A stretch of 64,000 bases of DNA from Candidatus Bathyarchaeota archaeon (GTDB taxonomy: Archaea; Thermoproteota; Bathyarchaeia; Bathyarchaeales; Bathycorpusculaceae), in the NCBI GenBank assembly GCA_963772455.1, contig CAVYXJ010000007.1, positions 256,001-320,000 of the forward strand. The letters are read 5' to 3'. The notes below the pieces were generated by a model. It had not been told where the DNA came from. It made no database searches and worked only from the letters and a program-made list of their open reading frames with translations. The position numbers and the translations under genes are program-made. This document shows positions 1-64,000 of this stretch, in pieces; the stretch's first letter is position 1; every line of letters starts with the position of its first letter.

Positions 1-266
1 GCGTCAACGGCGCCTCGAGCATAAATTTTGCCTTCTTCTATTCGAAGCGGCAGGTGCCCAGCCACTGTGTCCATGTGACCGCATAACAAGATAACGGGCT
101 CGCCATCGCCCACGACGCCAATAACATTGCCAATGGCGTCCTTGCCGACTTCAAAACCCATCTTTTTCATTTCTGATTCTAAGAAGTTGGCTGCGTCCCC
201 TTCTTTTCCTGAGGGGCTATAGATTCCTAGAAGGTTAGTTAGGAACCGTACTGCTTGCTCGCTCAT
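1..266 (-). CDS. lysK: [LysW]-lysine/ornithine hydrolase (M20 peptidase); N-terminal part only, gene runs off the window start
   Basis: Manual translation from ATG 266: MSEQAVRFLTNLLGIYSPSGKEG...LLCGHMDTV...YARGAVDA, which contains M20 motifs. Overlaps the end of lysJ. Confidence 0.9.
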   Translation of the reverse strand, partial: MSEQAVRFLTNLLGIYSPSGKEGDAANFLESEMKKMGFEVGKDAIGNVIGVVGDGEPVILLCGHMDTVAGHLPLRIEEGKIYARGAVD

Positions 267-1446
267 TTTCTTCTTCTCCCAATACGGTGTCTAAGACTGC
301 GATTGCTTTGTCGATTTGTGCTTTTTCAATTACAAGTGGCGGCAGTAGGCGAACGACGGTTCTTCCAGCATCCAAGACTAGAATGCCTCTGTCAAGTGCT
401 TTTAGAATAACGTTGTGAACGTCAAATCGAAGTTCCATGCCAAGCATCAAACCTAACCCACGTACTTCCTTAACGATTTTGTGTTTAGCTTGTAATCCTT
501 CCAGTTGCGATTTGAAGTATTTGCCATTCACAGCGGCTTTTTCAGCAAGTTTTTCTTCCAAAAGTGCATCTATGGCAGCGCATCCAGCTGCACAGACAAG
601 TGGGCTTCCGCTAAAAGTAGTCGAGTGCTCACCAATTTTGAGCGATGCCATAATGTTTTCTTTGGCGACTGTAATGCCTATTGGTAATCCGCCTGCAAAA
701 GGCTTTGCCAAACACATAATGTCAGGAGTGACATCCCAGTTTTGGCAACCGAACAATTTTCCTGTGCGTCCAAAACTCGTTTGCACTTCATCAAATATTA
801 GCAAAACGTTCTTTTCGTTGCAGATTTCCCGAACTTGCTGCAAATACCCGTCTGGTGGAACGCGAACGCCTCCTTCTCCACGGATCGGCTCCATTAAGAC
901 GGCAGCTGTTTTGTCGGTTATAGCTTCTCGGATTTTTTCTGGGTTATCAGGTGCAACATGTTTGAATTCTGGGATAAGGGGCATAAACGGTTCACGATAT
1001 TTTTTATCCCATGTGGCTGATAATGCCCCCATAGTTTTTCCATGGAATGCTCCCATTAAAGCGATTATTTCAGGTTTGGCTGTGTATTTGCGAGCAAGTT
1101 TTATGGCGCATTCGACGGATTCAGCGCCGCTGTTTGAGAGAAATGCTTTGTCTAAGCCTTTTGGTGTTATCTTGACTAGTTTTTCTATAAATTCAGCTCG
1201 TTTATCGTTATAGTAGCAGCTGTGGCAAGTGATGAGTTGTTCAGCTTGAGTTTTTACAGCTGCGACTATTTTTGGGTGACAGTGTCCCAGTGCGGCAACG
1301 CCGTAGCTGCTTGCGCAGTCCACGTATTCTTTGCCGTTAATGTCCCATAAAAGTGCGCCTTTACCTTTTGTCAGAACAATGGGTTTTTTGGCGAATACGT
1401 TTGCCAAGTAGCGGTTTTCAGTTTCCATTATGGTTTTTTCATTCAC
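235..1446 (-). CDS. lysJ: [LysW]-aminoadipate semialdehyde/glutamate semialdehyde aminotransferase (ArgD-like, class III PLP)
   Basis: Motifs SGAES, FHGKT, IFDEVQT and PLP lysine in CLAKP; lys operon context. Confidence 0.92.
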   Translation of the reverse strand: MNEKTIMETENRYLANVFAKKPIVLTKGKGALLWDINGKEYVDCASSYGVAALGHCHPKIVAAVKTQAEQLITCHSCYYNDKRAEFIEKLVKITPKGLDKAFLSNSGAESVECAIKLARKYTAKPEIIALMGAFHGKTMGALSATWDKKYREPFMPLIPEFKHVAPDNPEKIREAITDKTAAVLMEPIRGEGGVRVPPDGYLQQVREICNEKNVLLIFDEVQTSFGRTGKLFGCQNWDVTPDIMCLAKPFAGGLPIGITVAKENIMASLKIGEHSTTFSGSPLVCAAGCAAIDALLEEKLAEKAAVNGKYFKSQLEGLQAKHKIVKEVRGLGLMLGMELRFDVHNVILKALDRGILVLDAGRTVVRLLPPLVIEKAQIDKAIAVLDTVLGEEENERASSTVPN

Positions 1447-2257
1447 TGGTTATCACTGTACCAACCTGATGATTCAAAGCACAAGTAATAGGCTGTTTAA
1501 CCTTGCCTGAAGTGACAAGGACTTCTTTGACTCCGTGACTTAACGCTTCCAAGCCTGCATGAACTTTGGTACTCATGCCGCCTCCAATGCTTGAGAGAAC
1601 TTCTTTGACTTCGGTTGAAGTTATTTTGGAAACACGCTCGCCTTTAAGCATTAAACCTTCCACGTCCGTTAACAGGATTAGTTTGTCTGCTTTCAGTGCA
1701 CCTGCAATGGTCGCTGCTGTCCTGTCGCCATCAACGTTTAGAGGCTCAAAGTCTTGGCTTAATGCAATCGGAGTAACAATCGGCAAATAGCCTTTTTCGA
1801 GAAGCAAATTGAGCAGGTCGGTGTTGACATTGGTAATTTTGCCTGTGTAGCCGCCGTCCATAACTTTTTTTCTGCCTCGTTCGTCGACAGCAATTAGTTT
1901 GGTCTTTCTTTCACCTTTTAGGATTGCAGCGTCAAGTCCACTTAAACCGACGGCTTGGATACCTTGGGTTTCCAAAGCGAGAACTATTTGTTTGTTGATT
2001 TTGCCCGCCATAACCATGGTGTAGATTTCGATGGTTTCTTTGTCAGTGAAGCGGCTTCTAAAGCCTTCAGGTGATATGATGAATTTTTGTTCTTTTCCTA
2101 GTTTGGACGCGATTTCGGTGACTTCTACACCTCCGCCGTGGACTAATACAATCTTGTTTTCTTTGGCAACTTCTTTTAAGTCGGCAATTAAGTCGGTTGA
2201 GGCGCCTTCTTTTAGGATGCTTCCACCCATCTTAATAACAAGCAGCATGGCGGTCAC
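1439..2257 (-). CDS. lysZ: [LysW]-aminoadipate/glutamate kinase (ArgB-like)
   Basis: Amino-acid kinase motifs VIKMGGS, VHGGG, NVDGD, GGMSTK. Confidence 0.92.
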   Translation of the reverse strand: MTAMLLVIKMGGSILKEGASTDLIADLKEVAKENKIVLVHGGGVEVTEIASKLGKEQKFIISPEGFRSRFTDKETIEIYTMVMAGKINKQIVLALETQGIQAVGLSGLDAAILKGERKTKLIAVDERGRKKVMDGGYTGKITNVNTDLLNLLLEKGYLPIVTPIALSQDFEPLNVDGDRTAATIAGALKADKLILLTDVEGLMLKGERVSKITSTEVKEVLSSIGGGMSTKVHAGLEALSHGVKEVLVTSGKVKQPITCALNHQVGTVITSE

Positions 2258-3306
2258 ATCGGATGGAAACCAGTGCTCACAAGGCCTGTGGTTTCATCTA
2301 TTCCCATAAGTATGTTCATGCATTGTACTCCTTGTCCAGATGCGCCCTTGCACATGTTGTCGATGGCTGAGAAAAGTATGAGGCGGTTTGCGTGTTCATC
2401 AATTTCGAAGCCGATGTCACAGAAGTTTGTTCCCATGGTTATTTTGGGGTCTGGTAATTGGTATTGTCCTTTTTGGTATTTTACTAGTCGAATGAAGGGT
2501 TCAGTTCCGTACATTCCGCGTAGTGCTTTCCAGAGGTCTTTACTGGTTAGGGGTTGTTTTGGGAAGGCATGGATTGTTGAGAGTATGCCTCTTACCATGT
2601 TTACGGCGTGTGGGGTAAAGGAGATTTTGACTGGTTCAGTTGAGAGCGCGTTTAATTCTTGTTCGACTTCGGCTGTGTGGCGATGCCCAACGACTTGGTA
2701 TGGGCGCACTCCTCCGAAGCGTTCTGGGTGATGTGATGAGGGGGTTGGTTTGCTACCTCCTCCTGAAGAACCAACTTTGAGGTCGACGACGATTTTGTCT
2801 TTCTCAATTAAACCTGCTTGCACTATGGGTGCTAAAGCTAGGATGGCGGATGTTGCCATGCATCCTGGGCAAGCTACGAGTTTGGCTTTCTTGATTTCTT
2901 CGCGGTGAAGTTCGGGTAGACCGTAAGCAGCTTCTTTTAGCATTTCTGGATGGGCATGTGTCCAACCGTAGTAAGTGTCGTAGTCAGCTGGGTTTTTGAG
3001 TCGGAAATCTGCGCTCATATCGATGACTTTTAAGCCTGCTTCTAAGAGTTTAGGAACTAAGTTAACTGAGCCGCCGTGTGGGGTAGCTGTGAAAACTAAA
3101 TCACAATTCTTCTGAAGCTCAGCCATGTCTTGGGGCACAAATTTTAGTTGAGTTAAACCTCTAAGGTTCGGGTGTATGTTGAATACGAATTCGCCTGCGC
3201 TTTGGCGTGATGTAACCATGGTTACTTCTGCTTGCGGGTGCATAAGTAGCAACCGTAGTAGTTCACTGCCAACATATCCTGAACCTCCGATTATTCCAAT
3301 TCGCAT
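2254..3306 (-). CDS. lysY: [LysW]-aminoadipyl/glutamyl-phosphate reductase (ArgC-like)
   Basis: GGSGYVG Rossmann motif, ACPGC catalytic Cys, IDNMCKGASGQ. Start moved to ATG 3306, which follows an SD-like AAGAGG. Confidence 0.92.
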   Translation of the reverse strand: MRIGIIGGSGYVGSELLRLLLMHPQAEVTMVTSRQSAGEFVFNIHPNLRGLTQLKFVPQDMAELQKNCDLVFTATPHGGSVNLVPKLLEAGLKVIDMSADFRLKNPADYDTYYGWTHAHPEMLKEAAYGLPELHREEIKKAKLVACPGCMATSAILALAPIVQAGLIEKDKIVVDLKVGSSGGGSKPTPSSHHPERFGGVRPYQVVGHRHTAEVEQELNALSTEPVKISFTPHAVNMVRGILSTIHAFPKQPLTSKDLWKALRGMYGTEPFIRLVKYQKGQYQLPDPKITMGTNFCDIGFEIDEHANRLILFSAIDNMCKGASGQGVQCMNILMGIDETTGLVSTGFHPM

Positions 3307-3334
3307 GTTTCTGTATCCTCTTTTTGTTTGATTA

Positions 3335-4528
3335 CTATTCAATTAGGCTTTGAGCGCCTTTCAAGAGCGGAATTGCCACATTTAACCCAGTTGCTAAACG
3401 TGTATTTTCCCAGAACTCTGGGCAAGAATTCGACTCGTGAAATACTAAGGCGCTTTTATTTTTTTCCACACTTTCTTCAATTATATTTTTAATGTTTTCG
3501 TATGATTGTGTGTTTTTATAGATTTGGAATGTTTTTTCAAGCTTGCTTGTCCATGTTTGGAAATCGGTTAGGCGAGTTTCATCTGCTTTTACTTTTTGTA
3601 CTGGCACAAACGCTTCGGCTGCCTTGTCAAGTTGGCTTTTTAAGTAAACGTCATCGGCATTCTTGTTTTCTCCAACGTTTACCATGGCGTCCAAAGCAAA
3701 TATCCAAGCTTCACTACCTTTACCCAGAGTTTTGCCGCATTTAACAGCTAACTCCTGAATGCTCAGGGGCAGTTTGGCGTGGAAAACTAGGTTGCCAAGA
3801 AAAGTATTGGTGCGAAAATCTTTGAATCCTGCTCTTGCCATTGAGGTATGGTAGCAAACAGGCTCTTTTCCTTTTTCTTTAGACACTATTATGCGTAAGT
3901 CATAGAACCATTTTTGAATAAGTTCTTGGGCGACAACACCGATTGGGTTAATGATTGTGGGTTTTGTTTCTTTGATGTTTGCTTCCAGTTCCTCGCGGTT
4001 CTGGGAGAGCATTATCATTTTGCCGTGGGTTCCCGCATCTGCTTTGATTACGATTCCTTCGTCTATAGGAATTTCTTGCTGGAATAAGTCTGCTATGTCT
4101 TTTTCGTTATGGATTTCTCTGCCATTTTTTAGAGTGTCAGTTGCATCGCAGGGAACAAAGACGGTTTTTGGAATTGGGATACCTTCTTTGAAGAGGTGCA
4201 ATAGGGTACGGTATTTGCTGTAGCAGATGAATTCGATTTGTGATGAGTTTATTGTTTTTTTACCGAGCATCTCCATGATGTATGATGCTTGGAGACGTCG
4301 ATTCTTGCTCTGTGCACGATTGAGCACAACTTTTGTGTCTTTGATGGCGCTTGTGTAGTCTTTGCCCTTGGTTTTCGCATTAAAGCCATCTTTGGAAATG
4401 GATAATGCAATTTTGCGGAAGGGAATAAATGTTAAGTCAATACCTAGTTGTTGAGCGGTGAGTTTGATGCCGTTTTCATCGTTTTCTGAACGCTCGTACA
4501 AAAGTGCAATGCTCATCGCTTTCATCAT
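3335..4528 (-). CDS. lysX: Divergent RimK/LysX-family ATP-grasp ligase (probable LysW ligase)
   Basis: SKYRT, IPIPKT, QELI..YDLRI, FRTN, HESNSCPEF; lies between lysW and lysY; about 100 aa longer than a typical LysX. Confidence 0.75.
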   Translation of the reverse strand: MMKAMSIALLYERSENDENGIKLTAQQLGIDLTFIPFRKIALSISKDGFNAKTKGKDYTSAIKDTKVVLNRAQSKNRRLQASYIMEMLGKKTINSSQIEFICYSKYRTLLHLFKEGIPIPKTVFVPCDATDTLKNGREIHNEKDIADLFQQEIPIDEGIVIKADAGTHGKMIMLSQNREELEANIKETKPTIINPIGVVAQELIQKWFYDLRIIVSKEKGKEPVCYHTSMARAGFKDFRTNTFLGNLVFHAKLPLSIQELAVKCGKTLGKGSEAWIFALDAMVNVGENKNADDVYLKSQLDKAAEAFVPVQKVKADETRLTDFQTWTSKLEKTFQIYKNTQSYENIKNIIEESVEKNKSALVFHESNSCPEFWENTRLATGLNVAIPLLKGAQSLIE

Positions 4529-4591
4529 CCGTAGAAAGATATTGATTTAAAAATAGATTTCAAGTAAGAAAATAAACTGATTGAAGACTGA

Positions 4592-4810
4592 TTATTCGCC
4601 CCAGTCTTCCCCTTCAATCGTTAACTCTTGAAGGTCAACACAGCCGCATTTTATTTGTTTAACTTCGAGTTCAAGTCCGCAGCCGGGGCAACTTACGATT
4701 TCGCCTTTTTCTGTGTCTGCTGGAACATCGAGTTCTGCGTCGCAGTCTGGGCATTTTGCTTTGTTAATAGCCTTCATTTCTTGATGGTTCGAGTGTACTG
4801 GTTTAATCAT
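4592..4810 (-). CDS. lysW: Amino-group carrier protein LysW (start may be ATG 4777)
   Basis: CPDC/CPGC zinc ribbon and diagnostic C-terminal EDWGE. Confidence 0.95.
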   Translation of the reverse strand: MIKPVHSNHQEMKAINKAKCPDCDAELDVPADTEKGEIVSCPGCGLELEVKQIKCGCVDLQELTIEGEDWGE

Positions 4811-5057
4811 TTTTTATTCGTCACTTTTTTTATGTTGGGAAATGTCAATCAAATGATTTCCAGTTTCTTTTAAACATTTTGACTTATTTGTTACAACTTA
4901 AACTATTAATGTCTCATTTGGTGCAGCTTTTTCGCTTGAGTTGGACATAAAAAACGTATAATAACTGTGCCAAAACAACGATTTCCGCATTGCTCCTCCA
5001 ATCCTAAAGATGGAAAACGTTAAATTTTATCACTCTAATAGTCCCTCGGCTGAAAAA

Positions 5058-5468
5058 ATGGACGAAAAAGACCGACAAATCATTAAAATTCTAAAAGATG
5101 ACGCAAGAGCAGGCTACGGCGATATTGGCAACAAAGTAGACTTATCGGAAGGTGCTGTACGTAAAAGAATTAAAACATTAACCGATGAAAGGGTCATCAG
5201 AAAATTCACTGTTAAAATCGGTGTTGCAGAAGGAGCCCAAGCCATAACTTTGCTTGCCACTAACCCAGCTTATCCAACTCAAGAAGTATCTAAGAAAATT
5301 CAAGCGATCCCAAATGTTGAAACAATCTATGAGGTTACAGGTGAATATGACATCGTTGCAGTTATCAGCGGAATGAACGTGACCGAAGTGAACGAGTGCA
5401 TCGAAAAAATCCGTCGAGTCGAAGGCATAATGAAATCCAATACAATGATAGTTCTTCGCAGCTTGTAG
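5058..5468 (+). CDS. Lrp/AsnC-family regulator (LysM-like), divergent from the lys operon
   Basis: MDEKDRQII...LSEGAVRKRI HTH and C-terminal VTGEYDI RAM domain. Confidence 0.85.
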   Translation: MDEKDRQIIKILKDDARAGYGDIGNKVDLSEGAVRKRIKTLTDERVIRKFTVKIGVAEGAQAITLLATNPAYPTQEVSKKIQAIPNVETIYEVTGEYDIVAVISGMNVTEVNECIEKIRRVEGIMKSNTMIVLRSL

Positions 5469-5591
5469 CATTGCGTTGTTCAATATTGAAGTAGAAGAAA
5501 TTAAGATGCTAATATTGAATGATTCAAGAAACAATTAAGAGTAAAACCTTTTGCGTTTTCTGAACGCTATTCTTTTACTTATATCGAATTG

Positions 5592-6305
5592 TTACTTTCT
5601 CTGTTTCTCGATTTTCTCCACGCCATTGCCAGACCCCAAGTAGGCGATGTCGGTTAAGGCTATGAAAAATCCTGTTTCAACCACGCCGGGAACCATTTTC
5701 ACCTTAATATCAAGTTCAGCGGGATTCACTATTTCCCCAAAGTACGCGTCTATGACTGCATTACCGTTGTCGGTAATTATGGGACCCAATTTTCCTTTGC
5801 CTTCCCGCACCACTGGTTTTCCACCCATGGCGACGATGGTTGCTTTAACTATGGGAAGTGCGAAGGGCAAGACTTCTACGGGTACGAACTGGTTGTTTTC
5901 GCCCAGCAGTTTGGTTTTTTTGGGTTGATCGGCGATGATGACGTTGAGTTTGGAGGCTGAAGCAACGATTTTTTCTCTCGCCATCGCTGCACCACCGCCC
6001 TTAATGAGGAACAATTCGGGAGTTAATTGATCTGCGCCGTCTATGGTTACATCGATTACCGGATGCTCATCTAATGTTGTGATGGGGATGCCGCATTCAA
6101 CTGCCAGCAGGAATGCTTGGTAAGAAGTTGGGATACCCATGATGCTGATTTTTTCTTTTTTGATACGCTCGCCAAGTGCTTCGATTGCAAATGCGGCTGT
6201 GCTTCCACTGCCTAAACCTACAATGAAGCCGTCTTTAACGTGTTTAACTGCTTCTAAAGCGGCGTTTTGTTTTGCCTGTTGAATTGGATCAAGGTTAGCT
6301 TTCAA
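5592..6305 (-). CDS. rpiA: Ribose-5-phosphate isomerase A
   Basis: GLGSGST, DGADQ, KGGGAA, VPGVVETG. Confidence 0.95.
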   Translation of the reverse strand: MKANLDPIQQAKQNAALEAVKHVKDGFIVGLGSGSTAAFAIEALGERIKKEKISIMGIPTSYQAFLLAVECGIPITTLDEHPVIDVTIDGADQLTPELFLIKGGGAAMAREKIVASASKLNVIIADQPKKTKLLGENNQFVPVEVLPFALPIVKATIVAMGGKPVVREGKGKLGPIITDNGNAVIDAYFGEIVNPAELDIKVKMVPGVVETGFFIALTDIAYLGSGNGVEKIEKQRK

Positions 6306-7050
6306 TTTCCATCTGCCCTAGTTTATCTAAAACTTTCTCAACTTCACTTGTAATCGATTCTATTCGTCTTTCAGCTTCGCTTTTAGCTGCTGGTTTTTCT
6401 TCTGGCGGTTTGCGTTTCTTCTTAGGTTTCTCTTCACTGCTTGTTGGCGCTTCTGGTTCTTCGCCTTCGTCCTCTTCGTCAATATCTATTTGAGTTGGAG
6501 TTTGCGTTGGCATTTTTATTGGTATTTCACGGATTGGTTTTACGTCAATTCGTGTTCTGAGTTCTTCAACTTTGCTGGTTAATTCTCCGAAGCGTTCGCT
6601 GAAGAGTTTCATAAGGTCTTCCTGCATGCCTTCAAGTTCATGCAATGCAACGATACCTTCGTCTTTAGAAATTGATTCTTTTATCAGATTCATCCGATTT
6701 TTGTAGGTACTAGCTAATTTGTCTCGTTCTTGCTCAGTAATTTTTCCTTCAGCATGAGCTTCATAGAGCCGCCTTATTGCGTCGCCTAGGATGTCGCGTT
6801 CTAAATCTAACATGCGCAATTCATCTTTTGCGCTGGAAGCCATGTTTGTTTGAACGCTTTTAGAAAGTTTAAACGGCATGTTGCTGTATTCGAGGTCTGG
6901 ATCGATTTTTTTCTGAGTTTTCTTGGGAGCGGCAGGTTTTTTCTCGTATCTTCTCATAGAATAAATTACGGATCCAGAAGCGGCAATTACAACGATGATT
7001 ACCACTGCCAATATTGCAGTAACTATTAATGGGTCATCATACCATGCCAA
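6295..7050 (-). CDS. Hypothetical N-terminally anchored membrane protein with coiled coils
   Basis: N-terminal TM helix, helical core, acidic/basic low-complexity linker. Confidence 0.7.
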   Translation of the reverse strand: MAWYDDPLIVTAILAVVIIVVIAASGSVIYSMRRYEKKPAAPKKTQKKIDPDLEYSNMPFKLSKSVQTNMASSAKDELRMLDLERDILGDAIRRLYEAHAEGKITEQERDKLASTYKNRMNLIKESISKDEGIVALHELEGMQEDLMKLFSERFGELTSKVEELRTRIDVKPIREIPIKMPTQTPTQIDIDEEDEGEEPEAPTSSEEKPKKKRKPPEEKPAAKSEAERRIESITSEVEKVLDKLGQMEIES

Positions 7051-7155
7051 GCCGTGCCATCCTCGTATCTTGATTGTGCATCGTGTATATATTAATTAAT
7101 ATAATCGCTATCTTTGGCAGTTCAAGTTTAAATAAATATTGCAAGAGTGAGCAGG

Positions 7156-7722
7156 CTATTCAGCCTTGACTTTCCTAACTTCAGCTTTTTCTAAAGCAGC
7201 AATTATAGGCAATGCTATGGCAAACCCGATTACTGCACCCAAAATGTTCCAGCCTGCCCAAACAGTCAAAACAAACATGGGTTGAAGATTAAGAACTATA
7301 AGCCCATTAACGACTGCAGCAACGTACGCACAAATAATACATGCCAAAACGGCAATTCCAACATTAACCGACTTCAAATTTATTTTGTGGTGGCTCAGCA
7401 GCAAAATTAAGTCAAAAATTAATGCTGCGGGCACAAAGCCCAACACTGGAAGTGGTCCTCCTGCTAACACAACAATTACAGAACCGATTATACCCACCAA
7501 AGAAGCAGCACCATATTGCCCTGTAGCCCAAGCTACAAGAAGCAACGTGACAAAGATGATTGCACTATGGATTGTTGGCAGATGGGTCAGTGTAAAGCCA
7601 AGGGGTGCTACTGTCAAGTTTAGTGCTACCCATAGAGCGCTAAAGATCCCGATCAAAGCAATGTTGGTAGTGGCGAATCTAGTTTTTTTGGTTTGTAGCT
7701 CAAACATGAAGTAACCACTCAA
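7156..7722 (-). CDS. Integral membrane protein, probable ECF transporter S-component
   Basis: About 5-6 TM helices; N-terminal IALIGIFSAL pattern. Confidence 0.55.
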   Translation of the reverse strand: MSGYFMFELQTKKTRFATTNIALIGIFSALWVALNLTVAPLGFTLTHLPTIHSAIIFVTLLLVAWATGQYGAASLVGIIGSVIVVLAGGPLPVLGFVPAALIFDLILLLSHHKINLKSVNVGIAVLACIICAYVAAVVNGLIVLNLQPMFVLTVWAGWNILGAVIGFAIALPIIAALEKAEVRKVKAE

Positions 7723-7922
7723 CGGAAGTTTAATAACATAAGGTTACAAAAAACCTTACACAACAAGTTAACGACCCATCCATAAATAGTTAACCAAACC
7801 TTTCGATTCCCCGCATATTCTGACTAAAAACCAATTTCAAATCCTCAAGCACTGTAGGCTCAACAGAACTTGGTGATTTTTTAAATTAAGCAGAAAACTC
7901 TTAAGTTGGACTTTCACTTAGT

Positions 7923-8159
7923 ATGACTGTGGTTAAGTTGTCCCGTGTTAGAGTTAAACATAAAGGCCAAGTCACAATTCCCCAAGAAATGCGAAACAAA
8001 CTCGGCATAGAAGAAGGCACAATCTTAGACATCAAAGACCAAGATGGCACAATTATACTCAAACCCCTACCCCGCCTAGAAGCCGGGGAGCCAATTGGCG
8101 AAGTAGAATTTAAAAAAATCCTCGCTGAACTTGAAGAGCGTCGGAGAAACTGGCGTTGA
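7923..8159 (+). CDS. AbrB/MazE/SpoVT-family antitoxin
   Basis: KGQVTIPQEMRNKLGIEEG motif; 4-nt overlap with the PIN gene. Confidence 0.88.
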   Translation: MTVVKLSRVRVKHKGQVTIPQEMRNKLGIEEGTILDIKDQDGTIILKPLPRLEAGEPIGEVEFKKILAELEERRRNWR

Positions 8160-8554
8160 CCGGCGTCGCTGACACCCGAATCTTGTTTTTCATGGAAGTT
8201 CCAGCCACCCCCGAAATGGGAAGAAAAACCAGAGACTTTTTCGAAAAAGAACTCAGAGAAAATCTCTTGGTTCCCACTGTTGTCTTGGCCGAGTTCATTG
8301 AAATCGCAGGGGCAAGAATTGGCGAAGAAGCAGCAAAAACGCGGATACGTGTCCTAAAAGAGCGTGGTATGCAAATCATGCAATTCGACGAACGACACGC
8401 CATGAAAACGGGAAGTCTATTACTTTCAAACCGAAAAGTGCCCCTTGCTGACGCCATAATCGCCTCATATGTAAAAACCGGTGAAGCCGACTACGTCGTA
8501 ACCGACGATCCTCACTTCAAAACGTTAAACGTTAAAACAAAATGGATACCATAA
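8156..8554 (+). CDS. vapC: PIN-domain (VapC) toxin
   Basis: Acidic PIN motifs VADT, VLAE, LADAIIA, VTDDPHF. Confidence 0.88.
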   Translation: MTGVADTRILFFMEVPATPEMGRKTRDFFEKELRENLLVPTVVLAEFIEIAGARIGEEAAKTRIRVLKERGMQIMQFDERHAMKTGSLLLSNRKVPLADAIIASYVKTGEADYVVTDDPHFKTLNVKTKWIP

Positions 8555-8723
8555 AACCATACTATGTTCACATGCGGTTCCTCGCTCCTTATGGCTAGTA
8601 ACTATAAACAAAAACGCGGGCTCTGTTCATAACTAATAACAATTCCAAGCTCAAGAACCACAAGAAGAGGCTTCCTCAAACCCAAGTACTTGTTACAAAC
8701 ATGCTAAGATAGATAGCGGGACT

Positions 8724-8733
8724 AAGTTTAAAT
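8724..8733 (+). promoter_or_regulatory. Putative TATA box for the 8760-12107 operon (leaderless spacing)
   Basis: AAGTTTAAAT about 30 nt upstream of ATG 8760. Confidence 0.4.
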
Positions 8734-8759
8734 CTCCAAACCTTACACAGCAACTATTT

Positions 8760-9128
8760 ATGAGAATCTTACCTATCCTCGGCGGCATCGCAGCAACGAT
8801 TCTATTCTTCTTCGCAGTTATCTTTGCGTTAGCCTCTTCCTACGTTGGACTTACCGCTCAAGCTGCACAATCCAGAGTTTTAACCAGCGCAATTTTATTC
8901 ATTGTTGGTTTAGCCGTGATTGTAGGTGTTTACTACGTGTCCCGTAAACCCAAAACGGTTATTCAGCAACTTGAAATCTCTGGGCAAATGAAGGCAGCAC
9001 AGATCAAATGTCCCAATTGTGGCGGTAGCATAGATGCAAACCAAATCAAAATCGTGTCTGGTGTGCCATATATTAAATGCCCGTACTGCGGCACCACTTT
9101 TGAGGTTACTGAGGAACCAAAATGGTAA
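8760..9128 (+). CDS. Two-TM membrane protein with a C-terminal zinc ribbon
   Basis: Two hydrophobic helices, CPNC...CPYC; stop overlaps the next ATG (ATGGTAA). Confidence 0.8.
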   Translation: MRILPILGGIAATILFFFAVIFALASSYVGLTAQAAQSRVLTSAILFIVGLAVIVGVYYVSRKPKTVIQQLEISGQMKAAQIKCPNCGGSIDANQIKIVSGVPYIKCPYCGTTFEVTEEPKW

Positions 9129-10760
9129 ATTCCAAATTTCTTGTCCTTATTGCTCTGTTAACTTTTACAATGGCGTTTTCAGCTGCAAGCAACGTCAACG
9201 CTCAAAACTTGGTTTACAGCGTAGACCATGAGTGGGCGCAAATCTTCATCAACCAAGACGGCACAATCGACGTAACCTACAACATCTCCGTAACCGTCAC
9301 TCAGGGAAGTATGGGTGGATTCTATGTTGGACAACCAAACCGCGACTTTAGCATTGGCGAAGCTAGAGACCAAAACGGCAACTCACTCACAGTGAATGAT
9401 GCTAGCAGTGGTGGAGACTACAGAGTAGACGTTCTCTTTAATCCACGCATACAATCGGGACAATCCATCTGGTTCCAAGTTACAACCAACGTTGCAGGAA
9501 TGATTAGCAACGACACTCAGAACCCTGGCAACTATGGCATGCAATTCATTCCCCAGTGGATATCCGATGTATCAATCAACGATGTTAGAGTGCAGATTGT
9601 TCTACCTCCAGGTGTCTCAACAGGCGATGTGAAGACAACTGAGAACTTCTACAACGGAACCTCAACTGTGAATAGCCAGTTGGCGGTTTATTGGGAAAAA
9701 CCAAGTATTCAGCCAAATGAACAGTTTAAGGTGGGTCGTATCTTTTCCATCCAGTTTTATGCCTAACTATGTTCCCAGCCAATCAGGCGGTGGAGGACTT
9801 GACTTTGGTGCTTTCGCCTCCATAATTGGAGTTTTGGGGTTCTTTTTTGCGATAGTCTTCTTGTTTTTAGTGATTAGAGCAGTTCGCAAAATCTCCTATA
9901 CAACGCCAAAGGTAGGTATGGAAACATTGGGTATAAAACGAGGTTTAACGGCTGTTGAAGCATCTTACCTAATGGATTTGAAGCCACCCCAAATAGTTAC
10001 AGAAATCCTCTATAGTCTGCTGCAGAAGCGAGCTGTTTGGGCGCAAGAAACCAAACCCTCACTTAGACTAAAAGTGTTGCCACCTTTTGAAAACAAAACA
10101 GGTCCAAAGGAATCCCCCTTGCGCTTTTATGAGATTGATTTCTTGAATTCCTTAAAAGTGGATGGTTCACTTGATGAAGAAAAACTTGCTCACATGATCA
10201 TGTTCCTAAGAGATACGGTTGAGCAGAAACTGCAAGGTTATAGTCGAAAAGACACGGTTGACTATTACCGAAAAATCGCCTCTCAAGCCTGGGCTCAAGT
10301 AGAGCAAGCCGGAACGGTCGAGTTGGCAGCGAATGCTTATGATGAGCAACTACTTTGGTTGCTACTTGACCCCAACCAACGGACAAGAACAGAAACCGTG
10401 TTTAGAGACAGAGTCATCCAGCCAAATCCCCTCTGGTTCTGGTGGTGGTACGGTTATACTACATACCATCCCCACCCCACTTATTCTCCAAACGTTAATG
10501 TTCCTTCGCAATCAGGTCCACCGCCACAGATTCCTGGAGCAGACTTTGCCAATAACATCGCCACCGCCGTAGAAGGCACATCGAACAACATAGTTGTTAA
10601 TCTAGAAAAATTCGCGAACGCCATCGTTCCGCCGCCGCCAAAAGTTTCCCATGAACCAGCACATAAAGGAGCGGATTGTGTTTGCGCTTGTCATGCATGT
10701 GCCTGCGCTTGCGCTTGCGTTTCATGCGCTTGTGCTTGTGCAGGTGGAGGAGGGCACTAA
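9122..10760 (+). pseudogene. Single-pass membrane protein (DUF2207-like ectodomain) with a C-terminal Cys-rich (CA)n tail; one gene split by a 1-nt frameshift near 9734-9737 (mutation or assembly error)
   Basis: ORF 9122-9766 (signal peptide plus beta-rich domain) and ORF 9717-10760 join as EQFKVG/VSFP if one base is removed, giving 545 aa ending CVCACHACACACACVSCACACAGGGGH. Confidence 0.7.
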
Positions 10761-12107
10761 ATGAGTTTCTTAAAGAAAGTTTTAGGCAAACAGAAGGTTC
10801 CGTCTGGACGTTACACCTACCGTGGAGAAGATAAGTTTGCAGGAATGTCTCTTCAGCTTCGAATTGAACAAAGCGGAAGAGGAGTCATGGTAATCAACGC
10901 TAATACAGTCCTGCACCTGAACCATACAGCAACTTCGTTTGCTTATTATTTCATGCAGGGTTTACCCGAAAAAGAAGTTTTGACTAAAATTCGCCGAATG
11001 TACAAAGTGAACGCTAAGACAGCTAAAGCTGATTACGAAAAGCTGGTCTACAAAATTAGTACACTCGCTCAAACCGAAAAAATCGACCCAGTCTCTTACC
11101 TCGAGATTGAGAAGGAAGAACCGTTCTCTTATCAGTATTCAGCCCCTTTGCGAATGGATTTAGCTTTAACGTTCAGGTGTCAAAATGATTGCGTTCACTG
11201 TTATGCGGGAGGACCACACGAAACACCAGAACTAACGACTGCGCAATGGAGAAGTGTTATTGATAAACTCAGCGAAATCGGCGTTTTCATACTAACTTTC
11301 ACCGGTGGTGAACCCACAATGCGAGATGATTTGCCTGAATTGTTACTTTATGCTCAAAACAAAGGTTTGGTTACTGGATTAATAAGCAATGGGCGAAAGC
11401 TCAAGGATAGAGCATATGTTAATGAGTTGGAGAAGTCAGGCTTAGATTTTGTTCAGGTAACTTTAGAGTCTCACAAACCGCAAGTCCATGATTCAATGAC
11501 ATGCCAGAAAGGGAGTTGGAAAGAAACCGTTGCTGGAATCCAAAATGCGGTTCAATCACAAATTTACGTTTCTACCAACACTACTCTGAGCAAAGTCAAT
11601 GAAGCTGACTTCCTTACTACAATCGATTACATCAAAGGACTTGGCGTAAATGCGTTTGGCTGCAATAGCCTCATCTATTCTGGCAAAGCACCCTCAGCAA
11701 GTGAAGAATTCGCATTAACATCAGAAGACTTGAACACTCTCTTGCCCAAAATACGAGATAAAGCTCAAATGATTGGACTCAAATTCCTTTGGTATACACC
11801 AACTCAGTACTGTCAATTTGACCCTGTTCAATTAGGATTAGGTGTAAAAACTTGCACTGCTGCAATGATAAACGCTTGCGTTGGACCCAACGGCGATGTT
11901 TACCCATGTCAAAGCTACTTTGAAAGCCTCGGAAACATCCTAACTGAACCATGGGACAAGATTTGGCACAACTCTTTGGCGGAAAAAATTCGTAAAAGAG
12001 AATACGTAGAAGAAAAATGCAAAGATTGCGAACAGTTACAGGTTTGCGGCGGAGGATGCCCTTTGGAACTGCAAAACAAAGAACACCAATGTGCGGTGAC
12101 AGGATAA
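10761..12107 (+). CDS. Radical SAM/SPASM-domain protein with an N-terminal PqqD/RRE-like domain (PqqE-like peptide maturase)
   Basis: CQNDCVHC (CxxxCxxC), TGGEP, SPASM C..GPNGDVYPC..CKDC..CGGGC, N-terminal LNHTA...helical RRE-like segment. Confidence 0.9.
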   Translation: MSFLKKVLGKQKVPSGRYTYRGEDKFAGMSLQLRIEQSGRGVMVINANTVLHLNHTATSFAYYFMQGLPEKEVLTKIRRMYKVNAKTAKADYEKLVYKISTLAQTEKIDPVSYLEIEKEEPFSYQYSAPLRMDLALTFRCQNDCVHCYAGGPHETPELTTAQWRSVIDKLSEIGVFILTFTGGEPTMRDDLPELLLYAQNKGLVTGLISNGRKLKDRAYVNELEKSGLDFVQVTLESHKPQVHDSMTCQKGSWKETVAGIQNAVQSQIYVSTNTTLSKVNEADFLTTIDYIKGLGVNAFGCNSLIYSGKAPSASEEFALTSEDLNTLLPKIRDKAQMIGLKFLWYTPTQYCQFDPVQLGLGVKTCTAAMINACVGPNGDVYPCQSYFESLGNILTEPWDKIWHNSLAEKIRKREYVEEKCKDCEQLQVCGGGCPLELQNKEHQCAVTG

Positions 12108-12172
12108 TTTTATCTTTAGCAATCAACCGATTCTATATAGCAGATAGCGCTAAATCGCGAGTTTAGATACAA

Positions 12173-13417
12173 ATGGCTCAAACGCAAAAACCCAAGTTTG
12201 TAGTCTTCGACGTTGAAGGAGTTCTTATTCCAAAGAACCGCTTCATTTTTGAAGTGGGAAAAACCTTAGGGTTCGCTACACTGGTAAAGATGCTTTTTTT
12301 CGGTTTTCTCTACGAAGCAGGAATTTTAAAGTTAGAATCAGCATTAAAACATGTTTTCAGTAATATGAAAGGAGTTGAACTTGCAACTCTTCAGTGCATC
12401 TTTGACAAAATTCCTGCTACGCCACTTTTGCAAGGCATTTTTAGTCAACTAAAAACTAGGAATTGCAGGATTGCTCTGATAAGTTCAGGATTGCCAACGG
12501 TTGTCGTTAAAAAGTTTGCAGACTGCTTGGGTGCAGAATACGCCTTTGGCATCGATGTTGAAACCCAAGACGAAAAGTTGACGGGTCAAATAAGTGGTGA
12601 CGCCATTAAACCTGAAGGAAAAATGAAAATTTTATCTAAAATTTTAATTGCCGAAAACTTAGAGCTGAAGGATTGTGTGGTAGTGGCTGATGACCGGAAT
12701 AACCGTTGCATTTTTGCTCCTGAAGTCTTAAAAATTGGTTTTAACGCTGATTTTGTTATCCGAGTAAAAGCTGATAGAGTAATTAACGGTAAACTTTCAG
12801 GCATTATACCAGTCATTGACGGGAAAAAACATAAGGGTTCTTTTCCTTCGATTAACGATTTAGTAAGAGAAGACATTCACGCTGCAGGGTTTTTTATGCC
12901 TGTAATCGCTGGACTAATTACTGTTCCCGTAGTTGCAACCATAATCATTCTTATCGCCATTCTCTACACAATTTCTGAACTTAGACGTTTAGATGGACGC
13001 GAACTACGCTTCGTTTCAGCAATTACCCGCCATGCAGCATCCGAGTCTGAACTTTACGGTTTTGCTGCGGCACCTCTCTATTTTGCGTTTGGAATAGTGG
13101 CTACTCTGCTTCTTTTCCCGTTCCATGTAGCAGGAGCCGCAATTGCTATGTTTTGTTTTGGGGATAGTGCAGCTTCGCTTTTTGGCGGGTTGATTTCCAC
13201 TTCTTTACCTTTTAACAAGGGAAAAACTTGGGAAGGATCAATGGCAGGGTTTCTTTTCGCGTTTTTAGCTGGAACGTTCTTTGTTTCACCTTGGCTGGCT
13301 TTGGTTGGGGCAGCAATTGCCATGACTATTGAGGTTTTGCCGTTGCCACTAAACGATAACGTACTAATTCCAGTAATTACAGGTGCAGCCTTAACATTGA
13401 TAACTTCATTTGTCTAA
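12173..13417 (+). CDS. Fusion of a HAD-superfamily (SerB-like) domain and a phytol/dolichol kinase (CTP-dependent) membrane domain
   Basis: N-terminal FDVEGV, ISSG, VADDRNN; C-terminal GDSAASLFG, KTWEGS, NDN with multiple TMs. Confidence 0.75.
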   Translation: MAQTQKPKFVVFDVEGVLIPKNRFIFEVGKTLGFATLVKMLFFGFLYEAGILKLESALKHVFSNMKGVELATLQCIFDKIPATPLLQGIFSQLKTRNCRIALISSGLPTVVVKKFADCLGAEYAFGIDVETQDEKLTGQISGDAIKPEGKMKILSKILIAENLELKDCVVVADDRNNRCIFAPEVLKIGFNADFVIRVKADRVINGKLSGIIPVIDGKKHKGSFPSINDLVREDIHAAGFFMPVIAGLITVPVVATIIILIAILYTISELRRLDGRELRFVSAITRHAASESELYGFAAAPLYFAFGIVATLLLFPFHVAGAAIAMFCFGDSAASLFGGLISTSLPFNKGKTWEGSMAGFLFAFLAGTFFVSPWLALVGAAIAMTIEVLPLPLNDNVLIPVITGAALTLITSFV

Positions 13418-13686
13418 GCGAACAATTGCTTTTTCGTAATCTTTTACAAAACAGTTTTTTCCCTTTCTAACTACAATGTGACCTTCTTGTTCCAACAAGA
13501 CTGTTTGAGCTTCTGAACCGCCGGGATATTTCTCGTTTATCAATCCTTTGACTTTTAATGTTCTCCAATAAGGAGTAATATCAATTGCCCCTATTTTCTA
13601 CTCATACCACCCTTTATTTCCTCAACTTTTGGGTAGTTTTTACTGTCGAATAATTTTTCGTGCCAGGTGGATTTCTTTTTAGGCAT
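13406..13686 (-). pseudogene. Degraded MGMT/ATL-like alkylated-DNA repair gene
   Basis: MPKKKSTWHEKL...MSRK* followed in another frame by DITPYWRTLK..INEKYPGG..Q..LLEQEGH; the central part appears deleted. Confidence 0.65.
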
Positions 13687-13737
13687 AACAGCACTAAAAA
13701 TTGTTAGAAATATTTTTTATTTTAACTTTCGGAGAAA

Positions 13738-13992
13738 TTATTTTTTGTCTTGGGAAACGATGAGATCCTGCTTTTGTCGGTGACTCAACTTTTTTATGGC
13801 TTTTTCTCTCTTCATGGCGCTGCCTCTTGACCCGAAGACTTCTACGTAGGCTACTTTTTGGGGTGGATGCGATTTGGTGTATTTGGCGCCTTTTCCATTT
13901 TCATGTTGTCGTGTCCTTTGCTGCAAGTCATTTGTATATCCAGTGTAGAAGCTTCCATCCATACAAAGTAGTATGTAAACATAAAACGACAT
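13738..13992 (-). CDS. GIY-YIG nuclease (UPF0213/YhbQ-like)
   Basis: YVYIL..DGSFYTGYT..R..H..GAKYT..A.KRE..IK. Confidence 0.9.
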   Translation of the reverse strand: MSFYVYILLCMDGSFYTGYTNDLQQRTRQHENGKGAKYTKSHPPQKVAYVEVFGSRGSAMKREKAIKKLSHRQKQDLIVSQDKK

Positions 13993-14001
13993 TTCGACTG
14001 A

Positions 14002-14676
14002 TTACTCCTCAGTCTGCATTATGTAATCGGGAACTATTCCCTTCTGAATTGCCCTTTTGAGGTAGGCTTCTGGATCAATCTCTTGAACTTTTGCTCGGTC
14101 GACATCAATGATGTATATTTCTTGAATTCGGGCGTTGCGTATTTCTTCAAGTGTTACGGGGGGCTTTTGGTAAAAAGAATCGCAGAGGTTTTTTATCTGT
14201 TCAATTTCCTGTTCTGAGCGATTTCTTGGTGGTTTTGCCAGGGTTCGTGGGAAAGGCAATATGTAGTGTGGTGGAACTCCCAGTGCGAATTTTCCTGCAA
14301 AGCTGCTGTACCGGATAATTTTGCTCGCTAACCTCGCGGTTGTATATGTTAAGGGTGCCAAAGCATTTTCGGGTGGGATAAAGCCGGTTTCTATTTCAAC
14401 AACTTGGTTTCCTAAACCCTTTATGCCGTATAAGTCGCAGGTTAAGGATGAATTAAGTGGATATTCGATTTGGACTTCGTAGCCTTTTTGAATAAGGTAC
14501 TTGGCACAAACCAACTCCATAACGGAATGGTTTATTTTGACAACGTTTTCTTTATGAAGCTTAATCAGCCAGTCTTTTAGCATGTCAAGTTTGTTTTCAA
14601 CTTCTGGAGCAACATCAACTGTTAACCTAGATAAAAGAAAGGTTAAGTCACGTTCGAATTTTTCTCTATTACTCAT
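14002..14676 (-). CDS. Hypothetical protein, possible PD-(D/E)xK fold
   Basis: VQIEY...CDLY...VEIETG pattern. Confidence 0.6.
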   Translation of the reverse strand: MSNREKFERDLTFLLSRLTVDVAPEVENKLDMLKDWLIKLHKENVVKINHSVMELVCAKYLIQKGYEVQIEYPLNSSLTCDLYGIKGLGNQVVEIETGFIPPENALAPLTYTTARLASKIIRYSSFAGKFALGVPPHYILPFPRTLAKPPRNRSEQEIEQIKNLCDSFYQKPPVTLEEIRNARIQEIYIIDVDRAKVQEIDPEAYLKRAIQKGIVPDYIMQTEE

Positions 14677-14777
14677 CCACGTTTCCTGCCAAATTTGCAG
14701 CTAACAAACTTGCCATGTCTTACTAGTTGAATTTGGTATATAAACCAAAAAAGAAAATTCAGAACATGTCCTCAGTT

Positions 14778-14963
14778 TTACTGCTTTGAAGAAACAAGAA
14801 CAAGTCTTGCTAAATTCACGTCAACTTCAACAATTTTGCAACCTTGGAACTCTTTGGCTTCTCCCAGAATGTTTTTAACAATTACGTTGTCGCCTTCTGC
14901 TTTTGCATAAATTACGTCTTTTAATTGGATTTTGCCGTTTAAGATTACGTTAAATTCACACAT
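14778..14963 (-). CDS. CooT-family nickel-binding protein
   Basis: N-terminal MCE, DV.....G, ILGE and VEVD pattern; 61 aa. Confidence 0.75.
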   Translation of the reverse strand: MCEFNVILNGKIQLKDVIYAKAEGDNVIVKNILGEAKEFQGCKIVEVDVNLARLVLVSSKQ

Positions 14964-15092
14964 TTTTCTTCACATTAGGAAAAATGGGTTTCTGGGTTAT
15001 AAGGGCTTTGAGCGATACAAAATATTTGGAGCTAATAGAGGTTATTTGCAGAAACCTATAAGTCATGTAGTAAATCGATTTTCTTGGCGAAC

Positions 15093-15515
15093 TTAAAAAA
15101 TAGCTTTTATCGGAGTTGAGGCAAAATGTTTATCGTTTGAAATTATCCTTTGAGCACCTGTCCTCGTAGCTACTGATAGGTGGAGAGCATCTTCATAGTC
15201 CAGCTTGTAATTACTCATTAAGTCTATGGCGAAGGTGAAGTCTTTTTGTTCGAGAGGTTCAATTGTTAAACCTTTGATTTGTGTGATGGTTTTAATGACT
15301 TCCTCAGTAAAGGTTTTGTCTTTCAAATTTTTTCCTGTGAGACCCGCTATTATTATGAGAATTTCATAAAGGGATATGCTCGAGGTTAAGTATTCTCCTC
15401 GCTGAGAGTTTTCTATTTTTTTGATCCACTCATGCGAGGTTTTCCCAAATTTTGGGTGATTAGCAAGCCAATACACAAAAACATTGACGTCTATGTATCG
15501 TTTTTCTTGCGCCAT
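15093..15515 (-). CDS. vapC: PIN-domain (VapC) toxin
   Basis: YIDVNVF, LYE, DYEDALH, SNDKHF. Confidence 0.88.
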   Translation of the reverse strand: MAQEKRYIDVNVFVYWLANHPKFGKTSHEWIKKIENSQRGEYLTSSISLYEILIIIAGLTGKNLKDKTFTEEVIKTITQIKGLTIEPLEQKDFTFAIDLMSNYKLDYEDALHLSVATRTGAQRIISNDKHFASTPIKAIF

Positions 15516-15742
15516 GCTTCTTTTACCTCCACTACGAATTCATCGAGGTCTTCAGGCCATTGGGAAACTTTGAAGATTCCGAAATATTTGTCAGCAACAT
15601 GCTCAATTGGTTCAATTATGAGCGTTTTTCCTTTTGCCCTAATGTTTAGGTAGCTGCCTTCCTTTAGCTGGGCGGCTTTTCTTATTTGCTTAGGAATGAT
15701 TATCCTGCCTTTTGCATCGATTTTCACTGTGGTCTCGCTCAT
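15491..15742 (-). CDS. AbrB/MazE/SpoVT-family antitoxin
   Basis: IDAKGRIIIPKQIRK; overlaps vapC. Confidence 0.88.
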   Translation of the reverse strand: MSETTVKIDAKGRIIIPKQIRKAAQLKEGSYLNIRAKGKTLIIEPIEHVADKYFGIFKVSQWPEDLDEFVVEVKEAWRKKNDT

Positions 15743-15801
15743 TTTTTTCCCACTAAAATAATCAGTCCCACATCCTTAAGTATTTTATGCAAATCTTGAT
15801 G

Positions 15802-16572
15802 TTAGGCACTTATTTTTGGCGGTGGACGAACCCGTTTTCTGCCCAGTTTCACCCTCAAGGCAATACGGTACAGTTTGCGTAATGATTTTACAAGTTGTTC
15901 AAGACTTGGAGCGGTCGAATAAATGAGTGGAATCTGCTCGTACTCGGCTATCCTTATGGCTTCTTCGTCCGGTACTGTCTTATGGAAAACGATGACTCGG
16001 GGTTTTAGGCTGCTGACACGAACAATCATCATGGGCAAGCACCCAATCTCTACGTTCGTAAAAATCAATGCCCGATCTGTTGAAGCACCAAAAAGCTGCG
16101 CATAGTCCGAGCCCGAGTAAGCTTCAACTGCTTTTTTACTATCAATTACTGTGTAGCCGTTGACTTCTTTAACAAATTTTTCTTTGCAAGCCACAACTTC
16201 GCCGCTAATAGCTTTGCATAAATATTCAACTCTGACGGGGATTGGGAACTCTCGAAGATCCACAACGGCCATGCTTGGTGAACTTGTTAGTTTAGCGAAT
16301 TCACGGATGAAACGGCTTCCTTTTCCTTCATCAATATGTAGGAGCGAGAGAACGAATTTTCGAATGAATTTTGCGCCAGGGCTTTGTCGTCTGCCACTTT
16401 CATAGTCACTGATAACTGAAGAGGACAGCCCCATTGTTTCGGAAAGGCTAATTTGTGAGACAGCAAAAAGTTCTCGCCATTTACGCATAGTTGAGCCAGG
16501 TTTGCTTGAAAAGATTATTTCTCCTGCAATTCTTCTCGCTAAAACCTCTCTCAACCCAGGCGATACGGACAC
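15802..16572 (-). CDS. Archaeal XRE-HTH transcriptional regulator (COG1709-like)
   Basis: IAGEI...MRKWRELF..SQ..SVISDYESGRR.SPG; RALIFTNV. Confidence 0.82.
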   Translation of the reverse strand: MSVSPGLREVLARRIAGEIIFSSKPGSTMRKWRELFAVSQISLSETMGLSSSVISDYESGRRQSPGAKFIRKFVLSLLHIDEGKGSRFIREFAKLTSSPSMAVVDLREFPIPVRVEYLCKAISGEVVACKEKFVKEVNGYTVIDSKKAVEAYSGSDYAQLFGASTDRALIFTNVEIGCLPMMIVRVSSLKPRVIVFHKTVPDEEAIRIAEYEQIPLIYSTAPSLEQLVKSLRKLYRIALRVKLGRKRVRPPPKISA

Positions 16573-16850
16573 GAAATAATTCTCCTTGCTTGCACTCTTT
16601 CCTTCAAAGTTGGGGTATAAAACTATAGCGTTTTTCAGAAGATGTTACGAAATAACCAAAAATTCAGGCAATTTAACTTTTGAAGCATGTGAAGATGCAA
16701 TTAACTTTGCAATTTTCGTTTATTCAGAGGTCAAACTGCAGAATTTGGTTTATTAGGAAGTTTAGAGTTACTATGAGCTACCGTCTTTTGTCTGAAAAGG
16801 CAAAAAACGAAAATCGCTAAAAAACAACATAAAAAGGAGTGTGATATGAA

Positions 16851-17141
16851 ATGACAGAAAAAGCAAATGACGTAATATTCGTCGGAAATAAACCACCAAT
16901 GAGCTATGTACTCGCCATTATAACAGCATTCTCTTCAGGCATAGGCAAAGAAATTACCCTAAAAGCCCGAGGACAAGCAATCACCACAGCAGTTGACGTT
17001 GCAGAAATCACAAGAAGCCGCTTCATAAAAGACCTTAAAGTGACAAAAATTGCAATCGGTACCGCTGAGATGCCACCACGCGAAGGCGAAACAAGGTCCA
17101 GGATGGTTTCAACCATAGAAATTACTCTTACCAAAGAGTAG
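16851..17141 (+). CDS. albA: DNA/RNA-binding protein Alba
   Basis: FVGNKPPMSYVLA, LKARGQAITTAVDVAE, VSTIEI. Confidence 0.95.
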   Translation: MTEKANDVIFVGNKPPMSYVLAIITAFSSGIGKEITLKARGQAITTAVDVAEITRSRFIKDLKVTKIAIGTAEMPPREGETRSRMVSTIEITLTKE

Positions 17142-17190
17142 TCAACTAGGACAACAATTAAACCTGGGAGTTTTTTAAGCTCCAATCTTT

Positions 17191-18060
17191 TTACTTTTGT
17201 TCATTCTTGATGTATTCATCAACTTTTTTTACGATTTCCATGAATGATTTTGCTGCAGCTGAATCCTTGTGCGACAAGACAAAAGGCGTTCCCTTATCAG
17301 AATCCACACCTACCTCGGGATCAATCGGGATGCTGCCTAGAAATGTTACGTTCATTTCTTGAGCCATCTTTTTGCCGCCTCCTGATTGGAAAATCTCCGT
17401 TTTTACCCCGCAATGAGGACAGATAAATCCACTAAAGTTTTCTACAACGCCTATAATGGGCATGTTTAATCTTTCAGCGAAAGTGATTGCTTTCTTAACG
17501 ATTGAGCTTGAAAGGTCTGAAGGCATTGTAACAATAACTACCCCATCAATGTCGGGAATAAGCTGGGCTATGCTTAACGGTTCATCACCTGTTCCAGGCG
17601 GTAAATCAATGAAAAGAAAATCTAAATTGCCCCAAACTGTGTCCGTTAGGAACTGGCGGATTGCACGCATTTTTAATGGTCCACGCCAAATGGTTGGGGC
17701 TTGTTCAGGCAAGAAGAAGTCAATCGACATTACTTTTAGTCCTAGTGGACCTTCAACAGGAATAACACCTGATAGAACAGTCTCAGCTTGTTTGCCTTCT
17801 AGACCCAAAAGTCTTGGAACGCTTGGACCATGAATATCTGCATCTAAAACGCCTACACGTTTTCCCTGCATCGCAAAAGCCGTTGCAAGGTTAACTGTGA
17901 CGGTACTCTTTCCTACTCCACCTTTACCGCTGATAATAGCGATTTTATGTTTAATTTTGCCCATTTTCTCTTTAAGGGTCGCTTGTTCGTCTGACTGTTG
18001 TCGCTTGTAAGCTTCAAGCTGAGCCATGTTTCTCTCTAAAGCCATAAAAACGTCACTCAA
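17191..18060 (-). CDS. Mrp/NBP35 Fe-S cluster carrier ATPase
   Basis: SGKGGVGKST, DLPPGTGD, ENFS..CPHC. Confidence 0.93.
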   Translation of the reverse strand: MSDVFMALERNMAQLEAYKRQQSDEQATLKEKMGKIKHKIAIISGKGGVGKSTVTVNLATAFAMQGKRVGVLDADIHGPSVPRLLGLEGKQAETVLSGVIPVEGPLGLKVMSIDFFLPEQAPTIWRGPLKMRAIRQFLTDTVWGNLDFLFIDLPPGTGDEPLSIAQLIPDIDGVVIVTMPSDLSSSIVKKAITFAERLNMPIIGVVENFSGFICPHCGVKTEIFQSGGGKKMAQEMNVTFLGSIPIDPEVGVDSDKGTPFVLSHKDSAAAKSFMEIVKKVDEYIKNEQK

Positions 18061-18138
18061 TGGTTGATTCTTAAGTAAACTAAAATAGGTTACGGTAGTA
18101 TCCTTAGCAGGTAAGCAAAAATTTTTCCAGGCGAGAAA

Positions 18139-19107
18139 ATGATTACGCTTCAGAATATACGAGATGCCCAGAAAACAATTGGGTCCTATGCCAAACTTAC
18201 ACCCTTAAATCCTTCTAAATTTTTAAGCGAACTGTGCAATGCTAATGTGTATTTAAAACTTGAAAACCTTCAGCAGACGCATTCCTTTAAGGTGCGGGGA
18301 GTAATGAACAAACTACTAAACTTGACCGCGGATGAGAAAGCAAAGGGTGTAGTGACTGCTTCTGCTGGCAATCATGGGCAGGCAGTTGCTTTTGGAGCGC
18401 GTGAACTTGGTTTTAAAGCAAAGATTGTTGTGCCAACAAACACTCCCAAGGTTAAGGTGGATGGAATACGGCAGTTTGGGGCAGAGCTGTTGCTCTATGG
18501 CGCAACTTACCCTGAATCTGAACGCAAAGCCAAAGAGCTCGCGTTGGTTGAGGGGCACCTATACATTTCACCCTATAATGACGAGTTAATCGTTGCTGGA
18601 CACGGAACCATCGGGTTGGAAATTTTAGAGGCACTTCCAAACGTTGACGTGGTCATTGTACCCGTGGGTGGCGGAGGATTAATCTCAGGAATCAGTATCG
18701 CCGTAAAGAGCCTAAAGCCTCTGGTGAAGGTTTATGGCGTGCAGTCAGCAGCGGTTCCTATAATGTTTGAATCCTTGAAATCAGGTCAAATCGTTAAACC
18801 CCACAGGCATGAGCCAACAACAGTTGCGGAGGGTCTTTCGGGAGGCGTTGAGAAGGGCTCAATAACATTTGGAATTATTCAGCAATATGTCGATGAGGTA
18901 ATCCCCGTTAGAGAAGAATCGATCAGACATGCGATTTACTTGCTTTGGGAAAACGAAAAGCAAGTTGTTGAGGGTTCAGGTGCGGTTTGCGCGGCATTGT
19001 TGTTTGAGAACAAAGATTTGTTTGTCGGTAAAACAGTTGCTTTGGTATTGACAGGAGGCAACATAGATGATTCATTGTTTCAAACTGTGTTAACTTGGGA
19101 AAAGTAA
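18139..19107 (+). CDS. Threonine/serine dehydratase (fold II PLP, no regulatory domain)
   Basis: SFKVRG, SAGNHGQ, VGGGGLISG, TGGNID. Confidence 0.88.
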   Translation: MITLQNIRDAQKTIGSYAKLTPLNPSKFLSELCNANVYLKLENLQQTHSFKVRGVMNKLLNLTADEKAKGVVTASAGNHGQAVAFGARELGFKAKIVVPTNTPKVKVDGIRQFGAELLLYGATYPESERKAKELALVEGHLYISPYNDELIVAGHGTIGLEILEALPNVDVVIVPVGGGGLISGISIAVKSLKPLVKVYGVQSAAVPIMFESLKSGQIVKPHRHEPTTVAEGLSGGVEKGSITFGIIQQYVDEVIPVREESIRHAIYLLWENEKQVVEGSGAVCAALLFENKDLFVGKTVALVLTGGNIDDSLFQTVLTWEK

Positions 19108-19117
19108 CCTTAGCTTA

Positions 19118-19609
19118 TCAAAGTTTGTAACCTATTTTCCTCAAGAACACTCGCCGTTCTGCGATATCACTATCCGTTTCTATTCCCTTGCTCTTTAATC
19201 CATCAACAACGCCGATGATACCTCTGCCCTGTTCGGTTTCAGCGATTAAGACTTCCAACGGATTAGCTGTGGCAGCGTAAACAGTGCACACCTCAGGTAT
19301 ATGCTTAATTTTATCTAGAACGTTAATTGGATAAGCGTTCCTTATGAATATCAAAAAGCTGTGGCCGCATCCAACTTCAAAGGCTTTCTCTGATGCAAGT
19401 CGCCTAAGGTCATCGTTGTTTCCTTCATGTCGGACAAGGCTTGGACCTGAACTCTCACAGAAACCCAAGCCAAACTGGATGTTGGGAACTGAGTTTACGA
19501 GAGCTTCATAGAGGTCTTCAGCGGTTTTTATGAAATGCGCCGTACCAAGAATAATATTACAGTCTTTGGGCGGTTCAATTTTAACTGTTTTTAATTCCAC
19601 TTTAATCAT
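19118..19609 (-). CDS. Adenosine-specific kinase family protein (DUF355/COG1839)
   Basis: [39 protein letters not shown]. Confidence 0.85.
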
Positions 19610-19717
19610 CCCAATTAATGTGTATAGTTTGGTGATATAACATTTTAAGTAAACATACTCAACCGGCAAAAGCTAAATATCAAGGAACCGTATCTGATTC
19701 GGGAAGTGCAAGCCCGT

Positions 19718-19791
19718 GGGCTGGTAGTTCAGCTGGTATGAACGCTTGACTTGCACTCAAGAGGTCGGGGGTTCAAATCCCCCCCAGTCCA
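19718..19791 (+). tRNA. tRNA-Ala(TGC)
   Basis: Acceptor GGGCTGG/CCAGTCC with G3:U70; anticodon arm CTTGA-CTTGCAC-TCAAG; T-loop TTCAAAT. Confidence 0.95.
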
Positions 19792-20110
19792 CTTATACAT
19801 AGTTTTTAGAAAACCTAAGTTATCCGCGGATTCCCGCCAAGAGTTTTTCTAATTAACTTTCAATGTAAGAATTCAAACAAGAATTAGAACGAAAGGTTTT
19901 TGCAGAGATTCCAAAAAAAGACATGAATGACAGAAAGTTGTCTGGTAAAAATACATACACATTCTGTCAAAATAAACATTTACATAAAATATCTCGAGAC
20001 ATATCACATTTCTGAATTTAAAAAAATATAATATTTGAAAAGGTTTTTTACAAAATGGATAAATTGGTCTAAAAGTATCTAATATTAAATCTTCTCGAGG
20101 CTCTAAAGAA

Positions 20111-22030
20111 ATGAAAATAATATCTAAAGAAGATTTCCAAGATTTTATATCCGCACTTATAAGAGATGATTCTCTAAACGTTATTGGCGTTAAATCACGG
20201 GGAAACAAATTTGCTTTTGGACCCCTAGATTCAGCCGAGGAATTACATCTAGATTACGATGTAACTTTATTGCCTCCGAAAAAATATTTCTTCCCTCAAC
20301 GAGAAACATTATTTACATATGACATATCAGATGGATTTTCCACAAAGAATCCAAATGAACCCAAACCAACGGTACTCGTTGGAGTTCACCCTTATGACAT
20401 TGTAGCTTTACTTCATATGGATGAAATTTTCAGGGAAACAAAATCTGACCCTCATTACTTCAAGAAAAGAGATGCGACCATAATAATAGGTGTAAATATC
20501 CAAAAAATGTCAAATTGGAATTTCTCTTCCTTCATGGGTAGCGCAGCGATAGATTATGGCTATGATCTTATGTTAACTGATCTTGGAAATCGTTACGCTA
20601 TCAACGTTGGCTCTCAGAAAGGAGAAGACCTGTTGTCGAAATACGCAAAAAATGTGACGCCCGCATTGGCACGCGACATGCAGGTTGCTGGACAGAAAAA
20701 AAGAGAAGTCATGGGTATGTCTCAGCAAAAATTTTCTTTCCCACCGGAACTTATCCCTGAACTGCTAAGAGATAGTTATAGTAAAAGCGGATTTTGGGAG
20801 AAACATTCAGAAAAATGCCTAGCATGCGGCTCATGCGTACTAGTTTGCCCAACATGCTATTGTTTTGACGTCAAAGATAATCCAGATCTTTCTTTAGAGC
20901 ACGGGGAAAGAATCAGAACTTGGGATGGATGTCTACTAGAAGACTTTGCAAAGATAGCATCAGGAGAAAACTTCCGAGCAACTAGACCAACAAGATATCG
21001 ACACCGATATTTCAAAAAAGGTAAATACTTGTTTGACCGTTTTGGCTTTGTTTCCTGTGTAGGCTGTGGAAGATGCTCTTCGAACTGTCTTCCAGATATA
21101 GCAAACCCAGTCAACCTTTTTAACGATATGCACCAAGAAAACCAAAACACAGGATTCCAAATGGCAACCACAGCAACTCAACCAGAAGTCAATATCCAAA
21201 CTGGAGTAAACATAGACTACGTTCCAAGATTAGCAACCATAACCAAGAAAGTACCAATGACATCCATGGAAACACTTTTTGAAATAAAACTCGACGACAA
21301 CTCAGAACTCAATCACAAACCAGGACAATTCGTAGAAGTCTCCGTCTTTGGAATCGGTGAAGCCCCAATATCTCTGTCCTCCTCCCCAACAAAGAAAGAA
21401 ACTTTCGAAATCTGCGTTCGCAAATTAGGAAACGTAACAACAAAATTACACCAACTCAATGTTAACGATAAAGTGGGAATAAGAGGACCATTTGGGAATG
21501 GATTTGATACAGCCTCTTTGCAAGGTAAAGACCTTTTGTTCATAGCGGGCGGTTTGGGAATAGCACCCTTGAGATCTCTGATCAACTATGTCTTTGACAA
21601 TAGAAAAAATTTCGGACGTGTCATTTTACTTTATGGATGCAAAGAACCAAAAGAAATGCTGTTTGGCGAAGAATTAGCCTCAATGGCCTTAAAAGAAAAT
21701 GTTGAGTTCAAACCTACTGTAAACTTCTGCCCCGAAAATGAATTATGGGAAGGCAACATTGGAGTAATCACAACACTTATTCCTCAAGTCCCATTTGATT
21801 CAGAAAAAACAATCGCATTATTATGCGGTCCCCCAGTCATGTATAAATTCGTAATAGCAGATCTGAAGAAACGAAACGTGCCTGACGACCACATAATTAT
21901 GTCACTGGAGCGAAGAATGAAATGTGGAGTTGGAAAATGCGGTCATTGCCAAATCAACCAGATATACGTCTGCAAAGATGGCCCTGTTTTTAATTATTCA
22001 AAAATAAAAGGTGTCCCGGAGGCGCTGTAA
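20111..22030 (+). CDS. Group 3b (sulf)hydrogenase fused beta (4Fe-4S) and gamma (FAD/NAD(P), 2Fe-2S) subunits
   Basis: CLACGSCVLVCPTCYC and CVGCGRCSSNC, then KPGQF, RGPFGNGF, AGGLGIAP, CGPP, MKCGVGKCGHC in one ORF. Confidence 0.88.
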   Translation: MKIISKEDFQDFISALIRDDSLNVIGVKSRGNKFAFGPLDSAEELHLDYDVTLLPPKKYFFPQRETLFTYDISDGFSTKNPNEPKPTVLVGVHPYDIVALLHMDEIFRETKSDPHYFKKRDATIIIGVNIQKMSNWNFSSFMGSAAIDYGYDLMLTDLGNRYAINVGSQKGEDLLSKYAKNVTPALARDMQVAGQKKREVMGMSQQKFSFPPELIPELLRDSYSKSGFWEKHSEKCLACGSCVLVCPTCYCFDVKDNPDLSLEHGERIRTWDGCLLEDFAKIASGENFRATRPTRYRHRYFKKGKYLFDRFGFVSCVGCGRCSSNCLPDIANPVNLFNDMHQENQNTGFQMATTATQPEVNIQTGVNIDYVPRLATITKKVPMTSMETLFEIKLDDNSELNHKPGQFVEVSVFGIGEAPISLSSSPTKKETFEICVRKLGNVTTKLHQLNVNDKVGIRGPFGNGFDTASLQGKDLLFIAGGLGIAPLRSLINYVFDNRKNFGRVILLYGCKEPKEMLFGEELASMALKENVEFKPTVNFCPENELWEGNIGVITTLIPQVPFDSEKTIALLCGPPVMYKFVIADLKKRNVPDDHIIMSLERRMKCGVGKCGHCQINQIYVCKDGPVFNYSKIKGVPEAL

Positions 22031-22768
22031 ATGAAACCTAAAGTAGCATTCTTCGATTTTGCCGGTTGCGAAGGCGACCAACTACAGGTAGCGAACCTTG
22101 AAGAAGACTTGTTAGCTCTTTTGGGGCAGGTTGAAGTAGTAACCTTCAGGGAAATTATGAAGGAACAAAGCGACAACTACGACATCGCATTCGTTGAAGG
22201 TTCATGTACTAGGCTGCAAGATGAAGATAGGCTAAAGCAGATAAGGAAAAACGCAAAACTTGTGGTGGCAATCGGATCTTGCGCTGCAATAGGCGGCATC
22301 AACTCTCTTAGAAACTACAAGGATTTAGATAGTGTTAAGAAAATGGTCTATGGTGAAAACGCGCGGCTCTTTGACTCTTACGCAGCGAGACCAATTGACG
22401 CTGTAATTCCCGTTGACGCCTACGTATATGGCTGCCCAATTGACCGCGAAGATTTCTTGCATGTGGTCAAATCGCTCTTGCTGGGAAAGAAACCTGAAAC
22501 CGCCACCTACCCTGTTTGTGTTGAATGCAAGAAAAACGAGAACGTCTGCGCCTTTGAACGCGATCAATTCTGCGTTGGCACAGTCACGAGAGCTGGCTGT
22601 AACTCATGCTGCGTTAACGAGGGAACAATTTGCTGGGGATGCCGTGGATTAATTGATAACCCAAATGAGAACTCCCAAAAAGAAGTTCTCATCAAATACG
22701 GCTTAACAGTTGACGATGCAATCAACAAGTTTAGGTTATATTTCGGTTGGCAGGAGGCAAAAAGATGA
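22031..22768 (+). CDS. hydD: Group 3b [NiFe]-hydrogenase small (delta) subunit
   Basis: GCEGD, VEGS, GSCA, GCP, VCVEC, CWGCRG. Confidence 0.9.
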   Translation: MKPKVAFFDFAGCEGDQLQVANLEEDLLALLGQVEVVTFREIMKEQSDNYDIAFVEGSCTRLQDEDRLKQIRKNAKLVVAIGSCAAIGGINSLRNYKDLDSVKKMVYGENARLFDSYAARPIDAVIPVDAYVYGCPIDREDFLHVVKSLLLGKKPETATYPVCVECKKNENVCAFERDQFCVGTVTRAGCNSCCVNEGTICWGCRGLIDNPNENSQKEVLIKYGLTVDDAINKFRLYFGWQEAKR

Positions 22769-24078
22769 GTGAAAACAAGAATGTCGATGTAAATGTCCAT
22801 CATATAACTAGGGTTGAAGGACATGGAAACATTAACGTATCAATAAGGAACGGTGCTGTAGAGAAATGCGAATGGAGCATTCCTGAAGCACCAAGATTCT
22901 TTGAAGCCATGGTAGTAGGGCGATCGTGGAACGAATTACATCATATTACCTCGCGCATATGCGGCATCTGTTCTATAGGCCATACACTTGCTTCATTGAA
23001 AGCCACGGAATCGGCTATGGGAATTACTATAAGTGAACAGGATCTAAAACTTCGAAAGCTAGCACTACATGCTGAGAACCTGCAGAGCCACATTCTCCAC
23101 CTTGGTTTCCTAGTTCTACCAGATTTGATGGGAGTGGGCTCAGTTATCCCACTTGCCTCAACAAACCTTGCTGAAGTCAAAATTGTGCTGCAACTTCATC
23201 GAACAGCAAACGAAATGTCAAATCTATTATGCGGCAGAACCACTCATCCCCAAAGACTAATCCCAGGCGGCTTTTCCAAAATCCCCTCTGTAAATGAACT
23301 CGCAGTTATCAGAAAGAAATTGCAAGATTCTATTCCAAACCTTCGCTCAGTGGCTGAACTGTTTAAGAGCTTAGCAAGTAATTTGCCAAATTTCAAACGA
23401 GAAACAGAATACATAGGTCTAACGAACCCAAACGAATATGCACTTTACGATGGAGAAATGACCTCAACAGACACTGGTACGGCGTCACTCAAAGAATACC
23501 TCACCTACACAAATGAATACATTGTTCCACAATCAACTGCTAAATGGGCTAAACATAATCGGGAGGCCTATATGGTGGGTGCATTAGCTAGGCTAAACCT
23601 AAATTACAACAAACTATCGCCCATGGCTCAAAAAGTTGCGGAAATGTTCGACCTCAAACCAATGTGTTACAATCCTTTTATGAATAGTATTGCCCAGTTA
23701 GTGGAAACTGTCAATAGCGTCGAAGACTCGATACGCCTCATAAATGAGCTTGAAGCTGCAGGACTAAAGACCCAACCAGACTATAATAACATAAACATAA
23801 AAGTTAAGGCAGGAAATGGAGTTGGAGCAGTGGAAGTACCACGAGGCATTTTATTCCATGAATACACGTATAATGATAAGGGCGTATGCACCAAAGCTAA
23901 CTATATAATACCCACTAACCAAAACCACGGTAATATTTCACTAGATATGAAAGCGTTGCTTCCACAGATTCTAAATAAATCCAAAAAAGAAATTGAGCTC
24001 GCCTTGGAAATGTTAGTACGCGCCTACGACCCATGTATATCGTGTTCCACCCACGTAGCAAAAATTGATTTACTCTAA
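22765..24078 (+). CDS. hydA: Group 3b [NiFe]-hydrogenase large (alpha) subunit
   Basis: RVEGHG, L1 RICGIC, L2 DPCISCSTH plus short C-terminal extension; ATGA overlap at 22765. Confidence 0.93.
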   Translation: MSENKNVDVNVHHITRVEGHGNINVSIRNGAVEKCEWSIPEAPRFFEAMVVGRSWNELHHITSRICGICSIGHTLASLKATESAMGITISEQDLKLRKLALHAENLQSHILHLGFLVLPDLMGVGSVIPLASTNLAEVKIVLQLHRTANEMSNLLCGRTTHPQRLIPGGFSKIPSVNELAVIRKKLQDSIPNLRSVAELFKSLASNLPNFKRETEYIGLTNPNEYALYDGEMTSTDTGTASLKEYLTYTNEYIVPQSTAKWAKHNREAYMVGALARLNLNYNKLSPMAQKVAEMFDLKPMCYNPFMNSIAQLVETVNSVEDSIRLINELEAAGLKTQPDYNNINIKVKAGNGVGAVEVPRGILFHEYTYNDKGVCTKANYIIPTNQNHGNISLDMKALLPQILNKSKKEIELALEMLVRAYDPCISCSTHVAKIDLL

Positions 24079-24181
24079 GTTTCCATATTTACTCAAAAAT
24101 TATTGGAAACGATGTATCATGAAGGTTTACCTCTAAATCTTATAAAGAATAATAAATAAACACAACAATGATGTTGCCGCG

Positions 24182-24502
24182 TTAAATATCAAGATCATTC
24201 AAGAACTTCCAAAACTCTTCGATACATCTAATAATTCTTAATTCCAAAAAATTAACTACAAAATTACCTTTCTCATCGACTGGACCTCTAAAGAAACCAA
24301 CAGTATGCGGGTATCCGTTCTCAAACATTGGACTATCAACGATATCTGATAAAATTGTTTGAGGTTTGCTCTCGTTGGTTCTTCGGTTAATGAATTGAAC
24401 TGAGTAAAAAAGATATTTCCTTCCTTCATTTCCAATATCTGGAAAACATATTAACCAATCCAGCTCTTGGAAATGAAAGTTTTTACATTTTTTTTCCAAC
24501 AA
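24182..24502 (-). CDS. Hypothetical protein
   Basis: 106-aa ORF in an AT-rich stretch, no recognisable motif. Confidence 0.45.
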   Translation of the reverse strand: MLEKKCKNFHFQELDWLICFPDIGNEGRKYLFYSVQFINRRTNESKPQTILSDIVDSPMFENGYPHTVGFFRGPVDEKGNFVVNFLELRIIRCIEEFWKFLNDLDI

Positions 24503-24648
24503 CTAATCAAGCCTTCAGACTTAGCAAATTTAAGTGTTGCTCATAATTCATTTTATCTTGTGAATCATTATAGGTTTTGCCTTTTCTAACCATTTTATTC
24601 TTCAAGTTAAATTTATCAAGGAAGACGCAATAATAGTAATAGACGAAA

Positions 24649-25146
24649 ATGAAAGCATATATGACCTTATCCTGTAAAACAGGCACATTTAATTCAGTTT
24701 TGGATGAACTAATAAAAATAAACTTGTCCATGAAAGATGTATGCTTGCTTTTTGGCCCAGTTGACATTCTAGTTCAATTACGTTTTAACGATATTGATGA
24801 ATTCATCAATAAATGGTTCAATCCAATTAGAAATATAACTCCTCAAGAACCGATGATAGAGAAAACACAAACACTCATCGTCATAGCTGAAGGTAAACCG
24901 TTCACTGAGGAACCATATGCCTTTCTTTTCCTCAATACGCAGCCAAGAAATCTCGAACAAGTTCAACAAAAACTTCAAAATATTCCAAAAGTCTTGTCGG
25001 CTGACACTGTCTTTGGACCCTATGATGTAATATGTGCTGTTAGAGCAAACGACAAAGAAGACCTAAAACAACTTATTTCCCAAATACAAAAAGAAGTTGC
25101 AAACATTCAAGGAACAGTAACTGCAATCGTCGCGTCGATTTATTGA
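24649..25146 (+). CDS. Tandem Lrp/AsnC ligand-binding (RAM) domain protein without an HTH
   Basis: Two repeats: LFGPVDI and VFGPYDV. Confidence 0.8.
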   Translation: MKAYMTLSCKTGTFNSVLDELIKINLSMKDVCLLFGPVDILVQLRFNDIDEFINKWFNPIRNITPQEPMIEKTQTLIVIAEGKPFTEEPYAFLFLNTQPRNLEQVQQKLQNIPKVLSADTVFGPYDVICAVRANDKEDLKQLISQIQKEVANIQGTVTAIVASIY

Positions 25147-25271
25147 AAGTGAAACTATTATTCATGGGCAATTATTATCGCTGAAAATTCCTCCACTATT
25201 AACATCTTTATTCAGCTTTAAGTTGATTAGTTTAAAATAAAATATTAACCTCGGTTATCCTTGAACTTTAA

Positions 25272-26357
25272 TTACCCCTTTCTGGAAATCTCGGAATCAC
25301 ATGTCTTATCTTCTGAAAGCATGGACCACTTCGATGTATACCGTCCTAGTACTTTCCAATGGAATACTCCATATGAGACAACCATTCTAAACCAGAAAGT
25401 TGCAAATCTATTTAGAAGAATAGAAGTCACGCCTATACCTGATGGAATTCCCAAAGCTATGAAAAGAGAACTTCGTATTATCTCGTTGAAACCTAAAAAA
25501 GAAACACCTTCAATGAGTAAAGTTGCAGTTAATGCGTAAGCAATTAGAATTTTGAACGCTGGCAAACTATAGCCCAATGCCATAAAACACAAAATAAAGA
25601 CAGCCATATCTGAAGCCCAAGCCAAGACTACATAAATAACAGGCAACAATAAACCGCGGGGATTCGCTTTAAGGGTTACAAACCCCAAATGAAAATCGTT
25701 CAGATTTTTTTCCATTTTGCTTCTAAACCTAGCGGAATCCCATTTGTTTCTACGTAGAAAACTAATTAGTTGAATGATCCATGCCAGCAACTTATCTGTT
25801 GCTCGACGATTACTGCTCAAATAGAAGATCAACACTAAAGTAAAAATTAGTACAAAAGAAATCCCAATAATTATTCCAAAGATTGGTGAGTCCAAATATC
25901 CATAACTCAAAACCCATAAGACTAAACCTAAAATAGTGTTAGCCAGAATTACCATAATTATTAAAATTTTGTGGGCAATAACTGAAGCAACGACTTTTCC
26001 TGTGTCATGAACCTGAGTTTTACAGAGCCAATAAGCTTTGAATAAATCTCCTGTTAAGCCGCCAGGAACTACATTGTCCACAAAAATTCCAACCCAACTG
26101 AACCAAAAAGCTGTTCTAATACTAATCGAATAAGTTAGATTCCTCAAAAGACCACGCCAAACAAGGGCATGAAAAAAAACACTGACAACAACCAAAACGA
26201 AAGCCAACGAATAGAACCATAAATTGAGCTTCTCAAAAGTAGAGATAAAACTTGGAATACCCACAAAGAAGTAGAGATAAAGAACAAAAATAACGAGCCC
26301 TATAACTGAGACCAAAAAAACTGTTTTCGAAAGCTTAGGATTTGCTGTTGAACTCAT
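25272..26357 (-). CDS. Lysylphosphatidylglycerol-synthase TM / flippase-like protein (UPF0104)
   Basis: Multi-TM; DNVVPGG..GD, LLNRFATFW. Confidence 0.8.
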   Translation of the reverse strand: MSSTANPKLSKTVFLVSVIGLVIFVLYLYFFVGIPSFISTFEKLNLWFYSLAFVLVVVSVFFHALVWRGLLRNLTYSISIRTAFWFSWVGIFVDNVVPGGLTGDLFKAYWLCKTQVHDTGKVVASVIAHKILIIMVILANTILGLVLWVLSYGYLDSPIFGIIIGISFVLIFTLVLIFYLSSNRRATDKLLAWIIQLISFLRRNKWDSARFRSKMEKNLNDFHLGFVTLKANPRGLLLPVIYVVLAWASDMAVFILCFMALGYSLPAFKILIAYALTATLLIEGVSFLGFNEIIRSSLFIALGIPSGIGVTSILLNRFATFWFRMVVSYGVFHWKVLGRYTSKWSMLSEDKTCDSEISRKG

Positions 26358-26678
26358 TTGAAAACGTCGCCTCGCTTAAGAAAGACAAATGTAATAGGTG
26401 GACTAAAATTAGCTGAAAGCCAGTTTACTCCAAGTAAGCTTTCTTCTTCTGCAAAAAAGAAAACGTAGTTTCGAGTTGCTGCTTGAAATTCTATTTCAGT
26501 CACGCTTTCTTGACCACCGTATACATCGGAAGTTTAAAAACAGTAAACTGTTGTCTAAACAGGTACTTATGATTAGCTCAACTTTAACAAATGTTCCGTC
26601 ATCATCAATCCTTAGACCAAATTAACACTCTTATCAGCAAATAAAGAAATTTTAGGGACGATGAATAAATGCTAACCA

Positions 26679-27185
26679 GTGAACTCATTGTCTTTGTTCG
26701 ATGTAATTTTAAGTCGTAGAAGTATTCGAAAATACGAAGATAAAGAAATACCACAAGATATCTTACATCAAGTCCTTGAAGCGGGCAGGCAAGCGCCATC
26801 AGCGGTCAATAGACAACCCATTCGATTTGTAGTGGTGACGGATTCCCAAGCCAAGAACGAATTATCTAAAAGCTTGTTTGCGAAGCACATCAAGAATGCA
26901 CCTTTGGTCATTGTTGGTTGCGCGGATGAAAAATCGCTTCTAACTGGAAAATGGGCAGTCGTTGATACAACAATAGCCCTTCAAAACATAGTTATTGCAG
27001 CTTGGACTTTCGGGATAGGTTCCTGTTGGATAGGATCTTTTAGTGAAGAAAAAGTCAAAGAAATGCTCAAAATTCCTAACAAGTGGAAAGTTGTTTCTCT
27101 TTTAACCCTTGGATATCCAGCGGAGCAGCCAAAAGCAAAAAACAGAAAGCCTTTTGAAGAATTATTTAGCTTCAACACATTCTAA
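26679..27185 (+). CDS. Nitroreductase family protein
   Basis: RRSIRKY, APSAVNRQP, GIGSCWIG, LGYP. Confidence 0.92.
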   Translation: MNSLSLFDVILSRRSIRKYEDKEIPQDILHQVLEAGRQAPSAVNRQPIRFVVVTDSQAKNELSKSLFAKHIKNAPLVIVGCADEKSLLTGKWAVVDTTIALQNIVIAAWTFGIGSCWIGSFSEEKVKEMLKIPNKWKVVSLLTLGYPAEQPKAKNRKPFEELFSFNTF

Positions 27186-27331
27186 TTCCTACGCATTAAA
27201 CAAAAAAGAAGTTAGCGGATCATTTGCCCATCTGCCTCAAGTTCAATTCCCAACTCACTTATCAAAAAAAATACCATAATTATTTGAAAGAAAAAAATTG
27301 TGATTTTAGGATTTTCAAGAAATCGGAAAAA

Positions 27332-27400
27332 TTATTGTTTTCCGGTTTTTTCTTCATGCTTTTTCTTTTTTGCTGCGTTCTTTTTTGCTAATGAAGGCAT
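27332..27400 (-). CDS. Candidate 22-aa Lys-rich small protein
   Basis: MPSLAKKNAAKKKKHEEKTGKQ*, SD-like GAGG 7 nt upstream, T-rich tract downstream. Confidence 0.35.
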   Translation of the reverse strand: MPSLAKKNAAKKKKHEEKTGKQ

Positions 27401-27568
27401 AATATTCCTCTCAGGTAATTCTATTTATGGTATTATGTATTGAAGTACCTAAAAGCTTACCTATTAAAAACCCCACAATAACGTTACGCCGCATTAGTTT
27501 AAGCTATATATAATAGGTCTAATAGTCCATGAAAGCATAATTAACTGATAATTTGAGGGAATATTACC

Positions 27569-28000
27569 TTGGACGAAATCTTAGAAATGATGGACAAAAC
27601 CGCTAAAAGAATACAAAAAGATGCAGATGAAACAAAAGAAGCTACTACAAAACAAACAGCCCTTTACGAAGGACTTCTTATTTCACCTTTAGCATCACAA
27701 GAACAGAAGCTAAAGGCTTTCATTGGAAAAACACTAGATTTAGACCGCTTAGAAAGATTGAATTCTCAGCTAACATTGCTTTATACATTGCAGATTTTTG
27801 CATTCAAAGTTAAAGTTATTGAAGTCTCGGTGTCCAAAATAAATGAGCAACTTGTTAAATCGGGAGTTTTGCAGAAAAGCGGAGAAGTAGAAGAAATAAC
27901 AAAGAATATCGATGCCCTAAAAATCTTAATCGAAGCTCACTATGAGTCGATGAAGGAAATTAATGAAACCCAAAACAAGAACTTAGGGTATATTCAATAA
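27569..28000 (+). CDS. Hypothetical coiled-coil protein
   Basis: 143-aa helical ORF, TTG start with GAGGG SD. Confidence 0.65.
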   Translation: MDEILEMMDKTAKRIQKDADETKEATTKQTALYEGLLISPLASQEQKLKAFIGKTLDLDRLERLNSQLTLLYTLQIFAFKVKVIEVSVSKINEQLVKSGVLQKSGEVEEITKNIDALKILIEAHYESMKEINETQNKNLGYIQ

Positions 28001-28080
28001 GAATAAATTAAATAAAAAGGGCAGCCTGGTGGTTCTTCCACCAATCAGGTTTTTTCTGCCTGCAATGGTTTTCTTATGGC

Positions 28081-29001
28081 TTAGAAGAGCTTTTCCCAAC
28101 TTGTTACGAAGTCGAGAACTTCTTGACCTTGCTTTCCGCCGTAGCTAACTAATCGTTCGCGAACATCTTTTTGAGCGATTGCTGCTTTTTGGAATTCTTG
28201 CATTTGAGCTGCTTTGTCGGTGAGGTATAGTAGTCCATCTACTCCTGCGCGTGCCATACGAACTGATACTGTTAAGAGTTCAGCTGGGGTTGGTGTTTCT
28301 TTTGGATCATCGCCGGGGCCGATAACGTAGAGTGCGATGTTGAGTGGGACGTCTTTGAATAGTTTTTTGAAGTTGCGTGTAAGTGTTTCGTTATACCATG
28401 GAGTTGCATAGTTTTTGTTGAACATGACAACGAGGAATTCGTCGGTTAATGGTGCGAGGTCGTCGAAGTTTACTCCGAAGCGTTCATAGTTTGTAACTGG
28501 GTCTGGAAGGACACCGATAACGAATTTTTTCTTTGCTCTGTTACGTACGCGGTCGCTTACTTGTGCCATGTATTCAGTGACTTCTTTTCGTCTCCATTCA
28601 TACCAGCTTAAGCCGCTTTTCTTCCATAGATCTTTGCAGCGTGGGCATGTGCAATGGCCGTGTTCTGCGAAGTGGATGCTGTTTAGCCAGATTCCTTGGC
28701 TTTTGCGTGCGACATCTTCGATGTAGTCTAGTTGTTCTGCGCGGTGTTCTGGTTGTGTTGCACAGAGGACTTCCCAGCGAACATTAAAATTGTCGTTGGT
28801 TCTCCATGCGGGGCCTAAATCGGATTGACTGATCCAGTCTGGGTGTATGCGGGCGGTTACGTTGTCTCCGAAAATTGCGATGTTGCTGTGCATGTCAGCC
28901 TTTGGTGGCATTCGTCTGCCTACTTCGGGTTTTACTCGGAAAAGGTCATAGTCGAAGCCTGGAACTTTCTTTGCTTCAAACATGTATGTGCCGAATTTCA
29001 T
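28081..29001 (-). CDS. Hypothetical TIM-barrel-like (glycoside hydrolase-like) protein with HCTCPRC motif
   Basis: 306-aa ORF with SD GGTAG, strongly biased codon use, Cys cluster. Confidence 0.6.
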   Translation of the reverse strand: MKFGTYMFEAKKVPGFDYDLFRVKPEVGRRMPPKADMHSNIAIFGDNVTARIHPDWISQSDLGPAWRTNDNFNVRWEVLCATQPEHRAEQLDYIEDVARKSQGIWLNSIHFAEHGHCTCPRCKDLWKKSGLSWYEWRRKEVTEYMAQVSDRVRNRAKKKFVIGVLPDPVTNYERFGVNFDDLAPLTDEFLVVMFNKNYATPWYNETLTRNFKKLFKDVPLNIALYVIGPGDDPKETPTPAELLTVSVRMARAGVDGLLYLTDKAAQMQEFQKAAIAQKDVRERLVSYGGKQGQEVLDFVTSWEKLF

Positions 29002-29283
29002 CTTGATTCTACCTTTTTAGACTCAAAACGTTCGGCGCGGTTATAAAGTTTTGCGTAATAAGTCAAAAATTGTTTGAAAACAGAAAAATGCAATTGAGAT
29101 GATTACCTATGATGGAAGACACAATGTAATTGGAAGTTTTTTTAAGCTGCATATTTCATTTATTTCTCAGGATCTATGTATGACGAAATGACTAAGTGAA
29201 TACTTCTAACTTTCAGTTTTTATCTGCACAAACTTTTTAGGGCATGGCTGCTTTCGCAACCTTGAGTAATTATCCAAACTAAG

Positions 29284-31905
29284 TTGGGTTTAGGTGCTGT
29301 CTTGAGTCAAGCGCATTCAAAAAATCCTCAGGAACTGATTCGTTCATTGGACGTTAACCCTGATAAGGGCTTAACAGATCAGAAGGCAGCAGAACGACTA
29401 AACCAATACGGGAAAAACAGTCTTGTAGAAGAAAAAGAAATCCATTTCTTAGCTATACTCCGTGAAGAAATTACAGAACCCATGATTCTTTTACTCATAG
29501 CTGTAGGAATTATCTATAGCATCCTTGGTAGTTTAACTGACGCATTAACAATCATTGTAATAATCATTATTCTTGTTTTGTCTGAAGTCTGGAACGAGTA
29601 CAGAGCTAAACGTTCCATTTCTGCCTTGAAGCAACTTGCACCGCCAACCACACTTGTACTTAGGAACGGTCAACTAATTGAGATTCAAACGGCTTTCTTG
29701 GTTCCAGGGGACATTCTACTTTTAAAAGTGGGACAAAGGATTTCAGCTGATTCTCGAATTCTTGAGAGCTTCGGCTTAGAAGTTGACGAGTCCTCGTTAA
29801 CTGGAGAGTCCTTCCCAGCAACCAAAGATGCCGCTTCAATGTTACCCGATGAAACCAGAATTGTAGATCAAACTAACATGCTTTTTGCAGGAACGGTAAT
29901 TACCCGAGGAAGAGCAAAAGCAATCGTAGTTGCAACGGGTTTACAGACTGAACTTGGAAGAGTCGCTGGTATCACCAAATCCGCAAAAGAACCCAAAACC
30001 TCTCTTCAACTTGCGATGAAACAGCTTTCCAAAACGCTTGTTTGGGTAGCCCTATTCTTCGCCATACTCATTCCTGTATTAAGTTATATTCGAGGTTTGC
30101 AGCCAAACCCCGCAGAAGCAGTTCTTTATGGGTTGTCTTTAGCATTCGTTGTCATTCCAGAAGAATTACCCATTATAATCACTATGGTTTTGGGTGTCGG
30201 CAGCTATGCCCTATCCCGCAAAGGAGCCATAGTGAAACGTTTACGCGCTGCAGAGACTCTTGGAACAGTCACAGTCATAGCCACAGACAAGACAGGCACA
30301 ATTACAGAAAACAAGATGCGAGTTGAGCATTTCTATTTTGATGGAGCAGTGCGCTCGATTGGTGAGTTTGGAGAAAATGAAAAAGCTGCCTTGAGAACTG
30401 CGCTTCTGGCAAGCGATGCCATTCGTGACATCAATACTTCTGTTTTGGGAAATCCAATGGCACAGGCAATCATGCAACTTCTTAAGCATGACAACATCGA
30501 TGTTAAAGCGCTTTCAAAAGATTGGATATTAAAAGACGAGTTAAGTTTTGACGTTAAACGAAAACTCGCTTCTTATGTTTACCAGTTTGGTAAATCTCAG
30601 ATTGCACTTTCCAGCGGTGCACCTGAGAAAATTCTAGAAAGTTCCGGTAAGATACTTCTCCGTGGGGAAGAGGTTCCGCTTAATGATACCATACGAGTGG
30701 AAGTCTTCAGCACCATTGCCCAGATGGCTCATGATGGCGAACGTCTTATGGCTTTTGGGTATCACCGATTGTCCGCTGATTCTGCAAAGGAAAGCATTGA
30801 AAAAGACATAGTTTTTGTCGGTATAATTGGCTTTATTGATCCGCCGCGTAGCGAAGTCAGGAGCGCCATTCGTGCTTGCCAAGAAGCAGGAATCAGAGTC
30901 ATAATGATAACAGGTGATCATCCTGAAACTGCTAAAGCAATAGCTAGTCAAGTAGGCATTAACAGCTCTAAAGTTTTAACGGGTCTTGAAATTGCCAAGA
31001 TGCCGGATGATGTTCTAAAAGAAATATTGAAGCAAATTTACGTGTTTGCTCGAGTAACTCCTGAAGATAAGCTGCGTCTTATCAAATTGCTTAAGGAGAA
31101 TGGCGAAGTTGTAGCAGTAACTGGTGATGGCATTAATGATGCTCCAGCTCTCAAAGAAGCTCATATCGGAATAGCAATGGGAATTCGCGGAACTGATGTA
31201 GCTAAAGAAGCAGCTAGTATGATACTTACTGATGATAACTTTGCCACGATTGAAACCGCGGTTAAGGAAGGTCGCAGATTATTTGGCAACCTACGCAAAG
31301 GAATTCGTTATTACCTTGCATGCAAAGTGGCACTAGTCTCTATCTTTCTTGTCCCAATCATCCTTGGGATTCCTTTGCCTTTTGCTCCAATACAAATTAT
31401 AGTTCTGGAACTTTTCATGGATTTAGCCGCCTCCGCAACCTTCGTTGCTGAACCCGAAGAAATTGGATCGATGAAAAGACCGCCAATAAACCCAAAAGAA
31501 AAATTCCTCAATAAAAAGATGCTAAGAACACTATTTTTAGGAGCTTTAGGACTATTCATAGCTGTCACAGCAACATACCTATTTTCTTGGTATACTACCT
31601 TTGACATAACCTATGCTAGAACCGTAGCATTCGCGACTTGGATGTTGGGACATATTTTCCTCGCATTAAACTTCCGCTCCGAACGCGAGTCAATAATTAA
31701 GGAAGGACTACTATCAAACAAAGTCATGCTTCTATGGGCACTGTTGGTTTCAGTGACTTTGATTGCTGGAACTTCGTTAGCTCCTATTCAAGTAGCACTG
31801 CAAATCACAAGCTTAAATCTTAGTGACTGGCCTTTGATAATCGTTGTTTCATTTGCAGCCACCTTTTGGATGGAACTTGAGAAAATACTAAAGAAAAGCA
31901 CCTAG
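29284..31905 (+). CDS. Cation-transporting P-type ATPase (type IIA-like)
   Basis: TGES, IPEELP, DKTGT, TGDH, GDGINDAP. Confidence 0.93.
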   Translation: MGLGAVLSQAHSKNPQELIRSLDVNPDKGLTDQKAAERLNQYGKNSLVEEKEIHFLAILREEITEPMILLLIAVGIIYSILGSLTDALTIIVIIIILVLSEVWNEYRAKRSISALKQLAPPTTLVLRNGQLIEIQTAFLVPGDILLLKVGQRISADSRILESFGLEVDESSLTGESFPATKDAASMLPDETRIVDQTNMLFAGTVITRGRAKAIVVATGLQTELGRVAGITKSAKEPKTSLQLAMKQLSKTLVWVALFFAILIPVLSYIRGLQPNPAEAVLYGLSLAFVVIPEELPIIITMVLGVGSYALSRKGAIVKRLRAAETLGTVTVIATDKTGTITENKMRVEHFYFDGAVRSIGEFGENEKAALRTALLASDAIRDINTSVLGNPMAQAIMQLLKHDNIDVKALSKDWILKDELSFDVKRKLASYVYQFGKSQIALSSGAPEKILESSGKILLRGEEVPLNDTIRVEVFSTIAQMAHDGERLMAFGYHRLSADSAKESIEKDIVFVGIIGFIDPPRSEVRSAIRACQEAGIRVIMITGDHPETAKAIASQVGINSSKVLTGLEIAKMPDDVLKEILKQIYVFARVTPEDKLRLIKLLKENGEVVAVTGDGINDAPALKEAHIGIAMGIRGTDVAKEAASMILTDDNFATIETAVKEGRRLFGNLRKGIRYYLACKVALVSIFLVPIILGIPLPFAPIQIIVLELFMDLAASATFVAEPEEIGSMKRPPINPKEKFLNKKMLRTLFLGALGLFIAVTATYLFSWYTTFDITYARTVAFATWMLGHIFLALNFRSERESIIKEGLLSNKVMLLWALLVSVTLIAGTSLAPIQVALQITSLNLSDWPLIIVVSFAATFWMELEKILKKST

Positions 31906-31953
31906 CTTTTTAACTCAAACAACATATCAGAGTGCAATGGGAGAGGTTGACTT

Positions 31954-32364
31954 ATGCCTATAAAATATTTTGAGGCTCCAGAAATCAAAAAACAGGTAGA
32001 CCAATTAGCTGAAGAATGCGAGTTCTTCCATGTAGTGCCTCAGTTCGTTTATTGTGTGCGAAGCAAAGGTTCCAAAGCACGACGTACCATCGCCCGAATA
32101 CATGGATTAGGAAAAATTTGGCAGGGTGTTATGAACCTTCCTCCATCTTACACTATTGAAGTAATTTCAGAGATTTTCGATCGGATGTCTGCGGAAGATA
32201 AAGAGAGAACTCTAATTCATGAACTCATGCACATTCCCGGTGGATTCTCAGGTGGTTTCCGCCCACACAAAGGCTATGTTGAAAGAAAAGACGTAGATCT
32301 CGTTTACAAGAAATTGCAGAACGATAGGGTAGCAAAAAAGCAAAAAACACTTTTTTTCCATTAA
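31954..32364 (+). CDS. Putative metallopeptidase
   Basis: HELMH zincin motif. Confidence 0.75.
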   Translation: MPIKYFEAPEIKKQVDQLAEECEFFHVVPQFVYCVRSKGSKARRTIARIHGLGKIWQGVMNLPPSYTIEVISEIFDRMSAEDKERTLIHELMHIPGGFSGGFRPHKGYVERKDVDLVYKKLQNDRVAKKQKTLFFH

Positions 32365-32503
32365 ATCCAAAGTTTTCAATGAGTGTTTTCAAGTTCGATT
32401 CTATATTTATGTAAAGTTACTTTTTTTCAGCAACGAAAGCTAAAAAAGGCATGCTTAAGCAATTAGTTGACAAAGAAGATAACTTTGCCTTAAACGGGGT
32501 TAA

Positions 32504-34141
32504 ATGATGAAACACGTTATGAAAAGTCTACAACATAACGGCATTTTCGTGCCACTTTACGATTACAAGGGCTTCAATGTTAAAATTCAAGGAAAAATGA
32601 TCAAACTAACCGAAAAAACCGAGCCAATGGCTGTAGCTTGGGAACGCAGAAACCTATCAACCACAATGGCTCCTCCAGACACCGTGTTTAAACGGAACTT
32701 TATGAAAGAATTTCTTGGCCGACTCAAACAAGAGAATCCAAAAGAAGCTTTCTTGGAATCGTTCACTTCAAAATACCTAAATAACGTGGATGATCCTTCG
32801 GTAAACCAAGAAATTGACTTTACTCAAATCAAAAATTTTATTCTTCAGGAAAAAGCTGCAAAAGAAGCTATAACAAAAGAAGTAAAAAAACACCAAGCAG
32901 AAGAACGTAAAGTCAAACGATTAGAATTTAAAGAAAAATATGGCTACGCGCAAGTTGATGGACAAAAATTGGAGCTAGCCAACTGGACTTCTGAACCATC
33001 CTGTCTCTTCGCTGGACGAGGTGACCATCCACAACGTGGAAAATGGAAAGATGGTCCAAAAGAAGAAGACATCATTCTTAATTTGCCACCTGAAGCGCCA
33101 AAGCCTGAGGGTAATTGGAAAGGATTAGTTTGGGAACCAAATAAGATGTACGTAGCTAAGTGGGAAGACAAACTAACTGGCAAAATTAAGTACGTTTGGT
33201 TCTCGGATACAGCATTCCTAAAACAGAACCGTGAAAAAGAAAAATTCCAAAAAGCCGAAATGCTGGGTAAACAAATCGGCGTAATCGAAAAGCACATACT
33301 CAAAAACTTAGACGATAAAGACATCACGAGGCGAAAAGTTGCGACTGTAGCTTGGCTTATTTTGGTTCCTAACATGAGGGTTGGTGACGAAAAAGACCCT
33401 GACGAAGCTGATACTGTAGGCGCTATAACTTTACGTAAAGAACACATCAAAATCATAGGTGACACGCTCCATTTTGACTTTTTAGGCAAAGACAGCGTTC
33501 GGTGGGTAAAAGAGTACAAAGCTCCACTTGAGGTAATAAAAAACATTGAGTACTTCAGCAAAATAAGCAAAGAATATTTATTCGAAGGCATTGACTCCAA
33601 GCACGTTAGCCGTTTTCTCTCTGAGAAAATGCCGAAATTAACAGCAAAAGTGTTTCGTACATGGCGTTGTACAAAAACCGTCAGGGAAGAGTTGGAGAAG
33701 AGTGGCGTAACCAAAGATGATCCAGATTACAAAAAACTTTTTGCCGCAAAAATGGCTAACTTCAAAGTCGCTGAAGTAGCAAACCATAAACGCAAAGTTC
33801 CGCCGACTTTTGACCAACGTGTAATGCAAAAAGAAGAGAACCTCAAAAGCCTTGAAGCTCAACTGAAAACAAAGAAAGCTCTGGGTAAAAAGATCGAGAC
33901 ACTTGAAACCCGAATAGAGAAATCAAAAATGGACATTCAATTAACAAAGCTTACAAAAGAATACAATTTGGGTACTTCACTTAAATCATACATTGACCCT
34001 ACAGTCTATGTTAAGTGGGCTAAAAAAGTCAAATTCGACGTTGAAAAATTCTATCCCCAAACCTTACGCAATAAATTCAATTGGGCACTGCAACAAAGCA
34101 AAACGCAATCATCTTGTAATTCAGAGTGCATTACTCCATGA
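32504..34141 (+). CDS. DNA topoisomerase IB (eukaryote-like)
   Basis: GRGDHP.RG, MRVGDEK, FLGKDS, AKVFRT, ANH, catalytic SYIDP. Confidence 0.93.
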   Translation: MMKHVMKSLQHNGIFVPLYDYKGFNVKIQGKMIKLTEKTEPMAVAWERRNLSTTMAPPDTVFKRNFMKEFLGRLKQENPKEAFLESFTSKYLNNVDDPSVNQEIDFTQIKNFILQEKAAKEAITKEVKKHQAEERKVKRLEFKEKYGYAQVDGQKLELANWTSEPSCLFAGRGDHPQRGKWKDGPKEEDIILNLPPEAPKPEGNWKGLVWEPNKMYVAKWEDKLTGKIKYVWFSDTAFLKQNREKEKFQKAEMLGKQIGVIEKHILKNLDDKDITRRKVATVAWLILVPNMRVGDEKDPDEADTVGAITLRKEHIKIIGDTLHFDFLGKDSVRWVKEYKAPLEVIKNIEYFSKISKEYLFEGIDSKHVSRFLSEKMPKLTAKVFRTWRCTKTVREELEKSGVTKDDPDYKKLFAAKMANFKVAEVANHKRKVPPTFDQRVMQKEENLKSLEAQLKTKKALGKKIETLETRIEKSKMDIQLTKLTKEYNLGTSLKSYIDPTVYVKWAKKVKFDVEKFYPQTLRNKFNWALQQSKTQSSCNSECITP

Positions 34142-34413
34142 GCATAAGGGAAACCAAAGACGGAGTTTCCATCTCAATTTTTGTAAAACCAAACTCACAA
34201 GAATTCAAAATAGAATTCGATAGCTCCGAAATTGTCGTTTTCTCTACCGAGGAACCAGTTAAAGGAAAAGTAAACAAAGAAATCATAAAAGAATTCACAA
34301 AGCGTTTGCATGCTAAAGTTGAGCTAACTTCAGGATTCACTTCTAAAGAAAAACAGCTTTTCATAAAAGGCATGAGAAAGCAAGAGATTGAACAGCTTCT
34401 AAAAATGATTTAA
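34138..34413 (+). CDS. DUF167 (YggU/UPF0235) protein
   Basis: VKPNS, P.KGK.N, G.TSKEK; ATGA overlap with topoisomerase IB. Confidence 0.82.
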   Translation: MSIRETKDGVSISIFVKPNSQEFKIEFDSSEIVVFSTEEPVKGKVNKEIIKEFTKRLHAKVELTSGFTSKEKQLFIKGMRKQEIEQLLKMI

Positions 34414-34597
34414 TGCTCATATATCTAAAAACGAAATACACCTTATATTCTCAGAATGTAAATTAGATATTCAATAACAAAAAAGAGAGAGGGACTAACC
34501 CCTCACCTTACCCCAATTCTCCTTAAACTATTTTTGCAAGTATGATTCTAAATTCTTGATATAATTTTGAAAATCTGTAAAGTCAACTTTCAGATGC

Positions 34598-35866
34598 TCA
34601 GCTTTGTTGTTTGAATCTAAGGATTGCTGCGATGCCGCCGAAAGCGTTCTTGAGCATTTGTCCTTCTTCAGTTTCGCCAGAAATAACCTCAACATCGGTA
34701 TTTGCAAGTTCTGCAAGTTCAGCAATCTCGTCGACAACGTCTTTTTTGTCAACTATTGTGAACGACGGTGCTTTACAAGCTGCACACGGTTTACCAATTA
34801 AACTCTTCTCGAAGTCAGCTACTTCCTTACCCTTAACAGTGTGCTGTTCCTCGTAGCCGCAGGCTCCACATTTAATGGTAACTCGGACCAAATCCAATTC
34901 CTCAGACAACAACACCGTCCGAACTGCTCCATTTTGAAGCAAACGCCGTACTTCACCTTCTCCATAAGTTATCATGCCAGTGTCGTGACCTACTTCATAT
35001 AGGAATTTTTGCATAACTTCTTTTTCTTCTATATAACGGACTTTACGCATGATTTCAGGCGCTTTGTCAACTATTTCTTTAACGCCTTGTTCCTCTACGT
35101 ATGCAGTATCGATAACATCAAGAATTTTGTTTTTCAATTGATAGTTCAGGTAGTCGCCTTTTTCAAAATCGTATTTTGTTGGTCCTGGTCCACCGAGAAT
35201 AATACCTTTTAAATTTTCAATCGGCAAAAAAGTATCGTTAGCATGTGCCCCTACACGTGTGAAATACTCGTTGAGCTGCATATCCCTTAGCCGTTCATAT
35301 CTTCTTGCTGATTGTCCACCAGCTTTAGTTTTGCCTGCTACACCTGAATGCATCTGTCTTATAATCTGCAAACGTTTCCCCTGCAACGTAGCTATAGTTG
35401 CATTGCTAGCGTCTACGAGCAAAATGCCGTAAGCTTCTTTTTCCCGAAGCATATCCTGTAGATATTCTGTGTGGAAACGTGAATCGCAACGGTATAGGAA
35501 AATTTTGATGGGGTCAGGCGGAACGATAACATAAGCTTCCATTCGCTCAGTTCCTGGAGCATCACCTTCTCCAAGAAGAGCACCAGTAAAAATGACAATC
35601 CCTTTTTCACCGGGATCTTTGAATAGCTTGAGTTTCTGCTGTGCTTTAGTGATAGCGTCAAGAACATTCTTCCGTGTTACGTTTGATTTAATGTTGCTAG
35701 CGGTTCCATATTCGTTGCGAAGAAGGTTTAAGGCATCACTGATTTGTTTGCCAGGTGGAACGTATACAGTGATAAGTTCTGTGTGACTGCCCTCTTTGTT
35801 AGCTAGGGAATTGAGTGTTTTTCTTAGTCTAAACAGTTCAAGAGAGCTTTTTTTTGCTGTACTCAA
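34598..35866 (-). CDS. prf1: Peptide chain release factor aRF1
   Basis: NIKS, YRCD, GGQS motifs. Confidence 0.96.
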   Translation of the reverse strand: MSTAKKSSLELFRLRKTLNSLANKEGSHTELITVYVPPGKQISDALNLLRNEYGTASNIKSNVTRKNVLDAITKAQQKLKLFKDPGEKGIVIFTGALLGEGDAPGTERMEAYVIVPPDPIKIFLYRCDSRFHTEYLQDMLREKEAYGILLVDASNATIATLQGKRLQIIRQMHSGVAGKTKAGGQSARRYERLRDMQLNEYFTRVGAHANDTFLPIENLKGIILGGPGPTKYDFEKGDYLNYQLKNKILDVIDTAYVEEQGVKEIVDKAPEIMRKVRYIEEKEVMQKFLYEVGHDTGMITYGEGEVRRLLQNGAVRTVLLSEELDLVRVTIKCGACGYEEQHTVKGKEVADFEKSLIGKPCAACKAPSFTIVDKKDVVDEIAELAELANTDVEVISGETEEGQMLKNAFGGIAAILRFKQQS

Positions 35867-35948
35867 ATAACTTCACTATTTGTTGGGTAATCAGCATAAC
35901 TTACGTTATAAGCAATCAAATAAAAGTTCCGACGTAAAAAATAAAACC

Positions 35949-36962
35949 TTAGGCTTTTGGCTTAGCTACCGGCTCTGTTGCTGCCTCTGGAGCTGGGGCA
36001 CCAATGGCGTCTCTGAGAAAAGCCTTGAAGGGTCCTAACTTTCCTCCATAGTTGCCTGATGAAATCTTCACAACACCGGGAACCCCGATAGCTGCTATAA
36101 CACCCGCTTTTATGCCTTTTTTTACTGCATCTAAAGTTAAGCCGTTTATTACAATTTCATAAACGCTCTCGACACCTTCTGGAACAACGCTGTCAGGTAC
36201 AATTGTTCTAAGAGTTGGGCAGTAAGGATGGTTTGTTGAAGCCTTCAATTTGTATTTGAGTGAACCAGCTTTGCTCCCTGCACGACAAACTCCCCCTGGA
36301 AAAATCATAATAACATCAGGTGCATTTGCGCGAATTGCTTCTACTGCAGCTTCTGAGGCTTTCAGGCCTTCTTGCTGAGTTTTAGCAAAAATCATAAAGT
36401 TGCCACCTGCAACCGCTTCCATTGCACCAAAGCCATCTTCAACGATGAAATTGCCTTCCATAACTGGGATTTTCCAACATTTTCTCCCGCCCACCATAGC
36501 TTTTTTCTGGAAGCCATCACCGAAGTATCGCAGGCTGCTTCCAACGGTTAAGACGCGTTTTCCAGTTAACCCATTAAATGCTGCAGTTGTAGGACAAGTC
36601 ATGGTGCATTGACCTATGCGTTCCATAAGCTGGTGTTTAAGTTCAAAGCGATCACGATTATAAATTTGAATAAGTACTCCAGGACGTTTGTCAGGTGTCT
36701 GATCTGCTGGAACCGCTCGTTCAATGGATGCCTCAGCAGAAGCAGCAATTACGCTTGTGGCAAAACCTGTTGTTAAACTTGCGGCGATTTGAGCCCATTT
36801 TTCGTTTTGAGCGGTAATTAAAACTCTTCCTGCCCAAAGTGCAAACATTTCTGCAAAAGTATCTTGAACCTTAACTATGCTTCCTGAAGGTGATTTTACA
36901 AGAAACATTTTTTCGCTTTCATCGTATCCTTCGATTTGAACATGAGTAATGTTTGATGACAT
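35949..36962 (-). CDS. ftr: Formylmethanofuran:tetrahydromethanopterin N-formyltransferase
   Basis: DTFAEMF, TGFATS, TPDKRPG, GQCTMTCPT, PVMEG, ASTNHPYCPTL, GNYGGKLG. Confidence 0.92.
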   Translation of the reverse strand: MSSNITHVQIEGYDESEKMFLVKSPSGSIVKVQDTFAEMFALWAGRVLITAQNEKWAQIAASLTTGFATSVIAASAEASIERAVPADQTPDKRPGVLIQIYNRDRFELKHQLMERIGQCTMTCPTTAAFNGLTGKRVLTVGSSLRYFGDGFQKKAMVGGRKCWKIPVMEGNFIVEDGFGAMEAVAGGNFMIFAKTQQEGLKASEAAVEAIRANAPDVIMIFPGGVCRAGSKAGSLKYKLKASTNHPYCPTLRTIVPDSVVPEGVESVYEIVINGLTLDAVKKGIKAGVIAAIGVPGVVKISSGNYGGKLGPFKAFLRDAIGAPAPEAATEPVAKPKA

Positions 36963-37106
36963 TAATGGGACCTTGCCAATTCTGTTGGGAATTGTATAAT
37001 TTAAGAGTTTTCATGGTTTTGTTGGTTTCAACTTGCTGGTTTTTGAGTAATTTCGGGAGATTTGTTGACTAAGAACATTTTGCCTGCAAGAAATCGCTTT
37101 AAAGAA

Positions 37107-37481
37107 TCAAGGTTTATTGCAAGATTTCGGCTTTATGACCAAGGTTGATTTATCGGTTGTTGCCAATTCGTAGACCAACGAGTTTTTTATAGCTTTTTTT
37201 GGACAAGTTTCAGCGCATTGATAGCAAAAGACGCATTTGGAAAGGTTTAGTTGAGGGCGACGTTTTCCGTCAACTTGGACCATCTCTATTGCTTTCGCCG
37301 GACAATCTCTGCCACATAAACCGCAACCTATGCATGAATCAAAATCAAATATTGGTTGTCCACGATAATTTTTCGATAAGGTGGGTTTCGCATAAGGATA
37401 TTTGTCGGATGCGGGTGGTTTAGTGAATACTTGCTCCAGTGCCTTTTTCGCCATTGAAGGTAGATGTAGCTTTTTCGCCAA
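37107..37481 (-). CDS. NuoI/EchF-like 2x[4Fe-4S] protein (orphan)
   Basis: YP...YRG, CIGCGLCGRDCP, CVFCYQCAETCP; TTG start after GGTGG. Confidence 0.8.
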   Translation of the reverse strand: MAKKLHLPSMAKKALEQVFTKPPASDKYPYAKPTLSKNYRGQPIFDFDSCIGCGLCGRDCPAKAIEMVQVDGKRRPQLNLSKCVFCYQCAETCPKKAIKNSLVYELATTDKSTLVIKPKSCNKP

Positions 37482-37753
37482 TTTTAACCACCAATAATAT
37501 TTTAATTGAGTGACCCCAAGAATCTTTGCGGGAAAACAGTCACTGCACATACTAACCATTATGTTCTTATATTAATCCCTTGAAGACCACATTTTTTTTA
37601 GCTACCCTCTACAGGATCTTTTCAAGTTTGGATATTATGATCCAACTTGAGTAATATTTGTAGAATTAATTTATTCATTGAAAAGTTTTCCTTAATTAAG
37701 ACTGTATAGTCTTTATCAACTTGACGTGTAATATAGAAAATGAAGGTTAATCA

Positions 37754-38578
37754 ATGAAAGACCCAGTTGACTGGCAACAAATCCTGCTTGAATGCAAAAC
37801 CAATATCCAAACCAGCATCAAACCATGCCTAAAAACTCTCAAGGGACCTCAACCCAATTTGGGTGTAGGTGCAGGCGGAGATATGATGAAGCCAGTGGAT
37901 TTAGCTGCTGAAACAGCCATAGTCGACACCATGCTACAGCATAAGGTTTCTTTTACTCTTATCAGTGAGGAATCTGGTATCAAAGAATTTGGAGCTACTC
38001 CAGAAAAATGTTATCTGTGTGTTGACCCAATAGATGGCACAACCAACTTGACTCATGGTTTGTCATTTTACGCTTCATCCCTTGCTGTTTCAGATAAACC
38101 TAAACTCACCAATGTTTACGCTGGAATGGTTGTTGACCTCGTCCACGATGAAACCTACATAGCGCTTAAAGACAAAGGTGCATACCGCAACGGCGAACGA
38201 ATTTATACCTCAAAAATCCAGTCACTCAACGAAGCAGTAATAGGCATGGATTTGAATGCCTACAAAGCTAAATTGAACATGAAGACCACAGCCGCATTAA
38301 TCGAAAACATAAGACACACACGACACTTTGGCGCCAACGCCCTCGAAGTCTGCCTAGTTGCCGCTGGATTAACTGATGCCTTTATAGATTTGAGGAATAA
38401 AATTCGCACAACCGACGTCGCTGCAGGATTCCTCATAGTTAAAGAAGCAGGCGGAACCGTAACCGACCAAAAAAACAAACCAATAAATGTAAAGTTGGAT
38501 CCAAAACAAACTTTGAGTTTCGTTGCTTCAGCCAATTCGGATATTCACCAAAAAATTCTCAACCTGGTTAAACCCTAA
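37754..38578 (+). CDS. Inositol monophosphatase / FBPase (bifunctional family)
   Basis: SEESG, DPIDGTTN, DVAAG...EAGG. Confidence 0.9.
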   Translation: MKDPVDWQQILLECKTNIQTSIKPCLKTLKGPQPNLGVGAGGDMMKPVDLAAETAIVDTMLQHKVSFTLISEESGIKEFGATPEKCYLCVDPIDGTTNLTHGLSFYASSLAVSDKPKLTNVYAGMVVDLVHDETYIALKDKGAYRNGERIYTSKIQSLNEAVIGMDLNAYKAKLNMKTTAALIENIRHTRHFGANALEVCLVAAGLTDAFIDLRNKIRTTDVAAGFLIVKEAGGTVTDQKNKPINVKLDPKQTLSFVASANSDIHQKILNLVKP

Positions 38579-39420
38579 TGTTAAGTTTGCTTTTTCCAAA
38601 CCCAGCTGCCATTGTAAAAACCTCAAAAACCAAAACTCTCCTTATAGCTGACCCACACCTTGGATGGGAAATGCAGTTACAGGAAAAAGGCATACATGTT
38701 CCAAGCCAAACCCCCAAAATCCTAAACAAACTAACCGGAATTATTACAAAGTACAAGCCAGACAGACTGGTTATTCTAGGGGATGTGAAGTACACTGTTG
38801 TTTCCCATGAATTTGGCGAATGGCAAGATATCCCAGACTTCTTTAACAAACTCTCAGGATGTATAGGAAGTATAGCGGTTGTTCGGGGTAATCATGATGC
38901 CAACCTGGAACCGTTGTTACCCGAGAACGTTGAGTTTTTGCCTGCAACTGGAGCAATAATTGGTGACGTAGGCGTTTTTCATGGACACAAATGGCCTTCC
39001 CCCGCACTTTTGGGCTGCAAAACTTTGATTATGGGTCATCTACATCCTGTTGTGGTTTTCCGTGACCCAACCGGCTGCAAAATCATTAGGCAAGTTTGGA
39101 TGAAGACAAAATGCGACCCCGAAGCTTTCGCGAAAGTTCTTTTGAAGAAAAACAGAGTTAAAATTGAAGGTTCAATAGCTGAAACGTTACAAAATCACTA
39201 TAACATAAAGGCGAAAGTAGAGGAAATTTTTATAATGCCTAGTTTTAACGATTTCCTTGGCGGCAGACCCATAAACGAAACTCGCCCCAGAAAAGAAATT
39301 GGAAACGAAGCCTTGATTGGACCCGTTTTGCGTTCTGAAGCGGTTGATGTGGATGATGCAGAACTATTTCTTTTAGATGGCACATTTCTGGGAACATTAA
39401 ATCAACTCCGTCAACTTTGA
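38578..39420 (+). CDS. Calcineurin-like metallophosphoesterase
   Basis: ADPHLG, LGD, GNHD, HGH, GHLHP, MPSFN. Confidence 0.88.
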   Translation: MLSLLFPNPAAIVKTSKTKTLLIADPHLGWEMQLQEKGIHVPSQTPKILNKLTGIITKYKPDRLVILGDVKYTVVSHEFGEWQDIPDFFNKLSGCIGSIAVVRGNHDANLEPLLPENVEFLPATGAIIGDVGVFHGHKWPSPALLGCKTLIMGHLHPVVVFRDPTGCKIIRQVWMKTKCDPEAFAKVLLKKNRVKIEGSIAETLQNHYNIKAKVEEIFIMPSFNDFLGGRPINETRPRKEIGNEALIGPVLRSEAVDVDDAELFLLDGTFLGTLNQLRQL

Positions 39421-39503
39421 TTTGTCAAGTTTTGACCACGCTAAACTCTTATATTTGCCACATGTTATATGCATGATATAGCTAAAGGGGAGTAAAAAAT
39501 AAA

Positions 39504-39656
39504 ATGAAATTAGTAACTGTCTTATTACCAGAAGCATATTTGGAAGGTTTAGATGAATTAGTTCGAGCTAACATGTATCCAAGCAGAAGCAGTGTCATAA
39601 GGTCTTCGGTACGCGATTTGCTCAAAAAAGAGCTTTGGGAAAATAAACGCAGATAA
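39504..39656 (+). CDS. Ribbon-helix-helix (CopG/CdrS-like) DNA-binding protein, 50 aa (not in the ORF track)
   Basis: MKLVTVLLPEAYLEGLDELVRANMYPSRSSVIRSSVRDLLKKELW; SD GGGGAG upstream. Confidence 0.85.
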   Translation: MKLVTVLLPEAYLEGLDELVRANMYPSRSSVIRSSVRDLLKKELWENKRR

Positions 39657-39664
39657 ACTTTCTT

Positions 39665-40432
39665 TTAAAGCCCTTTTATTGACTCACAAAGTGAGCGTGC
39701 TGCAGCAGTTGGGTTGTTCGAATTGGTAATTTCTCTACCAACAATTAGGTAGTTTGCGCCTGCTTTAATTGCGGTTTCCGCACTGCCACCTTGAGCACCT
39801 ACGCCAGGCGAGTAAATATCAACTTTATCTTGGAGAATCTGTTTTATTTCCGCAATTTTCTGGGGAGCTGTAGCGCCAACTACTACTCCATCAGCATTCC
39901 ATATCAACGCTTTTTTTGCAAAGGAAATATATTGAAGAGTTTTTTCGCCTGTTTTCTCGTCAATGATGGTTTGTCCGTAACCTTCGCTGGCTCCTTTGTG
40001 GCTCATGTAGGTGAGGAGAATTACGCCGCGGTTAAGTTTTTTTGAAACTTCAAAGAGCGGCTTTAAACCTTCATCCCAACCTACAAATGGGTTAGCTATT
40101 ATGGCATCAAACCCGGCTGCAAAATAGTATTCGGCTATTATTTGGTTTGTATTGCCGATATCGTTTACTTTAGCATCCATTATTGCAAGTATGCCCAGAC
40201 TATGAATTTGGTCAACTATTTGTTGCACGCCATCAAAGGTGCCAAGTGGAAGGGTCAAATGATGGTTAATTTTTACCGCGCAAACATAGGGTGAGACAGC
40301 TTTTATGACCTGTTTGGCTTTAATCAAAATATTCTCTTTTTTCTCAGGGACCTCGAATGGAAAATCTAAGGCTAAAATTAGGCGAGAATTTTTGTTTTTT
40401 ACTGCTTCATGCATTTTCGTTTTAAACGACAT
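39665..40432 (-). CDS. pyrF: Orotidine-5'-phosphate decarboxylase
   Basis: LALD, DAKVNDIGNT, VVGAT, SPGVGAQGG, IVGR. Confidence 0.93.
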   Translation of the reverse strand: MSFKTKMHEAVKNKNSRLILALDFPFEVPEKKENILIKAKQVIKAVSPYVCAVKINHHLTLPLGTFDGVQQIVDQIHSLGILAIMDAKVNDIGNTNQIIAEYYFAAGFDAIIANPFVGWDEGLKPLFEVSKKLNRGVILLTYMSHKGASEGYGQTIIDEKTGEKTLQYISFAKKALIWNADGVVVGATAPQKIAEIKQILQDKVDIYSPGVGAQGGSAETAIKAGANYLIVGREITNSNNPTAAARSLCESIKGL

Positions 40433-40654
40433 TGAGATCCTCTTGCAGTATTTGTTTGGTGCTTGACTATTTCATTTTTTCCTTTAAAAACTGTTTAATT
40501 CTTCAATTTACATGAACCGAAATAAAATAGGGGAATCTGTTCAAAAGTCTATTCGCTGCTTTCTTAATCCACAAAAGTTTCTTAATTTTGGTTTTAGACA
40601 ACTAAATTTCTGTTTATGGAAAAGTTACTCAATAAATAATTGAGAAGGAAATTG

Positions 40655-41350
40655 TTAGACAGCCCAAACTGATGATTCAACAAGCGTCCAGGTTATTACT
40701 TCTCTCATTTCTGGGTTGTTGTAGTCAGTTATCCAAATTAGTGTTTCAAGCATGCCTGTTTGTTTGTCGAAGTAAACGAGTGTGGTATCGTAGCGTAGTG
40801 TGCTGTGTGTTGGGTCGGTAGCTAGATAAGATTCTCCGCCTATTGCCATAAAGTTTCTCTCCCTTACACTATCTGCGTAAGTTATTGTGCTCGAGGCATT
40901 CACTGTTACACCATCAAATCCATTTGGACGCAGTAAATCACCAACATTAAGATTGGAAGCATAGATAGCCCAGAACCCATTCGCTTCGGTTTTATTTCCG
41001 TTTGATAAATCGATTGTTTGTGAGCCAGTAATTACAGATGCGTTCTTGAATGTCCACAATGTATTAAGAGAAACCATAGTTCCTTGTACATCTGTTATTG
41101 TGATCTTATAATTGTCAGTTTCATTATAAACCGAGAAACCTGGAGTATCAACAGCCGCTAAACTAGTCAAATTTGATGAACCCAATAAGTGATAAGTGAA
41201 TGTGTCGCCTGTGTGAACGCCTAACGCTACTGGTTTAGTTGATGGGGGCTGGTTTGCAAGAATTACTGCAGCAGATGCTGCTACTAGCACTACTAAGAGA
41301 ATAATTGCTATGTAGGCTTTAGTGTGGGAACCTTTCTTTTTAAATGCCAT
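40655..41350 (-). CDS. Hypothetical membrane-anchored/secreted protein
   Basis: N-terminal TM, GVHTGDTFTY, YFDKQTGML; several NxS/T sites. Confidence 0.7.
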   Translation of the reverse strand: MAFKKKGSHTKAYIAIILLVVLVAASAAVILANQPPSTKPVALGVHTGDTFTYHLLGSSNLTSLAAVDTPGFSVYNETDNYKITITDVQGTMVSLNTLWTFKNASVITGSQTIDLSNGNKTEANGFWAIYASNLNVGDLLRPNGFDGVTVNASSTITYADSVRERNFMAIGGESYLATDPTHSTLRYDTTLVYFDKQTGMLETLIWITDYNNPEMREVITWTLVESSVWAV

Positions 41351-41471
41351 AGCTCCTACATTGCCATAGTCAAGTATTTAGTTGTTTTCCCAAAACGCCC
41401 TTAAAATAAGTGGGATTTCACCAAAGCTGAGAAGGATATTTGTTTAATTTAACCAGATATTTTGGGTGTAA

Positions 41472-41843
41472 CTATGAAAATTTTATTTTGCTTTCACTCT
41501 CATTTTTAGAGTCGATCGATTCAGAGGCAGCTTTGACCTTTTCATCTTGTTTCTTGTTTAAGCTGATTACGAGTTTATGGTTTTTCTTAACAAGAACCAC
41601 ATCACTCTCGAGAACGTTATCAACAATAACTTCTCCATTGTACTTCATTCGACTCGTGTATCCCAGTTCCGTTAGCGCCTTCATTAATTGTTCTCGGGAT
41701 GCTCTTAAAAGATCGCCTGATGTTTCGGGTCCACGGTTAAAGCAAAAAGTCAGAACCTTCTTTTCTGAATTATAATTTGCCTTAGTTCCTTTACCAATCT
41801 TCTCTACTTGGCCCCATTCAAGTTTTTCAGTAAGCTCTCTCAA
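41472..41843 (-). CDS. Hypothetical protein
   Basis: 123-aa ORF starting 11 nt after the aIF2-alpha stop. Confidence 0.55.
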   Translation of the reverse strand: MRELTEKLEWGQVEKIGKGTKANYNSEKKVLTFCFNRGPETSGDLLRASREQLMKALTELGYTSRMKYNGEVIVDNVLESDVVLVKKNHKLVISLNKKQDEKVKAASESIDSKNESESKIKFS

Positions 41844-41854
41844 ATCTAAACCTT

Positions 41855-42643
41855 CTATTTTTCTCTTTTAAATGAGCCGTGTCCGCCCGATTTGGTTACG
41901 TTGTCAACGACATTTTCGCTGACTTTATCTAGTACTTCTTCGGCGCGCTTCCAATTATCAGCTGTAACTTCAACACTGTATTTTGGAGCAGCAATTACAG
42001 AGAACTCGATTTTTGCATCTTTAGCTTCTTGAGCTTTTTTGGCTCCGCTGAAGGCATCTTGGATGCAACGAACGCCGTTTGGTATCATGCAACGAACTTC
42101 GATTACGCCTCTGACTTTTACTGTTTTAATTTTTATACGTTCTTCAGCAACTTGAGCAATAACTTTGGCGAGGTCTTCGGGAATTTCAAGTTTTGTTAAG
42201 ACCTCCATGCCTTCTTTGACTACTTTTTCGAAGCCGTCGTATAAACCGTATTTTTCTTCAAGAATTACTCCGGCTTTCTGGTAGACTTCATGAATTGGTA
42301 AACCAGTTTTTTCTGCTACTGCATGTAGGAGGGCATCGCCTTTGCGATCTTTTTTCCAAGATTTAATTTTTTCTATACGCTCACGTTTTGTTACACGTCT
42401 GAGTGATAGGTCAATGTGGCCTTTTTCAATGTCAATTCGGAGAACTTTGAGAACCATTTTTTGGTTTTCACGAACAAAGTCTCGGATGTTTCTTATGCGA
42501 GCGCTGGAAATTTCAGATATATGAAGAAAACCTCGTCTACTATACTCGTCAAGGTTAGCGTATGCTCCATAATCCATAACACTTTCTATCGTGGCAATTA
42601 CAAGATCGCCCGATTCAGGCCATTCAGGTTTATGTTCAGACAT
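41855..42643 (-). CDS. eif2a: Translation initiation factor aIF2 subunit alpha
   Basis: WPESGDLV S1 domain, HISEIS, HIDLSLRRV, AAPKY. Confidence 0.95.
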   Translation of the reverse strand: MSEHKPEWPESGDLVIATIESVMDYGAYANLDEYSRRGFLHISEISSARIRNIRDFVRENQKMVLKVLRIDIEKGHIDLSLRRVTKRERIEKIKSWKKDRKGDALLHAVAEKTGLPIHEVYQKAGVILEEKYGLYDGFEKVVKEGMEVLTKLEIPEDLAKVIAQVAEERIKIKTVKVRGVIEVRCMIPNGVRCIQDAFSGAKKAQEAKDAKIEFSVIAAPKYSVEVTADNWKRAEEVLDKVSENVVDNVTKSGGHGSFKREK

Positions 42644-42972
42644 TAGTTTACATCCTATTCAAGGAAGACCTTTCTTATTTAAAAACTCCTGCAATAAAAC
42701 TTTTCACGTCTAAGATAAGGTTTTCTACGTTAAAAGATTCGCCTTCGACAACTTTAACGTTTTTGGTTATTTTGTAAAAGGTGATATCTGAACCCTTCAA
42801 AGCGGCGAGGTATCACTGGCACAGCAAACTTTTCGACCCACGACCTACCAATGATGTCGCGAACATTTCATTTTTCGCAGGATTGTCATTTGTCTTTTTC
42901 GTGGAAATTATAAAGCGACGGATCTACAAGCAATAAACTTTTAATCCAGTCAAACCAATAAAACCGAAGTAA

Positions 42973-43194
42973 GTGGACAAAATGAACAGAAAACTAAAAA
43001 CTATACTCGAACCTAAAAAGGGAAACCAAACTGTTTTTTCATCTAAAACCTTGCCAGTAATAAAAAGCAAGGGTGGCAATACCAATTATCTATGTGGCAA
43101 TTGTGGAGCAAAATTAGGCGAGACCATTATTGAAGGAAAATTCAAGAACGTCGTGTTAAAGTGCCCAACCTGCAACTCCTATAATGAAGTATAA
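42973..43194 (+). CDS. Small zinc-finger protein
   Basis: YLCGNC...KCPTCNSYNE. Confidence 0.6.
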   Translation: MDKMNRKLKTILEPKKGNQTVFSSKTLPVIKSKGGNTNYLCGNCGAKLGETIIEGKFKNVVLKCPTCNSYNEV

Positions 43195-43377
43195 AGTAGA
43201 ATATTCTACTTTACCAACTTGACGCTTTGACCTTTTTTACACCTGAATTTTTAACCGCTACACAAATTTCCGTTTTTAAACTCTGAGTTTCTTTTTTATC
43301 AATCGTTATCTAACTTGATAAGTATCAGAAAACCAGTTAACATTACAAAAGAAGTGGCATATCATTCTTTATTAGAC

Positions 43378-43401
43378 TGGTACAGGGTGGGATTCGAACC
43401 C
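43378..43401 (-). repeat. Degenerate copy of the tRNA-Leu 3' end (att-like site)
   Basis: TGGTACAGGGTGGGATTCGAACCC vs TGGTGCAGGGGGTGGGATTCGAACCC at 48190-48215 (1 mismatch, 2-nt gap, same orientation). Confidence 0.75.
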
Positions 43402-43563
43402 TCTGAGAATGGTGAAATCACCCGGGCTTATCCCCTCTTTTTTGAGAAGGAACTCAACAATTAAATTGCCTTACATTTCTTTGTCCAAAAAGGATTGCAA
43501 GCTTTAACAGGTTTTATATAGCCTCTTCCTGCAAGATAATATTGCTCTCTGTCTGGCGATTAA

Positions 43564-44520
43564 ATGGATAAAAAAATCAAAGTTATCCTTGCTTTAGTGC
43601 TTCTCGCTATTACCATTGGTTCTCTTGTTACTGTAGGGTATTTGTTTCAGAAGCCATTCAACCTACATGATGGCATACAATACCCGCATGGCATAATGGA
43701 GATTACGACGGTTGATTGGGACAATACCACTGGGCAAATCAAAGTTACTATGCAAAACTTTGGGCAACCTCAAGCTATAGTCGGAATATCCGTAAATGAA
43801 AAGTTGGATAAGGAAGCCATCATTGTTCCAAGCGGAAATATTGAACATAATCAAACTTGCGAAATTACATTATCAGAAAAATATGCTATTAAGCCACCAG
43901 AGATAACACTCGGAATTAACGCAACCCACAGCTCTACGATGGGTAAAATAACCCTCATCGGACTTAAAATGGAGGCATTGTACTGGAATGAAAACACGCA
44001 TAAAATTCAGGCTTTTATCGCTGACACTTCCAATTTTATCACAGCTAACCATACGATCTCTTTTGGCAAGATTTTCGTTAACGGTGCGGTGGACAAGGGA
44101 GCAGTTATCACAAGAGAGTCTGTTGAATGGGCAAACACTGACAGAGTATACAAAATCTCTTTGTCAGGGATATACACTTCAAAACCCTCAGAGATGCTGT
44201 TGGAATTTACAGCGGACGGTACAAACTTTCATCTGACCTCTCCTTTTCTTGTAGATATGATATTCAATTCCTTTAAATGGGATGAGAAAACAGGTGAAGA
44301 AAGATTTTGGGTTCACAGTGGAAGCTTTGCTTTTGAGAGGACCCAAGGAGTCACTTTTGAGGGAGTATACGTCAATGGAGAATTAGATAAGTCACCGAAA
44401 ATAAACAGACTATACAGCGAAACTTATGAAATCATCTTGTCAACTAAATTTTCTCAAGCTCCAGAATTGTTAGATATCAGGGTTATGACTGACTTTGGAG
44501 CATATGGTAAATATCCCTAA
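43564..44520 (+). CDS. Membrane-anchored surface protein with three internal ~90-aa repeats
   Basis: N-terminal TM; W(D/N)xxT..., VN(G/E)xxDK and (Y/C)xIxLS each occur three times. Confidence 0.7.
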   Translation: MDKKIKVILALVLLAITIGSLVTVGYLFQKPFNLHDGIQYPHGIMEITTVDWDNTTGQIKVTMQNFGQPQAIVGISVNEKLDKEAIIVPSGNIEHNQTCEITLSEKYAIKPPEITLGINATHSSTMGKITLIGLKMEALYWNENTHKIQAFIADTSNFITANHTISFGKIFVNGAVDKGAVITRESVEWANTDRVYKISLSGIYTSKPSEMLLEFTADGTNFHLTSPFLVDMIFNSFKWDEKTGEERFWVHSGSFAFERTQGVTFEGVYVNGELDKSPKINRLYSETYEIILSTKFSQAPELLDIRVMTDFGAYGKYP

Positions 44521-44593
44521 GGACTCATTTTATAATTGGTTGCGCCCAATGGTTAACGTCTGTATATACTTCATTTGCGGGCTAGTGGAAGAA

Positions 44594-47368
44594 TCATGCG
44601 GGCGTTATCTTGACGTCTATCGATTCCTCTGTGTGTTGTGCGGTGTTGCCTGTTTCGCTTGAAAGCTCAGGAAAGTCCACTTCGTACTTTGCGTCGTGGT
44701 AATGCAGTATGCGTTTTGTCACTTCAATGGTCAGCAACACGATTGCGGAGAGACCTGCTATTAGTATTACTTCGTAGATACCAACTGGAGCTAGACTGAA
44801 GCTTTCACGAAGGAACGGCACGTTGATGATCAGCAGTATCAGCGCGATTTCCCAAAGCAGCGTACCCACGAGCAATTTGTGAGGTCGCGCTTTGATGATG
44901 GTATATTTTAGTGAACGGCAGCTTAATGCCAAGACAAGTTCAAAGAAGATCAACACTAAGAACAGCCTTGTTTGGGCGATTTCGACGCCTAACGGCAGGG
45001 AGCTTATGAAGACCCATAACAGTAGTGGCGTTTCTATGAGGACGGCTCGTATGAGGAACACTTTGACGTCTTTTGTGAATATTGTTTCTTTAGGGTTCCG
45101 GGGCGGCCGCTGCATCACGTCAGGTTCGGGAGGACTCAAACCTAAAGCTATGGCTGGCAAGCCGTCTGTAGCGAGGTTGATATAGAGAATGTGCACCGGC
45201 AGTAGCGGCAGCGGGTAACCAGCTAGCACTGCAAACGAGAGGACGACGATTTCCACTAAATTGGCCTGCAAGAGGTAGGTGAGGTATTTTTTGATGTTGT
45301 CGTATGTCCAGCGGCCCAGCTCCACCGCCTTAACAATAGTTGCAAAGTTGTCGTCGGCAAGCACGAGGTCGGCGGATTCTTTAGTGACTTCTGTTCCTGT
45401 TATGCCCATAGCGACGCCGATGTCGCTTTTCTTAAGCGCGGGAGCATCGTTAACGCCGTCGCCTGTCATGGCTACAACTTCGCCTTTCTTCTTCCAAGCC
45501 TCTACGATTTTCAGCTTATGAAGCGGGGAAACGCGAGCGTAAACGGTTACTTTTCTGACTTTGGCTTCGAACTCTTCCTGCGAAATCCGTTCTAGGTCTT
45601 CGCCGGTTAGGATTTGGTCGCCTTCACGATAGATACCTAATTCCTTGGCAACTGCCAATGCAGTAAGCTTATGGTCTCCAGTAATCATTACGGTCTTGAT
45701 TCCAATTTGTCGGCAAAGCTTCACTGCCTCCATGGCTTCTTTACGAGGTGGATCCATCATGCCGACTAAGCCAAGGAAAACCAGCTCACTTTCAGCGGTT
45801 TCTTCTTTGAAGTTAATTAAATCGCCCGACACTTCTTTGAATGCTATTCCCAAAATGCGCAGTCCGACGCTTGCCATTTCCTCGTTCACATCAAGCACTG
45901 TTTTGAGCCTTTGTTCAGTGAGTTCCTCTGTTTTAGTATCTGCACAAATACGGGAACAATGTCGGAGGATAATTTCGGGGGCTCCTTTCATGAAGATGAG
46001 TTTTTTACTATCAGCTTGCAGTTGTGAGCTATGGACTGTTGTCATGCGTTTTCGGTCCGAGGAGAACGGAAACTCGTCTATGCGTGGGTAAGCGCGACGC
46101 AACTCCTCTATTTGCACGCCTGCTTTTAATGCAGCCACCACAAGGGCACCTTCGGTTGGATCACCCTTAACTACCCATGTGTCACCCTCCTGAACCACGT
46201 TGGCATCGTTGCATAAGACAGCGCCTTTCATAAGTAACGAGAAGCACTCGGTCTCCGTTGTCGCCTTGTTTTTCTCGTCGAAACTCCCCTGAGGCGAGTA
46301 GCCGACGCCGCTAACATTAATGGTTGTGCCTGCCGTGTAGACTTTGCGTACAGTCATTTCGCCTTTGGTCAAGGTGCCTGTTTTGTCAGTGCAGATCACC
46401 GTTGTTGAACCAAGCGTTTCAACCGCAGGCATCTTTCTGATGAGGGCGTTTCTTTTCGCCATCTTATACATGCCGATAGCTAAGCTCCCCGTTACAATAG
46501 CAGGTAACGCTTCTGGAACAGCCGCGACTGCCAATGCGATGCCGAAGAGGAACATATCCAGCAACGGCAGCCCCCGTGCAACACCTAAAACGATTACGGT
46601 TATGCTGACCGCCAATGCTGCTAAGCCAAGCCATTTCCCAACTTCTTTAGTTCTCTTTTCAAGAGGAGTCTCTTTCTTCTCGACAGCGCTAACTTGCTTT
46701 GCAATCTTTCCGAATTCAGTGTTCATAGCCGTCATAACGACTAGGGCTTTAGCTTTTCCGGAGGTAACCGCAGTTCCCGAGAAAACCATGTCTTTTTTAT
46801 CCAAAATCGCAGCATCTTTAGCTACTTTTTCCGTGCTCTTCTCAACAGGAACGGATTCACCTGTCAGAGGAGCTTCGTTAACGTGTAAGTTGTAAGTCTC
46901 TATTAGCCGCGAGTCTGCGGCGATCTTGTCTCCTTCTTTGAGTACCAAGATGTCGCCGGGCACGATGTCTTTTGTGGCAATCTGTACTTCTTTGCCATCC
47001 CGTAAAACCGAAGCAGTTGGCACGAGCATCTTTGTTAAGGCTTCCAATGCTTTTTCTGCGCGATATTCCTGGACAAACCCTAGCGATGCGGAGATTACAA
47101 CGATGATGAGGATGATACTTGCGTCAAATTGGTGTCCAGTCGCAAACGACACTGATGCTGCGGCTATTAGAATTAGTATAAGTATGCTTTTGAATTGGCC
47201 TATGAAAATCTTGAGGGGCGAGGTTTTTTCGCCTGCGGCTAACTGATTAGGACCGTATTTCTTGAGTCTCTCGGCTGCTTCAGTTGAGCTTAACCCTGTT
47301 TTTTCGGTCTTAAGTTTGCTTAACGCTTCCTGCGTTTCAATCGCATGCCAAGATTCTTCAGAACTCAC
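44594..47368 (-). CDS. Cation-transporting P-type ATPase (type IIA, Ca2+-like)
   Basis: TGES, VPEALP, DKTGT, KGAPE, GDGVNDAP, INLATDG. Confidence 0.94.
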   Translation of the reverse strand: MSSEESWHAIETQEALSKLKTEKTGLSSTEAAERLKKYGPNQLAAGEKTSPLKIFIGQFKSILILILIAAASVSFATGHQFDASIILIIVVISASLGFVQEYRAEKALEALTKMLVPTASVLRDGKEVQIATKDIVPGDILVLKEGDKIAADSRLIETYNLHVNEAPLTGESVPVEKSTEKVAKDAAILDKKDMVFSGTAVTSGKAKALVVMTAMNTEFGKIAKQVSAVEKKETPLEKRTKEVGKWLGLAALAVSITVIVLGVARGLPLLDMFLFGIALAVAAVPEALPAIVTGSLAIGMYKMAKRNALIRKMPAVETLGSTTVICTDKTGTLTKGEMTVRKVYTAGTTINVSGVGYSPQGSFDEKNKATTETECFSLLMKGAVLCNDANVVQEGDTWVVKGDPTEGALVVAALKAGVQIEELRRAYPRIDEFPFSSDRKRMTTVHSSQLQADSKKLIFMKGAPEIILRHCSRICADTKTEELTEQRLKTVLDVNEEMASVGLRILGIAFKEVSGDLINFKEETAESELVFLGLVGMMDPPRKEAMEAVKLCRQIGIKTVMITGDHKLTALAVAKELGIYREGDQILTGEDLERISQEEFEAKVRKVTVYARVSPLHKLKIVEAWKKKGEVVAMTGDGVNDAPALKKSDIGVAMGITGTEVTKESADLVLADDNFATIVKAVELGRWTYDNIKKYLTYLLQANLVEIVVLSFAVLAGYPLPLLPVHILYINLATDGLPAIALGLSPPEPDVMQRPPRNPKETIFTKDVKVFLIRAVLIETPLLLWVFISSLPLGVEIAQTRLFLVLIFFELVLALSCRSLKYTIIKARPHKLLVGTLLWEIALILLIINVPFLRESFSLAPVGIYEVILIAGLSAIVLLTIEVTKRILHYHDAKYEVDFPELSSETGNTAQHTEESIDVKITPA

Positions 47369-47579
47369 AAGCTTCCCCTCGAATCACCTAAAATCTTGCA
47401 AGTTTTAAATAATAAATGTGTCCCCATAAAGATTACAAAAAACAACGATAAAGTAAATACTTGAGGTCGAAACATTTGCTGACTGACAGCTGTCTCCAAT
47501 CTAAATCGCGCGTCCAAATCCCTTTTCCAATCATCAACCCAGTTGCCTTAATTGTAAAGCTTTTAACAATTCAAATTAA

Positions 47580-48145
47580 ATGGCAACCATACATAGTTTT
47601 CTATTTTCTGGTATGGTCCCTGTGAGAAGTCTGGCGACTAAAAGGGACGACATAGACTTCGAAAGTAAAGCCGTAAACATTACCCCTGAAAAGAACAGCA
47701 ACCCACGAACAATACGCTTAAGCCTTAAACTGCTCGAAATGCTTCAAAGATTGCCAAAAAAACTATGGCGACAGAGTATTTTCTTTCCCTAACATACCTG
47801 TTGACCATCATGGAGTAAGCTTAGGTCGTCAACGATAACGATTAGCCAACAAACTCAAGAATCCTCGCCTACTAAAAATTCACTTCCACACCTTCCGATA
47901 TTGGAAAGGAACAATGATTTACCATGAAACAAAAGACATGTACTATGTAATGCAGCGATTGGGACACAAGAACATCAAGAATACTTTGCTGTATGTCCAG
48001 CTTGAAGAAGCTCTATTCCAAGGTGAACAAATTACATATCAAAAGTAACCAAGACAGAAAAAGAAATTTGCAGTCTAGTTGAAGCAGGCTTTGAGTACGT
48101 AACAGAGTTTGATGGTGCAAAATCTTTAGAAAACGCAAACTTTAG
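47580..48145 (+). pseudogene. Tyrosine recombinase/integrase remnant
   Basis: Fragments DIDFE..ITPEKNSNPR, RQR*RLANKLKNPRLLKIHFHTFRYW, LGHKNIKNTLLY, LVEAGFEYVTE, FRKRK across stops and frameshifts. Confidence 0.85.
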
Positions 48146-48189
48146 CAGAAACATCCCCTTGACGGACCCCCTATAGTTTTGCTTATATA

Positions 48190-48277
48190 TGGTGCAGGGG
48201 GTGGGATTCGAACCCACGAACGCCTACGCGATAGGGTCCTAAGCCCTACTCCGTTGACCTGGCTTGGAGACCCCTGC
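48190..48277 (-). tRNA. tRNA-Leu(TAG), CCA encoded
   Basis: Acceptor GCAGGGG/CCCCTGC; anticodon arm TAGGG-CTTAGGA-CCCTA; long variable arm; GTTCGAATC. Confidence 0.95.
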
Positions 48278-48352
48278 ACATGTTTTGCGCAGTGTGAAAT
48301 AGGTTAGGTTGCTTTAATATTTATTTGCCACATGATTTCTTTGTTTTCTCTT

Positions 48353-48520
48353 TGTGTGGGTGTGGTGCAAAAAAAATGCACACCACACTTGAAGCCCTGG
48401 AAAAGATTGCTTTTTTGGTTTGGGTTGTTTTTCTTTTGTGGTTTAAGTGTGGGAAGAGTGTGTAGCCCACACCGCCAACATGGATTCAATGTTGAGATGT
48501 GTGGGTGTGGTGTGGGTGTA
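48353..48520. repeat. GT-rich direct and inverted repeats between the divergent tRNAs
   Basis: Exact 15-mer TGTGTGGGTGTGGTG at 48353-48367 and 48498-48512; hairpins GTGTGGTG/CACCACAC and GTGTGGG/CCCACAC. Confidence 0.6.
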
Positions 48521-48674
48521 GAAGATGACAGAGATTCATTTCTACGAGACGTAAGATTTGCTCTATTTTTGGTGTTAAGCTGAATTTTGTTTAATATTTT
48601 TCTTTATTGGCGAAATATAAACCGCAAGCATTTTATTTACTATCGCATGTTGTTTGTGGGAAGAACAAAAAAAT

Positions 48675-48751
48675 GCCTTCGTAGCCTAGTCCGGTGGGGC
48701 GTTACCTTGGTAAGGTAATGGTCGCGGGTCCAAATCCCGCCGAAGGCTCCA
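48675..48751 (+). tRNA. tRNA-Thr(GGT), CCA encoded
   Basis: Acceptor GCCTTCG/CGAAGGC; anticodon arm TTACC-TTGGTAA-GGTAA; T-loop TCCAAAT. Confidence 0.92.
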
Positions 48752-48769
48752 ATTTACAAAATTAAACTT

Positions 48770-48994
48770 TTAGTAACCGATTAGCTCAAGAAAATCTTCT
48801 CGTGTTAGTCCTGCTTGTTGAATGATTGAGAGAAGCGTGCCTTTTTTAATGGGGTCATGTCTTGGAACGGTGAGTTTGTGTTTTCCATCCGTTAAGAAAA
48901 TGTGGCTTCCTCTTTGACTCACGACTTTGAACTCTTTCTTGGCGAGAGCCTTGACGATTTTTTGCCAAGAGATAGAAGGAAGTTTCTCAGACAG
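48770..48994 (-). CDS. hicA: HicA-family toxin (not in the ORF track; apparent CTG start)
   Basis: SEKLPSISWQKIVKALAKKEF..SQRGSHIFL...TVPRHDPIKKGTLLSIIQQAGLT. Confidence 0.85.
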   Translation of the reverse strand: MSEKLPSISWQKIVKALAKKEFKVVSQRGSHIFLTDGKHKLTVPRHDPIKKGTLLSIIQQAGLTREDFLELIGY

Positions 48995-49211
48995 TTATTT
49001 CCACAAGCTCTTTCTTTCGTTTAAGCTGGTCAACTTCTTCAGGGAAAGCTTCTAAGTAACCTTCGATTGCGTCTTTAATGTTGACGAGAGCCTCTTTGCG
49101 GTTTTCCCCTTCGCTTATTGCTCCTGGAAGTTCAAGGCACTGAGCTGAGTATCCTCCTTCGGGTTCCTCTCGGAGGATAACTGTGAATTTTTCTCCCTTG
49201 ATTTTAACCAT
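48987..49211 (-). CDS. hicB: HicB-family antitoxin
   Basis: EEPEGGYSAQCLELPGAISEGE..EAL.NI.DAI..YL. Confidence 0.9.
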   Translation of the reverse strand: MVKIKGEKFTVILREEPEGGYSAQCLELPGAISEGENRKEALVNIKDAIEGYLEAFPEEVDQLKRKKELVEITV

Positions 49212-49316
49212 TAACTGTCACTCACAATACAGAGCCTTGTTTTGACCATATAAACTTTGATATAAATAATTTTATTACAAAAGCAATGAGGGGTAATGGT
49301 AGGTTAATGGCTTTAA

Positions 49317-49338
49317 TCCAAATCTCGCCGAAGGTTCC
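49317..49338 (+). repeat. Degenerate copy of the tRNA-Thr 3' end (att-like site)
   Basis: TCCAAATCTCGCCGAAGGTTCC vs TCCAAATCCCGCCGAAGGCTCC at 48729-48750 (20/22). Confidence 0.8.
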
Positions 49339-49382
49339 TTTTCTAATAATGCATATGTATGCATATGCACATAGAATTCGAC

Positions 49383-49559
49383 ATGACAAAAGTAATCTCG
49401 CTCTCCGAAAAAGCCTATGAAACCCTAAAAGGGATGAAGAAACCAGGAGAATCCTTCTCAGACGTTGTTTTGAGGGTTGCACAACCAAGGAAAAAGAAGT
49501 CACTACTGGAATTTTCAGGCAAATGGCATGGCGATGATATTGACGAAGTATTTGCTTAG
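49383..49559 (+). CDS. VapB-like antitoxin (DUF217 family), probably truncated, with no toxin partner
   Basis: MTKVISLSEKAYETLKGMKKPGESFSDVVLR...LLEFSGKW. Confidence 0.7.
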   Translation: MTKVISLSEKAYETLKGMKKPGESFSDVVLRVAQPRKKKSLLEFSGKWHGDDIDEVFA

Positions 49560-49889
49560 GCAGAGCCAGGTAGTAAAGCCGTTGGGCGTTACTGGGTAAA
49601 GTAATGATTACTGCCCGACAAAGGCACCAATTTTTATTTAGCGCCGATTTAATTCTTTAAGTAAAAATTTGGCCTTCAGAGACCGTATTTAATAGCTCAT
49701 TAGTAAAAAATTAGTCAGTTATACTGCTCAGTAGAATCCAACATTTAGTCCTTTTCAATAGCTTAAATTATGAAAGTTGCGAGACAGTTTTGGAATAACC
49801 TTCTTATTCTTTGATTGTAAGTATTTGAACGAGGGGAAAACGCGATTAACTTCTCGTTTATCAAACGCGAGGTCATAATTTTAGCCATT

Positions 49890-51104
49890 GTGCTTGCTGT
49901 CGCTTTTATAGTTAGGGTTCTCCTGTTTCCCCAGCAAGGATACCCCATAGATACAAACGATTTTATCTCGTGGTTTACCACGGCAGCTAATCATGGTATA
50001 AGACCCTTCTACAATGTTGCAGGGTATTTTGATTATCCACCTTTCAACGTGTACATTTTCTGGGCATTTGGTTCTTTGGCTAATGCATTAAGCATCAGTA
50101 TGGCAAACATGATTAAGTTTGTTCCGAACCTTTTTGATTTGGCAACTGCAGGTTTGATTTATTTTTTTGTTAGAAAACAAGCAACTTTCAAAGTTGCACT
50201 TATTTCAATGGCGCTTTACGCTTTTAACCCAGCGGTAATCTACAATGCAGCTGTATGGGGTCAATTTGATGCGGTTTATACTTTTTTCCTTGTTCTCTCG
50301 CTTATGCTTGCTTTGAAATCTAAACCCGTGCCCTCTGCAGTAATCTTCGCGTTGGGACTTCTAACCAAGCCTCAAGGTATAGCGTTGCTTCCTTTGATTG
50401 TCCTATTGATTTATAAAAAAAATGGTTGGAAACAACTATTATATTCCGTTGGGGCGTTTACCGCAACGATTTTTTTGGTTGTGCTGCCCTTCGAAGGCAT
50501 TGGTAATCCAATTACATTCTTAATCAAAAATTACTCAACTGGCTATCTTTACTATAACGTGACCTCAGTTAACGCTTTCAACCTATGGGGAATGTTTGGC
50601 TTGTGGGTAAATGATGGTTACCTCTTTTATGTAGGGTGGGCATTGTTTGGTTCTGTAGCGGCTTTTACACTATATATGGTCCATAAACGACTTAAAGTCT
50701 CAGGAGATATTATTGCAATTTTTGCTGCTTTTATTTTGCTTTTCGCGTTCTTCATGTTACCTACAAGAATTCATGAACGGTACATGTTTCCAGCCATAAG
50801 TGTTTTGGCCCTAATGTTTCCACTTCTTAAAAAAGCACGAGTGTTCTATGTAGTTTTGACAGCGACATTTCTAGTAAACCAAGCTTACATTCTTTATTGG
50901 CTCAATATTTCCTATCCCAATGCTGCCCCCAATTTAACTGGGGACCCAGTGGTTTTAGCGATAAGCATTATTAATTTAATAATGTTACTTTATGCCTCAG
51001 TGCTCATGTGGGATGAGCTTAAAGGAATAAACTGGCTCAAAAAAGACCAACCAGCGTTAAACAAATCTCAAGAGGGAGAGAAGTCCAAATTAACATCGAA
51101 TTAA
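49890..51104 (+). CDS. GT-C fold membrane glycosyltransferase (true start may be 49845)
   Basis: DYPP, FNPA, WGQFD, KPQ, SVNAFNLW, HERY. Confidence 0.82.
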   Translation: MLAVAFIVRVLLFPQQGYPIDTNDFISWFTTAANHGIRPFYNVAGYFDYPPFNVYIFWAFGSLANALSISMANMIKFVPNLFDLATAGLIYFFVRKQATFKVALISMALYAFNPAVIYNAAVWGQFDAVYTFFLVLSLMLALKSKPVPSAVIFALGLLTKPQGIALLPLIVLLIYKKNGWKQLLYSVGAFTATIFLVVLPFEGIGNPITFLIKNYSTGYLYYNVTSVNAFNLWGMFGLWVNDGYLFYVGWALFGSVAAFTLYMVHKRLKVSGDIIAIFAAFILLFAFFMLPTRIHERYMFPAISVLALMFPLLKKARVFYVVLTATFLVNQAYILYWLNISYPNAAPNLTGDPVVLAISIINLIMLLYASVLMWDELKGINWLKKDQPALNKSQEGEKSKLTSN

Positions 51105-51136
51105 AAATAACCAAAAAAGACATTATAACAATCGTT

Positions 51137-52951
51137 TTGCTATCAATAATCTTTTTTGGAATAGCTTCTTGGAATTTGGGTACATTTAATGCCCCAGTGA
51201 CGAATTGGGAAAGCACTCAACAGACAAATTTCTATGTGGACTTGGGTTCAAACCAATATGTTGAAAACGTATATTTTTGGGTTAGAAGCGGAAACGCTTC
51301 AGCCTCAGTTTATTCCGGAGTTCCAGGAAACTGGACCTATCAGGGGCAATTCTCAAATGGATTGCAACCCAGAGGAACAGACTACTCAGTCTACCAAAAA
51401 ATAGGCTTAGGTATAAACACCCAATTTCTAGAATTCAACGTTACAGCAGTCAACTATGACTCCCAACCAATGTTTGCCAATTGGGGCATAACAAACCCAT
51501 CAGACCAACCAATCGCACCCTATATTCAAATTACAGAAATAGGAGTAGAAAACCAAACTAACCAACAAATTTCCATTCTTGAAATTACAGCCCTAAACTC
51601 AACCGACCCAACTCTAAGTAACCTCGTCGATGAGCAAAGCAAACTCCAGATTCCGCCAACTTTTATGTCCAAAATGTACTTTGACGAAGTCTACTTTGCA
51701 CGCTCAGCCGAAAACTATGCCAACCATATGATACCCAACGAAAGAACCCATCCACCAATTGGGAAAATTATTCAAGCCATAGGAGTGGCAGTTTTTGGTG
51801 AAACACCATTTGGTTGGCGAATAATTGGAGTAGTATTCGCCACTTTGATGATTCCATTGATGTATCTTTTAGGTAAGAAGTTATTCGGCACATGGATCGG
51901 CGGGTTTTCATCAGCATTCCTTTTAGCGTTTGACTTTATGCATTTCACAATGGCGAGAATAGGCACCGCGGATACGTATGTAGTGTTCTTCTCTTTGTTG
52001 TCACAGTTATTCTTCCTGATTTACTTCATGAATGTAGTTAAGAGCGGGTGGAAAACCTCTGTCTTGCCGCTTTTCTTTGCAGTACTCTTCTTTGCATTAG
52101 GATTCTCAACAAAGTGGTTTACAATCTTTGGGGCTTTAGGGATGCTTGTGTTGCTTGTGACAGTCAGATTCAAAGATTTAGCCAAGCTTAAGGCAAGTTT
52201 AGCTGAAAAATATTTGGCTTTTTTTAACCATCCAGCCCTTATACTATTGGGCTTTGCAGGCATAGCCGTCTTGGTCTACTTTGCAACATATATTCCAGAA
52301 ATGCTGGGGGGCGACTCTTTCCTAACTATTATAAAGTTGCAGTCAGCGATGCTTAATTTCCATTCAGGCAGTGTTGTTGATACTTCGTCAGCCCCTTGGT
52401 GGTCTTGGCCCTTCATGTTTAGACTAGACGGACTAAATGTTCCAAGATGGTTTGACATATCTTACCTCCCAAACAATGTAGTATCAACAATCTCTGTTTT
52501 CGGAAACCCAATGGTTTGGTGGATTGGCTTTGTCTCGATACTGATCCTAACAGAGAGAGCACTTCATGGACGACAGTTAGTGAAAAACTTTTACAGTCGA
52601 ATATCAAAATCACCTTTAAATGAACGCATAAGTATACGCGGGCAAGGTTGGGATTTACCTGCGATATACATTGTCGTGATTTTCTTTTTCACGTGGCTTC
52701 CTTACGTTTTCATAGGCCGAGCAACCTACATCTACCACTTTTACCTTAGCGTACCCCTACTTTGCTTATCAACAACATACTTCATCAATAAGTACTGGAA
52801 TACACCCAAAGGAAAGATTGCTGCAATAGCTATATTTGCAAGCGCAATAGCAATGTTTGTGCTCTTTTATCCAGTAATTTCAGGTGCTCCTGCTACAACA
52901 GAATCGATTAAAAACTTGAAATGGTTCCATAGTTGGGGCTTCTTAGGATGA
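51137..52951 (+). CDS. Protein O-mannosyltransferase-like (GT39/PMT) glycosyltransferase (true start may be 51089)
   Basis: YFDEVY, THPPIGK, FGWR, MARIG, KW, WWSWP, GNP, YIYHF. Confidence 0.85.
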   Translation: MLSIIFFGIASWNLGTFNAPVTNWESTQQTNFYVDLGSNQYVENVYFWVRSGNASASVYSGVPGNWTYQGQFSNGLQPRGTDYSVYQKIGLGINTQFLEFNVTAVNYDSQPMFANWGITNPSDQPIAPYIQITEIGVENQTNQQISILEITALNSTDPTLSNLVDEQSKLQIPPTFMSKMYFDEVYFARSAENYANHMIPNERTHPPIGKIIQAIGVAVFGETPFGWRIIGVVFATLMIPLMYLLGKKLFGTWIGGFSSAFLLAFDFMHFTMARIGTADTYVVFFSLLSQLFFLIYFMNVVKSGWKTSVLPLFFAVLFFALGFSTKWFTIFGALGMLVLLVTVRFKDLAKLKASLAEKYLAFFNHPALILLGFAGIAVLVYFATYIPEMLGGDSFLTIIKLQSAMLNFHSGSVVDTSSAPWWSWPFMFRLDGLNVPRWFDISYLPNNVVSTISVFGNPMVWWIGFVSILILTERALHGRQLVKNFYSRISKSPLNERISIRGQGWDLPAIYIVVIFFFTWLPYVFIGRATYIYHFYLSVPLLCLSTTYFINKYWNTPKGKIAAIAIFASAIAMFVLFYPVISGAPATTESIKNLKWFHSWGFLG

Positions 52952-53688
52952 TAAAACCCAACCTAAACGGTACTGTGCAAGTTTCAGTTGTGCTTCCTGC
53001 CTATAATGAAGTCGATTACCTTCAGCTGGCAGTAGAGAAAACCATCCAAGCTCTAAATCAGTTTACACAATCCTATGAAATTATAATAGCTGAAGACGGC
53101 AGCACAGATGGAACTGCTGAACGCGCGGAAGAACTAACTCTGCAAAACCCCAAAGTACGCCACATTCATCGTGAAAAACGGTTAGGCAGAGGAACCGCAC
53201 TCAATAACGCCTTTAAGCAAAGCAACGGCGAAGTGTTGGTTTATATGGATCTGGATTTAGCCACAGATCTAAAATATCTTAAACCTCTAATTGAAACCAT
53301 TACTGTTGAAGGATATGATTTCTCAACTGGATCAAGGATGCTTCGTGAAAGCAAAGCTGAACGTACCTTCAGTAGAAGCATAAGTTCTAAAACCTATAAT
53401 TTTCTCGTCAGACACATGCTTGGCTCAAAACTTCATGATCACCAATGCGGCTTTAAAGCCTTCAAAAAAGAGCCATTAATGCTGATAATAGACAAGGTTG
53501 AAGCGACGCATTGGTTTTGGGACACGGAATTATTGGTGAGAGCCCAAAGAACAGGTTATAAAGTTAAAGAAATCGGTGTTGAATGGAAAAGCGGCAAAGC
53601 CACCAAAGTCAACCTCTTCAAGGATTCGTGGAGCATGTTTCGACAAATAATGGGGCTCTGGTACAACTTAAAAATAAAGAAAAAATAA
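52948..53688 (+). CDS. GT2 dolichol-phosphate glycosyltransferase
   Basis: VLPAYNE, EDGSTDGT, DLD, GSR, DHQCGFKAF, WFWDTE; ATGA overlap. Confidence 0.9.
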   Translation: MIKPNLNGTVQVSVVLPAYNEVDYLQLAVEKTIQALNQFTQSYEIIIAEDGSTDGTAERAEELTLQNPKVRHIHREKRLGRGTALNNAFKQSNGEVLVYMDLDLATDLKYLKPLIETITVEGYDFSTGSRMLRESKAERTFSRSISSKTYNFLVRHMLGSKLHDHQCGFKAFKKEPLMLIIDKVEATHWFWDTELLVRAQRTGYKVKEIGVEWKSGKATKVNLFKDSWSMFRQIMGLWYNLKIKKK

Positions 53689-53690
53689 AG

Positions 53691-54206
53691 TTACTTTTTA
53701 GCTAAAATAACAATCGCCCTAGCAATTAGGGCTATTCCAAATATGAGAATCATTCCTGCCCAGAAAACAAACCATTCACTGGGAATGGTCATGTTTACTA
53801 GATACGCTATGATAAGGTAGCTTGCACCAAACCAGAAAACAATGTTTTCAATAGTTTCAGCTATACGTATAACGGATGAACGCAAAAGAACTCTTAACGC
53901 TAAAATAATTATCTCCAATACGCCAAGGGCTATACTAAACTGAAAAGCTGCAACGTAGAGATTTCCGAAGTCTGCTGGGGTTGAAGGCGCAGGCAAAGAG
54001 ATACCAGTAGTAGGAACAGGAGCAAGCGTTAGGGTAGTGAAAAAGGTAACCAAACTATCCCACAGGTTGTCAGTCAAATGAATAAAATAAACCAACGCTA
54101 AGATAATGAAAAGGGCACCAATATAGATGGCAGTGAACAAACTTTCTTTTTTCTTATCAGAAAGCGATTGAAGATTTAAAGAGGGCATTAAACTATTTTT
54201 CCCCAT
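53691..54206 (-). CDS. Hypothetical four-TM membrane protein
   Basis: Hydrophobic helices. Confidence 0.65.
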   Translation of the reverse strand: MGKNSLMPSLNLQSLSDKKKESLFTAIYIGALFIILALVYFIHLTDNLWDSLVTFFTTLTLAPVPTTGISLPAPSTPADFGNLYVAAFQFSIALGVLEIIILALRVLLRSSVIRIAETIENIVFWFGASYLIIAYLVNMTIPSEWFVFWAGMILIFGIALIARAIVILAKK

Positions 54207-54306
54207 CCGAGAATACTGTATTTAGCACATATATCTTTCTCTAAATGAGAGTATGTGAACATTTTAAATAGTCAAAGCAGATAAAATAACTATAGGATGA
54301 GAACTT

Positions 54307-54726
54307 ATGTCGTATTGTCCAAAATGTGGCAATAAAGTTGACGAAACAATGATTTTCTGCCCACACTGTGGGGCATCATTAAAAGGTACTTCACCAGGAC
54401 AACCTATGCCTTCTTCCCAGCCTTATCCAAGACGGAATGAGAAATCTGAGAAGAATGAAAAAAATGAGAAACAAGAGAAGAATAATCGTCAAGAAAAAGG
54501 ACAAAACCAAGAGAAAGGCGAAACTGGCTTTATTGGCTACTTAATTGGAGGACTCATACTAATTACTCTGGGTCTTTTCTCTGTTCTGCAGTTAAGCAAT
54601 TATTTCCAAGCGAATTCAGGACAAAGCTGGGCAATAATGCTGCTAATCATCGGTGTAATTATCATAATTGGCGCCATCTATGTTGCTATGACTGCACGAA
54701 AACGTTCTCCACCTCCGCCACCTTAG
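54307..54726 (+). CDS. Zinc-ribbon membrane protein with an EK-repeat linker
   Basis: YCPKCG..FCPHCG, (N/Q)EK repeats, two TMs. Confidence 0.8.
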   Translation: MSYCPKCGNKVDETMIFCPHCGASLKGTSPGQPMPSSQPYPRRNEKSEKNEKNEKQEKNNRQEKGQNQEKGETGFIGYLIGGLILITLGLFSVLQLSNYFQANSGQSWAIMLLIIGVIIIIGAIYVAMTARKRSPPPPP

Positions 54727-55862
54727 ATAATCCAGCTCAAAAACATTCGATATAACCTGTGCTCCAAAAGCGTTGACATATTCTTTCTTCCGAAGACTCG
54801 ATAATAGTTTTTTCCTGCTGCCTCAATTAAATCGCCAATTTCATAACGTGGAAACATACAAGAAGAAAGAATTAAACTGCCCCATTCACCACGTTTGAGG
54901 TCATGCAACATTTTCACCCCTTTCCCCGTGGCTACTTCGAAAAAGTAAGAATCATAGTTTGGGGTAAAGTATGGTAAATCGTCAAGTTGCTGCCCAAATA
55001 CTCCTTCGGTTGCCGTATACATTTCCACAATTGGCACATCACCGAAATAACTTTTGAGAATTGGCCCGTACTTGAAATGGATTTTGGGAACACTTGTGCA
55101 GAATATTGCTTGGGTTTTCCAGATATCAACAGGTTTTTTTCCATACTTACGTTCAACAAATCTGGCGAAAGATAAAATTACAGGAGTGACGCCCATGGCT
55201 GCAGTGACGTTTTGGTTAAGTGCCATCTGATAAGCAAGTTCAAAACGTTTTTCCCAATCAGCCCTACCGACACCGCTGCCTAAAGCATCGATTTCTTCTT
55301 GTCTTGGCAAAAGACTTACCCTGTCAAACATGGGATTAAGCCTTGCGTATGTACCTGAACTGTAACCATAGGTGACTTGTTTGCCATCGACATCCATCGA
55401 GTGAACGTTCGAAGGAAAATTCAAGTTAAGTATAACACCTAAGAAAACTTGATAGTTCTTTTTCTTAACGGCATAGTTTATGAGTCCTCTTGCTCCACAA
55501 CTGTAGATCTGTTTTAGGTGAGTTTGAGTTGCAGGCAAAACTTTGGATTTTCCTGTTGAGCCGCGAGTCATAACCCATGTTTCTGGGCGTTCAGACAAAA
55601 ACACCTTGTAGCTTTGTTCTTTTACTTGTTTAAGATATTGCATGAGTCCTGAATAGTTAATTATTGGAAAATTAGCCTGATAATCCGCTATACCGGTTAC
55701 TTTGGAAGCGTTGTGGTTTGCACCATATTCAGTGGAAGCGTATTTCGCTAATAAATCAACCAGCACTTGTTCTTGCGCTTTCTGAGGATTCTCTATGGAA
55801 TCGTACCATGGCTGAATGTATGGTTGTAGAATAGTGTTAATGCTAACTTCATCAGGCAACAT
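54723..55862 (-). CDS. GH3-family acyl-adenylate/amido synthetase-like protein
   Basis: TRGSTGKSK.LP, YTATEG, RYEIGD..FGR motifs; start set at ATG 55862. Confidence 0.78.
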   Translation of the reverse strand: MLPDEVSINTILQPYIQPWYDSIENPQKAQEQVLVDLLAKYASTEYGANHNASKVTGIADYQANFPIINYSGLMQYLKQVKEQSYKVFLSERPETWVMTRGSTGKSKVLPATQTHLKQIYSCGARGLINYAVKKKNYQVFLGVILNLNFPSNVHSMDVDGKQVTYGYSSGTYARLNPMFDRVSLLPRQEEIDALGSGVGRADWEKRFELAYQMALNQNVTAAMGVTPVILSFARFVERKYGKKPVDIWKTQAIFCTSVPKIHFKYGPILKSYFGDVPIVEMYTATEGVFGQQLDDLPYFTPNYDSYFFEVATGKGVKMLHDLKRGEWGSLILSSCMFPRYEIGDLIEAAGKNYYRVFGRKNMSTLLEHRLYRMFLSWII

Positions 55863-55945
55863 AACGTTCACTAAAGAGTTGTTACGAATTTGCTTATATG
55901 CTTCACCACAAATAATTAAAAACAAAGTGTTTGGGTTGAATAATT

Positions 55946-56863
55946 ATGGCAGAAACAATTCGCATAACAGCAGAAAGAATAAAAAAACTCCAAGTTCAAG
56001 GCGCACGAAACGTCGCAATAGCGGCTGTCCAAGCCATCCAAACCCAAGCTGAACAAACAAAAGCGAAAAACAAAATCCAATTTATGAATGAACTCAAAGA
56101 AGCACAAACTATCTTGGTTGCTTCCAGAGAAACTGAACCGCTAATGCGAAATGCAATCCGCTGGATAATTATCCAAGCACAATCCGTTAACACAGAAAAA
56201 ATTGAGACCCTGAGCAAAAACGTAGTTACAAATGCCAACCAATTTCTTAAAGATTTAGAAGATTCAAAAGAACACATAGCTGAAATTGGAGCCAACCGTA
56301 TCCGCGATGGCTCAGTAGTATTTACCCATTGCCACTCATCAACTGTAACTCGCCTTCTTGCCAAAGCCAAAGCAGATGGCAAAAACTTCAAAGTCGTCTG
56401 CACCGAGACACGTCCGGCTTATCAAGGAAGAATAACCGCAAAAGAACTCGTGGGTTTGGGAATTGAAACCACATTTATTGTTGATTCGGCAGCGCGTTCA
56501 TTTATTGGAAATGTTGATGTGGTAATTGTTGGGGCAGACGCCATTACCTCCGAGGGCAATGTTGTTAACAAGATTGGATCAAGCACCATCGCTCTTTTAG
56601 CGCATGAAGCCAGAGTGCCCTTCTATGTAGTTTCGGAACTGCTAAAATTCGACCCAGAAACACTCAAAGGCGAATGCGAAAAAATTGAACAACGCAACCC
56701 CGCTGAAGTCTGGAGCGAAGCACCTCAAAAGCTAATTGTACAAAACCCAGCCTTCGACGTTACCCCAAACCGCTACATACATGGCTTAATCTGCGAAGAC
56801 GGCATAATCGCACCCCAAACAATAGTTGAAGTAATACGCCGAAAATACCCATGGGTTTTCTAA
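55946..56863 (+). CDS. Ribose-1,5-bisphosphate isomerase (eIF2B-like)
   Basis: VQGA, THCHSSTV, ETRP, VGADAI, NKIGS, NPAFDVTP; adjacent to RuBisCO. Confidence 0.9.
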   Translation: MAETIRITAERIKKLQVQGARNVAIAAVQAIQTQAEQTKAKNKIQFMNELKEAQTILVASRETEPLMRNAIRWIIIQAQSVNTEKIETLSKNVVTNANQFLKDLEDSKEHIAEIGANRIRDGSVVFTHCHSSTVTRLLAKAKADGKNFKVVCTETRPAYQGRITAKELVGLGIETTFIVDSAARSFIGNVDVVIVGADAITSEGNVVNKIGSSTIALLAHEARVPFYVVSELLKFDPETLKGECEKIEQRNPAEVWSEAPQKLIVQNPAFDVTPNRYIHGLICEDGIIAPQTIVEVIRRKYPWVF

Positions 56864-56921
56864 AGACGTTCGTTAGAAAATAAAGAATGGAAGTAGCTGC
56901 GAGTACTTGATTTTTTGAGTT

Positions 56922-58151
56922 TTAGTTTTTCCATTTTTTTAGTGCGAGAGCAAGTTCCTTGTGGTTTTTGGCATATTCGTCCAGAGTTTTTTCATATAGA
57001 GTTGCGTCGACTGCTTGACGCATTGCTTTGGCGCCATATACTGTGCCTTCAGGATGACCGTGGATACCACCGCCTGCTTGAATAACGAAATCGTTGCCAA
57101 AAGTCTCCATTAGGGCAGGCACCAATCGTGGATGCAAACCGCCGCTGGCAACGGGCAAAACAGGTCTTAATAAACCCAAATCTGATTTGCAAGCAGATAA
57201 ATTCTCGATTACCTCTTCTTTTGTCTCAGACATTTTACCGACAACCGTACCAACATGAAGTTGGTCTACCCCAATTACTCGTGCAACCGTAGCAATGGGT
57301 TTCATAGCGATTCCGTGCAATGGGTTCTTGGTGAAAGCCGCGTGCCCTGCTCGGTGAGCGTGAATGACCAGTTTGAAGTTTTGTTCTCTTAGTGTTTGTA
57401 GCGCGGACCAACCACAAGTTAGAATATCTATCATAACATATTCTCCACCTTGATCAACGACTGTCTGTGCCCGTTTTAGCATGGTTTGTGTTTCGTCGGT
57501 GATGTTTATCATATAGACTTTGCGTTCATTTGTTTCTTCTTGGGCTTTGTCACGACTCTCCAGCGTTTTAGTTAATCGTTCTTCGAAGGGATTAAAACTT
57601 TGACTACTAAGATTCTCATCATCTTTCACGATATCGCAACCGCCAAACCAAGCATCGTATGCGACTTTGGCGTGATCTTTAGTTTCTAACCCAAGTTTAG
57701 GCTTAATAATTGTGCCAACAAAGGGTCGCTTGGGCACTTTTAGAAGTTTTCGGATTCCAGATATACCAAATGCTGGTCCATTGAAACTGCCTAAGAGGTG
57801 TTCGGAGAATTCTATGTCGAGAAGGCGCAGGTTTTTTAGGGCTTTAAGCCCAAAAACGTTGCCTGCAACGCTGCTCAGAATGTTTGGCATGTTGCCTGGT
57901 TCAAAAAGTTCATCTGAATAGGCGATTTTGATTATGCTTCCGTCTATGTTGAAAACGTGTGCTGCCAGCCTTTTAACGTAGGGCTTCTCAGTCGTCAACT
58001 CTGTCCATGTGCCAACGGAACTTTCCGCTGCTACACCGCCTGCAGCTTCTTTCAAGCTGATGCCTTCAGGCTCAACAAAGAAGGTGCAAATTAAATCTGT
58101 TTCTTTGGGCTTGTAAGCTAAATCTACAAAGTCAAGATATTTCAAGAACAA
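56922..58151 (-). CDS. rbcL: Form III RuBisCO large subunit
   Basis: AAESSVGTWT, GTIIKPKLG, KDDEN, HAHRAGH, GKM, SGGLHP, QAGGGIHGHP. Confidence 0.94.
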   Translation of the reverse strand: MFLKYLDFVDLAYKPKETDLICTFFVEPEGISLKEAAGGVAAESSVGTWTELTTEKPYVKRLAAHVFNIDGSIIKIAYSDELFEPGNMPNILSSVAGNVFGLKALKNLRLLDIEFSEHLLGSFNGPAFGISGIRKLLKVPKRPFVGTIIKPKLGLETKDHAKVAYDAWFGGCDIVKDDENLSSQSFNPFEERLTKTLESRDKAQEETNERKVYMINITDETQTMLKRAQTVVDQGGEYVMIDILTCGWSALQTLREQNFKLVIHAHRAGHAAFTKNPLHGIAMKPIATVARVIGVDQLHVGTVVGKMSETKEEVIENLSACKSDLGLLRPVLPVASGGLHPRLVPALMETFGNDFVIQAGGGIHGHPEGTVYGAKAMRQAVDATLYEKTLDEYAKNHKELALALKKWKN

Positions 58152-58221
58152 TCCTCGCCTGCTAGATTCAGTGGGAATGCCTTAAAATCTTTAACTATTT
58201 CCCAACCCTAAATGTAATTGG

Positions 58222-59775
58222 ATGTCTAAAATGGATTTAACCGTTGAAGTTCTAATGATCACCACGGGCGGAAGCAGAATCGCTCTTCTTAGTGAACAAA
58301 GTGCGAACCTTTTAGGTGTACATAGCTCCGATAGAATAAAAATTTCTTTCAAAAACCAAGAGATGATTGCTATCGCAAATATCGCTGATTATTTCCCTCC
58401 AAATCGTATTGGACTTTACCGAGAAACTATTGCTGCCCTTGGGGTTAAAGAGGCTGATTCGGTTAAGGTTGAGTTGGCGGCACTTCCCGAATCGCTATTC
58501 AATATTCGCGCTAAGTTACATGGGGAACGATTGCTTGAGAAAGATATTGTAGCTATTGTAAAGGACGTGGTTGAGAGGCACTTGAGTACGGTTGAAATCG
58601 CTGCATTCCTTACTGCATTAAGTATTCATGGTTTAAGCACAGGCGAAACTGAAGCTTTGTCTAGAGCAATGATTTCTACAGGCAGAACGATTGATTTTGG
58701 CGAAGGACCTATCCTTGACAAACACAGTGTAGGAGGAATCCCGGGCGACAAAACCAGCATGCTCGTTGTACCTATCGTTGCAGCTGCAGGATTCACCATT
58801 CCGAAAACTTCTTCACGAGCAATAACTTCGCCAGCTGGCACGGCAGACAGAGTTGAGACTCTCTGCCCAGTTAATCTATCTATAAAAGAAATTAAAGAAG
58901 TCGTTGCAAAAACTAACGGATGCCTAGTCTGGGGTGGCTCATTGGAGCTTGCGCCAGCCGACGATCTTTTTATCCAAGTTGAATACCCTCTGGGAATTGA
59001 CCCCATGCTTTTACCCTCAATTCTAAGCAAGAAAAAAGCCATCGGAGCTACACATGTAGTCATAGACATTCCAACTGGAATGGGAGCAAAAATCAAAACT
59101 CGAACAGAAGCTTACACTTTAGCTTCGGACTTTGTAGATTTAGGCAAACGTCTAGGATTAAACATTCAATGCGCCCTTACTTACGGTGAACAACCTCTGG
59201 GCTGCGGTATCGGACCAGCTTTGGAAGCACGGGAAGCTCTGACTACTCTAATGGGTGAAGGTCCTCCTGATTTGCGAGAAAAAGCAGTTAGCCTTGCAAG
59301 CATGCTTTTTGAAATGGTAGGCGTGGAAAATCCGCGTCGAATGGCTGAAGACATGATTGATTCAGGTAAAGCAATGAAAAAAATGCGGGAAATTATTGAG
59401 GCTCAGGGAGGCGATCCAACGATCAAGCCTGAAGATCTACCAGTGGGACCTGAGTCGGTTAAAGTGCGATCTCAACATGCTGGCAAAGTGCTGTGGCTTA
59501 GCACGGATGACATTGTAAGGATTGCTCGTGAAGCTGGAGCACCTAAAGAAAAAGGTGCAGGTGTAGTTTTGCATGCAAAGTTGGGTGGCGACGTTCATAA
59601 AAATGGTGTGTTATTTGAAATTTATGCGGAAAGATCAAGCAAATTGGAATCTGCGTTAGAGCTTGCCGGACAATTGTCGCCAATCGTACTTAGCAAGAAG
59701 CCTGAAGAAAAAATGATTCTAGACAAAGTACCAGAAAAAATAACGCATGAAAAAGCGTTTATGTTAGACAGATAA
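58222..59775 (+). CDS. AMP phosphorylase
   Basis: N-terminal extension, DKHSVGGIPGDKT, KTSSRAITSPAGTAD, GPALEA, GAP..KGAG. Confidence 0.93.
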   Translation: MSKMDLTVEVLMITTGGSRIALLSEQSANLLGVHSSDRIKISFKNQEMIAIANIADYFPPNRIGLYRETIAALGVKEADSVKVELAALPESLFNIRAKLHGERLLEKDIVAIVKDVVERHLSTVEIAAFLTALSIHGLSTGETEALSRAMISTGRTIDFGEGPILDKHSVGGIPGDKTSMLVVPIVAAAGFTIPKTSSRAITSPAGTADRVETLCPVNLSIKEIKEVVAKTNGCLVWGGSLELAPADDLFIQVEYPLGIDPMLLPSILSKKKAIGATHVVIDIPTGMGAKIKTRTEAYTLASDFVDLGKRLGLNIQCALTYGEQPLGCGIGPALEAREALTTLMGEGPPDLREKAVSLASMLFEMVGVENPRRMAEDMIDSGKAMKKMREIIEAQGGDPTIKPEDLPVGPESVKVRSQHAGKVLWLSTDDIVRIAREAGAPKEKGAGVVLHAKLGGDVHKNGVLFEIYAERSSKLESALELAGQLSPIVLSKKPEEKMILDKVPEKITHEKAFMLDR

Positions 59776-59785
59776 AAGTGGGCAT

Positions 59786-60160
59786 TTACCTTGCAATTGC
59801 CCCACCAATTAAACCGCCAATCGCTGAAATCACTGTGACAAGAACGCCCAAAATAAGAATAATAATTCCAAGAGCTAATCCCGCTAAGCCGCCGAATAGA
59901 ACACCAAGGAAACCATGTACGAGTCCGCCTGCCACTATAAAGCCCAAAAAAGCCAAAATTGCCAATGCAATGGAACTAAAGATGCCAGAGAGCAAACCCG
60001 CAATTGCGCCACCCACTATTCCTCTTGCAATAAGCCCAGCAACTATTCCCCCGATGAAGCCACCAAGAATATAACCGATGCCAGGATAAATTATGCTAAG
60101 AATTACCGTTATAATGAAGCCAACTAGTACACCAAATCCGATGCTACCCAAAGTTTTCAC
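59786..60160 (-). CDS. Small Gly-rich membrane protein (DUF5518-like)
   Basis: Helices rich in GxxxG. Confidence 0.65.
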   Translation of the reverse strand: MKTLGSIGFGVLVGFIITVILSIIYPGIGYILGGFIGGIVAGLIARGIVGGAIAGLLSGIFSSIALAILAFLGFIVAGGLVHGFLGVLFGGLAGLALGIIILILGVLVTVISAIGGLIGGAIAR

Positions 60161-60200
60161 TTACCCTTGCATAGAAAAAGAAAAAATAAAAAGATTCGCC

Positions 60201-60899
60201 TTATCGTGACCTTGAATTACGCACCTTAGGCTCAAGAAGCGTCCATAACCATTCAGCAAATTCTTGAAGATTCTTTGTTTGGATATAGACATCTCCTGGA
60301 CCAGTGATTTGTGTAACTAATCCTTCGCCGCCAAGCAATGTTTCTTTTAAGCCACCGAACCCCGTGACTTTATAGCTGCACGTTTCGCTGAAGCCAACCA
60401 AGTGAAAATTGTCTACAATTAGAGTTTGACCAGGCTGCAAAGTATGAGTATCGATTGCACCGAAAGTATTGATGAACATTTGTCCGCTTCCATTTGCTCT
60501 AAGCATGAATAATCCTTGTCCGAAGAGTCCTTTTGTGAATCCTTCCCATTTCACATCTAGATCTATTCCCTGTGTTGAAGCTATGTATGCAGATTTCTGT
60601 ATAACATAACCATTCCCAGGCGCAATATCCAATTGCTTTATGTCACCGACTGGAGCAGCTACAAAACCAGCTTCCCCAGCTCCACTAGTGCAAGTATAAT
60701 CGTTTACCCAGAAAGATTGCCCCCCGATAAGGCTTAAACCCAACGTTCCAAGAAGACTCTTTTCTCTTTTGCGAGTATGAACTTCAATGTTTGGAGTCAT
60801 ATAGGTCATAGCGCCTGCTTCAGCTGTGATACTTTCGCCTTGATCAAAATTCACAACCAACAGGGCATACGAGGGTTTATACTTAACATCAAATTTCAT
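60201..60899 (-). CDS. TIGR00266/AIM24-family protein
   Basis: AEAGAM, GGQSF, GLF, VDNFH, GGEGLV..GPG. Confidence 0.88.
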   Translation of the reverse strand: MKFDVKYKPSYALLVVNFDQGESITAEAGAMTYMTPNIEVHTRKREKSLLGTLGLSLIGGQSFWVNDYTCTSGAGEAGFVAAPVGDIKQLDIAPGNGYVIQKSAYIASTQGIDLDVKWEGFTKGLFGQGLFMLRANGSGQMFINTFGAIDTHTLQPGQTLIVDNFHLVGFSETCSYKVTGFGGLKETLLGGEGLVTQITGPGDVYIQTKNLQEFAEWLWTLLEPKVRNSRSR

Positions 60900-60995
60900 A
60901 GTTTTTACTTCCTTACTTGCGTTACTTATAAAAGATGGATATGCGAGTTTCTTATAAAACTTAAGTTTAGGGCAATTATAGGCTTGGCAAAAAAA

Positions 60996-61682
60996 ATGGG
61001 CGGTAAAGTTTGGACAATACTAAAGAAAATATTCAGTTTAGCGTTAATCTTCAACGCCCTCATAACTATAGCCGTAGTTGCGGGGATCCTGTATGGTTTT
61101 TACCGGGCTAATTACGCTTGGAAACCATTTGCGCCCTATTTGATCGAAGGTAACTTGTTTTGGTTTGCAATTGCAGCGGGTATGATTAACATTTTTCCCA
61201 GTGCATGCATCGGTCGCGCTTTGCATACAGGGCGATTCTTGTTTCATCACTACGTTTACGGTTCTTTAGTTCTTTTATTCGCATGTTTGTTTGTTGTGTT
61301 TTTTACCCCAGTTTCTTTAATCTACATTTTCCTAATAACTTCAAGTGACTTGGCGATCAATGTCGGGCGCTTCTTTATTTTAGCAGGGTTAACTCTGCTG
61401 TTCGACGATTTGCCTGATGTTTCAGAACGAATTGAATCCATGTTGAACTGGGTAAAAACCAAAGCCTGCCAGGCAAAAAAACCTCTCCATGCACTTCAAT
61501 TAGTAACAGGGTTGGTTTCGCTCTATCTTTTAATTTCCGTTTCAATTACTACAACATTAAACCCTGAACGGATCGTAAACAATATTTTCTTAATCGCCAC
61601 CCTACTTGTAACAGTCATCACATCTCTTGCTCTAGTAAAAAGAAAAGCGTGGCTAAAAATTACACCCCCTAATTGCAATTAA
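60996..61682 (+). CDS. Hypothetical multi-TM membrane protein
   Basis: LFHHYVYG, DDLPD; start set at ATG 60996. Confidence 0.65.
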   Translation: MGGKVWTILKKIFSLALIFNALITIAVVAGILYGFYRANYAWKPFAPYLIEGNLFWFAIAAGMINIFPSACIGRALHTGRFLFHHYVYGSLVLLFACLFVVFFTPVSLIYIFLITSSDLAINVGRFFILAGLTLLFDDLPDVSERIESMLNWVKTKACQAKKPLHALQLVTGLVSLYLLISVSITTTLNPERIVNNIFLIATLLVTVITSLALVKRKAWLKITPPNCN

Positions 61683-62395
61683 TGCTTTTGTCTGATGAGT
61701 TCTTTTCCAATAGTTTCTAATTGTTCACGAGATAAACGTCGAGAACTGCTAAACCCTACGATATGATTGGGCACTTGCGAAAGTTTGAGAATGGGAACTG
61801 TTGGATTGCTAACATGGAGGGTTGAACGATTGTTAGTTAGAACCACTATACCTTCAACCCAGATGCCCAATGATCTCAGATTCTGATTGTTTTCAATTAT
61901 TTGTTTTATTTTTGCAGCGTTTCGTTTAACTTGACGACTTGGGCTTCCTGAAAAATTGCGCTTTCCACCTCGTTCCCACTCGTCGCCTCTACAAGATATA
62001 GTTCCGCTCCAGTTCTTAGTCTCCAAAACAAAAACGCCATTGGGTCCCAAAACGATGTGATCAATGTCTCCTCCACCTTTACCTAGGTACAGATCGTTTA
62101 AGAGGTAATAATCATCGCCCAAACTGTGAGTTAGGAGATCAGAGACTTGTTTTTCGCCAACCCAGCCACCTCTGTAAATTTGGTACTTATGGAGGTAAAA
62201 GTAAAAAGCTACAAATGGAATAATCAAGAAAATTAATCCAACCTCCTCTAAAATGCCTACTTGAAGGTTGGATAAGATTCGATATATTAAAAGAGCAAAA
62301 AAAGCCGCAAACACAATTGCACTGAGCGTTGCTTTGGCAAGGTTTTTCCAAACTTGATTTTTAAGGTAGCTGCTGGAGCCTTTAATTTTTCGCAT
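61679..62395 (-). CDS. NERD nuclease-related domain membrane protein
   Basis: Two TMs, G..GE, DIDHIVLGPNGVFVLETKNWSG, SPSRQ. Confidence 0.88.
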   Translation of the reverse strand: MRKIKGSSSYLKNQVWKNLAKATLSAIVFAAFFALLIYRILSNLQVGILEEVGLIFLIIPFVAFYFYLHKYQIYRGGWVGEKQVSDLLTHSLGDDYYLLNDLYLGKGGGDIDHIVLGPNGVFVLETKNWSGTISCRGDEWERGGKRNFSGSPSRQVKRNAAKIKQIIENNQNLRSLGIWVEGIVVLTNNRSTLHVSNPTVPILKLSQVPNHIVGFSSSRRLSREQLETIGKELIRQKH

Positions 62396-62426
62396 CGATT
62401 TAGATTGCGCTTGAAGCTATATTACA

Positions 62427-63836
62427 CTATTTCTTGTTAGTTAGGTATTCATGCATGGCTTTGGCTGCGCGTTTACCTGCGCCCATTGCACTGATGACAG
62501 TGGCTGCGCCTGTTGCAACGTCTCCTCCTGCGTAAACTCCATCTAAACTGGTCTTTCCGACTTCGTTAACGCATATAGTTCCGCGTTTTGGATCGCTTTG
62601 TAATCCGCCTGTTGTGCTTTGGATGATTGGGTTAGGGGTTTGTCCAATTGCGATTATAACAGTGTCGACATCCATGGTGAATTCGCTGCCTGGAACTTCT
62701 CTAACTCCTCTTCTGCCTTTTGCGTCTGGTTCAGTTAGTTCCATTGCGATAACTTTCATGGCTTTAACCCAACCTTTCTCGTCGCCATAGAACTCCATTG
62801 GTGCAGCAAGGAATTTGCAGACTAAGCCTTCTTCTTCTGCATTTTCAATTTCTTCAAGGCGCGCTGGCAATTCATTTCGTGAACGTCGATAAAGCAAGCA
62901 TACTTCACTGCCCAGTCGCATACTGCTTCTTGCACAGTCCATAGCAACGTTTCCTCCGCCGATAACCACGACTTTTTTGCCTAAACGTATTGGAGTGTCG
63001 TATTCTGGAAAAAGATATGCTTTCATGAGGTTAACGCGGATGAGGAATTCATTGGCACTAAAGATTCCTCCAAGGTTTTCCCCTGGGCATCCTGTGAACT
63101 GAGGTAAGCCTGCACCGCTCCCGATGAATACTGCGTCATAACCATTCTTCATAAGCTCAGGAATAGTATGTATTCTACCAATTAGGTTGCCAAGACGAAG
63201 GTCAACGCCTAGATTCTGGACGTAATTAACTTCACCTTGCACAATTGCCTTTGGTAAACGAAACTCTGGGATACCATAAGAAAGCACTCCGCCGCCAACG
63301 TGCAACGCTTCGAACATCGTTATTTTGTGACCGAGCTTAACAAGGTCAGCTGCAACTGTCAAACCTGCTGGACCTGCACCCACAACTGCTACTTTCTTGC
63401 CTGTATCAGGAGCTTTTGGTGGAAGTTGGGAGCCATTGTTTCTTTCCCAGTCTGCAAGGAAACGCTCTAAACGTCCAATGCTAATTGGGTCACCCATCTT
63501 GCCGATAACGCATTTGCTTTGACACTGCACTTCTTGTGGACAAACACGTCCGCAAACAGCAGGCAATGCATTTTTGGACTTAATAGCAGCTATACCTTCT
63601 GCATATTTCTTTTCTTTTATGCATTTGACAAATGTTGGAATAGGAACTTCTACTGGACAACCAGTTCTACATAGTGGATTGGGGCAGCAAAGACACCTAC
63701 TTGCTTCTTCTTGGGCTTCTGCTTCAGTATAACCTAATGCAACTTCACTGAAATTTTTAGCACGAACTTTAGGCTCTTGCTTAGCCATCTCTACTGCTTT
63801 CTTATTCAACTTTGGTTTAGGCTTTGTTTCTGCCAC
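62427..63836 (-). CDS. NfnB/SudA-like (GltD-like) NADPH-dependent oxidoreductase large subunit
   Basis: EASRCLCC, CGRVCPQE, GAGPAG, GGGNVAMD, AGGD; GTG start after GGAGGT. Confidence 0.9.
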   Translation of the reverse strand: MAETKPKPKLNKKAVEMAKQEPKVRAKNFSEVALGYTEAEAQEEASRCLCCPNPLCRTGCPVEVPIPTFVKCIKEKKYAEGIAAIKSKNALPAVCGRVCPQEVQCQSKCVIGKMGDPISIGRLERFLADWERNNGSQLPPKAPDTGKKVAVVGAGPAGLTVAADLVKLGHKITMFEALHVGGGVLSYGIPEFRLPKAIVQGEVNYVQNLGVDLRLGNLIGRIHTIPELMKNGYDAVFIGSGAGLPQFTGCPGENLGGIFSANEFLIRVNLMKAYLFPEYDTPIRLGKKVVVIGGGNVAMDCARSSMRLGSEVCLLYRRSRNELPARLEEIENAEEEGLVCKFLAAPMEFYGDEKGWVKAMKVIAMELTEPDAKGRRGVREVPGSEFTMDVDTVIIAIGQTPNPIIQSTTGGLQSDPKRGTICVNEVGKTSLDGVYAGGDVATGAATVISAMGAGKRAAKAMHEYLTNKK

Positions 63837-64000
63837 ACTTGCAACCTCCATTCATTTCCGACAATACTGAACTTAACCTTTCTTCGGGAAGCATCGTTCG
63901 CTGACGTATGATTAACTCATCAAAATCTGTCTTGTGACCGTCAAATTCTGGACCATCCACGCATCCGAACTTCATTTTGCCATCGACTGTAACTCGACAT
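63817..64000 (-). CDS. NfnA/SudB-like subunit, C-terminal fragment (runs off the window end)
   Basis: CRVTVDGKMKFGCVDGPEFDGHKTDFDEL..R. Confidence 0.85.
   Translation of the reverse strand, partial: CRVTVDGKMKFGCVDGPEFDGHKTDFDELIIRQRTMLPEERLSSVLSEMNGGCKCGRNKA

What the first reader, a model, noticed from the sequence alone, without database searches (positions are those of the whole stretch)
8760..12107. Candidate new system: RRE-radical SAM/SPASM maturase paired with a membrane protein carrying a poly-(Cys-Ala) tail
Seen: three tightly coupled genes (ATGGTAA overlap; TAA 10760 directly followed by ATG 10761). They encode a zinc-ribbon membrane protein, a signal-peptide/ectodomain/single-TM protein ending in a 10-Cys tail, and a radical SAM enzyme with CxxxCxxC, a full SPASM motif and a PqqD/RRE-like N-terminus. 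Known: RRE+SPASM enzymes (PqqE, CteB, AlbA types) modify short neighbouring precursor peptides, often by Cys thioether crosslinks. I found no short precursor ORF nearby. Inference: the substrate is the cytoplasmic tail of a ~545-aa membrane protein, i.e. RiPP-style chemistry on a membrane-tethered protein. It could produce a crosslinked or metal-loaded tail, or a released peptide. I know of no characterised example.
Basis: partly seen in the sequence, partly recalled or inferred. Interest (0 to 1): 0.9.

Follow-up and report, generated by a model that had tools for sequence, protein, structure and literature searches.

The report
Radical SAM enzyme, Cys-Ala-tailed membrane protein
A three-gene module found in many oxygen-avoiding archaea and bacteria pairs a radical-chemistry enzyme with a membrane protein whose tail is a nearly invariant run of alternating cysteines and alanines; the enzyme probably modifies that tail, I found no study of it, and in this genome the membrane-protein gene carries a one-base frameshift.

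Summary
The three abutting genes exist as described, with one error. The "~545-aa" tail protein is split in this window by a one-base insertion at 9737. Relatives are intact at 539-547 aa (111 of 120 listed). The enzyme is a radical SAM/SPASM protein with a PqqD/RRE-type N-terminus. This rests on an AlphaFold model (pLDDT 91.8), on best PDB matches SkfB, SuiB and CteB, and on Pfam PqqD hits in 41 of 65 relatives, though not in the window copy. The tail is disordered, predicted cytoplasmic and under strong protein-level selection: 43 loci share the same last 17 residues with 43 different DNA strings. I picked 76 genomic loci by tail motif alone. Of these, 71 carry this enzyme family next to the tail gene and 64 carry the zinc-ribbon protein. 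They span Bathyarchaeia, Chloroflexota, Methanomassiliicoccales, Asgard archaea, Planctomycetota and others. Three well-flanked loci lack the enzyme. No curated family or paper covers the module. Modification of protein substrates by RRE-radical SAM enzymes has precedents (QhpD/QhpC, CrpC/CrpA). I therefore call this a new variant of a known kind. The chemistry is unknown; thioether cross-links are my best guess. Enzyme-tail binding could not be assessed.

The parts
8727..8733 (+). TTTAAAT, a possible archaeal TATA box about 30 nt before the first ATG (would give a leaderless operon mRNA)
   Evidence: Read directly from the sequence. Inference only; no tool here scans for archaeal promoters.
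8760..9128 (+). Gene 1: small membrane protein (122 aa) with two TM helices and a cytoplasmic C4 zinc ribbon
   Evidence: ORF. Hydrophobic windows start at residues 1-18 and 35-45. Pfam and NCBIfam zinc-ribbon matches are sub-threshold. A homologue lies upstream in 64 of 76 related loci. 62 of 62 extracted homologues keep two or more CxxC motifs, and K+R is enriched after TM2.
9122..9736 (+). Gene 2, 5' part: signal peptide or N-terminal helix plus beta-sandwich ectodomain (remote DUF2207-N)
   Evidence: ORF 9122-9766. Pfam DUF2207 E 5.7e-4, 20.6 bits against a cut-off of 24.4. It aligns with residues 1-208 of intact homologues. The AlphaFold model of homologue P0122 has strands 31-209 at pLDDT above 90.
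9737..9737 (+). One-base insertion (C) that frameshifts gene 2 in this window
   Evidence: DNA alignment with L001, L013, L002 and L004: only the window has this base. The two ORFs are in different frames. 111 of 120 listed homologues are 539-547 aa.
9738..10760 (+). Gene 2, 3' part: TM helix (about 9807-9887), cytoplasmic helical domain, conserved helical segment, disordered tail
   Evidence: Frame of ORF 9717-10760. Alignment with intact homologues resumes at VSFPSS. In the P0122 model the TM is 229-254, the helical domain 277-441, helices 472-501, and residues 508-545 have pLDDT below 50. K+R per 15 aa is 3.8 after the TM and 1.05 before it, in 40 family members.
10533..10631 (+). Conserved segment PGADFANN...FANAIVP just upstream of the tail; candidate built-in 'leader' for the RRE
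   Evidence: Conserved as PGxDFAxxxVxxVxxxSxxxVxxxxxFT across 74 C-termini. Predicted helices 472-490 and 494-501. The leader role is inference.
10677..10757 (+). Poly-(Cys-Ala) tail, 27 aa with 10 Cys, ending GGGGH; candidate core/substrate
   Evidence: Sequence. The tail is nearly invariant in homologues. Synonymous codons vary freely while the residues stay fixed. 917 of 1175 gaps between consecutive Cys are a single Ala.
10761..12107 (+). Gene 3: RRE-radical SAM-SPASM enzyme (448 aa). RRE is about 10806-11072, CxxxCxxC 11178-11201, SPASM cysteines 11811-12059
   Evidence: Pfam Radical_SAM and SPASM. AlphaFold pLDDT 91.8, with N-terminal strands 16-53 and helices 55-104. Foldseek best hits are SkfB, SuiB and CteB over 432-471 columns. 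PqqD is found in 41 of 65 relatives. C140/144/147/365/383/420/423/429/433 are invariant in 65 of 65 and C351 in 62 of 65.

Best explanation
This is one copy of a conserved three-gene membrane module of anaerobic archaea and bacteria. Gene 2 encodes a single-pass membrane protein. It has an outside beta-sandwich domain, one TM helix, a cytoplasmic helical domain, a conserved helical segment, a Ser/Gly/Pro linker, and a disordered C-terminal run of alternating Cys and Ala ending GGG-R/H. Gene 3 encodes a cytoplasmic RRE-radical SAM-SPASM enzyme. I propose that its RRE docks on the conserved segment upstream of the tail, which would act as a built-in leader. The enzyme would then use 5'-deoxyadenosyl radical chemistry on the tail while the tail is still attached to the membrane protein. 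The most likely product is a set of Cys-sulfur-to-carbon thioether cross-links to neighbouring Ala, of the sactionine or ranthionine type. Gene 1, the zinc-ribbon membrane protein, would be a third subunit or helper. Shown here: the gene architecture, the domain folds, the conservation and the co-occurrence. Inferred: that the tail is the substrate, which part the RRE recognises, and the chemistry. In this window gene 2 carries a one-base insertion, which is either an assembly error or a recent inactivation.
For: Co-occurrence. Among 76 loci selected by tail motif and tail-protein homology alone, the enzyme family is adjacent in 71: 62 start -3 to 374 nt after the tail gene's stop, 8 lie upstream on the same strand, and L074 lies directly upstream. 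The zinc-ribbon gene is present in 64 of 76. The link survives a change of gene order. In the enzyme tree, one clade with 100/100 support joins Planctomycetota, Chloroflexota and Myxococcota-type loci that share the same order and the same tail variant.

Enzyme type. CxxxCxxC, SPASM and seven conserved auxiliary Cys are present. The N-terminal domain has strands followed by three helices. The best structural matches are the RRE-bearing peptide maturases SkfB, SuiB and CteB. PqqD is found in 41 of 65 relatives.

Substrate-like tail. It is disordered in the model (pLDDT below 50 for residues 508-545) and lies on the cytoplasmic side by the positive-inside rule. Both the Cys and the Ala positions are invariant. 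In 43 loci the last 17 residues are identical while all 43 DNA strings differ.

No competing precursor. No short Cys-rich ORF lies nearby. The 18 'shorter' database hits I mapped onto P0122 are all pieces of the same gene.

Precedent. CrpC (RRE + SPASM) installs thioethers on the protein CrpA, and QhpD does so on QhpC (PMC13692751).
Against: There is no direct evidence of modification. L018, L019 and L075 have 1.7-8.7 kb upstream and 4.3-7.9 kb downstream of an identical tail and zinc-ribbon gene, yet no radical SAM gene. Profile scores place the catalytic core nearest PqqE, NirJ2, AhbD and MftC rather than the sactisynthase models: SkfB scores 82.5 bits against a cut-off of 300, and AlbA 69 against 850. 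The sequence therefore does not point to thioether chemistry specifically. Known thioether acceptors in protein substrates are Asp, Glu or Gln after CxxD/Q-type motifs, and these are absent from a Cys/Ala/Gly tail. The window's own N-terminus gives no Pfam PqqD hit. The reverse co-occurrence, enzyme clade to tail protein, was not tested. Gene 2 is broken in this window.
Confidence: 0.55

Rival explanations
1. The tail is a metal or iron-sulfur binding site, or a redox or metal sensor, and is not a substrate. The radical SAM enzyme acts on something else, such as a lipid, a cofactor or the zinc-ribbon protein. It is co-encoded because it works at or with this membrane complex.
For: Runs of Cys-x-Cys are typical metal ligands (general knowledge). 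The enzyme's core scores best against cofactor-modifying families, NirJ2 at 149.9 bits and AhbD at 131 bits. Three loci keep the tail without an adjacent enzyme. The CrpA authors also suspect metal binding for their Cys-rich protein.
Against: The enzyme carries an RRE, a peptide-recognition domain. The Ala positions are as invariant as the Cys positions, which simple metal ligation does not require. All scores against the cofactor families are far below their cut-offs of 500-650 bits.
Confidence: 0.17
2. The enzyme is an epimerase that inverts every second residue. This would give an alternating D/L stretch that folds as a beta-helix, as in gramicidin or the polytheonamides (recalled), and could insert into the membrane.
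For: The strict two-residue periodicity and the hydrophobic 14-21-residue run fit this idea. The radical SAM epimerase EpeE is among the Foldseek matches, at E about 1e-10. A class I methyltransferase accompanies the module in 41 of 76 loci; polytheonamide maturation also uses methyltransferases (recalled).
Against: EpeE ranks well below SkfB, SuiB and CteB. Cys-rich cores with SPASM enzymes have so far given thioethers.
Confidence: 0.08
3. The module is a true RiPP pathway. The tail is modified, cut off and released or exported as a small Cys-rich peptide, and the membrane protein is only a carrier.
For: The layout resembles leader, linker, then core. A conserved TNPxP motif and a Ser/Gly linker precede the core and could be a cleavage region.
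Against: No protease or exporter is conserved with the module. Clustering of all ORFs in the 76 loci found only the trio, a methyltransferase (about 40 loci) and lineage-specific genes. The whole 545-aa protein is strongly conserved, at 77-92% identity in 119 listed relatives.
Confidence: 0.07
4. The enzyme oxidises Cys to formylglycine, as anaerobic sulfatase-maturating enzymes do, or performs some other single-residue change.
For: anSME is a SPASM enzyme that acts on whole proteins, and it appears among the sequence and fold matches.
Against: anSME matches are weak (sequence E 9.9e-4). anSMEs lack an RRE, and their CxPxR/CxAxR motif (recalled) is not in the tail. No sulfatase is nearby.
Confidence: 0.04
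5. The adjacency has no functional meaning and reflects chance or mere synteny.
For: The loci are not phylogenetically independent; about 45 of the 76 are Chloroflexota.
Against: Adjacency holds in 71 of 76 loci from both domains and many phyla, and it survives gene-order change. The neighbouring HAD gene, by contrast, is kept in only 5 close relatives (L001-L004, L013).
Confidence: 0.02

Closest known systems
CrpC/CrpA of Methanococcus voltae (RRE-radical SAM-SPASM ranthionine synthase acting on a Cys-rich protein; PMC13692751)
   Same: An RRE + radical SAM + seven-Cys SPASM enzyme is encoded beside a large protein whose C-terminal region carries repeated Cys motifs. The substrate is a protein rather than a short peptide. 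A helper protein is encoded in the cluster.
   Different: CrpA is a soluble 28.8-kDa protein with ten 17-residue CxxQ/D repeats and an N-terminal leader-like region. Here the candidate core is a single 14-21-residue (Cys-Ala)n run at the extreme C-terminus of a single-pass membrane protein, with the candidate recognition segment just upstream. CrpC belongs to TIGR04463. That model was not among the 25 best NCBIfam matches shown for the window enzyme.
QhpD/QhpC (quinohemoprotein amine dehydrogenase maturation)
   Same: A radical SAM/SPASM enzyme with an RRE makes Cys thioethers in a protein subunit (as described in PMC13692751).
   Different: The acceptors are Asp and Glu. The substrate is a small periplasmic enzyme subunit. 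No dehydrogenase genes occur here.
Sactipeptide and ranthipeptide maturases: SkfB, AlbA, CteB (SCIFF)
   Same: They are the best structural matches over the whole length, including the N-terminal domain. SkfB is the best PDB sequence hit, at E 1.2e-16. Their substrates are Cys-rich.
   Different: Scores are far below the family cut-offs: SkfB 82.5/300, StsB 76.9/625, AlbA 69/850. Their substrates are short free precursor peptides. None exists here.
PqqE/PqqD and MftC (SPASM enzymes with an RRE partner that make C-C links or decarboxylate)
   Same: PqqE is the NCBIfam model matched by most family members at E<=1e-30 (58 of 65). The PqqD domain is fused at the N-terminus.
   Different: The window scores 115 bits against a cut-off of 381, and 112 against 265 for MftC. 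There is no PqqA- or MftA-like peptide and no Glu/Tyr or C-terminal Val-Tyr target.
DUF2207 membrane proteins (Pfam PF09972/PF20990)
   Same: The layout is similar: signal peptide, outside beta domain, TM, cytoplasmic region. The nearest named ESM Atlas clusters are DUF2207.
   Different: Only 2 of 40 family members reach E<=0.01 for either Pfam model, and the window piece is below the cut-off. The poly-(Cys-Ala) tail is not a described feature. One S. mutans study exists, seen as search listing only.

Membership tests
Radical SAM superfamily | CxxxCxxC cluster motif and Radical_SAM fold | tested here: met
   C140/C144/C147 are invariant in 65 of 65. Pfam PF04055 E 4.3e-23. AlphaFold model with pLDDT 91.8.
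SPASM subgroup | C-terminal SPASM domain with 7-8 Cys for two auxiliary clusters | tested here: met
   Pfam PF13186 E 4.8e-11. C351 (62 of 65) and C365, C383, C420, C423, C429, C433 (65 of 65) are conserved. An eighth Cys (C444) occurs in only 21 of 65. Cluster binding itself is not testable here.
RRE (PqqD-like) containing peptide maturases | N-terminal winged-helix domain of three strands plus three helices, homologous to PqqD | tested here: met
   Strands 30-35, 41-45 and 49-53 (plus 16-21), then helices 55-65, 70-81 and 85-104. Full-length Foldseek matches to SkfB, SuiB and CteB. Pfam PqqD in 41 of 65 relatives, best E 3.9e-9. The window copy itself has no hit at E<=0.1.
RRE-containing peptide maturases | RRE binds the leader of its substrate | not testable with these tools
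   The one complex prediction gave no verdict. A binding assay is needed.
Sactisynthase/ranthisynthase equivalogs (SkfB, AlbA, StsB) | Score above the curated NCBIfam cut-off | tested here: not met
   SkfB 82.5 against 300, StsB 76.9 against 625, AlbA 69.2 against 850.
CrpC family (TIGR04463) | Score above the curated NCBIfam cut-off | tested here: inconclusive
   TIGR04463 is not among the 25 best matches shown out of 67 families for the window enzyme. Its own score was never displayed.
PqqE, MftC, NirJ, AhbD equivalogs | Score above the curated NCBIfam cut-off | tested here: not met
   NirJ2 149.9/500, AhbD 131.1/500, PqqE 115.4/381, MftC 112.4/265. Across 65 relatives the best E-value is 5.1e-45, about the same score range.
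RiPP pathway in the strict sense | Short precursor peptide (leader + core) that is processed and released | tested here: not met
   There is no short Cys-rich ORF beside the genes. The short database hits I mapped are fragments of the 545-aa gene. No conserved protease or exporter was found. Release itself was not tested.
DUF2207 (PF09972 / PF20990) | Pfam score above the gathering cut-off | tested here: inconclusive
   The window piece scores 20.6 bits against 24.4. 2 of 40 family members match at E<=0.01. Atlas neighbours are named DUF2207. This is a remote relative at best.
C-terminal sorting signals (sortase, exosortase or archaeosortase type) | Motif + TM helix + basic end on an exported domain, with a sorting enzyme encoded in the genome | tested here: not met
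   The tail follows a cytoplasmic domain, is only 14-21 residues of Cys/Ala/Gly, and no sortase-like gene recurs in the loci.

The most novel reading that the evidence does not exclude
The (Cys-Ala)n tail is converted by the radical SAM enzyme into a structure without precedent on a membrane protein. Candidates are a ladder of Cys-to-Ala thioethers, an alternating D/L beta-helix, or a covalently built metal-sulfur site. The module would then be a conserved housekeeping device of anaerobic archaea and bacteria rather than a natural-product pathway.
Probability: 0.3. Interest if true: 0.85.

Novelty: new variant of a known kind. Interest (0 to 1): 0.72.

Why it matters
RiPP-type radical SAM chemistry on whole proteins has very few studied cases. 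This module would add one that is membrane-tethered and present in both domains of life, in at least a dozen phylum-level groups by record title. Its candidate core is among the most conserved low-complexity motifs I have seen: identical residues carried by freely varying codons. Only 552 cluster representatives out of 1.84 billion match the tail protein. The family is therefore small, sharply defined and easy to model. A cultured carrier exists, Ornatilinea apprima P3M-1 (L048), so the prediction can be tested directly. The acceptor chemistry would be new whichever outcome holds, because the core offers only Cys, Ala, Gly and a few Val or Ser.

Tried and rejected
1. Complex prediction of the enzyme (alignment A3) with the last 100 residues of the tail protein (A4): no verdict, score 0.00 in both runs, controls not run. 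I do not use it either way.

2. Programmed frameshift at 9737: rejected. Four relatives lack the base and 111 of 120 listed homologues are whole. Broken copies in other assemblies break at other places (L021, L023 and L050).

3. Free-standing short precursors: the 'shorter' search with residues 461-545 found 431 hits. All 120 listed are 58-98% identical. The 18 I mapped are all pieces of the same gene.

4. The downstream HAD/SerB-like gene (12173-13417) as a fourth member: rejected. It is kept in only 5 close Bathyarchaeia loci (L001-L004, L013).

5. The tail as a DNA-level repeat artefact: rejected on codon evidence.

6. The tail as a second TM or sorting signal: rejected. The extra hydrophobic windows near residues 280-320 in 11 of 40 members align with a buried helix of the cytoplasmic domain.

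7. NCBIfam: no model for the tail protein and no equivalog for the enzyme.

8. Literature. No paper holds both 'DUF2207' and 'radical SAM'. No paper holds all of RiPP, archaea, radical SAM and Bathyarchaeia. The tail strings hit only DNA primers. Phrases for Cys-Ala repeats gave nothing relevant. A search for Haft's 2011 in-silico survey found only papers citing it, so I did not read it. The supplements of PMC13692751, which list other Cys-rich protein/radical SAM pairs, were not requested. By the tool's own description none are held for papers added after Aug 2026. They may list related archaeal clusters, although the paper's filter of at least 5% Cys would exclude this protein (about 1.8% Cys).


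Full report
WHAT IS IN THE WINDOW

On the + strand there are four ORFs between 8760 and 12107: 8760-9128 (122 aa), 9122-9766 (214 aa), 9717-10760 (347 aa) and 10761-12107 (448 aa). ATGGTAA lies at 9122-9128, and TAA 10758-10760 is followed at once by ATG 10761.

The 214-aa and 347-aa ORFs are in different frames. A DNA alignment with four relatives shows one extra base in the window, C at 9737. Relatives are whole: 111 of the 120 listed hits are 539-547 aa and 119 of them are 77-92% identical. The window's own database entry is a 333-aa truncated call. Broken copies in other assemblies break at other positions. This is therefore an assembly error or an isolated mutation, not a programmed shift. 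All statements about the "tail protein" below rest on the intact relatives and on the two window pieces.

THE THREE PROTEINS

Gene 1 encodes two hydrophobic helices followed by CPNCG...CPYCG. Pfam and NCBIfam give only sub-threshold zinc-ribbon matches. In 62 of 62 extracted homologues two or more CxxC motifs are kept, and basic residues cluster after the second helix. The ribbon is therefore predicted to be cytoplasmic.

Gene 2 was modelled from the intact homologue P0122 with 40 diverse relatives (mean pLDDT 80.6). The model shows:
- an N-terminal helix (2-26);
- a confident beta-sandwich (31-209);
- one TM helix (229-254);
- a confident helical domain (277-441);
- two helices (472-501);
- a tail (508-545) with pLDDT below 50.

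Basic residues are 3.8 per 15 aa after the TM and 1.05 before it, across 40 members. Extra hydrophobic windows near residues 280-320 in 11 members fall on a buried helix of the helical domain. The tail is thus predicted to be cytoplasmic, on the same side as the enzyme. Pfam sees DUF2207 only weakly: 20.6 bits against a cut-off of 24.4 for the window piece, and 2 of 40 relatives at E<=0.01. The outside domain resembles ribophorin I/Ost1 and the N-domain of M1 aminopeptidases at low TM-scores.

Gene 3 has Radical_SAM (136-291) and SPASM (365-424) domains. The cysteines C140/C144/C147 and C365, C383, C420, C423, C429 and C433 are invariant in 65 of 65 relatives. C351 is kept in 62 of 65, and an eighth Cys in only 21 of 65. 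No NCBIfam equivalog is reached. The best score is NirJ2 at 149.9 bits against a cut-off of 500. PqqE scores 115/381, MftC 112/265 and SkfB 82.5/300. Across the family PqqE is the most frequent match (58 of 65 at E<=1e-30).

The window's N-terminal 125 residues give no Pfam PqqD hit at E<=0.1, but 41 of 65 relatives do, with a best E of 3.9e-9. The AlphaFold model (pLDDT 91.8) shows strands followed by three helices. The best PDB matches over 432-471 columns are the RRE-bearing maturases SkfB, SuiB and CteB.

THE TAIL

The tail protein family is small: 552 representatives at E<=1e-3 among 1.84 billion. Of the best 150, 109 end in a poly-(Cys-Ala) run. From the tails printed, the other 41 are mostly fragments without a C-terminus or out-of-frame readings.

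There are three main forms:
- a 10-Cys form, as in the window (Bathyarchaeia and relatives);
- a 7-Cys form ending ...CACACACAGCACACAGGGR (most bacteria);
- forms with the Gly shifted or absent.

Among 182 tails, 917 of 1175 gaps between consecutive Cys are a single Ala. In 43 loci the last 17 residues are identical while all 43 DNA strings differ, with both Cys codons and all Ala, Gly and Arg codons in use. Selection therefore acts on the peptide and not on a DNA repeat.

Upstream of the tail lies a conserved PGxDFAxxxVxxVxxxSxxxVxxxxxFT...TNPxP segment, followed by a Ser/Gly linker. This is a leader-linker-core layout placed at the end of a large protein.

CO-OCCURRENCE

I scanned one genome per species for the tail motifs and confirmed hits by homology to the tail protein. 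This gave 76 loci. By record titles they come from:
- Bathyarchaeia and other Thermoproteota;
- Methanomassiliicoccales and other Thermoplasmatota;
- Hod- and Heimdallarchaeota;
- about 45 Chloroflexota;
- Planctomycetota, Myxococcota-type, Acidobacteriota, Aminicenantes, Hydrogenedentota, Fermentibacterota and others.

A homologue of the window's enzyme (31-85% identity, mostly full length) lies -3 to 374 nt downstream of the tail gene in 62 loci. It lies upstream on the same strand in 8, and directly upstream in L074. That makes 71 of 76.

Of the five loci without an enzyme:
- L055 ends 89 nt after the tail gene;
- L070 has only 524 nt upstream and carries the tail variant of the 'enzyme upstream' type;
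- L018, L019 and L075 are related high-GC bacteria with long flanks. These hold peptidases, a glycoside hydrolase and a glycosyltransferase instead.

The zinc-ribbon gene is found in 64 of 76 loci. Six of the 12 misses are at contig ends. The HAD gene that follows in the window is kept in only 5 close relatives (L001-L004, L013).

On the enzyme tree the tail variants cluster: 13 changes against a shuffled mean of 33.3. That measure is confounded by common descent. More telling is one clade with 100/100 support that unites Planctomycetota, Chloroflexota and Myxococcota-type loci. These share the same gene order and the same tail variant, so the cassette moves as a unit.

MECHANISM

The best-supported reading is that the enzyme modifies the tail in cis on the membrane protein. 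The enzyme has a peptide-recognition domain. The only conserved, disordered, peptide-like element in the module is the tail. No short precursor exists. The two genes stay together across domains.

Precedents for protein substrates exist. QhpD acts on QhpC, and CrpC acts on CrpA of M. voltae, a 2026 study in which an RRE-SPASM enzyme with a seven-Cys SPASM domain installs ranthionine links on a Cys-rich protein. Of that paper I read the abstract, the Introduction, one Results section and the Discussion.

I favour thioether cross-links because Cys-rich cores paired with SPASM enzymes have so far given these. The evidence for this particular chemistry is weak, however. Profile scores put the core nearer PqqE, NirJ, AhbD and MftC than the sactisynthases. 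The usual Asp/Glu/Gln acceptors are also absent. Epimerisation of alternate residues, metal-site formation without modification, release as a peptide, and formylglycine formation remain open. The complex prediction gave no verdict.

COMPARISON AND NOVELTY

The module works like an RRE-dependent radical SAM maturase system but fails the strict RiPP definition, since there is no short released precursor. It reaches no curated enzyme family. NCBIfam has no model for the tail protein. I found no paper on it. I did not see Haft's 2011 survey or the supplements of the CrpC paper. I rate it a new variant of a known kind: protein-directed RiPP-like maturation with a new, membrane-tethered substrate family, a new core, and a conserved zinc-ribbon partner.

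VERDICT

Confidence is about 0.9 that the trio is one functional module, 0.55 for the full best explanation, and roughly 0.3 that the product is a thioether. Interest is 0.72.

Noticed in passing
window 9737: A single extra base splits the tail-protein gene. The database entry for this genome is a 333-aa truncated protein (P0121). Whether this is a sequencing error or a real mutation is unknown.
   Followed up: partly
L014:8283-9059, L053:10877-11635(-), L061:2760-3542, L073:5583-6341(-), L076:10027-10794 and others: A class I SAM-dependent methyltransferase (~250 aa, Pfam Methyltransf_11, no NCBIfam equivalog) recurs in 41 of 76 related loci. It often lies directly beside the enzyme or the tail gene, in archaea and bacteria. 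It is absent from the Bathyarchaeia loci L001-L013 and from the whole 64-kb window. It may be an optional fourth component.
   Followed up: partly
L065:4745-6040 and L066:6582-7880: In loci with the order zinc-ribbon, enzyme..., tail gene, a second paralogue (432-433 aa) sits between them. It has an RRE-like N-terminus and SPASM cysteines but no CxxxCxxC motif, so it looks like a catalytically dead 'pseudo-radical SAM'.
   Followed up: partly
L018, L019, L075: Three related high-GC bacterial loci keep the zinc-ribbon gene and an identical tail but have no radical SAM gene within 1.7-8.7 kb. An M32 carboxypeptidase and a GH43-like gene lie upstream in L019 and L075. The rest of these genomes could not be searched.
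   Followed up: partly
homologue P0122 residues 31-209 (window 9122-9736 equivalent): The outside beta-sandwich domain's best PDB fold matches are ribophorin I/Ost1 of oligosaccharyltransferase and the N-domain of M1 aminopeptidases/LTA4 hydrolase. Foldseek E is 5e-11 to 1e-7 but TM-scores are only 0.25-0.34.
   Followed up: no
window 10676-10834 (+); P0331, P0389, P0447; L021: Out-of-frame readings of the (TGY GCN)n tail DNA give Leu/Arg/Cys-rich pseudo-proteins (CLRLRL...) that sit in public protein sets. Several assemblies are frameshifted in or near this gene.
   Followed up: no
window 7923-8554 (+) and 15093-15742 (-): There are two AbrB/MazE-type antitoxin plus PIN-domain pairs (VapBC-like), one immediately upstream of the module.
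   Followed up: no
window 12173-13417 (+): A HAD/SerB-like phosphatase domain is fused to a C-terminal multi-helix membrane region. It is syntenic with the module only in close Bathyarchaeia relatives.
   Followed up: no
window 13738-13992 (-) and 5592-6305 (-): A small GIY-YIG domain protein and ribose-5-phosphate isomerase A, both ordinary chromosomal neighbours.
   Followed up: no
L009 (labelled Nitrospirales) and L010 (labelled Nanoarchaeia): Both carry the 10-Cys Bathyarchaeia-type tail, and their enzymes nest inside a Bathyarchaeia clade with 100/99 support. This suggests mis-binned contigs or recent transfer.
   Followed up: no
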